A stretch of DNA of 64,000 bases, from positions 68,294-132,293 of the forward strand of contig BFEA01000039.1 of the NCBI GenBank assembly GCA_003427395.1, read 5' to 3'. The notes beneath the pieces are model-generated. The model ran no database searches. It saw only the letters and a list, made by a program, of their open reading frames with translations, and was not told the origin of the DNA. The position numbers and the translations under genes were made by a program. Source of the stretch: Chara braunii. Lineage: Eukaryota > Plantae > Charophyceae. Below, one piece after another: positions 1 to 64,000 of the stretch (positions within the stretch are counted from its first letter, which is position 1; the number at the start of each line of letters is the position of its first letter).

Positions 1-265
1 CCGGTACTTATGCCGGCTCCCCGTACGGTACGAGGAGGAGGCTCGACCAGTTCTCTGCTGCTGTACTCGTACTCAGTGTGACTTGCCGTTTCGGCATTCG
101 GAATCCCAGACTTCGACTTTGTGCCTTGCCACTGTGTCTGCGTCCGACCCTCAGTCCGAGTCCGTCGTGTCGAGTGAGTGAGTGTGTGTGTGTGCTCTCA
201 CTCTCTCCCTCTCTCTCCCTCTCTCTCATCTCCCTCGGCTCACCCTCAGCCTCACGCTCGTTACA
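1..265 (+). mobile_element. 3' end (U5-like) of an LTR inserted into the L1 ORF2 fragment
   Basis: GT/CT microsatellite-rich tract ending ...CTCGTTACA exactly where L1 ORF2 homology stops (FFKNAF|). Only one end is in the window, so the TSD cannot be checked. Confidence 0.5.
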
Positions 266-1206
266 AAGGCATTCTTAAAGAACATTGAGACTGTGTCCCC
301 TATTGTGTGCCAGTTATCTTGCCAGAATTCTTTTGGTAGACCATCTCTGCCGGGTGTTTTGTTTGGTTGCATGCTCCTTAGGGCTTCGAAGAGCTCGTCC
401 TTGGTGATTTCTTTTTCCAGGTAGTCTATTGCTTCTTGTTTGAGGCTTTTGTCTAGATGTTTCAAAAATTTCTCTCTTGCTTTCCGCACGTTGCCGGGAT
501 TTTCCAAAAAGGTTTTGGAGGTGTAGAGATTTTGGTAGAATTCTAAGGCTACTTTTAGTATTCCTTTCTGGGAGGTCTGCAGGTTGCCTGATGAATCTTT
601 CAAGGCTAATATTTTGCTGTTTCTGTGGTTAGCTTTAATCCTTTGGAAGAAGAATTTTTTCATAGCCTCGTTACTTTCCCAATCTCTGACTCTGGCCCTT
701 ATGGCAAGTCCTCGCCTTCTCCACTCCGCCCAATGCCTCAATTCAGATCTTGCCTCCTCTAATAATTGTTCGTACAGGGGTGCTCCTGGATTGGCAATTA
801 GGTTGAATTTTGCGATCTCTACCATGGCTTCCAGTGTTTCCTGTCTTGCTTTCCTATTTTTGGCTTCTCTTCTTGAGAAGGAGCTTGCCCAATCACTTAC
901 CATACTGATAGCTGAAGGGAAGTCCCTTGAGATCTCTCCTTCCATCAGCTTTTCTGCTAGTTGCCCCCACTTGTCTTTGAATTCTTGTTTAAAGGAGTCT
1001 AATTTAAGGAGTGAAGTATTTAACTTAAAGAAGCTTTTCCCAGGGGTATTATCTACCGAAAAAGACAGGTTCAAGACAATTGGGTTGTGATCTATACCTA
1101 CGTAATGTGGTAACCTTCCTATAGAGCTATCTAGGATTGCCCCTTATAGGGATTCTGAGACGAGAAAAAAGTCTATTCTGGAGAATGAGGTTCTTCCCTG
1201 AGTTGA
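266..1206 (-). pseudogene. Host L1/Tx1 ORF2 fragment (end of APE endonuclease, linker, start of RT)
   Basis: Translates STQGRTSFSRIDFF...*...IDHNPIVLNLSF...FKLNTSLL...KTPGRDGLPKEFW, i.e. the APE C-terminal SRID/DH motifs and pre-RT motif; one in-frame stop. Confidence 0.9.
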
Positions 1207-1240
1207 TTTTTTTTATTTTTTTATTTTTTTATTTTTTTTT

Positions 1241-1356
1241 GAAGAAACTTCGAGAAGTCCTCGAGACCGTAAGCGGCATCCATGTCAATGCATACACATG
1301 TCTCGTCTTGAAGAAACTTCGAGAAGTCCTGGAGATCGCAAGCGGCATCCATGTCA
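1241..1356. repeat. 47-bp direct repeat with 69-bp period next to the poly(A) tail
   Basis: GAAGAAACTTCGAGAAGTCCT.GAGA.CG.AAGCGGCATCCATGTCA at 1241 and 1310. Confidence 0.9.
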
Positions 1357-1917
1357 CCTTCACTCAAGGCAGTCCTGGCATCCATAAGCCACAGAGAGTC
1401 GTTGGCGTGACATCAATCCGCAGGCATCAGCCCTTGGGTGCTTCGGACATTGAACAATCTTGAGGAAATAAAATAAAGGCTGAGAAAGTGAATAGCAGTT
1501 GGGGACATCTCTTCTCTAGAGAAGATTTTTTTTTCTGAGAGCAAAGGCAAGGTGCAACCGAAACTGGACACAGAGAGAGACCACCATACCTGCTCTACTT
1601 CCAGGACTGGACCGGGCGACCCCAGTGCACTGCACGCCATATCGCAAAACAGACCTGCACCACCAACTAGCCTGACATAATGTTTCAGCATTTGCTCTCC
1701 CCGCCTTAAAGCCTTGCTTCCTGATTGGAGTAATCGGACCTAGAGCACGGACCTAGAGCAAGGCCTCACTGATAANTGGTAGGACTTTATTAATAGGACT
1801 ACCATATACTGAAGGCAGGCAAGGTGCCAGCCCAGAGAGTGCATCTTGCACTGGCCAGTCGCTCCTAGCATCTTGTCTATCNGCTGAATTTTCACCTGTT
1901 TGCTCTGCAAAGTGGAG

Positions 1918-2051
1918 CCATCATGCTCTCAGTGAAACTGTGAAAAAGATTAACCATCATGCTCTCAGTAAAACTGTGAAAAAGATTAACCATCATGCTC
2001 TCAGTAAAACTGTGAAAAAGATTATCCATCATGCTCTCAGTAAAACTGTGA
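1918..2051. repeat. 36-bp minisatellite, ~3.7 copies
   Basis: CCATCATGCTCTCAGTAAAACTGTGAAAAAGATTAA repeated head-to-tail without spacers. Confidence 0.95.
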
Positions 2052-2607
2052 CATAGATGAAGTTCGACAAACTACCACGAGTGGCATGTCAACAGATTCA
2101 TGTCGGCGGAATCAGCGAGTGCAAAGTGGACATATGGACATTACAGAGTGTGATCTCGACACGCAACGTCAACAAAAGGAAAAGCTACAAAGCAAGTGGA
2201 GGAGGGTGGAGGGTGAGGGGGGTTAATGATGACAGGGCCAAGGGTGGGGGGGGGGGGGAGGGAAGAGCAACAACTTCACAGCCCTCCGACAGAAGTCTGT
2301 GGGCTTGAAGAACTCAGACAGAAGACGCTGACCATGGATCTAAGAAAGAAAAGGAAGGGGGGGGAAAGGGAAATCTGACTGCATAACCTCACACGTACAA
2401 AAAAAAAAGGTGTCAGAATGTGGGATGAAGATGGAAAGTGGTCCCCTCATCACTACCCCCAGGGCAATAAGCTAATAACTGGAAATGGTGCAATCCAATC
2501 AATGCTGAAAGGGTGGCAGCATGAAGGTTACTTGAGATCAGCTACTGCTGAGTTTTCCACTCCGAGGCAGTGCCGGACAGAAGTACATTCCGCCTTCCTG
2601 TGTCGCT

Positions 2608-3282
2608 TCACCAGTAGTTCAACGCACCCTCATCAGCACCCTCGGCTTTCACCACTTCAGCGCTACATCCCGAGATGGACTTCGCTTCATCAGAGCGTAA
2701 GTGAACAAACTTTTGCATTGCCTGATAGAAAGGATCCCTCAATGTGTAGCAAGGATCGATCACATGCGACGACCTCCTTGTCGCAAACGGTGGTAAGCAC
2801 GATTCATCCATTACCTTCAACAATTCATCATGACCATTTCCATGCAACACTTTCACTTTGTGCCTTGTGCGTTCCTGCAAAAGGTTTTTCACCACCTTCC
2901 AGCATGTCGAGAAGACATACGGCGTATTAACAATGTAGTATGTGTCTGTCTTCTCTGGATAGTTCAGATCATCAATTGATGCGATGGCCGTAACAATCTT
3001 CAGCTTTGATAGGGCTGACATCTTTAGTCCCGGCGTATCGAGAACTTTTATGCACGAAACGATGGGTCTACCCATCCTCGCCGAGGCTTCAGGCAGAATG
3101 ACCCTGTCTCCATACTCGTTCAACTGAATGTGTGCAGCCACGTGCTCCTCCACCGTTGCCCCCACAAAGTCCGAGAGACCAAGAGCATAAGCAAATATAG
3201 GTCTTCTCTTGTTGCAGTATCCTCTGAAAGCGATGAGGCTACCATGGCGAACCCTCTTCAGAACATCCTCCGTCAGGTCCCA
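2608..3282 (-). pseudogene. Intronless (processed) copy of the C-terminal part of a plant SEC14/CRAL-TRIO lipid-transfer protein
   Basis: Open frame HIQLNEYGDRVILPEASARMGRPIVSCIKVLDTPGLKMSALSKLKIVTAIASIDDLNYPEKTDTYYIVNTPYVFSTCWKVVKNLLQERTRHKVKVL matches the plant SEC14 CRAL-TRIO motif series. The N-terminus is replaced by L1 3' UTR. Confidence 0.9.
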
Positions 3283-3604
3283 GCTTCCTTCCGTCTGGCC
3301 GAAGGAACCCTGACCAGCATTGATTGCTCCTTCTTGGGAGGATTGACTGTCAGCTTGCCCTACTCTCGTTTTCCTCTCAGAAGCCCTGTTGCTTCTGTCG
3401 AATAGTCGATAAAGCACAAGAAACTGGGAGAGATGTCTGTCCGTCTGAGACTAGCGCCCCATTTTGTCCTCCTCGGGATTGACTTCCTTGTCGTTGTTGG
3501 ATTGGGCCCCTTCTTCCAAACTGACCCCTCGACTGTCTTGCTTGTCACCCTGCTTTTGTAATGTTCCTCCTTCATGGATCCATCGGAGTTCCGTGTCTCT
3601 GAGG

Positions 3605-6600
3605 CTACGCCTGCTGCCACCTCTTCCATATCAACCTGTTGTCCGCTAAGGTGGCGATCTTGCCCTTTAACAGCCAGTTCCTCAGGAATGTTCTTCTTTC
3701 GATCGCGTGCCTTTCTGGTCTGTGCGTCCTAGGTGAGGATATTTTCCGCCACCTGGCCTGAATTTCGGTCTCCACCATGCTTATCAGAAGAGTCCACATT
3801 TCCTCCCTTGACACCTCTGCTCCTTCGATTGTCCGTGTGCATCTGCGTTTCCAGATGACCCAGAGGGCTAGTTTTCTGAGTAGATTGAACCAGACTTCCT
3901 TGCTGCCACTGAGATTCCTGGGAGTGTTAGATAGGAGTAGGATTGTTAGAGGGGGGGTGTTTGGGGGTGGAGATGAAAAGAGGGTGGACCAAAGGTGCCA
4001 AACTTTGTTCCAGATCCAATTTGCTTCAAGACAGTAGAGGAGGCAGTGAGGGATGTCTTCTGCTGTGTTGTTGTTGCACAAGACGCAGAGTTCTGAGCTT
4101 TCTGGGTCTGAGTGTTTCCTTCTTTTCTGGAGCCATTGGCTGACCGGGAGGGCTGCGTGTGCTATGAGCCATTGCATGCTGCGGATTCTGACTGGCCTAA
4201 TAAGGAGGTATCTGTTCCAGGGAATGGTGAACGGGGTCGAGGGGTCTAGATTCAGGATGTTTTGCCACTTCTCTTTTAGCCCAGGGTTCGGGTCCGTAGT
4301 CTGCAACCCGAGGTCGTAGCCGAATTTCACGTCGTATTCGGAAATTGTTCTTGATTTCCTTCCGGCGCCTTGATTCCATCTCCATTCTTTAGGATCGAAT
4401 TCCAAGTCCTCAATGCTGAGTTCTGGCTGGAATATGACCCATGGTCGGTTCTGGGGGACTCTGACCTTTCTAAGAAGGAAGGTTTCTAGTTTCTCTGCTT
4501 GAGGGGCCTCGTTCTGGATTTCCAGTTCCTGTAGACTGTGTTTTGAGATGGGGTAAGATAAGAAACTGGCTCGGTAGCTGGGGGAGTCTGATCTAGAGAT
4601 AAAGCGATAGGCTCTCTCGGGCGGCGTCTGGGAGACTAGTAGGCCCCATTCTCCTGATTTCCACGTCAATTTTTCTCTTAGGAGAGATATCCATTGAGTG
4701 GGGATGCTCTGATGTATCGCTGCTAGATTAGCTTCCAACGAGTGGCATCCCCTAAGGGAGGTTCGGAGCTCTTGGCACGTCATCCAGTCTCCTCGATCTG
4801 CAGACCATAAATGCTTGATCTGCCATACTCCTCTCTCCACCCAGGTCAGCCACTTATGGTCTTTCGCACGGAGGGTCCAAGGATTACCTTCTGCATCTTT
4901 TATCCACGGGTTGCTGAAGAGAGGTTGTCTGAGGACTTCCTCTTTGTTGTTCGGCGCACCAAATTTGTTGGGCATCAGTCGACGCCACGCTTTCAGGGTC
5001 GGCATCCAGTAGGGGTTGGGTGAGGGGGTAGGCTGGCTGGTCTGCTGTTGCTGTACTCTCCTTGCTGTCCTCACTGTTTTGATTGACCACTCTTTGGCCA
5101 TGATCCAGAAGAAGCCCTGCATGTTGGGGGGAGATTTAACTGGTGCCAGGTTTCTTATGTTGTCTAGGGCCATTTTCGTCCAGGGGAGAAATTGTTTCGT
5201 TAGGATCTTGATAATCCATTTCATCTGGAGGGCGATTGCTTCCTGTTTTGGGTCTATAATGCCCAGGCCTCCTTCTTGCGGTTTTCTAGTGACTATTTGC
5301 CATGCGACCTTGTTTATGCACGTGGTCCTGTTAGGGTCCCCTGTCCACAAGAAGCACCTGACCCTGGTCTTCAGAGTCTTGAGGTCGTCGTCAGGGGGGG
5401 ACCAAATGGAAGCCAAATACCAAAGGGTAGAGAATATTGTCGTGTTTATGATTAGTGCTCTTCCGAACAGGGATGCTTGGGCTTTCTTACACGGGGCGAG
5501 GCGAGCTATTGCCTTTGCTATTAAACTTTGTCCCATCCCCGGCCATGTACCGACCTTGTTGACCATGATACCCAAGTACCGGAGTGCCTGGTCGCCCGTG
5601 GACCATGACATGGGAGTGGATGGGTCCGGAGGTTGAGGGGGGGTGCCCTCTGCTAACCACCAGCCTTCAGTTTTAAGCCAGTTCACCTTCATTTCTGATG
5701 CGAGCCGAAAGGCCTCCATGGCTCTAACGAGGGCCTGAAAGGAGGAGTTATTCGCCCTGATGAGGACCGTGAGGTTGTCCGCGAACACCAGCGCAGCGGG
5801 GAGAGAAAAGTCATGTAGGGGGTTGTATTTCTGTTCCGTGAGGCGATCTATCGAGGGGTCCTTACGAAGGAACGAAGCTATGTCTTCCATGATGAACAGG
5901 AAAATAGGGGGGGCGAGTGGGTCACCCTCGCGTACGGACCTCGATATCAGATAGGAGTCGGATAGTATTCTGTAAATCTGGACTCTTCCGGTGGCGTTGC
6001 CATAAAGAATTTTGACCCATTCCCTGAAATTCGGACCAACTCCCATCTTCTCCATGCAGTTATGGAGGAAATCCCAATTAACTTGATCGTAGGCTTTTTC
6101 GAAATCGAAGAACAAGATCGTAGCCTGCATTCGTTTTTCGGTGATCTTCTTTGCTGCTTCATTCAGGGTCATCACGTTGTCTAAGATGTATCTCCCCGGA
6201 ATGAAACCTGCTTGGTCGATATGAAAGCATTTATCAGTCAGTTTTATTATCCTGTTGGCTAATGCTTTCGCCAAGATTTTATAAGGAGTTGTGAGTAACG
6301 AGATCGGTCTGTAATTCCTTAGATCCTCTCTGTCCCCTTTCTTGTGGATTAGGGAGACCACGCTGGTACTAAGGAATTGGCCCAACCCTCCCTTCGTCTT
6401 GCTGTCATTGATAAAATTAAGGAGGTCGCTCCCCATTGTAGGCCAAAAATGGATCCAGAACTCCTTCGAGAGACCGTCAATCCCTGGAGCTTTGTCGTTC
6501 CCCATTTGAGTTAAAGTTGTATGTAGCTCCCTTAGGGTGATTGGTTTGTCTAGGGCTTCCGTTTGCTCCGACGTTATCGTTCTGTCCAGGTAAGACATCA

Positions 6601-7056
6601 TATGTTGGCGAGCTATTAGGTTCGTTGTGGGGGGGGGGGAGGGTGTCTTGGACTCGTAGAGGTCTGAGTAGAAGGACCTGGCTATCCTTACCATATCTGT
6701 GCCAGAAGATTTCACTTTCCCTTGGTCTGTTGGGTCCTTCAATCTCTCGATCATACTGTTTCTCGCGTTTGCTTTAATCTTGGAGAAGAAGAACTTGGAC
6801 ATAGATTCATTAAGGGTGTAGTCAGTCATCCTGGCGCGTGGTTGCAAGCCTCTTAGTTCCCACCTCCTCCATTCGTTGAGTTCCTCCTCGGCAAATCTTA
6901 GTAGGTCGTGATAGAAATCGTTCGTAGGATCTGATGTAAGATTAGCTTCAGCGACTGCTATAGCAATTTGAAGTTCCTCTTTTCTAACTTTGCGCTCAGC
7001 CGCTATGCTTCTTGATTCTGCGGATACAGTCTGGGACAAGTCCGTGTAGCTGTCTA
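3605..7056 (-). pseudogene. 5'-truncated L1/Tx1 ORF2 (reverse transcriptase and C-terminal CCHC), open but catalytically mutated
   Basis: 1144-aa ORF with KAPGIDG, NYRPISLL, QAGFIPGR, FFDFEKAYD, REGDPLAP, FADN (catalytic DD changed to DN), RYLG and CVLC...H...C. The endonuclease domain is absent. Confidence 0.95.
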
Positions 7057-7625
7057 CCCTGAGTTGATTTTTTAATGCATGTATAGTCTTTTTTTCCTGG
7101 GTTAAGGATCCTGTATGGGTCTATGAGGTTATGTTCCGTTGTTATCTGGGCAAGTTTCCCTATAGCCGGATCTTGCGAGGTTTCTTCTGCCCAAGATATT
7201 CTGTCTAACTGTGGGTTCTGCGTGGTGTTCCAGTCCCCTACTATTATTGTGTGCTTATGGGGGTGAATGTGGTTCTCAATTTCCTCAAGGAATGATAGCC
7301 TTTCTGCTGAAGAGTTGGGGGCATACACATTGATTATTGTGCATTCCTCCCCTCTGAGTGTGATCTCTAGTTTGTTCCATCTCCCTCCTACACTGTCTGA
7401 TGTTGCCGCGTTTAACTTTATTAGCTGGGCTGTCATTGCCTTGTTGTGTACTATTGACATTACTCCTGCGGAGGACGGTGCAGGACTGTATGTGGACACT
7501 GTAGTTGCACAGGTTTTTAGTCTCCTTATGATTTCTCTCTCCGCTGCTTTATGAGCTGGTGGATGAGCAAAACGTCTGGGGGATTAGGTCCATTCCACCC
7601 TGTCACATTTAAGAAGCAATGCCAT
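7057..7625 (-). pseudogene. Host L1 ORF2 N-terminal APE endonuclease (continues at 1206)
   Basis: INVYAPN, IIVGDWN, LIDPYRILNP...YT motifs; frameshifted near the start. Confidence 0.9.
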
Positions 7626-7748
7626 TTCTCTGGTTAGATAGAATTGATGCTAAACCTCTTACGTTCCAGGATTGAATTACCAAGTCCCCCCTAGTTGCTT
7701 TCATTGGACATTGTTACATGTTTTCTTGTTATCTTGTTGTTCTATTAT

Positions 7749-8635
7749 TTACGTGGAAGAGCTGCTTTCTGCCACTTCATCCAGTGGAACGAGCAGGGCA
7801 GGTAAGTCTTTTTCTTCATGCAGGAGGACTTCTGATTTCGCCAATGTAGCTAATGCTGCTGCATTGTGTGTCATTACTGTTTCGCTGCCCAATGCTGTGA
7901 TTGGTAAGGATGCCATCCACCACCAGGGCTTCCATTCCATGTCCCCGGGCAGCTCCGCTTCCTGCTTGAGACAGACCAGCAGTGGTCTTGCATCGTAGCA
8001 TGTCTGATCCTTTTTACCAGAGTCTCCTATGTTTTCCCTCTTCCTTATCTCTCCTTCCCCTGAAACTTCCCCCGCCAGCCCGAAAAATTTTGGCTCCTTC
8101 CCTTTGTTGATCCTCTTCAGAACGTCTTCTCGGAATTACTGCTCTTGACGGCAAGAGGGTGGTTGCTTCCTTTCCTGCTCTTTCCCAGAAATTTTCCTGC
8201 TGCTTGCCCCACAGATCCGCTGCTGCTACTGTGCGAAGTGCAAGTTCCTTGTTCAGGTCAGCCAGTCTGCCGCATTGTGCATGTAGAGTCTGCGCTTGGA
8301 TGCCCAATTGTGTTATGGTTGCTGGCTCTTTGCTCTGATCTTCCTGAGCATTTTGTGTCTCTTTGTCATTTAGAGGAAAAGTCGGCTTGTACTTCGGCAG
8401 ATTTTTCCTCTTCTCCTTAGCTTTTTCTTCCTGCGTTGCATTGGTCCCGTCTATCTCCATGCTCTGGTCATCTTTGACTGCACAGTACTTCTCTGCAAAG
8501 AAGGCCGCGAGGTCGTCCTCCCTTTCCAGTGGTGCAAAAGGGTTTTCTGATAGTGGAATGAGCTGAGCCGGGGTTGTTGCTGCATCTTTCTGTCTGTTCT
8601 TCTGTTCGGGCTGTGCCTTCATAATCCTCATGACA
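7749..8635 (-). pseudogene. Host L1 ORF1 remnant, probably 5'-truncated
   Basis: Broken charged/coiled-coil ORFs (8014-8652, 7749-7940) immediately upstream of the endonuclease on the same strand; includes the SENPFAPL motif common in L1 ORF1. Confidence 0.55.
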
Positions 8636-8830
8636 CAATGCATGCCGCCCACATGCTAGCCGAATCTCAGGTGGATCATCACAAAATGGCATTGAGCAAG
8701 TGTTTTGGGTTTCCTCTGCATTGATTCCTTCTCTATGGACCGACGACGACGACCGTGGCAAGAGGGGGTCATCCAAAACAAGGGTGTCTAGCTGCTGCAG
8801 AATTTGTTCTGCAACAGTTCGTCCTGGCCG

Positions 8831-10115
8831 TGTTAGCCCTTCAGCACAGTGGCAATGACTTGCTGAGTTTTGGTTGCCTGTAGCCTCTCTTGTCGAGGCT
8901 GTACTATAGATAGGGCTAGATTCGTTATTTTTGTTTGGCTGAGGGCTAACCAAGAGACTACCTGTAGGTAAATTCGTGAGGGACATATCTGCAAATTCGG
9001 GAAAAATACAGGCCCAACTAACAGAAACTACCTACAGCTACCCTAACTGCGGATAGCGGACCCGGGCTACCCCTAGGATAGACAGGCCCTATGGGCCTAT
9101 GCTGATAGACGGTCCTATAGCCTATAGCCGGGTAGGAAGAGGCCGAAAGGCTGGAACTGAAACGGTACCGGTGAGTCCTACCAGTCCGGTCTAGGTCGAG
9201 TCTAGGCTAGGGTAGGCTATAGATAGGTGGAGCACATCGGTTCAGGGCTTTTGGCAGTTGGTACCGTGTACGTCGCTGCTGAGCAACGCGGAAACTGGAA
9301 GTGGTGACAGCTTCAGCGTTGGAGGAGACAGCCATAGCTGGGCCTGCGGAGCGTCAGCCATAGCTGGGTCTGACGTTGTACGCTGACAGCACGCGGGGTT
9401 GTGCAGAGGTCCGAGCTATTTGGAGTCTGCTGGAGGCGAGAGAGTTGGTGCCCTGCTGGACCCTCCTCAAGCGTAGGGTTACAGGGTGTATGGCACTGCA
9501 GCCATTGCTGCAGCTTCTTCCTCAGAGATCATCTTGTCAGGAAAGGTGGCGCTGTTGCAGGCTTCCACCTGGGAAGTCATCGGGCACTTCATCTTCATCA
9601 GGCACTGTGGCACTGGTCTTCTTCTTCATCCTCTGAGAGGCGCTTGGCCTCAGAGGCCTGTTTCAGGGTGGCGCTTGCCTCTAGAGGCTGTATCTGGGCG
9701 ACGCTTCATGTTTCAGGGACTCAGGGGTAGTTCTTGCGGTTACTCAGGGTTGGGGAGTGAAGCGCTGCTCATTTCTGAGCAGCGCACCATAGTTCTGGGG
9801 TTATTCTGACAATTCGGGACTCTGAGTGTAATAAACAGTGTTGATACTGGGTTCAGACTATCATCGTTTCATTGTTGTTCGGATGTGATCTAATCGGCTT
9901 TCCTTTGTGACTGGTTGTGAGGATTCTGTGGAGCGAGGTGCACTTTTAGTGTTCTCTGTCATGTCGCATGGTTAAGTCTTCCACTGTGTTCATCTCTCCC
10001 TGTGTGGTGTGATACTCCTATCATCTCCCCTTCCTTCTGTGTATGCAAGGGCATACCTGGAAGTCTATGTGTGTTAGTGTTGGTCTTCCGACAACAAACA
10101 ACCAGGTTCATAACA
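8831..10115 (+). mobile_element. Solo LTR (gypsy-type family), 5' boundary approximate
   Basis: Ends CAACCAGGTTCATAACA, near-identical to the terminus of the 13.0-21.7 kb element LTRs; collinear with the inverted copy at 39085-40426; no TSD found. Confidence 0.8.
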
Positions 10116-10692
10116 CACTGCTCTATAAGTGGCTCATGTGGTTCTCGTATTTTTGTTGGGCAAGAAAGAAGGAGATCCGATGGCATTTGCAGTAATTGTA
10201 TGCCCCACTCTGCATGTGGGCCATGCTATGAGAGGATGTGGTGCATGATGGCATCGTGGTAGTCCACGCAGTAGAGGCACATGCTTTCTATGACAGCTTC
10301 CTGGAAACATTGATGACACATGGCAAGTTGCTGACATGTCAGCAGGAAGGCAGGTTGACATTCGCAGCTATTTAAGCATGGCAGATTCAGGCCACGACGG
10401 CATATTGGGCAGGCGATTAGGGGGTGGTGGGGATGAACACAAGACAAAGAGTCACAGGTCTTGCGACAGAGGGTAGCACTGCTTGGTCATGTGCAGGTGA
10501 AGGAGGTAATTGCGCATCCGGATTGCTCTCCAGATACTGAAGCGCTTGCGGGTGCGAAGTAACATATTGTTCCTGAAGGTCAATCCAAATTGAGTGAGTA
10601 TTTGCTACTTGGTTATAGGAGTTAATGCTACTTACCGTGTGCACCCTACCTCCATTGTCCCAGAAGGCCCATGAATTGTCTGCATAGGCCAC
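10116..10692 (-). pseudogene. Degenerate Cys/His-rich RING-like coding fragments (similar piece at 8636-8830)
   Basis: HPLIACPICR, CECQPAFLLTCQQLAMCHQC and, across the LTR, CSMPFCDDPPEIRLACGRHALC; frameshifted. Confidence 0.35.
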
Positions 10693-10781
10693 AGCGCTGA
10701 AATGTCATGCTGATACAGGACATACGCGCGAATATTTGAGTTCATGTCTGGCATGTGGTTCTGGGGAGCACGCTGCAGTTG

Positions 10782-10782
<1 letters not shown>

Positions 10783-10844
<62 letters not shown>
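10783..10844. repeat. (TG)n microsatellite
   Basis: About 31 TG units. Confidence 0.99.
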
Positions 10845-10845
<1 letters not shown>

Positions 10846-11826
10846 CAGACCATTTAAAACCTGACTGTGGGGTGGGTGGGTGTTGAAAGCCCCAAAACAA
10901 CATGTTCTTGTGCAGTTTCAGTATGTTTCTAAGCAGAAACAGACAAAATAGTAAATTGCCAACCACCCTATATCTGGAAAGAAAAAAAGAAAAAAAAAGT
11001 ACACGTATGCTAATTTTCGGAGGTGAACAGGTATTCCAGAATACGTATGCTTACTCCCAGCGTGCACGAACATGGTGCCACCCAGTACAAAAACATTACT
11101 TTTCCAGAATTTCAAAACCTTCGAGGTCTTTTTTGGAGGGGGCTCGAAGTCGCTACCAATTTACTGGCTACAACGCCCAGATGTTATAAACTCGCATAAC
11201 ACTATAACGCCCCTCATGCCCAGGTGTTATTTTCAGGTGAAGAAGGTAGTATGGTGTTCAAGCAAAATAGTTTTGAGATAAATCAATTCAGCAGTCAATG
11301 CCATCTGGTGCAAATTTCTTTTGAAGCGTGTTTCCTAACTTTCCTCCCATTTCTTTTGGAGTAGGTTTGGCAGGCCTTCTGTTTGCATTCAAATACAAAG
11401 CCAAGGGCCAATTATTTTCAGAAGGTTCAAAGTTTCAACATAACACCCAAGGTTACAAGAGGAGATACAGAGGCTGGATAAAGCTGGTAGGCTTTTCAGG
11501 TATAAGTAGCAAACCACAAGTTACACTACAAAAAAAAGAAATGTAACTTGAGAAAAAACTGGAAAAGTGACAAAGAAAAACCATGATGGTAGAAATGCTG
11601 CTAGACGGTGGAAGTGCCCCATGAGATACTGGTCTGAGATTCGCAGATGATGGCAGAAATCCTGCTAGATATGAGGAGAGAATGTGGAAATGCTGATGAC
11701 ATTCTTGATCTCCACCCATGCATCGCAGCAAGAGAAGCTTCCCCTTCATTGTTCAAAACCAGCGATGGAAAGATAAAAGACACTGATAGAAGGGAACAGA
11801 TTTCTCTGAGAATACTTTTTTCTTAC

Positions 11827-12070
11827 CTCATTCTTTATCCGCCGTTCCTCCATTTCTTCAGCACGCTTGCCTTTGCAAAGGACGATTGCTGCCTCCATCT
11901 GACTCTCCAAGAACTGTTTCATCCTATCAGCGTCAAGGATATCATCACATAGGCACTTAAGCAGTGCAAGATGGCTCTCACAATCCAACTCCCAATAATT
12001 AACACAACCCAGCTTCTGCACTGCCTGCTTCACAGGCTTACACAGCTGGTTGTAGCCCCTTATAAAATAC
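11827..12070 (-). CDS. Exon of PHD-DDT-WHIM1 chromatin protein: WHIM1 region
   Basis: CTGCAG|...GAG|GTAAGA boundaries; YWELDCESHLALLKCLCDDILDADRMKQFLE is a WHIM1-type motif; phase matches the preceding exon. Confidence 0.8.
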
Positions 12071-12244
12071 CTGCAGAAACAAAAGCACCCCTGTTGAACA
12101 TATCACTACAAGGAATGATGAACGCACTAGTTCTGGCAGTCCCAAACACTCAATGTACATTTGTATCTATATTCACTTGTGGAAAATTAGTAAATTACTA
12201 CGGAAGGCCAAACAAAAAAACAGCGCATGTCGCAGGAAACATAC

Positions 12245-12783
12245 CTCCTAACTAGCTCTGGCCATGTCGTCGAGTCAAGAAGCCGTGCCCAGCGAGCAAG
12301 GGTCTCTTCACTCACACCTGCTCCCTCCCGACCACCGGGGTTCTGCCCGGCTCCAATGTCAAGCAATGCCCTAAGAAGACTCACATACAGATCCCCCAAA
12401 ATATGGCTTCTGCTAGAAATGCTGACTGCAGTCATGAATTGAACAAGGCCCGGCTGTGGGCACTTCAGCTTCTTTCCAACACCTTGGCAGAAGTCCCACA
12501 CTTCCAGCATAGTCCCAAACAACCAAGGTGTCAACTTTCCAGGACCAAAGGCACTAGCTATGAGAAGCCGCTCTACAGGCCGCGGCTTCGGACACTGCTG
12601 TTTAACTGAGGCTAGGCAAGGGGCACCCTCTATGCCTGATGCAGCCTCATTTGCTTCTTCTTCATCCTGTAGCTCCAGATCCTCCACGGGATATTGCCAG
12701 TTCCTCCGTTTTGCCATCATCCTTTCTTTCCTTCTCCTCTCCCGCTCCTCCACACGGTGCCTGAACTTCTCTTCCCGGTCTTC
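12245..12783 (-). CDS. Exon of PHD-DDT-WHIM1 chromatin protein: DDT domain
   Basis: TTACAG|GAA...AG|GTATGT boundaries; YPVEDLEL...FGTMLEVWDFC...F..AV...ILGDLYVSLLRALL...LDSTTWPELVR is a DDT signature. Confidence 0.85.
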
Positions 12784-13062
12784 CTGTAACGGCACAGTCA
12801 TTTGCAAATAGCAAGGTGTTATCACTGTTATGTGCCTGATTCAGGCTGATTGAAAACAAATCCAGCATTCACACGTTCCCATACACATGGGCAATCACAA
12901 GTAGACTTGGAGAGAGCAATGCACACCAATCCAGATTATGAGAATACACAGCGAAGGCTCACAAATCCCAAACACAGCATTGATTTCAATCAACTCTTAG
13001 TGATACCGTTTCCCCCAGGGTTGCATACCTGCCAACCGCCGACTGTTTTGCAGCCGACCAGA

Positions 13063-13954
13063 AGTAGGACTGGTTTCGTAGAGGCCGAGTAGGCCCTAAC
13101 TGAACCGGTACCGGTAGGTCCTAGGCTAGAGTAGTGCAGAATCTACACGTAGGTTAGGATAGGACTGTTGGGGACTTTTTGGCAGTTGATTTTTCGCGAT
13201 ACAGCGTTTTGGAGCCAAGGAGGTTGGGAACGGCGATTGTCTGCAGGCGGTACCCTGAGACCCTCACCGTGGACAGCAGCCATAGCCAGCCTGCTGAGGG
13301 CTTGCCATAGCTGGGGCATCCCCTGCGCATCAACCCCTGTGGGTTTCTGCGAGTGGCTGGGCTGTGTGGAGACTCCTCACTGAGTCTATGTGGGTGGCGG
13401 CAGCCATAGCTGTCNNNNNNNNNNNNNNNNNNNNNNNNNNNNNNNNNNNNNNNNNNNNNNNNNNNNNNNNNNNNNNNNNNNNNNNNNNNNNNNNNNNNNN
13501 NNNNNNNNNNNNNNNNNNNNNNNNNNNNNNNNNNNNNNNNNNNNNNNNNNNNNNNNNNNNNNNNNNNNNNNNNNNNNNNNNNNNNNNNNNNNNNNNNNNN
13601 NNNNNNNNNNNNNNNNNNNNNNNNNNNNNNNNNNNNNNNNNNNNNNNNNNNNNNNNNNNNNNNNNNNNNNNNNNNNNNNNNNNNNNNNNNNNNNNNNNNN
13701 NNNNAGTGTGTATTCCAATTGTTATCTTCGCAGGTTCTTTCTTGTGATTGGTTGTTGGGAGTATCGTCAGAGCGTGAGAAACACTGTGTGTCCTCTCCCC
13801 ATCTGTGCATGGTTGTGCTTCCGCTATCTTCTCTGATCTGTGTGCAGTTTGGACTCTGTCTCCTCTCCCCCTTTTCTTATGCATGTATGGGCATGTATGA
13901 GACTGTCTGTGTGTGAGTGGCGGTAAAAATCGTCAGACAACCAAGTTCATAACA
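13063..13954 (+). repeat. 5' LTR (shared portion; contains assembly gap)
   Basis: Matches 20897-21736 with about 13 substitutions and a 6-bp indel over ~600 called bases (manual count); ends ...GTTCATAACA. Confidence 0.93.
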
Positions 13955-13956
13955 GC

Positions 13957-13968
13957 TGGTATCGGAGC
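13957..13968 (+). promoter_or_regulatory. Primer binding site, tRNA-iMet type
   Basis: TGGTATCGGAGC 2 nt after the LTR end (canonical TGGTATCAGAGC). Confidence 0.9.
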
Positions 13969-15496
13969 GAGATTGGAATTGGAGCACTGCGGGTTGAGTG
14001 CAAAGGGCATCTTCTTCATCCTGGCGATATACTGGCGAGAGTCTCATGACGATTCATCTTCCCCAGTACTGAGTCAGCAGGGAAGAAGACTTCAAGCGGT
14101 GGATTCAGGAGTTCAGTGCTTGTACCGAGCAAGCGCACTAAGCCTGTCAGAGCGCTTGTTTGAAAGTGGCGAGAACAGGGCCAATTCGCCATAGCCAACC
14201 CTGGGGGTAGGGTTGCGAAGTACCCCTGAGCGGCGAATTACCCCTGGAGACTTTAGGGATTGCTGAGCGGCTTCATCCCTGAGCAGCGCTGAGGGAGATT
14301 GTCAGTCTATGTCAATCTCAGGAGAGAATAACCCCATCTGGGGCTATTTATAGTATCAGCGGATCTCAGGTCCTGTGGCGAGATTTTATCAGATGCCGTT
14401 TTGGGGTGCCACAGGGCCAGATTCAGTGAATCTGACTAAAGGGAGGGCAGCGCTTCAGGATCCTGAACAGGATCAACAACTTTGAAGTGGTTCTGTGCGT
14501 GGAAGACAGAGGAAGAAGCTCTGGAAGAAATTGGCGAAGTGAGGGTACCAGTCTGCCATAGCCAGATCTTCACCAAGCTCTGCGGAGAACTCTGAAAGTG
14601 AGTCCGTTCCATGCACCTACCTGTATAGCGATTCAAATAGTTAGTAATTATGGTCTATCTGTCTGTCAGTGACTGGATGTGAAAACCGCAGACCGCATGA
14701 CAGCCATAGCCATCGCTCTCCTATCTTCCTCTGCTCATTTCTCACCCTCTGTTGACTCTTTTCTGTCCAAAATTGTTTTGTGACTGCCTGACTGTATTGC
14801 GATTGATTCTGGATGCTCAGACTGTGAATTCGGTACTGGAAAGGTGGTGATACGGTGAATTAGTTTTGCGCTGAGTCTAATTATAGCTTGTGCTACCTAG
14901 GGTCAGCCACAACTTCAATTCTAACCGTCAGAATTCAGTTTTGTCAATTCCCAACAAATCGCAATTCAAAAACAGTCATTCCGACAGAATCGCTTGGTTG
15001 GATTTCTAGTATTTCACTGGAAACAGTGAATATTGTACTTCGTCATACCCTAGTGTATGGCTGCCAGAGTCATCAGGGCCGAAAAATGAGTTTGAGCTAG
15101 GATCCAGGGTCTCTGACTGAATCGCTTTGCTTATTTGATCTTTCTAGTCTGTACTTGCCATGTTCTATCATTCCCACTGGTTACTCTTGCTTTCTAGTGG
15201 GCTCTGGAAATCTAGTGTGTCTCTAGAAGAGTAGTGAACTGTGTTTACTAACTCCAGTGTGGTGCAGGGTATTGATTTTGTTGGACTGTCTATCTGACCA
15301 CTGACCCCAGAGAAACAGTTCCAACCCAAACCGGTTGTTTCCCAATCACCCACCTGACTTCTGTGCATGAGTTGGCAGCGATTTCTGAGTATCTGAAGGG
15401 ATCTGTACATCGCTTCATACTCTCTGCTGTTTGTCTATTTGTGTGTTCTAAAAGCGGAAAATGGTTGATCCAAGCGCTTAGCAGCAGCAGCCACAG

Positions 15497-17070
15497 GTGG
15501 AAGTGGTCATGAAGGTGGAAGGTGCACAATCTTCTACCTCCACTCCTACTACCCCTCTGACTGCTACTCAGCGGCGAAAGAAGGAGATCCAGGAAAGATT
15601 GCAGCAGGAACAGGCCCTGCTTGACGAAGTGGAGAGACAGGAGGCAGCCGAGCTAGAGGCTGCAACAGATGCTTCACGAAAGGAGTATCTGTTGGAGCAG
15701 CTTGGCAAGGCTGTGTCTGATGACCACTGCTCCCAGGTGAATAAGAACTTGGCGGAGTGGGCTCTTCTGGAGCACAAGACCACGACTTCTTATTTCACTA
15801 ACTGGGATGACCGTATAGGTCGTCTGGAGCGCAGGGTGGATGACCTGGCAGCTCAGCAGTCCAAGATCCTGACAGCAATCCAGGATCTAACTGCTCAGCT
15901 GAAAGCAGCCAAACTGATCGTTCCCTTGTCTCCTGTTCTCTTAGCAAAACCCAAACCTTCCTCCTCTCCCTCTTCAACCCCCTCTGTTTCACGCCATTCT
16001 TCCCTTCACCACCTCTTTCCCAAAAAGCTACAGCCCGACCATCTTATGCATCTGTTGCTGTAGGAAACCAGAGAGGTCCCAAGATCCCATCTTCCAACAA
16101 GTTCAGAGGGGATGACCAAAAGACTGATGTTGGGGGCTGGGCTGTTGGGACCCGAGCCTACTTGAGGGGCGTCTGTGCAGAGCAGACTAAGGTGGCCACG
16201 ATTCTGGGACTGCTGGAGGGACCCGCTCTGAAGTGGGCGACCTCAACTTCCAGCAGTCAGCAGCAGTCTATGGAAGACTGGGCTTTTGGGATGGGGGTGG
16301 ACAAACTTTTGCAGGCCCTAGAGGACCGCTTTGCGGACGAGGAGCGGGCCCGCAAAGCTGCTCACAAGATTGCTCGCTTGGGGCAGCAGCGCTACAACGG
16401 TACCCTGCAATCCTTGTTTGCAGAGTGCGAGCAGCTTACCTCTACCCCTGGGTTGGTCATGTCCACTGATGATTTGCTGACCAACTTCTGCAGGGCAACG
16501 CCTGAGGAGTTTGTCGTTGCTTTGTACAGCGCTGAGCACAAGGACTGGAGATCCTTTGGCCGCGCAGCCCTGGACATGGAGGCCAAACTTCATGTTTAGG
16601 CCCCCTCCTCTGATAGGAGGAAAGGTGCCTTCCCTCATGGTGGTATAAAGGGAAAGGCAGCCTTCACACATGCAGGATCTGCGTCAGCTTCTGATTCAGA
16701 TTCCCAGGCTGATACACCATCAGCTGGGACTGGACCAGCTGCTGAAACACATGTTGCAGCGGCCCTGACTCAGGCTGTTTTGGGAGTTCTGCAGCAGCAG
16801 AAGAAGTTTTCCCCCACCACAGCCTCAGCCAGTGCAAAGGGGAAGGACAAAGGACGTCGACCTTCCTCTTCCCAGCGCCCTAATCTGCCCAAAGACGTCC
16901 ATATGCCAGCAGACCCTCTCAATCCCTCCACTCTCCCCTGGCATGACCTCAAGATCCCGGAGGGAGTGTGGAGAAGAAGAAAGGAACGAGGGGTCTGCCT
17001 GAGATGTGAGGGACAACACTTTTTGAAGGACTGCCCTTACATGCCAGGCCCAGGACAGTCAAAAAATTGA
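15497..17070 (+). pseudogene. gag: gag (coiled coil, retrotransposon capsid, CX2CX3HX4C knuckle), disrupted
   Basis: LLEGPALKW...ALEDRF capsid motif; CLRCEGQHFLKDC; split over three ORFs by a frameshift and a stop. Confidence 0.85.
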
Positions 17071-20000
17071 AGCAAACCCTGGGGACTGCAGTTCCCCCCA
17101 GTGCTGCATCTTCATCTGCCCAGGTAGGTGAACCTGCAGCTGTTTCAGTTGAGACTGATTGTGTGAGTTTGGGGACTGCACGGGCAGCATCCTTCTGCTA
17201 TGAGGATCCTGACCCGGATCAGGACCCGGGGCAGGATGAGCTTCAGTCACTTGCTGCTTTCTTCCTTCATCTGAAGGAACAAAAGAAAAGCAAGTCTGAT
17301 CTCATCCTACTTCGGTCCTTGATCAACCACAGCAGGATCAAAGGGTTGTTGGATTGTGGAGCCACCAAAAACTTCATATCTCCCTGTGCTGTTAAGAAAC
17401 TGCATCTGGGGATGAAAGTTCAACAGTTGCAGCAACCTTTGCTGGTCGGAATAGGTGACTCCACAGTGCTCACCATCAGGGAGAAAGTCAAGGGTATCCC
17501 TGTGACTTTCGATAGTGCTGGCGAAGTCAGACATAGTCTGAACTTCTACATATTCCTTGACCTACCCTTTGACCTGGTGTTTTCTATGCAGTGGTTGAGG
17601 GCAGTCAACCCTAGGATCGACTGGCAGATTCCTAGAGTTGAACTATCAAACAGCCAGGGGGTGTATCAGCCATGCATGATAGTTGCTGATCATCACCCTA
17701 AGACCTCCTGCTACTGCTTACGAGCGAGGGAGTTCCATGCCCTCTCACGCCAATACCACCATGAGCGTCTATTTATTGCTCTGGTCAAGCAAACAGATGC
17801 TCCTCCTGTCACCTGTCCTCCTGAGATACAGCAGGTGGTCGATCAGGGTTACCTAACCGGCCAACCAAACATCGGATTGAGCTACTACCTGGGGCGGTCC
17901 CTCCGAAGGGCCGCGTCTACAGGATGTCCCCTGCTGAGCTTGAGGAGCTAAAAAAGCAGCTTGAGACCCTTACCAGCAGGGGCTGGATCAGGCCTAGCAC
18001 TTCTGAATTTGGTGCACCAGTTCACTTTGTGCCGAAAGGGAACGTCGAGTTCAGAATGTGCATTGACTACAGGGGTCTCAACAAGATCACTAGGAAGAGT
18101 ACAGAGCCACTTCCTAGGATCGATGACCTTCTGGATATGGTGCAGGGCTGCACAGTGTTCAGCAAAGTCGACCTCAAATCTGGGTACCACCAGATTGAGA
18201 AGGCCGAGGAGGACGTCTACAAGACAGCCTTCAAGACCAGGTATGGTACTTACGAGTTTCTGGTCATGCCATTTGGACTTTGCAATGCCCCAGGTACCTT
18301 CCAGACAGAGATGCACCGCATCTTCAGGCCTTACCTAGACAAGTTCATGGTTGTCTACCTGGATGACATCCTGGTATTCAGCAGAACTGCCAAGGAACAT
18401 GCGGAGCGCTTGGCTTTGGTCCTTCAGTCGTTACGTGACAGCCAGTACAAGATCAACAGAGAGAAATCCTCCTTTGGAGTTCCCTCTGTCATCTACCTGG
18501 GTCATGTAATCTCTGGAGATGGCCTGGCTCCTGAAGCAGCCAAGATAGTTGTTATTCAGGAGTGGCCTCAGCCTCAGACAGTGAGGGATGTCAGGTCCTT
18601 CATGGGTCTAGCCTCCTACTACAGAAAGTTTGTCAGAAACTTTTCTGCAGTGGCTGCACCCCTGACCAACCTAACAAAGAAGGACACTCCTTTTCTTTGG
18701 TCCCTCCACTGTCAGCTGGCCTTCACACGACTCAAGAAGGCCTTGACTTGTGCACCTGTGCTGAAGTTGCCTGACCCCACTCTGCCATTCATCCTAACCA
18801 CTGACGCTAGTCGGTATGGCATTGGGGCAGTTCTTCAGCAGGATGATGGGAATGGGCCTGTAGAGTTTATGAGTAAGAATATCAAAACTCAAAAGCTTCA
18901 GGACTCCACCTACGAGAAAAAGTTATATGCTCTTGCCTGTGCCCTGAAACATAGGAAGCACTTTCTCCTGGGAAGACACTTGAAGATCTTCTCAGATCAC
19001 TCCACCCTACAGTGGATGAAGTCCCAAGGAGAGCTGAACAATAAGTTGGCACGGTACATTCAGTTCATAGACATGTTCGACTTTGAACTGAAACATAAGA
19101 AGGGCTACTACAACAAGGTAGCAGATGCCCTCTCTCGTAGGCCTGACTCTTTTGCAGTGATCTCCTCTACTCACTCCTTTGGAGAGGAGACCCGTCAGAC
19201 CATTGCTCATCTACTGCCTCAGGACCCGACTTTCAGACCCATAGTCAGGAACCTGCAAGCAGATCCTAACTCTAAACCAGGCTATGCTCCGAGTTCAGAT
19301 CTGCTATATACCTACAGCAGAGGGGAGGAGCGCCTGTGCATTCCCCAGGATCAGCGGCTCAGGACACTACTGATGTCAGAGGACACTACTAATGTCAGAG
19401 TGTCATGATGCCCGTGGACATTTTGGGTTCCTAAAGTCATATGCAGCCCTGTCGCAACGCTTCTTCTGGAGGGAGATGCGGAGTGATATGCTGCGCTATG
19501 TGGAAACCTGCGAACTCTGCCAAAGGAATAAGGTCCAGCGTAAGCCTCCTCTGGGACTGCTCAAACCCTTACCCATACCTGATGGCCCTGCTGAATCTGT
19601 GTCTATAGACTTCACAGATTTAGGCAAGACCACTCCTTGTGGCATGCGTCAGGTTATGGTCTGCGTTGACAGGTTCTCCAAATACGCAGAGTTCATCCCC
19701 TTGCCAGAAGTAGCTAGAGTTTCGGCTGTGAGAGCAGCCTTTTCAGAGAGGTGGGTCACACACCATGGACCGCCCACTTCTATAGTCAGTGATCGAGACC
19801 CCATATTTTGCAGCGATGAGTGGCAGTCCTACTGTAAGAACCATCTACACTCACGATTGGACATGACTTCTGGTCATCATCCTGAAGCCAATGGTCTGGC
19901 TGAAGTGATGAACCAAGTCTTATTCCAATTGTTGCGTCCTGTCATCTCTCCAGATCAGCGGACTGGGATCTTCACTTGGCTCGAGCACAGCTTGTGTATA

Positions 20001-20678
20001 ACATGTCTGTCCGTCCTCGACTGGGTTCAGTCCATACAGATTGCACTGGGGACGTGAGCCACGACATCCTCTCAATGATATCATCGATAAGGCTAAGTCT
20101 GATCTGACTCCAGGCACCGCAGAGTTTATCAGACGCTACCGCATAGATGTGGAAAAAGCACGGGGGAACTTGTTCAAAGCCCAAAAGGCGATGATTGAAC
20201 AAGCTAATCGCCACAGGCGGCCTTCCCCCATCCGCACTGGTGATCATGTTTGGGTAGCCAGTTTTGAGTTGTCGAGGGAGGAGGATATCTCCCCCAAGTT
20301 GTTGCCTCGTTACCTGGGTCCATGGCAGGTCTTAGATACAGTGGGCGCTGATCCATTCAGTCCATCCTATGTCATCGACGTCCCGTCTTCCATGCATCTA
20401 AACTGCTTCCCTTCACTCCAGCTGATGCATTCCCAGACCGGCCCCCTCAGTTTGGTCCACTGATCCCTGGCAAGGGATATGACGTGGAATGGATTGAGGA
20501 TGAGTGGGGCACAGGCCCCGATCGACAGTATCTTGTGAGGTTCGCATTCCGGCCTCCTTATGAGAACAGATGGTTCTACAGAAGGGAACTTCTCAAGACA
20601 GCAAAGTCAGTTGTTTTACGATATGAAGCGGCTCAGAAGGGGAACCTTCCTCGCCGTTCACCTCGTCTTCATCCCTAG
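17067..20678 (+). pseudogene. pol: pol: aspartic protease, RT, RNase H, integrase, chromodomain; frameshifted
   Basis: LLDCGAT; RMCIDYRGLN, VMPFGL, YLDDIL; TDAS..GIGAVL; H..GH...C..C, SIDF, IVSDRD, NGLAE; KLLPRYLGPW; QYLVRF...ENRW. A 19-bp duplication (19362-19399) causes one frameshift. Confidence 0.95.
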
Positions 20679-20896
20679 CTCGGACGTCCTCGCTCCCCGG
20701 GGGAGTAAGCCTGGAATGACTTGCTGATTTCGACTGCTGAGACTGACTTGCGCGGTTGTACAGTGCGCTATGTGCTTTGCTGTGTTTTTTTGGTTTGCAC
20801 TGAGGGTCGCCCGCTATTCTAAAAATAGTTGGGATTAACAGCGGCAGGGGCTGAGTGGTTACAGGCCCTAAGTGGCCCTGAGCCCTAAGTGCAGCA

Positions 20897-21736
20897 GTAG
20901 GACTGGTTTCGTAGAGGCCGAGTAAGCCCTAACTGAACCGGTACCGGTAGGCCCTAGGCTAGAGTAGTGTACAATCTACAAGTAGGTTAGGATAGGACTG
21001 TTGGGGACTTTTTGCCAGTTGATTTTTCGCGCATTTTGGAGCCAAGGAGGTTGGGAACGGCGATTGTCTGCAGGCGGTACCCTGAGACCCTCACTGTGGA
21101 CAGCAGCCATAGCCAGCCTGCTGAGGGCTTGCCATAGCTGGGGCACCCCCTGCGCATCAACCCCTGTGGGTTTCTGCGAGTGGCTGGGCTGTGTGGAGAC
21201 TCCTCACTGAGTCTATGTGGGTGGCGGCAGCCATAGCTGTCNNNNNNNNNNNNNNNNNNNNNNNNNNNNNNNNNNNNNNNNNNNNNNNNNNNNNNNNNNN
21301 NNNNNNNNNNNNNNNNNNNNNNNNNNNNNNNNNNNNNNNNNNNNNNNNNNNNNNNNNNNNNNNNNNNNNNNNNNNNNNNNNNNNNNNNNNNNNNNNNNNN
21401 NNNNNNNNNNNNNNNNNNNNNNNNNNNNNNNNNNNNNNNNNNNNNNNNNNNNNNNNNNNNNNNNNNNNNNNNNNNNNNNNNNNNNNAGTGTGTATTCCAA
21501 TTGTTATCTTCGCAGGTTCTTTCTTGTGATTGGTTGTTGGGAGTATCGTCAGAGCGTGAGAAACACTGTGTGTCCTCTCCCAATCTGTGCATGGTTGTGC
21601 TTCCGCTATCTTCTCTGATCTGTGTGCAGTTTGGACTATGTCTCCTCTCCCCCTTCTCTTATGCATGTATGGGCGTGTATGAGACTGTCTGTGTGTGAGT
21701 GGCGGTAAAAATCGTCAGACAACCAAGTTCATAACA
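20897..21736 (+). repeat. 3' LTR (shared portion; may begin ~20706 after a G-rich PPT-like tract)
   Basis: Direct repeat of 13063-13954. Confidence 0.93.
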
Positions 21737-22806
21737 CTTCAATCGAGAGTTTCGATGGCAGCCCTGTCATAACCCCGACAGAGACACACGAGGAGGAAAG
21801 CATCCAACCGCTCTTAGGGCCTGGTGCCCCGCACTGTTCTTCTTGAAGCTGGTAGGGCCCCAGCGATGGCCCCCAGCAACATCAAGAGGACGGAGCTCTG
21901 CGCTGATGGAAATAGCGCAGCTCACTTTGAAATGCGACCTCCAGCAGACTCGTGAAAAGAAAAGGCAACGAAAAGACCCCGAACTCCCACGCCAGCCAGA
22001 GTGTTCTGGGTTTCGACCTCCACCTCGACCTAAGATAGGCCGCAAGGACATACGGGCCTACCCAAAAGCAAGCAGAAAAAGACAAATGAAGAAGGCCTAG
22101 TGGTCTTGGACACCTAAGGAGAGGCGCACCAGCAAGTGACAGGTCCAGGGATCAAGCCCCGGAGCACAAAAAAGTTGACAACTAAAAAAAAAAAAACAGG
22201 TTAGTGTACAGCCCGCTGATAGACCTGCAGTTCATCACGAAGGAGTCAACCCAGAAGTGGGCAATGAGATACAACGAAGTGAAAAAGACGATACAGACAA
22301 AGTATACCAACAACGTGGATGATGATATGGTTGCCAGGACCGGTTACATCGATGCAGTCTCATGCGGACATCCAACCAGGAGGAAGAACAGTCGCCAATA
22401 CCTCATACAGGTCAGTTATCTCGAATACAAACCGTTTTTGTGTGGCGTTTAATCTCTTCAAACATTCCACTTGGCCGATCGATGGAGATAGCACACCATG
22501 TGCTCTTGGACAGACATCTGCACATTGGTGAACAGGTTCACAGTTTTCACACTCTATACTTTGATCTCTGCCCTCTAGTCCGTGACCTGTGACAGTTGCT
22601 ACGGGCCCATATTGTTTGTTTTTGGAATTTTTGCTGAATTTTGCACCAAAATTGTCGGCGAAAACAGCGAATTTTGGCCCTCAGTTAACCATCTCTCCCT
22701 GCAGGTTGGTGGATAACAACAGAGCAGTCATAGGTCACGCACGGACTATAGGGCAGAGAGTTTCAAGAAAAATGGGAAAAGACACAGGTAGGGAGCTTCC
22801 TCCCTA

Positions 22807-22911
22807 CCGTCTTCACCCGAATAGAACGCCCGGTCGTTATAGCCGTATTTGAGGCAACTTTCAGTCCAGGTGCCGCCATAATGACCGGGCGTTCTATTCA
22901 GGTGAAGAAGG
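22807..22911. mobile_element. 105-bp hairpin MITE (Tc1/mariner/pogo-like), copy 1
   Basis: ~33-bp terminal inverted repeats CCGTCTTCACCCGAATAGAACGCCCGGTC.TTAT, flanked by CTA/TAG. Confidence 0.85.
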
Positions 22912-22968
22912 TAGGGCGAGGTTAGTTCATTTACTACCACGCGTGAAATAAGTCTGAACTTCTCTGAA

Positions 22969-23193
22969 GGAAGACTTTCTTGGTTCACGAGGGGCTGCCT
23001 TGGTAACAACCACTTGTGTTTCAATTTCTTCAGGTCTGTGTTTCGTAGCTCTTTATGAGGTTGCACTGGGAGCCAGTGCTTGTTATATCTAATTCGCACC
23101 ATGGATTTTGTCAGAACTGTTTGATGCTTCTTGGGGTTTTCTGTTTGATACTCTGACTGTGGTTATGTTAATTGTGGTCACTTTTGTCAGTAG
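22969..23193 (+). pseudogene. nad5: Nuclear mitochondrial insertion (NUMT) of nad5 5' region
   Basis: Translates [71 protein letters not shown], i.e. the plant Nad5 N-terminus; stop at 23090. Confidence 0.92.
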
Positions 23194-23484
23194 AGAGAAG
23201 AGGCACTTCACAAACCAGGGCACAGACAGCATCAGGGCAAGAGGCAAAATGCATAGGCAGGACAATTCCAACCATGAGTGAAGCAATTCCATTTTCTACG
23301 GAGAAAATAAGCTTGCAAGTAGCTTTTCCCACCCCACTAGTAACTTAGTAGTAAGCCTGAAAAATATCCTCCATTCAAGTAGATGGTTGAGGTTGCAGAA
23401 AGTTCCCTACCTGACTCCATCAGACGGAAGAGTTTCAAACAGCTAAAATAGCCCAACAAAACTGACTCTTCAAGACATCAGCTA

Positions 23485-23589
23485 CCGACTTCACCCGAAT
23501 AGAATGCCCGGTCATTATAGCTGTATTTGGCACAACTGTCGGTCCAGCTGCAGCGATAATGACCGGGCGTTCTATTCGGGTGAAGACAG
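23485..23589. mobile_element. 105-bp hairpin MITE, copy 2
   Basis: Same TIRs, CTA/TAG flanks. Confidence 0.85.
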
Positions 23590-23719
23590 TAGTCACTAGC
23601 TCATCCTTCCAGCATCTGAACCTTTTTCACATCAAATGCTGTAAAACCCAACCCATCCTTCGATGGATGTCTTCCAGAGAGAGATCAGAAATAAATTCCA
23701 GCCAAAGAACCTCCTATAC

Positions 23720-23785
23720 CTGCTTCTTTCGCTCCCGCTCCTCTCTTTTCTCCAGTCGATAACGTTCCCTTTCTTCCTTTTCTTC
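23720..23785 (-). CDS. Coiled-coil exon of PHD-DDT-WHIM1 gene
   Basis: TCACAG|66 nt EEKEERERYRLEKREERERKKQ|GTATAG; phase 0-0; joins EDREEKFRHRVEERERRRKE at 12783. Confidence 0.7.
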
Positions 23786-25846
23786 CTGTGATAAAGGACA
23801 GAGTGGAAACATATCCGTGTCACAATGCAGCCACATCAGGATTAGCCCTATCATCCTGCAATGAAAATGCTTGCAGACATACACAGAGTCTATTACAGAC
23901 CTATAAATACCCCACCTTCCTTCAATTCCCCAGAATCCAATAACCAGAAGGTCTATCAGATAAATTCTCCATTCTGACGAGTACGATTTTCAAGAAAGGC
24001 CACCCCATAGGGACGGGAAGCAGCAAAAAAAGGACGATGCCCCGCAAAAGATGCCCATGGTGTAATTGCATCTTCAATTTCAAAGTCATTATCTAATAAG
24101 TTTTCTGGGGCTCAAAGATGAGACCTGAATTTGCTTACTCAAGCTCCTTTGTGAGGCTCCTGGGCCGCCTGGAAGAATGATGCCCTGCCATAAGTGAAGG
24201 CCATGCCTTGCATTTCTGGGCAGAGGCTGGACCCCATCCCCTGTAAGTTGCTGAGGCCGCCCCCAGTAGGCAGGAGGGACTGCCAACTGGGACCCGCAGT
24301 TGGCCTCCAGGCATGGAAACAGAGAGGAGGCTGAGCAAGGCAGACACATTTGTGCCCCGGCTGCTTGTGGTAATGCTGTCTTAGCGCATTGTGCATGAGA
24401 GGAGGAGACCAGCTGTGGCAGCTGCTTGGCCAGCGCCTGCCATAGCCAGCAGCACTGAGCAGGACAATAAGGGGTGGCACTGGGTTGGGGAGATTAGAGA
24501 GATGGGACAGCAACTGGGGACTGGTGTTACTTACCTGGGATGGTCGTGGAGCACTCAAGCCGTCAGACTCTTCAGCATCATCTGGCGAGCGGTTTGTGGA
24601 CACAGCAAGCGTCAGGGAGAGTAGTCTAGTGTGTGTAGCTAGAGTGGGAGAGTAGCATAGGCGGGCACATCATACTAGGGCAACTACATCATTGTCATAT
24701 TGGTTATTGGACGTGTGAAGAGGGGTTTTCCTTGTCAAGAGACTTCAGTGTTCAGTGTCTTCTCATTTGGTGTGCTCTCGTCTTTTGTAATTCTGCTTTT
24801 AACTCAGCTCACGCATGCTTGGTCTGCTACAAGTCTTTTTCATCTCGGAATTTTTTGTTCTCATTGGTTGGTTCCTTGCGCCTGTCTCTTTGTGTTTTCT
24901 TTTTTCCTTCGTTCAACATTGTTTGTTAAATCCTTTTTCTTTCTCTCTCACTTGGGTTGGGATCACTCAGATCTTTACTTTCAATCAGCCCTGGTTTGGG
25001 GTCATGAATGGGTCCACTATTCGATTTGTTTGCTTTTATAATAGATAAGTTGAAGTTGATAACCCGTTTGCTTCTAAGTTCTCACCCTTTTCCACTCTTT
25101 ACATTGAAAATGGGTTCGCTATTGGCTTTGTTAGTTTTTATACTAGATAACCCATTTGCTTCTGAGTCCTGACCCTTTTTCACTCTTTACCTCGACACTG
25201 ATCATTTTGCCGCATACGTCTTCACTTCAGTTTAAGCAACTCAAACTGAAGCGCCATAAACTGAAGTGTTTGAAGCAATGCAATAAACAAGCAACTCTAA
25301 ACTTCTACACAATAAAGACGAAATGTTAGATTTCAGAAGCAATGCAAACTGCGGGCCATGGATTACTTCTGAATCCGCTTTGTGAGCTTGGTGAACTTGG
25401 TGTTTGCTTATCGATAGAGGAGAGGAGGAAGGAGCGAGGAGGAAACCACGGGGATAAATAGAGGAAAGGAGGAAGAAAGAAAGAGTAGCAAGGGAGGACG
25501 AGGATGCATGCAGGAGGAAACAGGACTAAAATACCATGGCCCCATCATGGGAAGGAAGTCTATGCACTGTGCACATCAAGAGTTCAAATCCTGATGGACT
25601 CAAAGGTGGAGCATGACCTCGGGTGATTCGGAACTGATTGATAAGCCACAATATTCTTTTTGTCATCATAGAGCTGACCGGGCCTGGGTAATCCGGAATT
25701 GTTTGGCAGCTCTGTTTATCTACAGCTCATTGGTGCACCGTTCAGCCACATTGACCTCGCTGCACATGCGACTACGTGGAGACGAGGTTGACGTTGTGCC
25801 CATTTGAGCGGATGTCGACTTCGTGCTGCAGTCCAGCCGACTTAAG

Positions 25847-25976
25847 AGCATAGAGATAAGATGTTGGGGGAGATGATGGAGGAGAGAGATGCTGGTGAGA
25901 TAAGGGGAGGAGCATAGAGATAAGATGTTGGGGGAGATGATGGAGGAGAGAGATGCTGGTGAGATAAGGGGAGGAG
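25847..25976. repeat. 64-bp tandem duplication (GA-rich)
   Basis: AGCATAGAGATAAGATGTTGGGGGAGATGATGGAGGAGAGAGATGCTGGTGAGATAAGGGGAGG x2. Confidence 0.95.
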
Positions 25977-26320
25977 TGACATTGGTTACAGCTTGTGTTC
26001 ATCTTCTTCTTCTTCTTTCTGTGTCTATTTCTCTTTCCAATCTCTTCATTTCAGTTGCAGTTGAATGTCCGCGGGAAGATGGACACGACTCATTTAATTT
26101 ATCCAACCACATGGTTGGAGACACCCAAATTGACGGCATTGTCCCTTTTTTACTTTTGCACTGTGAGATTTCCAGGATTATAACAGTGCATAAGTTGTAC
26201 ATGAATACGTTGTATTCTAAATTTCTAATACAATCTACGTACATTGTACAACTAACTTCCGGGTACAACTTTTCAGGAGCCAAAGGATATCAAAAACAAA
26301 AAAAAGATTCCCCTTGTGCG

Positions 26321-26646
26321 TAGCATGCCGAACGTGTTCGCACCCCTTCACGTTCGGGCGAACGTGTTCGCGCGTTCGCGCGAACAGCTTGCGGACATGT
26401 TCGGGTGAACATAACTTTTTTTCCGTAAAAAAAAAATAAAATAAAATTTTTAAAAAATCGGTTTTTGATTTTTAACTCATGATTGGCTACGAATTTGAAC
26501 ATGACTCCAAGGCAAAAGTTGCTTGTATTGTTATTTTACATAACATATTTTTTTTTAACATTTTTTATGTTCGCGTTCGGAGAGTTTTGGGCGCTTGTTC
26601 GCGTTCGGGCGAACATGTTCACGTTCGCCTCCGAACGTGAACACGG
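26321..26646. mobile_element. Probable DNA-transposon (hAT-like) end with clustered subterminal GTTCG/CGAAC repeats
   Basis: More than 15 copies of (T)GTTCG/CGAAC in both orientations in two clusters around an AT-rich spacer, starting at TAGCATGCCGAAC. Confidence 0.5.
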
Positions 26647-27599
26647 TGGGCCTTGAATTTCAATGCGAATTTCGACAAGACACTCTGCAAAAGTTGTTTG
26701 TCTTGCAATTTCGTACTCGTTTTTTTTTCGGGAATTTTCTGAATCTTTTCGAAAAATTGAAATGATGGCTTAGACATAGCAAATACAAGATACACACGTT
26801 GTATTCGCCTTCTTGTTCCCCCTGCATTTGGTTGCAAATTTCGACAATGCCCTCAGGCAAAAAATGTTTGTATTGCACTGTTGTACTAACTTGTACATCA
26901 TCCTTTTGCGGGGGCTTTTCGAAGCTTTTTGAAAATCTATATAATATCTCAGACACCGCCGCAAACCCCAAATAGAATGTATGTACCTTGTGTTCAACCA
27001 TACGCTCTATTCGGAAAAGAACAGCGATTTCTGAAAAACGTTTTTCAGAGGTAAGTCGAACGTACGTACGTACGTTTTTTTGGGGTTAAGAAGGCAGTCC
27101 TCTCCATCTCTAGGTCCTGTCTGCTCACTATTTGACTGCTTCTTGTGACAACCTGCAGAGGTTGACACAGGGTGAGCAGCGATGATTCCAATGTCCACAC
27201 CATGGTCACATTCTAGCATGTTTTGAAGTTCGTCTTCTGCGATTGCTTCCATGAAATCCAGTTCACAGTTGCAAACTGTAGCAAAATAGGGTTCCCTATT
27301 TTATTTTTCAACACGGTTGAGTAGTAGACAGGTCTTCTGGAACAGGGGTTCAAAGACCAGTGATGTTTTTTTGTTGTACACAAGAGCTTCATCAACTCTT
27401 TTACGACCGAGTACAAGTTAATTTAAACAGAGCTTCCCAAGAAAAATGCCATTCGTTTGCACGACACTCCCCCTCTCTTCCACGCTATATCTCATCGCTT
27501 CCACTCCCTTTGATTTGTCTGCCAATCAAAGTATAGGTGGTTTGAAAGTGTGATGCATGCCATGTGAATGAGCCATTGCACAGGTATCAAAACACCGAC

Positions 27600-27657
27600 C
27601 TGCTTTGCAAGCTGCTGTATCTGTTTTCGCCTCATCCGATCTTCCTGCTCCTGAAGC
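27600..27657 (-). CDS. Coiled-coil exon of PHD-DDT-WHIM1 gene
   Basis: TTGCAG|G LQEQEDRMRRKQIQQLAKQ|GTCGGT; 58 nt, phase 2-0, fits both neighbours. Confidence 0.7.
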
Positions 27658-28345
27658 CTGCAATCAACACACGCACACACACATGTCACGAAATGGCACT
27701 GATATACAACACTCGCACATGCCATGTCCTATTTACAGACGGGCTGGAACGGCAGTGCCTATACAACTGTAGGCCGCATGTGTCTATGTTGCTAGCATGG
27801 AGGAGCCACGTTGGCTATGACATACTGTCTACGCCGCGCCATCCGATGCAACTGCAACTTTGAGCATTGGATGTCGTGCTTTCAGTCCACACCCGGACCC
27901 ATCCTGTCCAGTCTGCAGGGGTGGTCACTTACATTGGCGAGCCCAAGCACTGACTGGCCTCTTGTGCCAATTCACTAGCAGTGTGCTTTGCCAGTCAGTA
28001 TTGAGGAGCCTATGAGGTACGACATTCCCCTGTTCATTCTATTCCTCCTTTCCCCCTCTTCCTCTCTTCCCTTCCCCTCCTCCCACCCATCGTGCAGAAC
28101 TGCTAAGTGTATAAGAACGAGCATCGTTAAGAGAACAGACAAAATATAAGGTGCAGGTGTCCTGGAAAGCAAACAGGTGTGTAGAACTGTGTACACATTC
28201 CACGTTCGAGTACACATACGTGGTGGACCTTCCACCTCTAGCTCTATGTCAGAGTTATCAAATAAAACTTTAGTCACCTTGCATACTCTAAATCAAGTGC
28301 TTGACAGCCACATTGGACTCGACAAAGACAGATGGATTGTCTCAC

Positions 28346-28434
28346 CTTTTCAACCTTGCAGCTTCCTTGCGATGGCACTTTGCACACTGCCATCTGAAAT
28401 TTGCTTGCGCGCTTTTGGCTGCTGCATCATTGTC
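28346..28434 (-). CDS. Exon carrying the end of the PHD finger
   Basis: ATCCAG|DNDAAAKSAQANFRWQCAKCHRKEAARLK AG|GTGAGA; the WxCxxC motif completes the PHD; phase 0-2. Confidence 0.7.
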
Positions 28435-29248
28435 CTGGATAATAGAACCAAGGAATGCACACAAGTTCCGACTAGTCGTACTCAGCAGTAAGACTATTCA
28501 TCAGCTAATCTCAAATTCCTGTTTGCCAGCATGCAAGCTGATGTTAGGACATGGAGAGGGGGGCCAAGGGGGGAGGAGAAAGGTTAAGGTGTGGAGGAAT
28601 GAATGAGCCTGATGAAACACCTCCATGGCTCAATGTTATACTATGTTGCACTGTGTGACGAAACCTCTATCAAGCTGCCGTTCCTTTTGTGTGAAGGACA
28701 TAACATTTCACTATACTCTTTGAAGTTACAACGGGCCCTCCGTAACGGGTGGATGCGGGCCCAACAAAAATCGACGTAGGGGTGTGCCAGAGCGGGTCTG
28801 GCCGCGCAGGATTGAGGTGGGGGGCGACGGTTGGCAAGGCGGTGGTGGGCCGGCAAAGCGACGCGACGCTGGGAAAGGGCGGGGCAGGGAAGAAAGAATT
28901 TGTGCGGGGGGGGAAGGGCCAGGTCGGTCTATGCAGGGGTGCATTCGGATCGTGCAGCTGCATACGTGGATCGCATTCGCGCCAAAGCCGCGCATTGCGT
29001 GCGCATTCGAGATCGAGGGGAGCGAGCAAGAACGGGAGAGCAGCGAGATCGTATGTGGCAGAAGGCGGGCGTCATCACAGCGCGAGACAGAGAGAGGTGG
29101 GGAGATAGAGAGATCGCCAGGCGCAGTTTGGAATAGGGGAAGGAGGAGGTTGCAAGGGGGAGGAGGACATCGTGCAAGTGGAGGAGGAGGCCGGAAGAGA
29201 GTTTGAAAGAGGTCGGAAGAGGACGTGCGAGGGGGAACGATCGCCGTG

Positions 29249-29250
<2 letters not shown>

Positions 29251-29329
<79 letters not shown>

Positions 29330-30480
29330 NNNNNNNNNNNNNNNNNNNNNNNNNNNNNNNNNNNNNNNNNNNNNNNNNNNNNNNNNNNNNNNNNNNNNNN
29401 NNNNNNNNNNNNNNNNNNNNNNNNNNNNNNNNNNNNNNNNNNNNNNNNNNNNNNNNNNNNNNNNNNNNNNNNNNNNNNNNNNNNNNNNNNNNNNNNNNNN
29501 NNNNNNNNNNNNNNNNNNNNNNNNNNNNNNNNNNNNNNNNNNNNNNNNNNNNNNNNNNNNNNNNNNNNNNNNNNNNNNNNNNNNNNNNNNNNNNNNNNNN
29601 NNNNNNNNNNNNNNNNNNNNNNNNNNNNNNNNNNNNNNNNNNNNNNNNNNNNNNNNNNNNNNNNNNNNNNNNNNNNNNNNNNNNNNNNNNNNNNNNNNNN
29701 NNNNNNNNNNNNNNNNNNNNNNNNNNNNNNNNNNNNNNNNNNNNNNNNNNNNNNNNNNNNNNNNNNNNNNNNNNNNNNNNNNNNNNNNNNNNNNNNNNNN
29801 CACACACACACACACACAGGAGGAGGTCGGAAGAGGGGAAGGAGGACATTGAGCAAGTGGAGGAGGAGGTCGGAAGAGAGTCTGGAGGAGGTCGCACGAG
29901 GGAGAGGAGGAGGTTGGAAGAGGACGTCAGAGGGGGAGGAGGAGGCCGTGCAATAGGAGGTCCTGCGAGGGGGAAGAGGGATGAGTGGGAAGAGGATGCG
30001 TGAGGGGGAGGAGGCGGCCGCGCGAGGGGGAGGAGGAGGTCGAGCAAGGGGGAGGAGAAGGTCTGAAGAGGGGGAGGAGGTCGAGTGAAGGAAAGGAGGT
30101 TGCGCGAGGTGGAGGAGAGGGTCACGTGAGGGGTACGAGAAGGCGGGAAGAGGGGGAGGAGGAGGTCAGAAGACGATGTGTGAGGGGGAGGAGCAGGTCG
30201 TGCAAGGACGAGCAGGAGGTCGCAGGAGGGGGAGGGGGAGGTCGCACAAGGGAGAGGAGAGGTCTGGAGAGGGGGAGGAGTAGAACAAAAATGATGACGG
30301 CTGGAGGAGGATCGAGGATGGAAGCACAGGAGGAAGGAGTGATCCTAATGATGATGGCAACGACCCTCATCGCCACGGCGACGACCACGGCGATCGAGGA
30401 GGAGGGAAAACGAGCAGGAGAAGGGGCCACAATGGGACCGCGCAAATACAGCACACACACACGCGGTGATGGAGGAAAGA
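29251..30480. repeat. (CT)n, gap, (CA)n, then GGA-rich low-complexity tract
   Basis: Directly visible simple repeats. Confidence 0.95.
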
Positions 30481-31547
30481 GGAGGGGGTTGCTTTGTGGA
30501 AATTTCGACTGTTTTTTTTTTTTTTTTCCCCTGCTTCTCAATCTTTGGACTGTGTGGTTCCAACACCCACGCAACTGTTTCAACCTGACAACTCAGCTCC
30601 CAGATGACAGTGAAAGAAAGAGATTCTTTTTACAAGACCAAAAGGCACTAATCCAGAACACATGGACACATCACATCAGCATATTTCAGATTAAGGAGGA
30701 TGGGCAGTAGTGCTACGCTTCTGTAGACACCTGTTTCAGAGTCCTCATCAATCTCAATATGCACCACACAGCCTAAGTGACCAGGTAGTGGGTCTGAACT
30801 ATATGATCCACAAGGCTAGTGTTGTGCTCCACATGCTTGTGTCAGCATCTCCTTTTTGGTATGTCATAAATCCATATGCTTGTGTTACCACCTACTGTTA
30901 ATAAATCATAAATTAATGGAAACATAAACGTACATATGTGACAAAAAGCAGGTTAAGAGAATGAGAAATGACAACAAGGACAACGGCAACAACAAGAATG
31001 AAGGTCAAGACAAGGATGTTGTAAACAAAGGACCTATCCCAAGACGTTTTGCTCAACTCACTTAGCGTCCATCCAGCTATTTCATCGAGTCATTTAAACC
31101 ACCTTTGTATTTGGACAGGTGCCAAGGTCCGAGGCCACCAGACTTTTCCCTCGTACCATGGCCATCGCAGGTCTGATTCCATGGGCCACCAGGAAAAGTA
31201 TGCAGGCCCTGGAATCCGGGCGGTTTTGAAATAGAGTGACAGTTTAACAACTCTCTGCCTTTCTACATCCAGGTTCTGCTGCAAACAAGGGTGAGAAGGG
31301 ACCACACACACTAACTCCATGTGGCCAAATTCGCATGCCAGAAAACCAGAGTCGACACATTTTTGGTCTCTCATCATAGAACTGCAGGTTTATATGAGTC
31401 AAGCCGTGCTCGTTTATTGAATAACCAATCCACAGGTGTGCAAATGAGCAAGACAACATCATAGCCAGCTTGCCAAAGCATTCAAGAGTTTGATAGTGAC
31501 ACCATTATCACAAGCAGCCAACTTGGGGTCTGCCTGGGCACCCTTAC

Positions 31548-31644
31548 CCCAGAAGAGCTCAGACAACCCATGTGGCAAGACCGTGGGCACAAATTGCAGC
31601 GAAGTAGCTTCGAACCCTTCAAGCACGCTGCACGCCGACATATC
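31548..31644 (-). CDS. Exon carrying the core of a PHD finger
   Basis: TTGCAG|G ICRRAACLKGSKLLRCNLCPRSCHMGCLSSSG|GTAAGG; ends in phase 0 and joins 28434. Confidence 0.72.
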
Positions 31645-32028
31645 CTGCAAGGACAAAGGGGGTAGGCAAAGCATTTGTCAAAAGAAGAGGTGTATATTCA
31701 TATGTCGCTTGCTAGCTGCCGTAACATTTCATGAAAAAGAGAGAAATGGTACACCCTTCAATATTATCTGAATTCAGAAATTCTCATCTGCTAGTGAGTG
31801 CCACATTCCTTTACCACTAAGGAAGCCGCAGCATATAACCACCTCTATTCACTTTCTAAAGAGACGTGATCAGATGAAACAGCTAAAATCTGTTCCAATT
31901 CATCCCTTGCAAAGCCGTGTTCTCTGTAGCATACGCACAGGGCCTGGTTCGGTGCAAAAATACTACAGGCCCCACATGCAGGGACTTTCCAGTATTGACA
32001 CCGACCATCGTACACAGGATGCACCCAC

Positions 32029-32151
32029 CCCACATGTCCTTAGCATTGGCCCTATGTAGCTCTCCTTGGTTTCCATAAGCACATCTACCCCTCCGACGAG
32101 AGTCTTATTAACATCATCAGCAAAGCAGCACTCCACAATTTCACAAGAATC
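32029..32151 (-). CDS. Probable upstream exon of the same gene (ends RTCG); phase off by one base
   Basis: TTTTAG|DSCEIV...PMLRTCG|GTGGGT; would give TCGIC (the first PHD CxxC) if the G run were one base shorter. Confidence 0.4.
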
Positions 32152-33924
32152 CTAAAACTGGACGGACAGATTTTCTATTAATCGCCAAAGGCTGAACAAG
32201 AACAGAGTTATGGTTATGCCTGCCTTATCACCGCTACATATGAGCCCCATTTGCTTAACCTCCAATGATGGACATGAAGATAACTGAAACCAGCCTGTCA
32301 CAGAGTCCTGACAAGCGGCTATCCTGCTCTATATAATTTTCCCTTCATTGCGTTGTATCGAGGAGAGCAAGCCCCCGCATAACACACTAAAGCGCATCAC
32401 AGGAATCCCCTCAGGCACGTAAGAGCACTTTGATGAAAGGGCCTTCCCAGAGGCCAGGGGGTGCTGAGTTGTAATCACAAGAAGCCAGCATAACCTTGCC
32501 TCCTTTGAACAACATTTTCCCTTCAACACATTGCATCCATATGGAGCAACCGGCCCCCCCAAACCAATGTTGCATCCGACCATCTATCTTCCCAAGAAAA
32601 TATTTCAAAGAATCAAAACACCACCGCCCATGGAATCTGTAGACCGAAATAAACAAATACCAGATTAACTGAGCAGAGTGGCAATCAGGCGATGCAGTGT
32701 TACATAGTGAAATGCTATCAGAGACGACATTAGGGCAAACAAAATTTTGAGGCACCTTCTTTCTCTCTTTTTTTCATTTTTCGTTGATAAGAGGGTGATG
32801 GTCTTGAGGTAGAACTGACCCTCTCCAGGTAATTCAGAGTTGCAGTAATTCATTCATCTGAGTACATCGAGATTTGAACTTCAATCTGTTTATCAAGAGT
32901 TACATGGATGTACCATTCAGCCACATGGGCTGGGTGGTGGCGCCTTCTTCCAAAACTGACAGTTTAAAGAGAGCCCCATCATGTGCACTTGTAGCAAACT
33001 GTGGAGTTTAAGTAGACATTCTCAAAGTCTTACTTCCATCACCTTCTGCATCTGTTCACCTGAGACCCTGACATGATATGGAAAGGAAAGCTGTCAGCGC
33101 AAGCTACACACATAAGAAGAAAGATGTTGTAGTGATGTTGTACAAGGATGGGAACTTACAGACATCGCTCTCTCCCACCTCGCTCTTTCTGTGCTTGGTG
33201 ACCCGGAGCCTCCTGTTTCAATGTGGTTGCAATCAAACGCTAACTTCAATCAGAGTCCATCACCAGCCAAACAAGAGCCCAGAAACACCACAGATAACCC
33301 TTCTATCAATCATCGTCATTGTACAGCACAGTTGCATCCACGACCACAATGATTGACGAACAGAACAAAGCATGAGTTGCAGCAGTCCTAGACCATAGAA
33401 TGCTCCAGGTACAACGTCACCAGCATACCTTTCTCAGCCTTCTCGCTAAAGATCGAATGTAGTATCTGTTCTCATCCGTTCAGTATCCGATCCATGGTCC
33501 ATTTGGCCACAACCCAAAACAACAAGAAAAATTCACCGGCTAAGGATCAAACAAGTAATAGGGAACTCAAATGAGAGAAAATGCAAGACTTGCTGAACTC
33601 AGAAAAGAAGAGGAATAGAATGACAAGCATGGACAAAGGAGAATTACACAAGTTGGAACCAACGTCTTCTCCCTCTTTTCCTCCCCATCTCATCATCTTC
33701 TTCCTCCTCTTCAAGTAACCAATGAATTACAACAACTAGATGACCTGTTGCAGCTTTGCTTGCGAAATAACAGGATGAACAGGATGGAATACCAACGACC
33801 ATGTGGAGTGGGCGATCATTCACCAGGAATGAACCAATGTTTTTTTGCAAATAAGAGAAAAACAAATAAGCAAATACACAATAAGAAAAACCACAGGAAG
33901 GAATACCAACGACGGCTGACTAGC

Positions 33925-36310
33925 CGGGAAATCATATCTGGACCAGGTGGCCACACGAGGAGGGCCTCTACTGATGTTGTGTGCGTGAATGGGTGATCAT
34001 ACTGCAGCTGCACACGCCTATGGGGACCATGTCACGACCTGTATGCCGCAACTTTCTAACACTACATCACTGTTCCAGTTGTTAAAGCATTCGGCTATTG
34101 AGCCACGATGCCCAGTTCAACTTTGGGCAGGCTCATATCAAAGAGAAGTACTGAACATTACTTACCTCAGCAACTTGCCAGGAAATGACACCACCCCGAC
34201 CAGGTGGCTGTGTGAGGCGGGCACATGTACCCTTCAGAAGTGTCTTGGGTGATGTCATATGCAGGAGTGGGTGATCATACTGCAGCTGTGCATGGGTGAG
34301 CGGACGTCACGACTGATACGTGGCTTTACCTTTAACACCATGTCACGGTTGCAGTGGCTGATGTATCCGCCTGTTGAGACACCATCCAGAGTCGGATTCA
34401 AGATAACTACTGAAAAGTACTTAAGGGAGTAACTAACTAGTCAAGAAATCATACCCTGCCTGACCAGGTGGCTGCGTAAGGAGGGCCCATGTGCCGTGCA
34501 GGAGGTTCTCAAGTGATGTTATGTGGGTGAGTGGGTGATCTTACTGGCACCGTGCAGGGGTGGGGTGGATGTCACAACTGCGATAGCTCCGTTTTTTAAC
34601 ACTCTAGTCGCACTTGCAGCGGTTAAGGCATCCAGCTGTTGATCCAGAGATCCCCAGATTCCGTTCAGGATTGGATCACAGAAAATCACAGAACAGTAAT
34701 TACTGCAGCAATTAGCCAGGAAATCATATTAAGACCAGGTGGCCACATGATGAGGGCCCATGTGCCCTGCAGGAGGGCCTTTTGAGTGATGTCATATCGC
34801 CAGTGACCATACTGCAGCCATGCACGGGTGACATGGATGTCACAACTGGTATGATGAGGGCCCATGTGGCATTCTGACACCACACAGGCCCCAGTTAGCG
34901 CCCGGTTCCGTAGTTAGGCTTAGTTTAGGCCTAGGGTCAGGGGTCACGTCGGTTCAGACCGGTAGGTCGGACCAGAGGCCGAGTAGGCCAACAAGGACCT
35001 GGCCGGTACCGGTCCAACACTAGGACCTACCGGTGGCGGAGTTTTGAAGGCGGCCAAGTTTACGCGCCACTTTTCAGATTTACGGATCGGATCTGAACCG
35101 TTGGACTGAGCAACGGTCCAGACCCGAAGATACCAGCAGCCTAGAGGCCGGCCCAGCACTATATCAGCCGGGTACCAGCCTCAGTAGGTTATGTTAGTCC
35201 AGGACAGCGTTTTTGGCATTAGGATTAGCGCAGCAGCAAGGAGGATTAGCGCAGTCGCAAGGAGGATTAGCGCAGCAGCGAGGAGGATTAGCGCGGCTGC
35301 GATCAGCGGCACCTCGCTGGGCCAGCCCGCAGCCCAGCGCCCAGCTCTGCAGCGCCATAGCTGCATCGCCAGGCTCGGCCTCAGCGGACATCGGCAGGGA
35401 CAGCTCGGTCACTCAGGTATCAGGGAGAAAGGCTTCACCTTTCTCCCTCCTCCTCTTCTCTTCTCTTCCTCTCCTCCTCCGCCCTCTTTCTCCTCCTGCC
35501 CTCTAAGTCTAAGTCAACTTCTTGGGTTACTCCTACTCGACTACTACGAGTATGAAGGATGGTTACGAGTTCTGATGATATCAGAGATAGCAACATTGAG
35601 ACTTTCGGTTGAGGACGACTCTTGGGGCTCCGACTTCATCTACCTCTGGAGATGTATCTTGGCATTAGGAGATCGATATCTGAGACACTGTGAGACTCTG
35701 TATTCGCGACATTTCGGATTTTCGCTGTTTATGACATTTCGAGATACTATGTTTGGAGACATTGGGTTGACGTCATCTTCCCTCTCCTCCTCCCTTCGTC
35801 TCTCTTCCCCTCCATTCATCTGTGTATGAGGTCGGACCCTGGCCTTGTCTTCCATGTGCAAGGCCAGGGCTTTCACACCACCGATGCATGTTTGTGAGGG
35901 ATTCGTTGCATTCTGCGTCAGGTTTGAGTCAATCTATGTGTATCAAGTCTTCTGCTGTAATTGTATTTGCTCTGGTCGGTTATGGGATTCTGCGCTATAC
36001 TTATGTCTGTGTTCACGAGTATGCAACAGCCCATGTGCCCAGCACGAGGGCCTTGAGTGATGTCATATCGCCAGTGACCATACTGCAGCCATGCAAGGGT
36101 GACGTGGATGTCACAACTGGTATGGCTCCACTTCGTGGCATGGGTAAGGGACCATACTGCAGCCATGCAGGGCGGCGGCAATATCACGACTGGTATGGCT
36201 ACAATTTTGAACACTGCATCACAGTTGCAGTGGTTAAAGCATACAGCTGTTCAGCAAGAGGCACCAGTTCTATTCCTGCAGGGTGAGATCAAAGAGAGGT
36301 ACAGAACAGT
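33925..36310. repeat. Degenerate ~260-bp tandem array (about 4-5 units) interrupted by a solo LTR
   Basis: Anchor GACCAGGTGGC at 33941, 34198, 34462 and 34733; shared GATCATACTGCAGC and GATGTCAC.ACTG motifs; resumes at 36029. Confidence 0.8.
34865..36028 (+). mobile_element. Solo LTR with 5-bp TSD
   Basis: TGTGGCA...TGCAACA termini; GCCCA duplicated at 34860-34864 and 36029-36033; internal 21-bp tandem AGGATTAGCGCAGCAGCAAGG (35221-35300). Confidence 0.92.
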
Positions 36311-36467
36311 CTCACAATATATATCCAGGGCATGAGGCATGCGTCCCACACCAGAAGCCATCCTGACTAAAGCACCCTGTGCCTCTACCAAGTCACTTGT
36401 TCTGAAAGGCACAGCCCATGGAAACCTCACCTCCAGCTCGAACTAGAAGCCAGAACCAGGAGGTTCT

Positions 36468-36984
36468 TTTTTTTTTTTTTTTTCGACAAAACAGAACCTA
36501 ACGGTTCTGGCTCCTTTTCCATTCTGGGGAGCATCAGTCCAGTTCCTATTCCACCGGCAAGTCAGAAATGATTACAAAGGTTACTCACACACGCTCCTCC
36601 CCTTTATGGTAGGAAGGCCCGAAGGACGGCATTGATTACTTCCCGTGGGAAGGATGTACCATCATTCACCCCTGCCTAAGTTAGCCTCTTGACGTAACCT
36701 NGGGCTTGTAAAGCCTCACCGGAGTTGTGAACTCAGTGTTATGGTGATTGTCTGTTGAACTATCTGGGCTTCCCTAGTTCTGCCTCTCAGCTGTAAGGCT
36801 GTCAAATCTGTGTGAATTACTGGTAGAGCTAGGTCTGTCTTCCACTGTCTCTCTTACCTTTGCACCCTTATCCCTAAACAGAACCCCTTCGGAGGCCTTG
36901 CCGGGCTGTAACTTCTCGACACACCTCTCTGTCCCTTTTGGAGGATTTCTAAAAACTTTTAAACCCAAAACCCTTCTTCTGTTT
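36468..36984 (-). mobile_element. 5'-truncated L1 3' end with poly(A) and 10-bp TSD
   Basis: AGGAGGTTCT at 36458-36467 and 36985-36994; poly(T); homologous to the L1 3' UTR at 3283-3330 and 42110-42265. Confidence 0.85.
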
Positions 36985-38419
36985 AGGAGGTTCTGCTTTG
37001 AAAAAAAAAAAAAAAAAAAAAACACTGAGCTGAATGACCGCCCATGATACCTGGCGAGGGCCTGTGCCATGAACCCCCCCATAATACCAGTGGCGCTATT
37101 GCTTGAGACGCCTAACAAGACACTCTTCGAGCCCCCTTTCAGAAGGACAGGCTGGCATAACAAAAAGCGCATAATTGCCTATAGATAATTATGACAAGGC
37201 ATGACCAATCGGACAGTAGTAAACAACTCCACCATAAGCAAAAGGCATCTACGCATTATTCTGGGACAGAGTGTAAGCAAATTCCACTGCATCAGGCACG
37301 CCACAACACAAGGGTACTCGGGTTGAAGAGCCATGCAATGGGCGACCATCTCCCACAGCTCGGAGGGCAAGCGGAGGAGAGGCATTTTACTATTACTCAA
37401 AAGCAAAGGAATGTTCAAAACACAGGTGCACACACAATCAACCAAGGCATACCCTAGATAGCCAAACAGGACGATCGATACATGCATGCCACAGATTGGA
37501 CGAGAGAAGAGAAAGGGCAAGGGGTTGTGATGCTGAGGGCAAGGCAGGTTCTGCAGACTACACTGCAACGCAAAAGTTGTAGTAGACTCATGTCTTACCG
37601 GTTTTGAAAATGTTTTTTCCTCCTTGGAAAGAGGCCGTTTCATTATTGTTCCATTCCAGTTGCATGGCCGCTCCTCTGCTGATGAGCTATCTTCATCAAT
37701 GTTGATAGGCATTTGTCGGCTTCCAATATCACCAGGTCGTATAGGACCCATCTTCCCATTCCCAATTTCTCTCCCCACTGGCCTTGGGGGAGGCACTGCC
37801 ATGTTCCGTGGCTGTTTCCCTGGTGGTTCCTCCACTATGATAATTGTGCCATCTCCCTTTGCGACCAAACGCCTCTCAGTTCCTCCTCCTCCGTGGCCCA
37901 TCCTCGAGGGCTAGCTGTGGAAGCCCTCCCCGTAATGACTTCTATTCCTGATGCATGGCTGCCTATCCAACCCACAATGACACCAGCGAATTTGGTATTA
38001 GAGATGAGAAGAGCTGGACTTGACAGTAAGCACACAGCCAATAAGTTATGCCCAGTGTTACAGCCTTCTTTGCCAAACACAGTATGCACTTAAAAATTAA
38101 AACCACCACTACCTCCAACTGAGTCCAACAGACTTCGGAAAGGCCAGGTACTGACGACGTTTCTGGCAGCCCCAGAGGGGAAGATCAGTTTGAGAGGAGG
38201 CTTATACATTTGTCATTCCAAAGGGCCTCCACTGTTGATTGCTGTTTGCAGCCTGCCTGCCACCACACTTATACTGGGCCTATTGCACCCATCCATTATT
38301 GCCACTCTGGAAGACAGGAGACCCTCCCAGGTAGTGGTAATTTAAGAAAGCGAAAGGCACCTTGTCAAGACAAGAGCAAGGAAACAGAGACAGGTTCCCA
38401 CCTCCTCAGTCATTCACGG

Positions 38420-38940
38420 AGCAGAGACGATCATTCTCTTCCTCCCCAAGAGGTCCAGCCATAGCCCATGCCTCTGCTCATCATGGACAGGTGTGCTCAC
38501 AACCACATAGCTCAAGGATGACAATGATACAGATGCTGCAAGTAGGCCATCATTCGCTTCCTCCATACGAGGTCCAGCCACGACCCATGCCTCTGCTCAT
38601 CATGGGCGGCTGCGCACACAGTCAACAGAAATCAAGGGGGATGGCATTCATGCAAGTGCTGCAAGTAGACCATCGGCCAGCCATGACCCATGCCTCTGCT
38701 CATCATGGACGGGTGCACATGGCCACAAGAACAAGGATGACATTCATGCGGGTGCTGCAAGTTACCCCCAAAAAAAAGGAGGGGGAAATTCCCACGCAGC
38801 AGCCACCATCCGGTTCCATGGCCCATGCCTCTGCCCATCATGGACGACGGCCACAAGATCAAGGATGACATTCATGCGGGTGCTGCAAGTAACCCCCCCC
38901 AAAAAGGATGGGTAAATTCCCATGCAGCAGCCACCATCGG
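38420..38940. repeat. Degenerate 100-135-bp tandem repeat, 4 units
   Basis: CCCATGCCTCTGC.CATCATGG at 38465, 38584, 38687 and 38822, each followed by GGATGAC...GTGCTGCAAGT. Confidence 0.85.
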
Positions 38941-39084
38941 GTTTCAAGGGCAAACCAAACGGGGTGGCTACAGACCAAAAGCTCGTCTACTATCGAAGCC
39001 AATGTGTCGTACTCGGCTGCTGTGCAAACAAGCTTGGGTGTAGAGCAAGGTCCGCCGAGACGGCAGCACGGCAGTGGATTATGC

Positions 39085-40426
39085 TGTTATGAACCTGGTT
39101 GCTTATTGTCAAATGACCAACACTCGCTCACATAGACTTCCAGGTATGCCCATACATACACAGAAGGAAGGGGAGAGGATGGGACTATCACACCACACAG
39201 GGAGAGAGAAACACAGTGGAAGACTTGACCATGCGATATGACAGAAAACACTGACAGTGCAATTCGCTCCACAGAATCCTCACAACCAGTCACAAAGGAA
39301 AGCCGAGTAGATTACATCCAGGAAACAATGAAGCAATGATAGTCCAAACCCAGTATCAACACTGTTTATTAAACTCAGTCTCGAATTGCCACAATAACCC
39401 CAGAACTATGGTGCGCTGCTCAGAAATGAGCAGCAATTCACTCCCCACACCCTGAGTAACAGCTATACCACCCCTGAGCCCCTGAAACAACTAGTGCCAC
39501 CCAGACACTGCTTCCAGAGGGAAGCGCCACCCTGAAGCAGGCCTCTGAGGCCAAGCGCTTCTCAGAGGATGAAGAAGAAGACCAGCGCCACAGTGTCTGA
39601 TGATGATGAAGCGCCGGATGACTTCCCGGCTGGAAGTCTACAGCAGCGCCACCTCTCCTGACAAGATGACCTCTGAGGAAGAAGCTGCAGCTATGGCTGC
39701 AGCGCCACACACCCTGACACCCTACTCCTGAGGAGGGTTCAGCAGGGCTCCAACTTCTCTCACCTCCAGCAGACTTCAAGTAGCCCAGACCTCTGAACAG
39801 CCCCGCGTGCTGTCAGAGTACAGGGCCGGTCCCAGCTATGGCCGACACTCCGCAGGTCTGGCTATGTCCGTCTCCTCCAACGCTGAAGCTGTCACCACGT
39901 CCAGTTCACGCGTTGCACAGCCGCGACGTGCACAGTACCAACTGCCAAAAAGCCCTGAACCGATGTCCTCATCCTATCTATAACCTACACTAGCCTAGAC
40001 ACGACCTAGACCGGACTGACTGGACCGACTGGTACCGTTTCAGTTTCGGCCTCTAGGGCCTCTCCCTACCCGGCTATAGGCTATAGGACCGTCTATCAGC
40101 TTAGGCCCGTAGAGCCCGTCTGTCCTAGGGGTAGCCCGGGCCTGCTATGCGCAGTTGGGGTAGCTGTAGGAAGTTCTAGTTAGTACGGGCCTGTGTGTTC
40201 CCGAATTTGCAGATATGTCCCTCTCAAATTTTCCTTACAGGCAGGTCCCTCGGTTAGCCCTCAGCCAAACAAAATTACGAATCTGTCCTACCTATGGTAC
40301 AGCCTCAACGAGAGAGGCTACAGGCCACTGGAACCAGCAACTCATTGCAATGCAATGAGGCACGCAATGAGGCACAGCTAGCAGCACTTTGCTGACAGTC
40401 TATGACAGCAATTCACACCTATAACA
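39085..40426 (-). mobile_element. Solo LTR, same family as 8831-10115, inverted
   Basis: TGTTAT...ATAACA termini; collinear reverse-complement similarity over ~1.2 kb; no TSD seen. Confidence 0.85.
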
Positions 40427-40570
40427 TGTCGGAAGGATCACGGATTTGTCATACAACCGCACACGGACTCGTCGGTTTCAGACGATCCAAAAATTCAACA
40501 AGACTCTGAAGACTCCGAACTTGGAGTTGGGGAAGAGACCAGTCATGCATTCTTTTGTGCAAACTCTCCG

Positions 40571-40627
<57 letters not shown>

Positions 40628-40879
40628 GAGGTTAGTAGGCCTTTTGTACATGGCTGGGACAAGCTTTGGCATAGATCAAGGTCGTGTTGTGTGTCCACCC
40701 ACGTGCCTCCTGCATGACGGGCCTCGTGCATTCACATGCCTTGTGCTCCAGCCGTGCATCCACACACCTGCTCTGTGCCGCCTCCATCACGCGCCTTGTG
40801 CGTTCACGTGCCTAGTGCTCTAGTCCTGCACGCATGCCGAATCCTGCACGTCCACTTGTGCAAACGACTATTCCCGGTA

Positions 40880-41830
40880 GAGGCAAGCGAGGCAGGTACA
40901 ACCGCATAGACAATGTTCAAAGGCAGACGATCATTGAATCCATCTTCGTGGTTGCTGAGACTGCCGTACGCTTTGCAGTCCCTCGCCCACTACGGTGCAC
41001 AGTATTGCTGTCATGTTCGAGACTGATGGCACAGAGGCAAACAAGAGGCGAGGAGGGAAAGTGTTTCCTGTTCTTGGGAGTGCATATTCAGGGGGTACGA
41101 CAGCAGGTGGATTGGAATCCAAGCTGCACAATCCAGGAGCTTTGCAACAAACTCAATGCAGGGTTTGAGTTTCGGCGGCCAGTCACACTGTCCACTGTCT
41201 CTTGAGACATTCGTCGCCAAGCAGGTTACTCATTGAAGCTGCTTCACTGGGAGCCTGAGGATTACAACTGCGAAGACAGAATGCGGGAGGGGCAAGAAGG
41301 GCCACAGGAAGTGATGGACTTGGGCATATCTATGCTCAATGCGGTCTACGTAGATGAGGCAAGATTCAACCTTCATCTCACTCGGCAATATGGAAGAGTG
41401 CGTCGAGGTGATAGGCGCAGTTACAGCTAGACCTACGCAGAGGAGCAGAAAAAAATTGTCACTAGTTGTTGTGATCACAAGAGAAGGCTCGATAGCTGCT
41501 GAAATCAGACTACAGTAGGAGCGCTCAATTCTGACACATACCTGAACCTCATAGAGACAAAGCTCTCGCCTGCTTTGGACCAGCCAAGGGCGAATATCAT
41601 TGACAATGTTCCATTTCACTGGACCGGGGATGTGTAGAGGACGATTGACTAAGCTGGGTACATTTGTCTCTACCTTCCTCCACACTCTCCTTTCTTGAAT
41701 GCCGCAGAATGGGTCTTTGGGCCTATCAAGACCCATGTTTGACGTGAGGAAGTGGGAGGGCAGCAGAATTTGATTGATGCGATCAACCAGGGTTTTTGGT
41801 GCCACTGCCTATACGTGTAAAAGGATGGAT
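40880..41830 (+). pseudogene. Decayed IS630/Tc1 DD34E transposase
   Basis: AVYVDEARFN, IIDNVPFH and YLPPHSPFLNAAEWVFG motifs; 34 codons between the second D and E; several stops and frameshifts; upstream HTH-like TIQELCNKL...LSTVS. Confidence 0.85.
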
Positions 41831-42073
41831 TCAAAAGGTCTACCGCGAAACTTATCCGATCAAAAAGGTTACGTGAGCCCTAGGCCCATGATTCAGAGCA
41901 TGTGACTTACTTGGGAAACTGTTTGACTAATTTGGTATTTTCACCCGTCCGAATGGTATGTGTACACTGTACAGTCTGAAATCGGTTGATTGCTGGATGA
42001 AATCGGTTTTGGCAATACAAATTTGTTTACATCATGTTCCCTAACGCTATCAAGCGTCTAAATTATTAAATCT

Positions 42074-42302
42074 TTTTCTTTTTTTTTCTTTTTTTTTCTT
42101 TTTTTTTTTGCAAAAAAATAGGGCCGAATGGTCCTGGCTCCATATCCATTCTGGGGAGCGTCAGTCCGGTTCCTTTGCCACCGGCAAGTCATGGATTACA
42201 GCAACATAAATACACACGCTTCCTTCCATCTGGCCGAAGGAACCCTGAACAGCATTGATTGCTCCACCGCATGATACCTGATGAAGTGGACATACATTCG
42301 TC
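42074..42302 (-). mobile_element. Short 5'-truncated L1 3' end with poly(A)
   Basis: T-rich tail followed by sequence matching 36484-36640 and 3283-3330; probable TSD TAAATCT. Confidence 0.8.
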
Positions 42303-42891
42303 TAAATCTGTTCCCATCTTTTCAAAACGAACTCGTCAAAGGAGTAATAAGAGATACTGGCCGCTGATCTTCATCATACGTTGCAAGTGGGAGGCCGAAA
42401 TCCCAAAATCAGCCGGTACCCACCGTGGTACTCCCAAAAAATGAAACGCCGCTTTGCCGGTCGAGGCTCCGCAGAAGTCGGCACGCAGGGCATTTTCAGA
42501 CTCAGAATCGGCTTCGATAGCTGAGAAAGGTACTGGTGGTTTAAAACCCTAGACTCGTGCCCGTTAACAAGCCACGATTTTAGGAAGCGTACGGGCCACA
42601 CTACAGGAGCGCCCAAATTCATCCGACTAGAAACGTTTCTACTCTATTTTTTTTCCTGGGGCCGATAGTTGGGCCAAGTACTGGTGGTTTAATTCCATTT
42701 GTTCAAAGTTGAGTGGTCAAAGGAGTCAGAGATACTGGCCGTTGATCTTCATCATCTACGTACAGCATCTCTTTATCTGTGCAAGTGGGACCACACCATT
42801 AATTCCAATGCCGATGCCCCAGTGGAGGAGCAACCACATTCGCACCAGCTAATCGGCCAAGTCACAGGCAAGCCTTGTCGCAGTGATTTTC

Positions 42892-43365
42892 CCACATGTA
42901 CACCTGCCTAAGTTCAACTCAGCAACCCCCCCGTCAAACCACCAGCACTTGGCCCAGCTATCAATGCCGAGCCTGAAAACGGGCTGCGCACCATTTCGCG
43001 CCGACCCGCCAATGCAACAAGAAAATATTGTTTTGGCTGGCGGCGCCAGCCTTTGAGGGCCAGTACCCCGAGCCTCCGGAAGTTGCGGGCCGTTAACGAC
43101 AACGCCCTGCGGCCACATGTACACCTGCCTAGGTTCAACTCAGCACCCTCCCGCCTTAAACCACCAGTACCTGGCCCAGCTATCGATGCCGAGCCTGAAA
43201 ACGGGCCGCGCGCCGTTTCGCGCCGACCCGCCAGCGCAACAAGAAAATATTGTTTTGGCTGGCGGCGCCAGCCTTTGAGGGCCGGTACCCCGAGCCTCCG
43301 GAAGTTGCGGAGCGTTAACGAAAACGCCCTGCGGCCGATGTAGGGGCCAAGTACTGGTGGTTTAA
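42892..43365. mobile_element. 221-bp tandem duplication containing a TTAA-flanked ~200-bp TIR element (43160-43361)
   Basis: TTAA-ACCACCAGTACCTGGCCC...GGGCCAAGTACTGGTGGT-TTAA; additional orphan right ends near 42530 and 42671. Confidence 0.65.
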
Positions 43366-43466
43366 ACCACCAGTCCATCTGAAGCTAACAAAAAAACTGC
43401 ATTTTGCCAAGTGTGTTTTCTACTGGTACGGCCAGTTGGCAAATCTGAGGGCGCACTCACACACTA

Positions 43467-43570
43467 CCGTCTTCCCCCGAACATAACGCACCCTGAAAAT
43501 GAACGTATACAAGCTAAGTTTCCGGTCCGATACAATCAAAATGAGGGTGTGTTGTGTTCGGGGAAGACGG
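43467..43570. mobile_element. Hairpin MITE, copy 3 (divergent subfamily)
   Basis: CCGTCTTCCCCCGAACA...TGTTCGGGGAAGACGG with CTA/TAG flanks. Confidence 0.8.
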
Positions 43571-44452
43571 TAGGGGCTTTTCATACTAATCTCTGGACGT
43601 GATTGCAGTCAGATTCATCTAGGTCTGGCCGTAATTGCACTCAGATTCATTCAGAAAAGTCCTGGCGATAATACGCCCTAAGGTGGTACCGGTACCAGGA
43701 ATGTGTGTTACAAGAGGACAGGCAGACAGACCTCATCCTTGCGACTTTTCAGAAAAGAAAAACGAAAAACAAGAACAAAAATAAATAATACTAATAAAAC
43801 AATGATGGAGTGATCTTTTTTCACCTTTGCTATCCGTTTCCCACCCAAATCGGCATTATCATCACCGCCTTCTAACCTCAGCATCCACGTAAGGGCGCTG
43901 CCGCACAAGACTGGCACCACATCGCAACTCAACATCCTGCAATGGCAGTACCTCATGACGCTTAGAGGGAGGATAAATACTTAAATAAACAGGGCCGTAT
44001 TTGTCGAAGAAACCAAGACACATGATACTCTAGGGGCAGAGATGCTCTGGCGACACAGGGGCCTCGCTGCACTTCTCACCAACTGTGCAAAATGAGAGTG
44101 AATCTTCCACTAGAACATGGAAAGATACACGGCCATATTTGGTGTCGTTTGTGCATGGGATGGGGTGAGTACTGGAGCGAGGCCCACAGAATGGCATACC
44201 AACGAAAACAGACCAAAGACGAACCAGAAGCAACCATCATCATGAAGGGAGGGTGAATAACAGATCAGCCACGATAAGCTCAAGCAAGCCAGAAGAGGAC
44301 ACGTGGGGGCGCACTCGCAGACCGCTGGACTCGTTGTATACATATATACTTTGAAGTGGGAGATTGATCGAGAAACACCGACCCAACCACCCAATGCTCG
44401 TGCAGTCTGTTCAGGAGTCAAGACTACAGGGGACACATGCCACCGGTCAAAA

Positions 44453-44665
44453 TTGTGCCTCCTTTCTACTCTCTTTCTCACCATTGTCATGGTTCTCTCT
44501 CATCCATCGTGTGTGCATGCAGCACCACCTACTCCGACGTACTTCATCGCAGCTACTCCATTGTGCCTCCTTTCTACTCTCTTTCTCACTATTGTCATCA
44601 TTCTCTCTCAGCCATCGTGTGTGCATCAAGCACCACCGACTCCATCGTACTTTATCGCAGCTACT
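44453..44665. repeat. 108-bp tandem duplication
   Basis: TTGTGCCTCCTTTCTACTCTCTTTCTCAC... at 44453 and 44561. Confidence 0.9.
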
Positions 44666-44923
44666 GTAGTCCTGCAGCTCTTGCTTCCGTCCGACGGAAG
44701 GCCATTCCTCAGTAATTGATCTTAGATTTCTGGCATTATATTACTACCCCAAAACCCCGGGACGCATGCCAAGGGCCTAGCTAAGACAACATTGGGCAAT
44801 TGGAAAGTTGCGTTTAGGAATGGAAAGTTTTAAGATTTCTATGAGCCAGTAGTCTCTAAGAATGGCCACCAATAGTCTGGGACAGTACCTCGAAGAAGTT
44901 AAGGAGTACTTACGGCCGGGGGC

Positions 44924-45084
44924 GAGGTCCCACTAGCAAAGAGGATTGGATTGAACGCCTGAATCTGGACGTGTTTGTGGAAAGGTGCAGAATGTTGCAA
45001 TTGAACCGCTTTTCCTGCATCTCTGCTAAAAACACACGTCCAGATTCAGGATATTTATCCCATCCTCTTTGCTAGTGGGACCTC
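44924..45084. mobile_element. 161-bp fold-back (MITE-like) element
   Basis: GAGGTCCCACTAGCAAAGAGGAT...ATCCTCTTTGCTAGTGGGACCTC plus an inner CCTGAATCTGGACGTGT/ACACGTCCAGATTCAGG pair. Confidence 0.75.
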
Positions 45085-45315
45085 ACCGCCGGCGGGTGGA
45101 AAAAAAAAGTCGGAAAGGTTTTGCCGGTGGCCGGTCGCATACCGTCGCACAGCGTCGCATGCAGAGCTGCTTTCCAAAACCCCCCAACAAAAGAAGGAAG
45201 AACTGATTTCCCATTGGTTGGTTCAATCCAGTCGATAAATTTCAGAACTCGACCCAAGGTGGCCATCTTTTTTTGTTTCGTTAGAACCCGGCCTAGGGGT
45301 CTCTCCCTAAGCCTA

Positions 45316-45801
45316 CCTTCTTCCCCCGAATACAACGCACGGTCATTATAGCTGCATATCTAGACTGAAAGATGCCTCAAATGCAGCAGCTATAATGACC
45401 GTACGTTGTATTCGGGGGCCCGAATACAACGTACGGTCATTATAGCTGCATNTCTAGACTGAAAGNTGCCTCAAATGCAGCAGCTATAATGACCGTACGT
45501 TGTATTCGGGGGCCCGAATACAACGTACGGTCATTATAGCTGCATNTCTAGACTGAAAGNTGCCTCAAATGCAGCAGCTATAATGACCGTACGTTGTATT
45601 CGGGGGCCCGAATACAACGTACGGTCATTATAGCTGCATGTCTAGACTGAAAGCTGCCTCAAATGCAGCAGCTATAATGACCGTACGTTGTATTCGGGGG
45701 CCCGAATACAACGTACGGTCATTATAGCTGCATATCTAGACTGAAAGNTGCCTCAAATGCAGCAGCTATAATGACCNTACGTTGTATTCGGGGGAAGAAG
45801 G
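45316..45801. repeat. Five head-to-tail 94-bp hairpin units inside one MITE shell (copy 4)
   Basis: Units start at 45325, 45419, 45513, 45607 and 45701; essentially identical loops; N calls at recurring loop positions. Confidence 0.85.
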
Positions 45802-45943
45802 TAGCTCACCTGAAAAAGAGAGCAACAACCAGGCTAAGTTGAAGGTCACAAGTTCAAATCCTGCAGGAGGAATGCTGAATTCTTGGGGGGAGTTACCGCC
45901 GAGTGGGTAAAACCTACAGACTCATTCATGCAGAGAGGTTAAA

Positions 45944-45981
45944 CTGTCTCTTATACACATCTAGATGTGTATAAGAGACAG
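45944..45981. other. Nextera mate-pair junction adapter (two Tn5 mosaic ends): sequencing artefact
   Basis: Exact CTGTCTCTTATACACATCT+AGATGTGTATAAGAGACAG. Confidence 0.99.
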
Positions 45982-46046
45982 CCTTTGGGCTCTGTGGCGG
46001 AGAAGATGTATATATGTTCTGGAGGGAGCATGGGTGGATGGCAAGG

Positions 46047-46136
46047 AATTTGGACCATTTCTCGATTTATGCGCGTCATCCTTGAGCAGGGGCCATGCTA
46101 ATCTTCCTTCTCTGTATCGTTCCAATTTTAACGGAT
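46047..46136 (-). pseudogene. U6: U6 snRNA pseudogene (5'-truncated)
   Basis: Reverse complement reads ATCCGTTAAAATTGGAACGATACAGAGAAGGAAGATTAGCATGGCCCCTGCTCAAGGATGACGCGCATAAATCGAGAAATGGTCCAAATT. Confidence 0.93.
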
Positions 46137-46319
46137 TATTGCTCGCTTTCCTTCAGCCCTGAGATTCTAAAATGCAATCGGAGAGGTGTGGGGTAATGTA
46201 ACTACTGCTCAGGGAATCTCTCATACTCTTACACGAGGTAATTGTTTTTGTTTGTTGTTGTTTTTTTGTAATTGTGCTCAGAGTGCTATTACTATTAAGT
46301 TTTAACGGATGGTTGAACT

Positions 46320-46491
46320 TTCGTTCTTCCAAAAACAATCTCCTCTCTCTTTCGTTCTTCCAAAAACAATCTCCTCTCTTTCGTTCTTCCAAAGAGATCT
46401 CCTCTCTTTCGTTCTCCCAAAGAGATCTCCTCTCTTTCGCTCTCCCAAACAGATCTCCTCTCTTTCCTTCTCCACAACAGATCTCCTCTCT
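46320..46491. repeat. ~28-30-bp CT-rich minisatellite, 6 units
   Basis: TTCGTTCTTCCAAA.A.A.ATCTCCTCTCT repeated. Confidence 0.9.
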
Positions 46492-47849
46492 TGCATTTCG
46501 TTATCGCATGCAAAGCCAGAACAGAGACTCGGCGAGCGCAGTTCATTGTTGTTTTGGCAGCCAGTCCAATCTGTTTGGATTGCTGATAGCAGGTTTCGAT
46601 TTTCGAGCCCGGCTTTGTGTCATGGAAGTCGCCCAAGTTCATCGTTATCATTAATTATAGTACAGCATATGTATCTGCTTTCAGAACGATAACCCCATCA
46701 TAACGTGGAAGAGGAGGAGGAGGGGAGGGGAGGGGAGGGGAAGAGCATGGAGTGGAGGAGGAGTAGAGGAGGAATGCAGGAGAAAGTATGAGCTATAACA
46801 ACGATGGCCACAAAGCAGGATCGTCGTCAAAGCTCTTGTGTCTCAAAATGCCGGATTACCCACTCTTAGTTATCTCCTCTATCACATAGATTGAATCGCC
46901 CCCCCNNNNNNNNNNNNNNNNNNNNNNNNNNNNNNNNNNNNNNNNNNNNNNNNNNNNNNNNNNNNNNNNNNNNNNNNNNNNNNNNNNNNNNNNNNNNNNN
47001 NNNNNNNNNNNNNNNNNNNNNNNNNNNNNNNNNNNNNNNNNNNNNNNNNNNNNNNNNNNNNNNNNNNNNNNNNNNNNNNNNNNNNNNNNNNNNNNNNNNN
47101 NNNNNNNNNNNNNNNNNNNNNNNNNNNNNNNNNNNNNNNNNNNNNNNNNNNNNNNNNNNNNNNNNNNNNNNNNCGAACACAACGTACCCTCATTTTGGCT
47201 GTGCACCGGACCGGAAAGATCGCTTGTGTACATTGGTTATCAGGGTGCGGTGCGTTCGGGGAGATACACGTAGTCTTTGCCATGCACCCTCTTCCTTTTG
47301 TTTTCTTTTTTTTTTTCTTACATGGATGCTCTCTTTTCTTTTCTTTTTTTTTTTTCCTCATAAGGATCTGTGGATGTGTTAGACCCTCTCCTCTCCCTTT
47401 GTCTTCTTGTCCGCTTGTGTGATACTTTGCATCAGTGCCACATACCGTTTTTATGTCTGTCTGTCTGTCTGCATTTCTCTCAGATCAGTCGCATCCCATA
47501 ATAGTTTGCGCGCTATCCAGCATGCAAAACAAGACTTGTATCTTTTTTTTCCCCTTCTTTTTTTCTATTTTAAGACTCCAGGTTGTTCTCGCGGTTGGAT
47601 ACTCGAGATATGAATCTTCAATGCAAGCCAATTCTGAGGCCCATGTTTCGGGAAGCTTTTTTTTTTTTTTTTTTTTTGGAACGGGAAGCAATTTGGCCAC
47701 TGCTTGCCACTTCTTTTTCTCTTCTGTTTTGAACGGCCGGGATCAAGAGTTGGGGTGAAGAGGATAGACGGATCGGATGACGAAGTCATGATCGTGCTTT
47801 ATTTCTATTTATTTGATTAATTTATTTGATTAATTTAGTTGTCAACGTC

Positions 47850-48750
47850 CATCTGGATTCGAACTACCTTCTTTCCCCGAATAGAACGCCCGGTCATTCT
47901 AGCTGAATTTGTCACAACTTTCAGTCCAGCTGCAGCCTGCAGCGATAATGACCGGGCGTTCTATTCGGGAGAAGACGGTAGTAGGGCGTGCATTTCAAAC
48001 AGTTCATCATGAGTCTGTACCAACCGAGCTACCGTAGGGCCATTGGCAGCTCAATCATTCGACGCGCATTTCGATTTATGCGTGTCATCCTTGAAAGCGC
48101 AGGGGGCCATGCTAATCTCCTCTCTCTGTATCGTTCCAATTTTAACAGATGTCCCGAAGGACTTCGACGTGCATTTCAACAGATCATTAATGGGTTTAAT
48201 TCTGGGCATTCAGGGGAGTGGTTGGGCAGTGAAGAAAACGGCCAGCGTAGTGATCGGGCTTCGTTCGTTTCTGTTTACGGAATTTCTTTGTCCACGGTCA
48301 CGTCTATCTGGATTCCAACTACCGTCTTCACCCGAGTAGAACGCCCGGTCATTATAGCCGTATTTGATGCATTTTTCAGTCCAGATACGGCCATAATTAC
48401 CGGGCGTTCTACTCGGGTGAAGACGGTAGTAGGGCGTGCATTTCAACAATTCATGTGTGTGTACAAACCGAGCTACCGGAGGCCCATGGGCGGCTCAATC
48501 ATTCGACGTGCATTTCAACAGATCATGGGTTTAATTCTTTTTTGACGACGGCCTTGAGATATTATGATTGAGCTGACCGGCCGAAAGCAATTCATTAGTA
48601 GTTGGTTTTACTCGTCAAGTTCCATCATCTGGATTCGAAGACAGTTCTGTATTTCAACAGTTCATGTGTGTACCCACTGAGCTAGGCTCTTGGGTATATG
48701 GGTTTCATTCTGGGCATTCAGGAGAGTGGTTGGGCAGCGAAGAAAACGGC
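47850..48750. repeat. Composite tandem unit (2 full and 1 partial) with MITE copies 5 (47867-47978) and 6 (48322-48426)
   Basis: TCTGGATTC.AAC-[MITE]-TAGTAGGGCGTGCATTTCAA...CCGAGCTACCG...TCAATCATTCGACG repeated. Confidence 0.85.
48073..48162 (-). pseudogene. U6: Tailless U6 snRNA retrocopy with 15-bp TSD
   Basis: Starts at the U6 5' hairpin GTCCTTCGGGAC; TTCGACG(C/T)GCATTTC at 48058-48072 and 48163-48177; the empty site is present in the next repeat unit (~48501). Confidence 0.92.
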
Positions 48751-49435
48751 GGTAGCGGTAGGGATCGTGATTCGATCATGCGACGTGTTCGGGGATGTCG
48801 GCGAGTTCACAGACTGACTGATAAGGGGGGGACACGGCAAGGCCTGTGTCTTGACCTTCCTTTTTATTTATTTGTTTTTCCTTTTTATTTATTTGTTTTT
48901 CCTTTTTATTTATTTGTTTGGGGCGTAAAGAGGCTCGATCTTTCGCCGAATGGCAGGGAATGGCTGTGTGAGTGATCTCGCTGTCGGCATGGCATTATGG
49001 CATACGAGAATATTCATGCAACCGGCCGGGGTCAGGGGATTCATCTTGAGAGTCGTGGGGGGGTCGGGATACAAGGAGGGAGGGAGGAGGGTGTGGAGGA
49101 GTAGCAGATTACCAAAGGGTAGGGTTGGGGATCGGTATAGCACAAACGCTTTGCCTACTGGTAGTACCGGTCTGAAGAGCCGGCAGTTATCTTTCTTTTT
49201 TCTTTTTTTTTAAGTCCAGGTTGTTGCAGGGGCTGGCCACCAGGCATATGACAGTCCCTTCAGGAGTAGGAGGTGGCCATTCGATTCGGTCGTCCAGATG
49301 ATCGAAGAGAGACAGTGTCGAGGGGATTATGGTTGGGCGAGAAAGGGGATCATGAGGCACGGGGAAAGAGAGGGCAAGAGGAGAGCGAATACCACGGAGG
49401 AGGGCAGGGATCCAGCGATCGGGAGGCAGAACGGT

Positions 49436-49750
49436 GAGGAGTAGGAGGGCACAGAGGAGGAGGAGGAGGAGGAGGAGGAGGAGGAGACAGGAGGAGGAGT
49501 AGGAGGACACAGAGGAGGAGGAGGAGGAGGAGGAGGAAGAGACAGGCGGAGACAGGAGGAGGAGGAGACAGGAGACAGGAGACAGGAGGAGGAGGAGGAG
49601 GAGGAGGAGGAGGAGGAGGAGGAGGAGGAGAAGGGAATTGACATAATGCCAAGAAGAAGGCCAATGTGGGTCTTGGGAACCAAGGGATTGAGAGAGAGTT
49701 GGGAGTAGGACGGGCGAAGGAGTGACGGCAAGTAGAGGAGGAGGAGATGG
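49436..49750. repeat. (GGA)n low-complexity tract
   Basis: Directly visible. Confidence 0.95.
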
Positions 49751-51196
49751 GGATGGAGAAGCCGCCGTTGATATCCCGCAGGGTGGAGATCTGGATTTCA
49801 GACTACCGTAGACGGCGTAGAGGGAGGTGAAAACGGTGCCGAGGATGCGGGCAGCGATCTGAACGTCTGTCAGCTCGTCCTGTTCTCGTTAACAGTGTGC
49901 TGACGTGGCAGAAATGAGTTATTCTTTCGTTGTTAACAGACTTCTCTCAATTTCACCTTTCACTATCTACCTACCACTACTCCTAATAAGCCTATATCGG
50001 GGGACCCCTGCAAGCATAGCTACCAAGAGTACCCGACTAAAAAAAAGTATAAAAAATAAATAAATAAATAAATAAACAAAGAGAACCCGACATGCCTGAT
50101 GGCAGGTGTCCGCAGGACCAATGCACATGCCTCCTCTTCCCAAAAAAATATATAAAAAAATGCACACCTCTTCCTCCACTACTCACCCAATATGCAAACG
50201 ACAAAAAAAGAATGGCAGTGTATCTTGCCATGTTTTCTAGCTGAAGATTCATTCTCCTTTTGCACATTTGGTGAGTATATAGGAGCAAGGCCCTAAGTTG
50301 ACGAAGCTATAACTTCCAAGTCTCGCGAGTCTGCCACTGTCCCTTTTCTTTTTTTTTTTTTTTCTTTTTTTTTAAGACTGTCCCTTTTCAAAGTGCCCTG
50401 CCGCTTCTTCTTCTTCTNNNNNNNNNNNNNNNNNNNNNNNNNNNNNNNNNNNNNNNNNNNNNNNNNNNNNNNNNNNNNNNNNNNNNNNNNNNNNNNNNNN
50501 NNNNNNNNNNNNNNNNNNNNNNNNNNNNNNNNNNNNNNNNNNNNNNNNNNNNNNNNNNNNNNNNNNNNNNNNNNNNNNNNNNNNNNNNNNNNACAAAAAA
50601 AAAAAAAAAAAAAAAAAGGGACAATGGCCTGCAGCTTTGGCTACCTGACCAGGCCCGAAATCGAAATACTCGTCTACCCGGTATACGGGTATGAGCACTA
50701 CTACTTTTTTTTGGGGGGGGAGGAGGATAATAGCACTACTACTACTTTTTTATCCGGGGATAAGAACACTACTCCTTTTTTTTTACCTTTTTTTGGAAAG
50801 AAAACACACCTGCTTTATATTGCCAAGAGAAAACTACTTAGGCTCGTTTGAACTGCTGGTGGTAAGAGAAACTGCGCATGCTTCTCCCCTTTATTTTACT
50901 TCGTGTTAAATTAAAAAAAAAAAAACAGAATGCGAGATGCCTGATCTCCCACCCCGTTTCCCAGGGGCAGGAAAAGCGTATCTACACCCCTTTTATTCTT
51001 TTACATTCCTATAACGTTTGCTAATTCAGAGTGAGGAAGACTGATTTTCTGGTCACACACACACATCATGCAATCGTCCAGCTGAAGCCAATTGAAACTC
51101 GGCATGCTCCTCCCCTTTGATTCTTAATTAAAACCGACGAATGTTGTGACCCCCCTCATCTTCGACATGGTTCCCCAGGGCCGGCAAACCCATGCC

Positions 51197-51227
<31 letters not shown>

Positions 51228-51536
51228 GTGTGGAAAAACGACTGATGTTCTGGTCACACATCATGCAATCGTCCAGCAGCTGAAGACAAACTCAAGCGAG
51301 ATCCCACCACGCATCCTACGGTCGTTGCCGGCTGGCTGCAGTTATGCTTGTCTTAGGCCCCTTGGCTAGACAGTGTGATCACTTAAAATTATAAAGACAC
51401 TCCTCAGTGTTCATCAGCATACCATAAAAGAGTCATATCATCACATGTTACATTCACGGTATCGTCACCATAGCAGCCGCATGCCATTATACGTTCTATC
51501 TCACTGGATGTGGCGATTGGCCTGGCCGCAACGGTG

Positions 51537-51970
51537 TGGAGAGGAGGAGAGGGATGAAAGGGAGGGAAGAGGAAGAAGAGGGACAAGAGGGACAAGAGGG
51601 ACAAGAGGGAGAGAAAGAACGAGGAGGAGTACTGAAGAAGAAAAGGTGGCAATAGAGAGGAGGAGGAGAGATGGGAGCAGAGGAGGAGAATGAGACAGAG
51701 GGGATGGAGAAAGAGGAGGAAAGGTGGGAGGGAAATGTGGGAGGAGGAGGAAAGGTGATCGAGATGGAGAATGAGACAGGGGATGGAGAACAGAGAGGAG
51801 GAAGGTGGGAGGAGGAGGTGGAGGAGAAGGAAGAGAAGAAAGACGGGAGGAGAAAGGGTGGGAGGAGGAGGAGGAGGAGGAGGAGGAGAATGAAAGGCCG
51901 GGCGAAAAGGAGGAGGAGGAGGAGGAGGAGAAGGAGAAGGAAAGTCCGGTAAAAGACGCGTAGGAGGAGG
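51537..51970. repeat. GA/GGA-rich low-complexity tract
   Basis: Directly visible. Confidence 0.9.
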
Positions 51971-53738
51971 GGCGTGGCCATGGAACAGTGAAGCTTACCT
52001 ATGCACGACGGCTTCAGAGGTGAACGAAGGACGTCAACAAACGAGCGGCATGCGGCAACTACAACATGCGAACACGCTGATGCAAAACGGCGATGCCATG
52101 AACCAGTAAAATGATACTAAAATCACAAAGGTTAAAAAGACCACATGTAAATGCTTTCAAATTGGACATGCAAGCGGGAAATGTGGAAAGTTTTGCCACT
52201 TGGCTCCTCGCCGCACCAATCATCGGGTGTGAAAAGGACAAAAATAACGGCAGGTGTATCTTTCCTCCTTCTACCCGTAGATACGCTCTCCGTTTCGCAC
52301 ATTTGGCCCTTGGAGAGTAGGACAGTGGGGGCCGGCCTTGAGGGTCGAACTCCACCGTCCAGGAAGGAAACGGTAATGCTAAAAGATCATTACACCACCG
52401 GCCATTCTAAATACCCGCAATACCAAAAAGTCGTCGGCCTGATCGAACCGTGTAATCGGCTGGTATTGTCAAAATCGAAATGAAAAAGATGTGCCCAGCT
52501 GAAGGAACCAGCCTCGGTAATTGGACTTCCCTTGTGGCACCCCAGCAGTCAAACCACCGGTACTTCCGGGGCGAACAAGAAAAATGGTGAGCGCTCGCAG
52601 AGCTCTGCTGAGCCTCGTGGAGGGGGTGGTGCCTCGGTCGAGACACAAATGTTTTGGGGCCCCAGCCTCCGTCAGGAACCAGAGGTCGGACCTGTGATTG
52701 CACATTTCCGTACAAGTGGCAGTACAAAGGCCATAGGGGCCTCTGGGAAGGGAAGGTGGCCTATCCTGTCAGGACAACCATCGCGCTGCCAGCGATCACC
52801 ATGGGTCGAGTCCTTGGCCTCTACAAAACCCTGGGCTTCTATTAAAAAAAAAAAAATGCCATAGGGGCTGGAAGGATCTTCCTTAGCGCATGCCAAGCGC
52901 TAAGCGGCACAAACGTTGTATGGCATCGTTCAAGTTGGCTGTAACTGGATGACATTTATGGGAAATAGTCGAGCCCTAGCCTCATGGATGAAGGGTCGTC
53001 TAGTGACGATGTCGAGCACATCAGTCCCGCAGGGGGACCCTCCCGGCCGCGTCACGCAGGATTTTTGCAGGACTTTTTTCGTGAGGGAGCTTTCGTCGCT
53101 CCGACCGAGTGCACCAACCACACCTCTCGCGAACGCCTACGACAGGATAGGGGTCATGAGAGGCACAACTTACCTCTACCCAAGGGGCTGTCACAACTCT
53201 TGGATTTGCGTATCCCTGCCGAGCTATCAAACCACGTGCAAAAGTTGCTCGGGTGCAATCGCAGAGGAGGCCTAGCCGACGCCGTTTCTCGTACACTGTA
53301 GCATAGCGGGTACGTGCGGTCGAAAGCCTTAATCGGACCCGTTCGCAAACCGATGCTTTGGGAGCTGATCTCCCAAGCGTGGATCTGCACCGGTCGACTA
53401 AAATGGTTCATCTAATCACGCGATACGCTTTACAAAATAAAACCAAACTCCAAACATAATTCGTATTTAGTCTCTTTTTCACGTCCGACCCATAACCTTT
53501 TGACAATAGAAATAGACGGGTGTCGCGCTGTCATACCAAATACCCTTACAAAGGTATTTGGTGTACTTTTTGCAAGTCACTCCTAGCGCGGCCTCGTTCA
53601 ATGTTGACAGCTTGGACGTGGGGGAAAGTTGAATCTTCCCCCGGGTGAGTGCGGTGCGCGATGTGTGGAGGGTGAAGCGAGGTCCTCTAAGACCTAAGGG
53701 TATGTGACGTCGAAGAACACCAGCAATGGCCCCCGCTT

Positions 53739-53775
<37 letters not shown>

Positions 53776-53790
53776 TTTCCCCAAAAAATC

Positions 53791-53836
<46 letters not shown>

Positions 53837-53960
53837 CGATGTCCCAAAGAACTCCTCGTTTCTTGTTCTTTCAGTTTTTATTTTATTTTTATTTTTTATT
53901 GTTATTTTATTCCAACAGGGCTTGGCATTGGCTCCGAGGCCGGAGATGTTACCAACCGAC

Positions 53961-54270
53961 GATAGCTCAATTGGTACACCAGTGACCTATAGAGATACAG
54001 ACCTGAGTTCGAACCCCACTAGAGGTTGCGGAGTGGGAGTTTTATGGCCTAAGTGAAATACCACTACTTTAACGGTTATTTTACTTATTTTCGTGAGGTA
54101 GAGTCGGGACTTGTCCTTGCTTCTCGATCCAAAGTGCAGGCCTCGTGGCCTGTTCAATTAAAGTGAAAGACCTTTTTAAGTGAGGACTTTGGCTGGAATG
54201 GAACATCTATTAAAAGATAACGATGTCAGAGCAGAAACCCTTACGAGGGTATCTGCTCGAGATTTTCGAT
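53961..54270 (+). mobile_element. SINE-like composite: tRNA-derived head plus degenerate 28S/25S rRNA segment
   Basis: A box TAGCTCAATTGG (53963) and B box GAGTTCGAACC (54005); then GTGAAATACCACTACTTT...TTATTTTACTTATT and TTTGGCTGG...CATCT.TTAAAAGATAACG, matching LSU rRNA. Confidence 0.75.
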
Positions 54271-55500
54271 CTCGGGCATTGTCCGACTGATGGTAAAATT
54301 TTGTTTGAATGGATTCACTTAATGAGATTCATGTATTTGTCAAATTGATTGAAAGTGTATCTACGACCAAATGGCTAAAACGTTTTTACCTACATTTGGA
54401 CATTTGCGGCATGCGAGAGCGACGACAAGGATTGGTAGCGTGACCATCCGGCCTCGCATTGACAAGGTTACAGAGGCAAACAACCATTTAAATACTAAAT
54501 CTAAATTTATTATATATAGAATAGTGACATGCGACTTAGCAGCCGCGCGATTTAGGGTTTAAGTGACAAAAAAAAAAACGGTCTCATTGCTTGTGCGATC
54601 ATGGTGAGAAAGGCGCGGGGGTTAATAAACTTTTGCTCTTAAAACTGCCCCGTTAAGGCTTGAACCCGCATCAAAATGATATGGGGTCAGCGTGCTGCCC
54701 TACAAGGTTGGGCACGCGTCTGATATGGGGATGGGTGGCCAGCTGGCAGGAGGCTAACATCTATCGGCTTAGAAACCTTGACAAGGGTATGTGCCCTGTA
54801 TTTTCAATGTCAGACATTATTCGGTCTCTTAAATAAATTTTGCTTAAGATATTTGACTTGATGAAAAAGAAAATTTTCCCAAAGTCTATTCTGACTCATC
54901 CTTTGATTAAGAACTCAAAGTTTTTGTGCTTAAAAACAAACATCTAACTACCAACAAATATAACGGAAAGGGTGGACGGTGTGACCGATTTTTTCTTTGC
55001 GTAAATGGAGCGGAGAGGCAGTCGATAGTAGAAATACTGAATTTAAAGTTTATTTTGTTTCAAATTATGACGCGTGATTCAAACTCAAAAGGTTCAGACC
55101 TATTTTATGTAAGAGATTGCCCCGTCGGGACTCGAACTAGCGCCGATGAGTTGAAAGGTATGCGTTCTGCTCTAATGGCATAGGCACGTGCTTGCTTCGA
55201 TAGACGACGATAGGCAGTTTGAATAGCAGGGGCAGGCGGAGACCTGTTGGACTGTATGATAAATATTCATGTCGGGCACAACCTTCATATCGAAGGGTTG
55301 TTCTTATCTGATGCGAAATAGGCGCTAGCCCAGTAGGATAACATGTGAGATTCTCACCCAGTGAATATCGGGATCCAACCCGACAGGATACCACTTGGGC
55401 TAGCTCCTTTTGGAGCAGCCCACCGAGAAGAACATGAGGCCCGATCGATTTCTACCGTGAAATCATCCGATCGCACAATCGAAATCGACCACGCGGAGAA

Positions 55501-55546
55501 TAGCATGACCCCTAGGCAAGGATGACATGCATAAATCGAAAAAATG
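55501..55546 (+). pseudogene. U6: U6 snRNA 3'-half fragment
   Basis: TAGCATGACCCCTAGGCAAGGATGACATGCATAAATCGAAAAAATG versus U6 TAGCATGGCCCCTGCGCAAGGATGACACGCATAAATCGAGAAATG. Confidence 0.8.
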
Positions 55547-55993
55547 TCTGGTTCGATTCCCCGAGGAATCTAATTTGAACTTGTGTATTAACAAACCCAT
55601 ATGCGGGCTCCGAGTGGAAGGTCGTTGGCCTCGTGCCAACGAATTAAAAAAAAAAAAAAAAAAGTCAAACGACATGTGGCACGTTACGAATTGATAGGGA
55701 CTTACAGTCTTTATGGATGGTTGTGAGTACTCGTGATAACGGGCAACCGTTCCTCAGTAGGTAAGTTTTGTTCTTTCTTTTATTTCTAAATCCATCTTTT
55801 AAAATTTTGTTTTATTTTTTTTTCTTTTTCTTCTTTAAATCTATTTTTCTCGTTTTTTTGCGAGATGCACTACGCTTGTTCGTCTAAAAGAACGGCCTGC
55901 AAAAGATAAAATGAACAAAATTGAATGAATCTACCACTAAAACATGAAAACATACACTATTACGTTTGCGTGTGTGTGTGTGTGCCTGTAGGG

Positions 55994-56035
<42 letters not shown>

Positions 56036-56725
56036 AAAAAAAAACACGTGAAGTCTTCAATCCCGACGCGGACCTCATGTTACTTCCATCGATAGAATAG
56101 GCAACATCAGAATGAATTTGCATCCAGAACATGGAAATATTCACTACCACTCGTGGCTTGCCCCACCCCGTTCGGCCTGGATTTGAACTTGGGTCTGTAT
56201 TTCAATAGACGAGGACGAGGCGTGCAGATAAGTGGTTTCTGCTATTCGTTTTTTCCTTTTCCTTTTTTTTTTTGTCTTGTCATTCCCCTCCTTTGTTTCG
56301 TGGCCGTTGGGGAGTGGGAATCGAAAAAATAGAGAAGGGGGTTTAACTAGGAAAAAAAAAAAAAAAAAAAAAAACGAGGCAGATTGCTTCAAGGTTGGGA
56401 AAGAAACAATCGATCCGGCTGTGTGGGAGCGTAATGGCTCCCACTTCGTTTATAAGCAATTTTTTGTGGTGACGAGATCTTGGATCTCACGGCTCACTGC
56501 GTGCGCGTGAAAGGGAGGAGTTGGAAAAGGGGAGGACCTATATTTCCCAACCTGACAACAACGCTCTCCGTTTTCAGGGGAGGGCAAATAAAAGTAAGGA
56601 GGGGGTTGTTGCATGCAACACCATGACCCTAGCTAAAGTAAGGGTCAGACGGGTGTGGTTAGAATCATTTTTTTTTCTTTTGATTATTTTCTTTCGTACC
56701 TCTGACAGAAACTGCCAAAGGTATA

Positions 56726-57286
56726 TGATATGATATGATGGTAGTCTCACACAGATGTAACTAACAGTAGTAACACACACAGTGTAGCACAACACAGGTG
56801 ATACTAGTAGCACACAGTGTAGAAAGACGCGGTCATCGTAGTGACAGTAGACATGTGATGTAAAACCAGAGGGTTTTTCCCACTTGCAAAGCCAAGAAAC
56901 CCAGAAACCGCTGCTTACCACACGCCAACTGCGGGCGATAGTTTACAGTCGTCACGGTCGACCATCGGCCGCAGAACCCAAGAGGCCCATTACCACTGTC
57001 TACGTATTTATAGTCCATTCGACAAAAAGTGGATGGGACAGGTCCCTCCTTCAAGGTGGGACTGTCCAAACAAGAAACTTCCAGACGGTACCACGCCGGT
57101 CCGACTGGACCAAAAACATAGTGTCCCCGGTCCTAACTAGGAATCAGTCAAAACCACAGAGCAAAGTTTACTTATACCTCAGAACTACCTTCAAAAATTC
57201 GAATACAAATAAAAGAAGCCAAAACAGACAAAATACACAACATATACTAGAAGATAAGCATCCGAGATCCAAACCCTGTCCTAACA
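56726..57286 (-). repeat. LTR-like direct repeat (left)
   Basis: TGATATGA...TCCTAACA termini; CTATAAATA TATA-like box on the minus strand near 57005-57013; highly similar to the right copy. Confidence 0.9.
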
Positions 57287-57353
57287 GATCGGATACGAGG
57301 GCTCAATACCTGTTCACCCTCGTCCGAGGACCAGCAAGCAGTGTTGCCCAGCC

Positions 57354-58600
57354 TCAAGTGTCACAAATCAGGTTCGTGGTTTTCCTCCATAGCCCATCTC
57401 TTCTGCTTTCAAATCGTCGGAACACCCGATTTACAAATCTCTCTTGGAAGTCCTTCTTCATTAATTCTTGTTGAAGCCCCAAAACCTTCACCGGTATCTC
57501 TGAACGTATCGAGGTGTTCCAATCGATACGGTGAAGGTGGCTTCTGATGACTGCGTTTTTTTGCTTCTTACTACCCCATGAAAAGAAGGATTGACCATTC
57601 TGGATCTTCAGTGGTTCATCAAACCAAATACTGGATTTGTTCCTGGACAACTGTACACTTCCTAGAAATGGGAAGTTTTGTTTCGTACGAATCTTACATC
57701 CCAGGAAATTCAAAGTTCCTATTCTGTCATCGGTCCTCTTTAATGTCAAGGTGTCCGGATAACAATCCGCAAGAGCATCGAAGATTACCGACCTCATTGT
57801 CTCATCTCTACTAGAGATCACGAGTAGAACATCATCAATCAATCTTAAAGCTCCAAAACAGCGAGACAGTCGTCCCAGAGTACAGGTCATCTGATACTCA
57901 GAAAACGCACACATGATGCATGCGATGGGAGGACTCATATTCTTACCCATAGGTACACCAAGTTCCTATTTTAGCAGGACACCTGTAGCGTAGCAATAGG
58001 TATGATTAACCTCAATCTGCACAAATTCCTGAATATCATCCAGGTCAAACTTCTTCCAATGGTCAGCGTCCGTAGTAGTACCAAAAGTCGCCCCCTTACC
58101 TCGGGTGTTAACACGAACTGAGTCGACACCCTTGGATTTAAAGTGATCGACGATCCAGTCAATGAATTCTAGAAGTATCCTATGCGGCAATTTACTAAAC
58201 ATCTCCTTCACATCGAAGGAGTAGGAAGTAACTACCCGTTCATCGCCGAGTCTATTCAGTTTTTTATTGATGTCATCAAGTCGAGATGTCAAGTCCGAGA
58301 CCGACCGCAAGTTAAAGTGCCACTTTTTTGGCAAATTATATAGTAAGTGATTCAATGCCTTACTCACCAGCCGAGCGGTCCGAACTGTCGGTTCCATGAA
58401 CGATAGGCAAATTGGTCTAAATCGGCTCAGATGCTTGTGTTTAGGAACAACATAGGCAGCGCCGATTTTTCCCTTGCTGTCCCATTGGACAACCTTACTT
58501 AGATTAGATCGATTCAGGTTCTCTCTCAATTCCCTCAGAGCGTCTGCTTCAGAATAACTGACAATACGGTAACTAGGATTACACACAAAGGTTTGCATCT
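57354..58600 (-). pseudogene. Penelope-type reverse transcriptase
   Basis: AYVVPKHK...RPIC, YSFDVKEMFSKLP, *ELGVPMGKNMSPPIA, RLIDDVL and LNFLG motifs; internal stop at 57966. Confidence 0.9.
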
Positions 58601-59213
58601 CTCGATGTTTTCGGGAGCGATTCATTCTTAACTTAGCTTCTTACCTTACGTTCTGAATTAAGTACGATGACCATGTGGTGATCTCAAAAGTGAGAAAGGT
58701 AGCCAACGATGTTTTGATGAGTTGTCAATTACCTCAGTGTTTCACCCTTCGTGCGAGAAGGAAAATTCGTATCGTAGGCACTAAGAATCCCACGATCGTC
58801 GATTTGTTGCACAACCACTGAAGAGCTTCCTCATCTGGTGTGCTCATCTGTAACTGTACGGGTTCGTATTTCCCTCGCGTGAATGGTCATGTGATGTTTC
58901 GACTGAGTGAGGTAGCCGATTTGCACCCACTCCTGGCGAATGCGAAGAATATCCCTTGTGTCGAGTGTGCAGACAGACTTAGCCTCCTACGACAAGAAAT
59001 CAGAGAGGGTTTTCGTAGTTGGAAGAATCTGAATGGTTTTGTCTACTCTGATTTGGATTTGTCTACGTGCATTGCTCACACAGACCACGAGACCCACTGC
59101 GTCTCTGTGAAAGATGTGTTGACTGTGAAAGAACGTTTTGACGGATTGGTATTTGCTCCTGTGGATAGGAATCCGGGTGAATCTGTAATATTGTGCCCCG
59201 GTACGTATTTGTT
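58596..59213 (+). pseudogene. Inverted block A: PLE linker between GIY-YIG and RT
   Basis: KIRIVGTKNPTIVDLLHNH...CNC...GHV...VDRNPGESVILCP; a pre-RT region that reads on the opposite strand to the RT. Confidence 0.75.
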
Positions 59214-60035
59214 CGGGTTTTTCGGGATTGATTTTTTGAATAACGAGAGTATTATATATGCAGCGATTTCAGCTTATTGTAAGCATTCCTACGTTGGTAA
59301 AACCACATGAACCTGTGACGTCAGATGGCGAGAGCATCCCTACGCGGTTAGGAAACGGACTCAGTCCCATTTTCATCAATGGATCTCTTCCTTTGGCTTC
59401 GGGAACTATGTTTTGCTTCCAGTTGATATGCTTGCTGGTCGGGATCTGATCAGACTTGAGGAACTGTATATTGGAAGGTGGTCACCGTTCCTCAATATTG
59501 TGGGGACAAAGGTCTCTAAAAAGTCGAAGAAAAGGAAACCAGGTCGTAAAGAGAGGATTAAGAGTAAGGGGCATCCGACTCGCTTACCTCAGTTTCGAGG
59601 AGTCACACCTGTTCGATTCCGATGTATTGATAATGATGTCGCCTTCCTCGACCTTTATGCTTTTCTGGATTCTTATCTTGAATCGGGGACTCTTCCTATT
59701 CAGATGAGATCTGATGGTGGCACGGATTGGATCCCGAAATGAAAGAAGTTGTCCCGTATGTTTGGTGAAAGTAAAGTGAAACATGATTCCATATGCCGAC
59801 CGCTGAAAGATTGCAAAGCTTTGTGGGAGAAGGGGGGTGATTTTTAGATCTTGCATATTGTAAAATGGAAGACTAAGTGTAAATACCTGAAGAACTTACT
59901 GGTGGGTATACTACGGAATCCGAGAAAACTGGATGATGTCTACAAGTGGGGTATAAAATCTATCCTCCGTTTGTATCGAGTTATTAAAGACTTTTCAAAG
60001 AAGTCCACACGACCGACATATCTTTGCAACCATCT
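59214..60035 (+). pseudogene. Inverted block B: GIY-YIG endonuclease region
   Basis: IIYAAISAYCKHSYVGKT...RWREH...LEELYIGRWSPFLN carries the GIY-YIG Y/YxG/R/H/E/N pattern. Confidence 0.8.
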
Positions 60036-60173
60036 AACCCGACCATTCAAGGCTAACGATATGACGATGAAACGTAGCAGCTTCTCCAATTTCTTATCGA
60101 TACATACCTGAGAACAACGTTTACTGGTGATATATCTACAAATATCCAGCCCGCGGTAGTCCGGAATATCACA

Positions 60174-61574
60174 TCACTCTAGGTTCTCAGTTGAAGCATC
60201 AGCTTCGACATCCTTCGATTCGCTGATGTGGATAATATCCGTTGTTGGGATGATACACGGAAAGCGCAGTTGCACGCGGTGCTCAGCAAGGTCGAAAATC
60301 ACATCGATCTTGCCTACGTAAGGAATACCTTCATCTTTGCAGTAACGCTGCAACTCTTCAGCGTTGCAATCCTTCAACTCCTTCATAATGGAGTCGCAAA
60401 AACGTAAGCGTGAGAGCGACTTGCTGGAGGAAGTCAACTTCCCGCGGGGGGGAGACAGCTTACGGTTCTTCGTCAACTTTGATAACGGGGTCTTGATGGG
60501 CGAATGCTTCTTCGCCCGGATCGGAGTGCGCGTGCCCTTGGTCTTTGCTCTGGCCACCCGTTGGCAGTGTTCCCCCATGCGGACACATCCACGCATCGGG
60601 GTGCATTTCAGAGGTGCTTTCATAGGTGGACTGTCGCCAATCGGAACGTCGTCAGATCTCTTTCTCTTTTCAGTGATGCACAAACGTCCAGTCTTCTCAC
60701 TTAACTCCTGAGTTACGCTGGTCTCGCTCCCTTCACTGCTATACTCCGACTCGCTCTCATGCTCTGGTTCGAGTATGACTTGCTTCTTCTCCTTGATGTC
60801 ACATCTGTCTCCTGCAAAAGCCGGAATGACAGATGTCTTCCATTATTGGATCCAGTCGTCCTTAATTTCGTTCATTAATAAGGTCGTATGCATCGTCACC
60901 TCCTTCTTCATTTTTGCCTTCAAGATAGCTTCCTGCTTCGCTTTCGCTTCCTTCTTCAACTTCTTGGCTTCACGTTGTGCTACTTCTTGAGCCAAGTGGG
61001 CATCCTCTTCCTCCTGCTTCAACCTTTCTTCTTCTAAGGCTCGTGCTTTCTCCATTTTACGTCTGACTTTCTCCTCGATCTTCGCTTGTACGACATCAAA
61101 GTGCTCTTTGATAGTTGCCACCCCCTTGGTCAGCTTCGCTACTCTCTCTCGTAGCTCAGTTTCCTCCTTTGGGGCGGTGTAACTCTTTTGAGAATCGAAC
61201 CTCCGTGGTGAGCGGGCTCGCCTGGAGTCCGATGAGGTAGACAGTCGATTAGAGTAGTATCGACGCTCACGATGAGGACATTGATTGGCGTAATGACCCG
61301 TTTCATCGCAGTTGAAGCACTTCACGGATGACCTGTAAGGTCGTCGGTCTCTGTCCTCACCATAACGATCGAAACTTGACGTCTTGGAGCGCGTTGAGAC
61401 AGTCTCTTGTCTCCACCGCCGAGCAGGTTCGAGGTAGTCTCTTACGTTGATGTTGCGGATACGGACCCTCGCTTGTACTTTGGAAAATGACGAAATGACG
61501 AAAAGTTGTCTTCGAAACATTACGCGAGAAATAGTAAAAAGAATATATGATACAACACTGATAATGACACTCAC
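60174..61574 (-). pseudogene. gag-like ORF1: CCHC zinc knuckle, coiled coil, SAP/HeH-like motif
   Basis: CFNCDETGHYANQC; long E/K-rich helix; LKDCNAEELQRYCKDEGIPYVGKIDVIFDL; broken by a stop/frameshift near 60840. Confidence 0.75.
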
Positions 61575-61615
61575 TTAAATCCGATGAACCTCCCCAGATA
61601 AGTTCACGCATGTGG

Positions 61616-62182
61616 TAATAGGATATGATATGATGGTAGTCTCACACAAATGTAACTAACAGTAGTAGCACACAGTGTAGCACAGCACAGGTGATACTAG
61701 TAGCACACAGTGTAGAAAGACGAGGTCACCGTAGTGACAGTAGACATGTGATGTAAAACCAGAGGGTTTTTCCCATTTGCAAAGCCAACAAACCCAGAAA
61801 TCGCCGCTTACCACACGCCAGCTGCGGGCGATAGTTTACCGTCGTCACGGTCGACCATCGGCCGCAGAACCCAAGAGGCCCATTACCACTACTGTCTACG
61901 TATTTATAGTCCATCCGACAAAAAGTGGGCGGGGCAGGTCCCTCTTTCGAGGTGGGACTGTCCAAACAAGAAACTTCCAGACGGTACCACGCCAGTCCGA
62001 CTGGACCAAAAACATAGTGTCCCCGGTCCTAACTAGGAATCAGTTAAAACCACAGAGCAAAGTTTACTTATACCTCAGAACTACCTTCAAAAATTCGAAT
62101 ACAAATAAAAGAAGCCAAAACAGACAAAATACACAACCTATACTAGAAGACAAGCATCCGAGATCCAAACCCTGTCCGAATA
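61616..62182 (-). repeat. LTR-like direct repeat (right)
   Basis: TAATAGGA...TCCGAATA termini; collinear with the left copy. Confidence 0.9.
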
Positions 62183-63460
62183 GAGGTAACTGTCAGACTC
62201 CTGTTTTTAGAGGGAGCTTGAAAATTAAAGGATAAAAAAAGAAAAGACTAAGTATAACATTTTCCTTGATGTATATGCCTTGGGAAACGGGTTCTGATAC
62301 ATTAAACTGAAAGGGGTTGTATCTCTCCAACCCCTTATCAGAAAAATAAAAGAAAAATAGTTTTGAAAATTTCATGATCTCAATTATCTCGTGAAAATCT
62401 TAGATAATTGAGATTAAAAAAAAACAAACAAAAATAGGGCAGTTAAAGAACTGCCCCCACTAAGGTTGTGGTTGTCGTACGACTACAATTAACCTTTGAT
62501 CTTTGTCAGATAAATGACTCACTGTGATCCCGCGATTTTGCCTGGGGCTGGAGTGAAATCTAACTCTCCTCAGCTACTATAGAACAGGCAGTTGTCCCCA
62601 GATGCCACACAGAAGCCCTCGTGTTGTAAGTGTGTAACAAGCACACTTGAGTGTTGTTGGGTTGTTGAAGAAGCTACCAGAGGCAATATGGGAGGAGGCC
62701 GGAGGTCTGCAGTGGAGCGAGAGAGGAGCACGACAACCATAGCCAAGATACAAAGAACTCTGGTCCTCTTCCTTCTGGCTAATGTTGGTCCAGTGGGATG
62801 GTACTTGGGGCGCTGTGGGACCAAGGCGGCACAGTGGGAGTACACTTTGGGCCAAGATTTTGTCCAGGGCCAAAATTTTACTATTTTGGCGTCAGGTTTC
62901 AGCGGCAACGACGGAACTTCGCGACCTCACTAGTGGTGGTACAGGCAATAAGAACCTCGACACGCTGTTTTCCCACTTCTGTGGGAAAATGATATCAATG
63001 TTTTTTTGCGGCAACAACAACAATTTTTGCAGCGTTACGCTGTTGAAATTATGGTTCGTTGGACGGTACGAAGTGAGGGGGGAGTGCATGATGAATTTTG
63101 ATGCGTCGAGGGGCTCGCTGCCAACGTCAGTGAATAAGTAATTTGAAGTAGGACTATTACGGCGGTACGCCGGGGATCGTTTGAGGTCTCGATAATAATC
63201 TACACATTGGACCAAGATTTACAAGGTGGAAACGATATGCCTTTTTTTTTTCGTGCGTTGGCGGAGGTGGGACCTTTGACTTTGACCAAGTGGAACCAGT
63301 GCGACCAGAGGAGCACGTGAGTGGGACGGGAGGTGCAGACAAAGTGAAAACTTGAGCATTTTCTTTTTTTGTGAGGCGTAGTAGAAGTGGTTTTGATGGA
63401 CGATATCATTAGGTCTTGGAAGGAATAATGCAGGACCACCCGGTACCACTTGGGACCAGT

Positions 63461-63870
63461 TGGCACTGACGTGGAACCAGTGAAGTTTATTTTTCTTACG
63501 ACGAGTGCGCCTCACCGTTTTCACACTTGGGGCTACCGCGTGTAGGACGTGTGAGTGGAAGGTGAATTGAGGTCATTGGTTGACCTTACCTTGATACTAC
63601 GTTTTTTTTTTCCGACAACGTGTATATATTTTTTCCTTGACTTTCTTGAGTGAGTTGGGGTGGTACCATTTGGCACTGACGTGGAACCAGTGAAGTTTAT
63701 TTTCCTTACGACGAGTGCGCCTCACCGTTTTCACACTTGGGGTTACCGCGTGTGGGACGTGTGAGTAGAACGTGAATTGAGGTCATTTGTTGACCTTACC
63801 TTGATACTACGTTTTTTTTCTTCCGACAACGTGTATATATGTTTTCCTTGACTTTCTTGAGTGAGTTGGG
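63461..63870. repeat. 210-bp tandem duplication
   Basis: TGGCACTGACGTGGAACCAGTGAAGTTTATTT... at 63461 and 63671. Confidence 0.93.
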
Positions 63871-64000
63871 GTACGTTCGACACCGCTTCAATCAAGGTCA
63901 GTTGGCGACCCGGTTTTCCCTCCACACCTGTATGAACCCACACATTGCTTGACCCTGTTTGTTTTGAACGTTTGAGTAAAGCGTGTGTGGTCATGCATGT

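What the first reader, a model, noticed from the sequence alone, without database searches (positions are those of the whole stretch)
1196..7073. L1 carrying a processed host SEC14 gene retrotransposed as one 5.85-kb unit
Seen: one insertion bounded by the TSD CCCTGAGTTGA(T6) and a poly(A) tail. In sense order it holds L1 ORF2, L1 3' UTR, an uninterrupted ~225-codon SEC14/CRAL-TRIO segment with its stop, and ~1.4 kb of downstream sequence. Excising it restores the endonuclease frame of the older L1 it landed in. Known: L1 3' transduction moves host exons in mammals and is much less documented in plant lineages. Inferred: a donor L1 inside a SEC14 gene produced a chimeric mRNA ending at the host polyadenylation site, or an L1 subfamily has stably captured SEC14. 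The cargo frame is still open.
Basis: partly seen in the sequence, partly recalled or inferred. Interest (0 to 1): 0.85.

Follow-up and report, generated by a model that had tools for sequence, protein, structure and literature searches.

The report
L1 spliced to SEC14 exons, retrocopied
In the alga Chara braunii, the RNA of an L1 retrotransposon was most likely spliced onto the last exons of a SEC14 lipid-transfer gene and the hybrid RNA was copied back into the genome as one piece, which is a clean natural example of a known way retrotransposons move host exons rather than a new kind of system.

Summary
A 5,844-bp minus-strand insertion (7056 to 1213) sits between exact 17-bp target-site duplications, at a TTTTTT/AA endonuclease site, inside the endonuclease domain of an older L1. 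It carries a 5'-truncated L1 ORF2, 322 nt of L1 3' UTR, 224 SEC14/CRAL-TRIO codons with their stop, a 1.37-kb 3' UTR and an A-tail.

New here:
- The genome is Chara braunii.
- The L1 part stops at the end of a conserved LINE tail module. Every other tail examined continues there with GTG, a splice-donor-like sequence, then about 110 nt more and its own A-tail.
- The SEC14 part starts at a phase-0 intron position shared by the moss and rice orthologues.
- RNA-seq shows a highly expressed SEC14 mRNA collinear with the cargo from 3281 to about 1247. Upstream of 3281 it continues into a different exon.

So the unit is most likely a splice-generated L1-SEC14 chimeric RNA that was retrotransposed, not a read-through 3' transduction. 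DNA depth fits two SEC14 loci (parent plus this copy), not a SEC14-carrying subfamily. The copy lacks a start codon and the N-terminal domain, and no copy-specific RNA was seen. The parental locus could not be retrieved, so its introns and a cis source L1 remain inferred. A note on this window had already flagged the donor.

The parts
7057..7073 (-). Upstream target-site duplication (in element orientation), 17 bp
   Evidence: Exact repeat of 1196-1212 (D5). The next plus-strand bases, AA, complete a TTTTTT/AA L1 endonuclease site.
3605..7056 (-). 5'-truncated L1-clade ORF2. It starts just after the endonuclease domain. The ORF at 7039-3605 is 1144 codons, open, and ends in TAG.
   Evidence: RVT_1 at 2e-29 and zf-RVT at 1.5e-06, with no endonuclease domain. 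The best database relatives are Chara braunii RT proteins at 47-49% identity. Residues 5-213 align to the older L1 downstream of its endonuclease. DNA depth of 100-1000 at 90% likeness or more shows a multi-copy family.
3283..3604 (-). Retained part of the L1 3' UTR. It ends with the conserved LINE tail modules: about 3400-3331, then the hairpin plus pseudoknot module at 3330-3283.
   Evidence: 3283-3330 is 96% identical to 42218-42265. DNA word depth in that bin is 26,105, and 47 DNA contigs diverge at 3283. Five other tails align through ...GGAAGGAAGC and then continue with GTG.
3282..3283 (-). L1/SEC14 joint. The L1 side ends where the family has a GT donor-like site. The SEC14 side starts at a conserved phase-0 intron position.
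   Evidence: Position 3282 is T in the copy and C (of a CpG) in the mRNA.
2608..3282 (-). SEC14/CRAL-TRIO coding segment of 224 codons plus a stop. It corresponds to moss SFH11 residues from about 76 to the C-terminus.
   Evidence: CRAL_TRIO at 4.6e-16. Identity to plant SFH proteins is 50-55%, starting right after the joint. It is collinear with RNA contigs and raw reads at about 98-99%. None of the five moss introns of this region is present.
1241..2607 (-). SEC14 3' UTR, including 36-bp tandem repeats at 1909-2052 and a 69-bp-spaced repeat at 1239-1356
   Evidence: RNA contigs from two studies and oligo-dT raw reads cover it without a break down to 1247, all on one strand.
1213..1240 (-). 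A-tail of the chimeric RNA (A9 T A7 T A7 T A2), abutting the A6 of the duplication
1196..1212 (-). Downstream target-site duplication, 17 bp
226..1195 (-). Older, decayed L1 that received the insertion: the part 3' of the insertion point, holding the end of the endonuclease domain and the start of the RT region
   Evidence: The frame is restored on excision. It shares 40% amino-acid identity with the inserted ORF2.
7074..7499 (-). Older L1: the endonuclease domain 5' of the insertion point
   Evidence: Exo_endo_phos_2 at 9.4e-06.

Best explanation
This is a splice-generated L1-SEC14 chimeric retrocopy. An L1-clade LINE RNA of Chara braunii was joined by the spliceosome to the acceptor of the SEC14 exon that follows the conserved 'intron 4' position. 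The donor was the GT that directly follows the conserved pseudoknot module in its 3' tail (...GGAAGC|GTG...). The remaining SEC14 introns were removed and the RNA was polyadenylated at the SEC14 site.

Because the hybrid RNA still encoded ORF2, the reverse transcriptase could act on it in cis. It primed on the SEC14 poly(A) tail at a TTTTTT/AA nick inside an older L1 and copied the RNA back to a point just past the endonuclease domain (5' truncation). That left 17-bp target-site duplications.

The joint was most likely made in cis, from an L1 lying in sense orientation in that SEC14 intron. I put cis against trans-splicing at roughly 2:1. The product is a dead-on-arrival, single-copy pseudogene fragment.

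Shown: the anatomy, the insertion hallmarks, collinearity with the mRNA, and both sides of the joint lying at splice-site positions. Inferred: the splicing itself, the introns of the Chara parent, and the location of the source L1.
For: 1. Insertion hallmarks: exact 17-bp duplications, a TTTTTT/AA nick site, an A-tail and 5' truncation.

2. The L1 side of the joint. In 115 kb of this locus, 5 of 5 other LINE tails continue after ...GGAAGGAAGC with GTG (GTGTGT, GTGGGA, GTGTGG, GTGAGT, GTGGGT). They then run about 110 nt further through a second conserved module to their own A-tail. The consensus of 47 DNA contigs and of the RNA contigs that leave at 3283 reads GTGAGTG on the sense strand. The insert alone departs at that point.

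3. The SEC14 side of the joint. The cargo's first codon aligns to moss SFH11 K76 and rice SFH2 R75. Both are the first codon after a phase-0 GT..AG intron. The Chara mRNA reads ...TTGCAG|CGGGACC there, a typical exon end.

4. Collinearity with the mRNA. A 2,173-nt contig (X5), contigs of X18 and oligo-dT raw reads (X21, depth 54-148, one strand only) match 3281 down to 1247 without skips. In X21, 62 raw reads leave at 3281 into one and the same upstream sequence. The moss orthologue has five introns inside the homologous region, and none is present here.

5. No internal A-tract and no L1 terminal module, so read-through cannot explain the joint.

6. Precedent: splice-made mRNA/L1 chimeras are documented in primates (PMC13174262).
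Against: - The parental SEC14 locus was not retrievable. No Chara SEC14 protein other than the chimeric model P0167 is in the databases. Its intron at the joint and an L1 inside it are therefore inferred from moss and rice only.
- The joint is not a perfect splice product. Position 3282 is T where the mRNA has C. This needs one C>T change at a CpG.
- The closest tail (GTGGGA) shares GGGA with the SEC14 exon start. A microhomology-guided template switch plus a 1-nt deletion would give the same letters.
- The -1 base of the putative donor is C, which is not consensus.
- No chimeric L1-SEC14 RNA is visible today. Depth at 3339-3537 is 1.3 against 69 on the cargo.
- U6/LINE chimeras noted elsewhere in this genome show that template switching does occur here (unchecked notes).
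Confidence: 0.8

Rival explanations
1. Template-switch chimera. An L1 reverse transcriptase began on the poly(A) tail of a mature SEC14 mRNA in trans. It stopped inside the mRNA and jumped, guided by GGGA microhomology, to an internal site of an L1 RNA, which it then copied.
For: There is 4-nt microhomology (GGGA) between the closest L1 tail (...AAGCGTGGGAG) and the SEC14 mRNA (...CAGCGGGACC). Chimeric U6/LINE retrocopies are reported by other readers in this genome (unchecked).
Against: - The break in SEC14 would fall by chance within 1-5 nt of an ancestral exon boundary. That is about 1.6% for 9 junctions on a roughly 2.9-kb mRNA.
- The break in L1 would fall by chance at the family's conserved GT.
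- It needs an extra 1-nt deletion to match the letters.
- Jumps usually land on RNA 3' ends, not 110 nt inside.
Confidence: 0.1
2. A stable L1 subfamily has captured SEC14 as a third module and is propagating it. This is only one of several copies with the same joint.
For: ORF2 is open over 1144 codons and the cargo frame is open.
Against: - Allele-specific DNA word depth is about 6-9 for the copy's letters and about 6-9 for the mRNA's letters. It is 12.5-17.8 where the two are identical, which fits two loci in total (places 1517, 2281, 2486-2565).
- The L1 part has depth 100-1000.
- The chimera lacks the endonuclease, ORF1 and the conserved terminal tail module.
- No second copy lies in 115 kb.
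Confidence: 0.03
3. Classical read-through 3' transduction of genomic flank, or a DNA-level deletion that fused an L1 to a pre-existing processed SEC14 pseudogene before the pair moved.
For: The order L1 then host sequence then terminal A-tail inside one duplication pair is that of a 3' transduction.
Against: Defining marks are missing: there is no complete L1 tail, no internal A-tract and no source-locus duplication (criteria in PMC4859970). The cargo follows mature mRNA, not a genomic flank.
Confidence: 0.03
4. Assembly artefact: the short-read scaffold joined an L1 and SEC14-derived sequence across the high-copy 48-nt module.
For: The module is very high-copy (depth 26,105). The assembly is gap-rich, with 1,458 N in the window. 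No single listed contig spans the unit.
Against: - A matching duplication pair, endonuclease site and A-tail around the exact unit would not arise from a misjoin.
- The DNA run carries copy-specific letters across the cargo at single-locus depth.
- The flanks rejoin into one reading frame.
Confidence: 0.02

Closest known systems
Splice-generated mRNA/LINE-1 chimeric insertions in primates, made by cis- or trans-splicing and then retrotransposition (PMC13174262, Cell Genomics 2026)
   Same: A host-gene RNA and an L1 RNA are joined at splice sites. The hybrid keeps ORF2 and is inserted by target-primed reverse transcription. An intronic L1 or trans-splicing is proposed as the source.
   Different: There the host exons are 5' of L1 (host donor to L1 acceptor, a 5' transduction). 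Here L1 is 5' and supplies the donor, while the host supplies the 3' exons, the 3' UTR and the poly(A) site. The host is a streptophyte alga.
L1 3' transduction and L1-mediated exon shuffling (Moran et al. 1999; Goodier et al. 2000; reviewed in PMC4859970)
   Same: L1 carries downstream host sequence to a new site. The unit ends in the host-derived poly(A) and is flanked by one duplication pair.
   Different: The canonical form keeps the full L1 3' end with its own A-tract and carries unspliced genomic flank. Here the L1 tail is cut at a GT and the cargo is spliced mRNA.
SVA exon-trapping and transduction (Hancks et al. 2009, cited in PMC4859970)
   Same: Splice sites inside a retroelement create element-exon hybrid RNAs that are then retrotransposed.
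   Different: SVA is non-autonomous and mostly acquires upstream exons. Here the element is an autonomous-type LINE with ORF2 in cis.
Template-switch chimeric retrocopies of the U6/L1 type
   Same: Two RNAs are fused in one duplication-flanked, A-tailed insertion.
   Different: Those joints lie at RNA ends or at arbitrary points and are not tied to splice sites. The initiating template is usually the LINE, not the mRNA.

Membership tests
L1-type insertion by target-primed reverse transcription | Target-site duplication flanking the whole unit | tested here: met
   17 of 17 identical, at 1196-1212 and 7057-7073.
L1-type insertion by target-primed reverse transcription | Endonuclease nick consensus TTTT/AA and a 3' A-tail | tested here: met
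   TTTTTT/AA at the empty site and a 28-nt A-rich tail.
L1-type insertion by target-primed reverse transcription | LINE reverse transcriptase encoded in the unit | tested here: met
   RVT_1 at 2e-29 and zf-RVT. The unit is 5'-truncated and lacks the endonuclease and ORF1.
Canonical read-through L1 3' transduction | Complete L1 3' end with its own A-tract retained upstream of the cargo | tested here: not met
   The tail stops about 110 nt short of the family's end, with no terminal module and no internal A-run.
Canonical read-through L1 3' transduction | Cargo is the contiguous genomic flank of the source element | tested here: inconclusive
   The cargo is collinear with mature mRNA and lacks the five introns of the moss orthologue. 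The Chara source locus was not obtained.
Splice-generated LINE/mRNA chimera | The LINE side of the joint ends exactly before a GT in the element's own sequence | tested here: met
   5 of 5 neighbouring tails continue with GTG, and the consensus of 47 DNA contigs reads GTGAGTG after the module. The source copy itself was not seen.
Splice-generated LINE/mRNA chimera | The host side of the joint starts exactly at an exon start | tested here: met
   It is homologous to a phase-0 intron in moss SFH11 (E75|K76) and rice SFH2 (E74|R75), both GT..AG. The Chara mRNA switches sequence at 3281/3282 after ...CAG. The intron in the Chara gene itself was not observed.
Splice-generated LINE/mRNA chimera | The cargo follows the mature mRNA to its poly(A) site | tested here: met
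   RNA contigs and oligo-dT reads are continuous from 3281 to 1247. The only skip is a 3-read minor isoform.
Splice-generated LINE/mRNA chimera | A source LINE in sense orientation in the intron upstream of the captured exon (cis model) | not testable with these tools
   No whole-genome search of C. braunii was available, and the parental protein is absent from the databases.
Template-switch chimeric retrocopy | A joint unrelated to splice sites, often with microhomology | tested here: inconclusive
   GGGA microhomology exists with the closest tail. However, both breakpoints sit at splice-site positions, and one extra deletion is needed.
Functional SEC14/SFH gene | CRAL_TRIO_N plus CRAL_TRIO domains with a start codon, and expression | tested here: not met
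   Only CRAL_TRIO is present. There is no ATG before ORF residue 114. RNA at diagnostic sites is 98-100% parental.

The most novel reading that the evidence does not exclude
The GT that follows the conserved pseudoknot module of Chara LINE tails may be a working splice donor carried by thousands of elements. If so, intronic LINEs would routinely splice into downstream host exons and retrocopy them, giving a systematic exon-shuffling route in a streptophyte alga.

In this instance the captured CRAL-TRIO block sits in sense orientation in a 16-kb intron of a DDT/WSD chromatin gene. The GenBank gene model already splices it in frame into that gene. If even a low level of that splicing is real, this would be exon shuffling caught in the act.

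The event also shows that a Chara L1 can insert an RNA that lacks the conserved terminal tail module.
Probability: 0.12. Interest if true: 0.7.

Novelty: new variant of a known kind. Interest (0 to 1): 0.45.

Why it matters
It is a well-documented natural case in which a LINE supplied the splice donor, captured the 3' exons of a host gene and retrocopied them. This is the mirror image of the exon-to-L1 chimeras catalogued in primates, and it comes from a lineage, Charophyceae, where LINE-mediated gene movement is essentially undescribed.

It gives two testable points about Chara LINEs. First, their conserved tail carries a donor-like GT. Second, the terminal conserved module is not indispensable for insertion when ORF2 is on the same RNA and a poly(A) tail is present.

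It also flags a probably spurious DDT-CRAL_TRIO-WSD fusion protein in the public annotation. As biology it remains a single, apparently dead-on-arrival copy.

Tried and rejected
- Search for the parental SEC14 gene. I ran two word-index protein searches (lengths 148-470 and 254-808 aa) and one exhaustive profile-free search. They found only land-plant SFH proteins at 56% identity or less, plus the chimeric model P0167 from this very locus. No parental protein was found, so there is no parental locus and no direct intron map.
- No second SEC14 segment lies in the window or in the 91-kb locus L003.
- Closer copies of this L1 family. The best annotated proteins are only 47-49% identical. L003 holds a 76%-identical partial copy without its 3' end. 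The donor GT was therefore judged from five tails of related families and from contig consensus, not from the source copy.
Of the differences listed, 4 codons are synonymous and 2 are non-synonymous. About four further differences in 2812-3281 were not shown.
- The DNA contig 2566-2841 carries parental letters across a predicted exon junction. I do not count it as evidence against introns, because Logan contigs pop bubbles and mix the two loci. Its end at 2841 is what a branch at 2815|2814 would give.
- The minor RNA isoform skipping 2814 to 2722 is only weak support for an exon junction there. The skipped piece has its own GT..AG.
- Literature searches found no report of LINE-mediated exon capture in Chara or other plants.


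Full report
**What is there**

On the minus strand, a unit runs from 7056 down to 1213. It is bounded by the exact 17-bp repeat CCCTGAGTTGATTTTTT at 1196-1212 and 7057-7073. It ends in a 28-nt A-rich tail. The plus-strand nick site reads TTTTTT/AA, the L1 endonuclease consensus.

Deleting 1213-7073 joins the flanks into one frame that reads through an APE-type endonuclease motif (...SFSRIDFF...). This belongs to an older L1 that also carries Exo_endo_phos_2 at 7499-6996. That element is decayed, with a stop five codons after the motif.

The insertion itself holds, in sense order:
- an open 1144-codon ORF2 (7039-3605) with RVT_1 and zf-RVT but no endonuclease or ORF1, so it is 5'-truncated;
- 322 nt of L1 3' UTR (3604-3283);
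- 224 SEC14/CRAL-TRIO codons and a stop (3282-2608; CRAL_TRIO at 4.6e-16);
- 1,367 nt of further sequence (2607-1241).

**Organism and context**

The reverse complement of the window is identical to GenBank contig BFEA01000039.1 of the Chara braunii assembly GCA_003427395.1. The closest ORF2 proteins are from C. braunii.

The nested L1s lie in sense orientation in an intron of about 16 kb in a large minus-strand gene. That gene has a DDT domain (12187-12825) and a WSD domain.

**Where the L1 part ends**

A self-comparison found that 3283-3330 is 96% identical to 42218-42265 and to nothing else around it. This is the hairpin-plus-pseudoknot module that other readers of this scan noted at the 3' ends of many Chara LINE families. 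I used those notes only as leads.

In the DNA run, this 48-nt piece has a word depth of 26,105, and 47 contigs diverge from the window at 3283.

The window plus the extra 51 kb of locus L003 hold five other tails. All align through ...GGAAGGAAGC and then continue with GTG (GTGTGT, GTGGGA, GTGTGG, GTGAGT, GTGGGT). They run on through about 35 variable bases and a second conserved module of about 75 nt to their own A-tail. The consensus of the diverging DNA and RNA contigs is GTGAGTG.

The insert alone leaves the family sequence at that point and has neither the terminal module nor an internal A-tract. The L1 part therefore ends immediately before a conserved, splice-donor-like GT.

**Where the SEC14 part starts**

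Similarity to plant SFH proteins (50-55% identity) begins within five residues of the joint.

I mapped the exons of moss SFH11 by aligning its transcript contig to its gene. This gave nine GT/GC..AG introns, one of them between E75 and K76 in phase 0. Rice SFH2 has a phase-0 GT..AG intron at the same place, between E74 and R75. In the protein alignment, the first cargo codon (3282-3280) is the homologue of K76 and R75.

Five further moss introns fall inside the region homologous to the cargo, at window 3208|3207, 3154|3153, 3094|3093, 2896|2895 and 2815|2814. The cargo is uninterrupted at all of them.

**RNA and DNA reads**

Contigs of two putative RNA studies and raw reads of an oligo-dT RNA-seq run cover 3281 down to 1247 without a break. 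Raw-read depth is 54-148, on one strand only. Coverage of the L1 ORF2 is essentially nil.

A 2,173-nt contig matches 2026-3281 and carries 910 further bases upstream. In the raw-read run, 62 reads leave the window at 3281 into one identical sequence, also seen in the contigs of both other runs. On the sense strand that sequence ends ...TTGCAG before CGGGACC. In frame it reads KEGVDNVLQ|RDLTEDV, homologous to the moss and rice exon end.

So an abundant, mature SEC14 mRNA has the structure of the cargo, shares its 3' end to within about 14 nt of the A-tail, and has a different exon upstream of the joint.

The mRNA differs from the copy by about 1-1.5% in the coding part and 3-5% in the UTR. Part of the UTR difference lies in G-runs and clustered changes.

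In the DNA run, the copy's letters and the mRNA's letters each have a depth of about 6-9: 6.2 of 12.7, 9.27 of 16.4 and 8.64 of 17.8. Identical stretches have 12.5-17.8. This fits two loci, a parent and this copy. Depth is only a rough guide.

At diagnostic coding sites the RNA is parental in 98/99, 111/111, 81/81 and 89/89 reads. The copy is therefore not detectably expressed, and no chimeric L1-SEC14 RNA is visible (depth 1.3 at 3339-3537).

**Mechanism**

Both breakpoints sit at splice-site positions. The cargo is mature mRNA, and the L1 tail is cut short. The simplest account is a hybrid RNA made by splicing from the tail GT to the acceptor of the next SEC14 exon, which was then polyadenylated at the SEC14 site and reverse-transcribed by the ORF2 protein it encodes.

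The letters at the joint, ...AAGC T GGGACC, differ from the ideal product, ...AAGC C GGGACC, by one C>T change at a CpG.

Cis-splicing from an L1 in that intron is the most economical version. Trans-splicing, as proposed for many primate mRNA/L1 chimeras (PMC13174262), cannot be excluded without the parental locus.

**Rivals**

- *Template switching.* This gains some support from GGGA microhomology with the closest tail (GTGGGA) and from U6/LINE chimeras noted elsewhere in this genome. It needs a 1-nt deletion. It also makes it a coincidence that the SEC14 break lies within a few bases of an ancestral exon boundary, about 1.6% by my estimate.
- *Classical read-through 3' transduction.* It fails its defining marks: two A-tracts, a full L1 end and a genomic flank (PMC4859970).
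- *A SEC14-carrying subfamily.* It is contradicted by the two-locus depth.
- *Misassembly.* It cannot produce a matching duplication pair, endonuclease site and A-tail, and the DNA run holds copy-specific letters.

**Limits**

The Chara parental gene was not found by three protein searches. The only 100% hit, P0167, is a gene model of this very locus. The parent's introns, and any L1 inside it, are therefore inferred. dN/dS could not be computed. Of the differences shown, four codons are synonymous and two are not. The donor activity of the tail GT is untested.

**Comparison and verdict**

The event belongs with L1-mediated exon movement and with splice-made L1/mRNA chimeras, both known from mammals. 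It differs in three ways. The LINE supplies the donor and the host supplies the 3' exons and poly(A) site. The donor lies at the edge of a conserved structured tail module. And it occurred in a charophyte alga, where I found no such report.

It is real and neatly explained, but it is a single, dead-on-arrival copy. I rate it a new variant of a known kind, of moderate interest.

Noticed in passing
window 2611-3387 (-), with exons at 8392-8604, 11827-12786 and 37599-37751; protein P0167: The GenBank gene model for this locus is 1077 aa, with DDT, CRAL_TRIO and WSD hits. It uses the retrocopied SEC14 ORF plus about 35 codons of L1 3' UTR as an in-frame internal exon of the host chromatin gene. 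RNA at diagnostic sites is 98-100% parental, so the fusion protein is probably an annotation artefact caused by multi-mapped SEC14 reads. Low-level exonisation is not excluded.
   Followed up: partly
window 42058-42265 (-); L003 54904-55182 (-), 80072-80349 (+), 89556-89835 (-), 53768-54051 (+): LINE tails of families whose ORF2 proteins are only 37-64% identical share a three-part conserved 3' end: an upstream hairpin region, a hairpin-plus-pseudoknot module ending GGAAGC, then GTG, a variable spacer and a terminal module of about 75 nt before the A-tail. The SEC14 chimera was inserted without the terminal module. That module is therefore not strictly required when ORF2 is in cis and a poly(A) tail is present.
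   Followed up: partly
window 2722-2814 (-): A minor SEC14 mRNA isoform (3 raw reads, with matching contig breaks in a second RNA run) skips 93 nt with GT..AG ends. It starts exactly at the position of moss intron 9 (2815|2814).
   Followed up: partly
window 1548-1746: A stretch inside the SEC14 3' UTR has a DNA word depth of 384, against about 14 around it. RNA contigs branch at 1717 and 1748. It is probably a small repeat embedded in the UTR.
   Followed up: no
window 17067-20463 (+): LTR-retrotransposon pol region with RVT_1, RT_RNaseH, Integrase_H2C2 and rve, in several frames. Similar flanking blocks around N-gaps at 13.2-13.9 kb and 21.0-21.7 kb may be its LTRs.
   Followed up: partly
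window 7053-7056 vs 1192-1195: The four bases before each duplication copy read TCTA and TCTT. This small microhomology at the 5' joint is typical of 5'-truncated L1 insertions.
   Followed up: no
L003 65102-66894 (-): The closest relative of the inserted L1 seen here has 76% nucleotide identity and 81-84% amino-acid identity over ORF2 residues 1-592. It lacks its 3' half, so it could not show the family's own tail.
   Followed up: no
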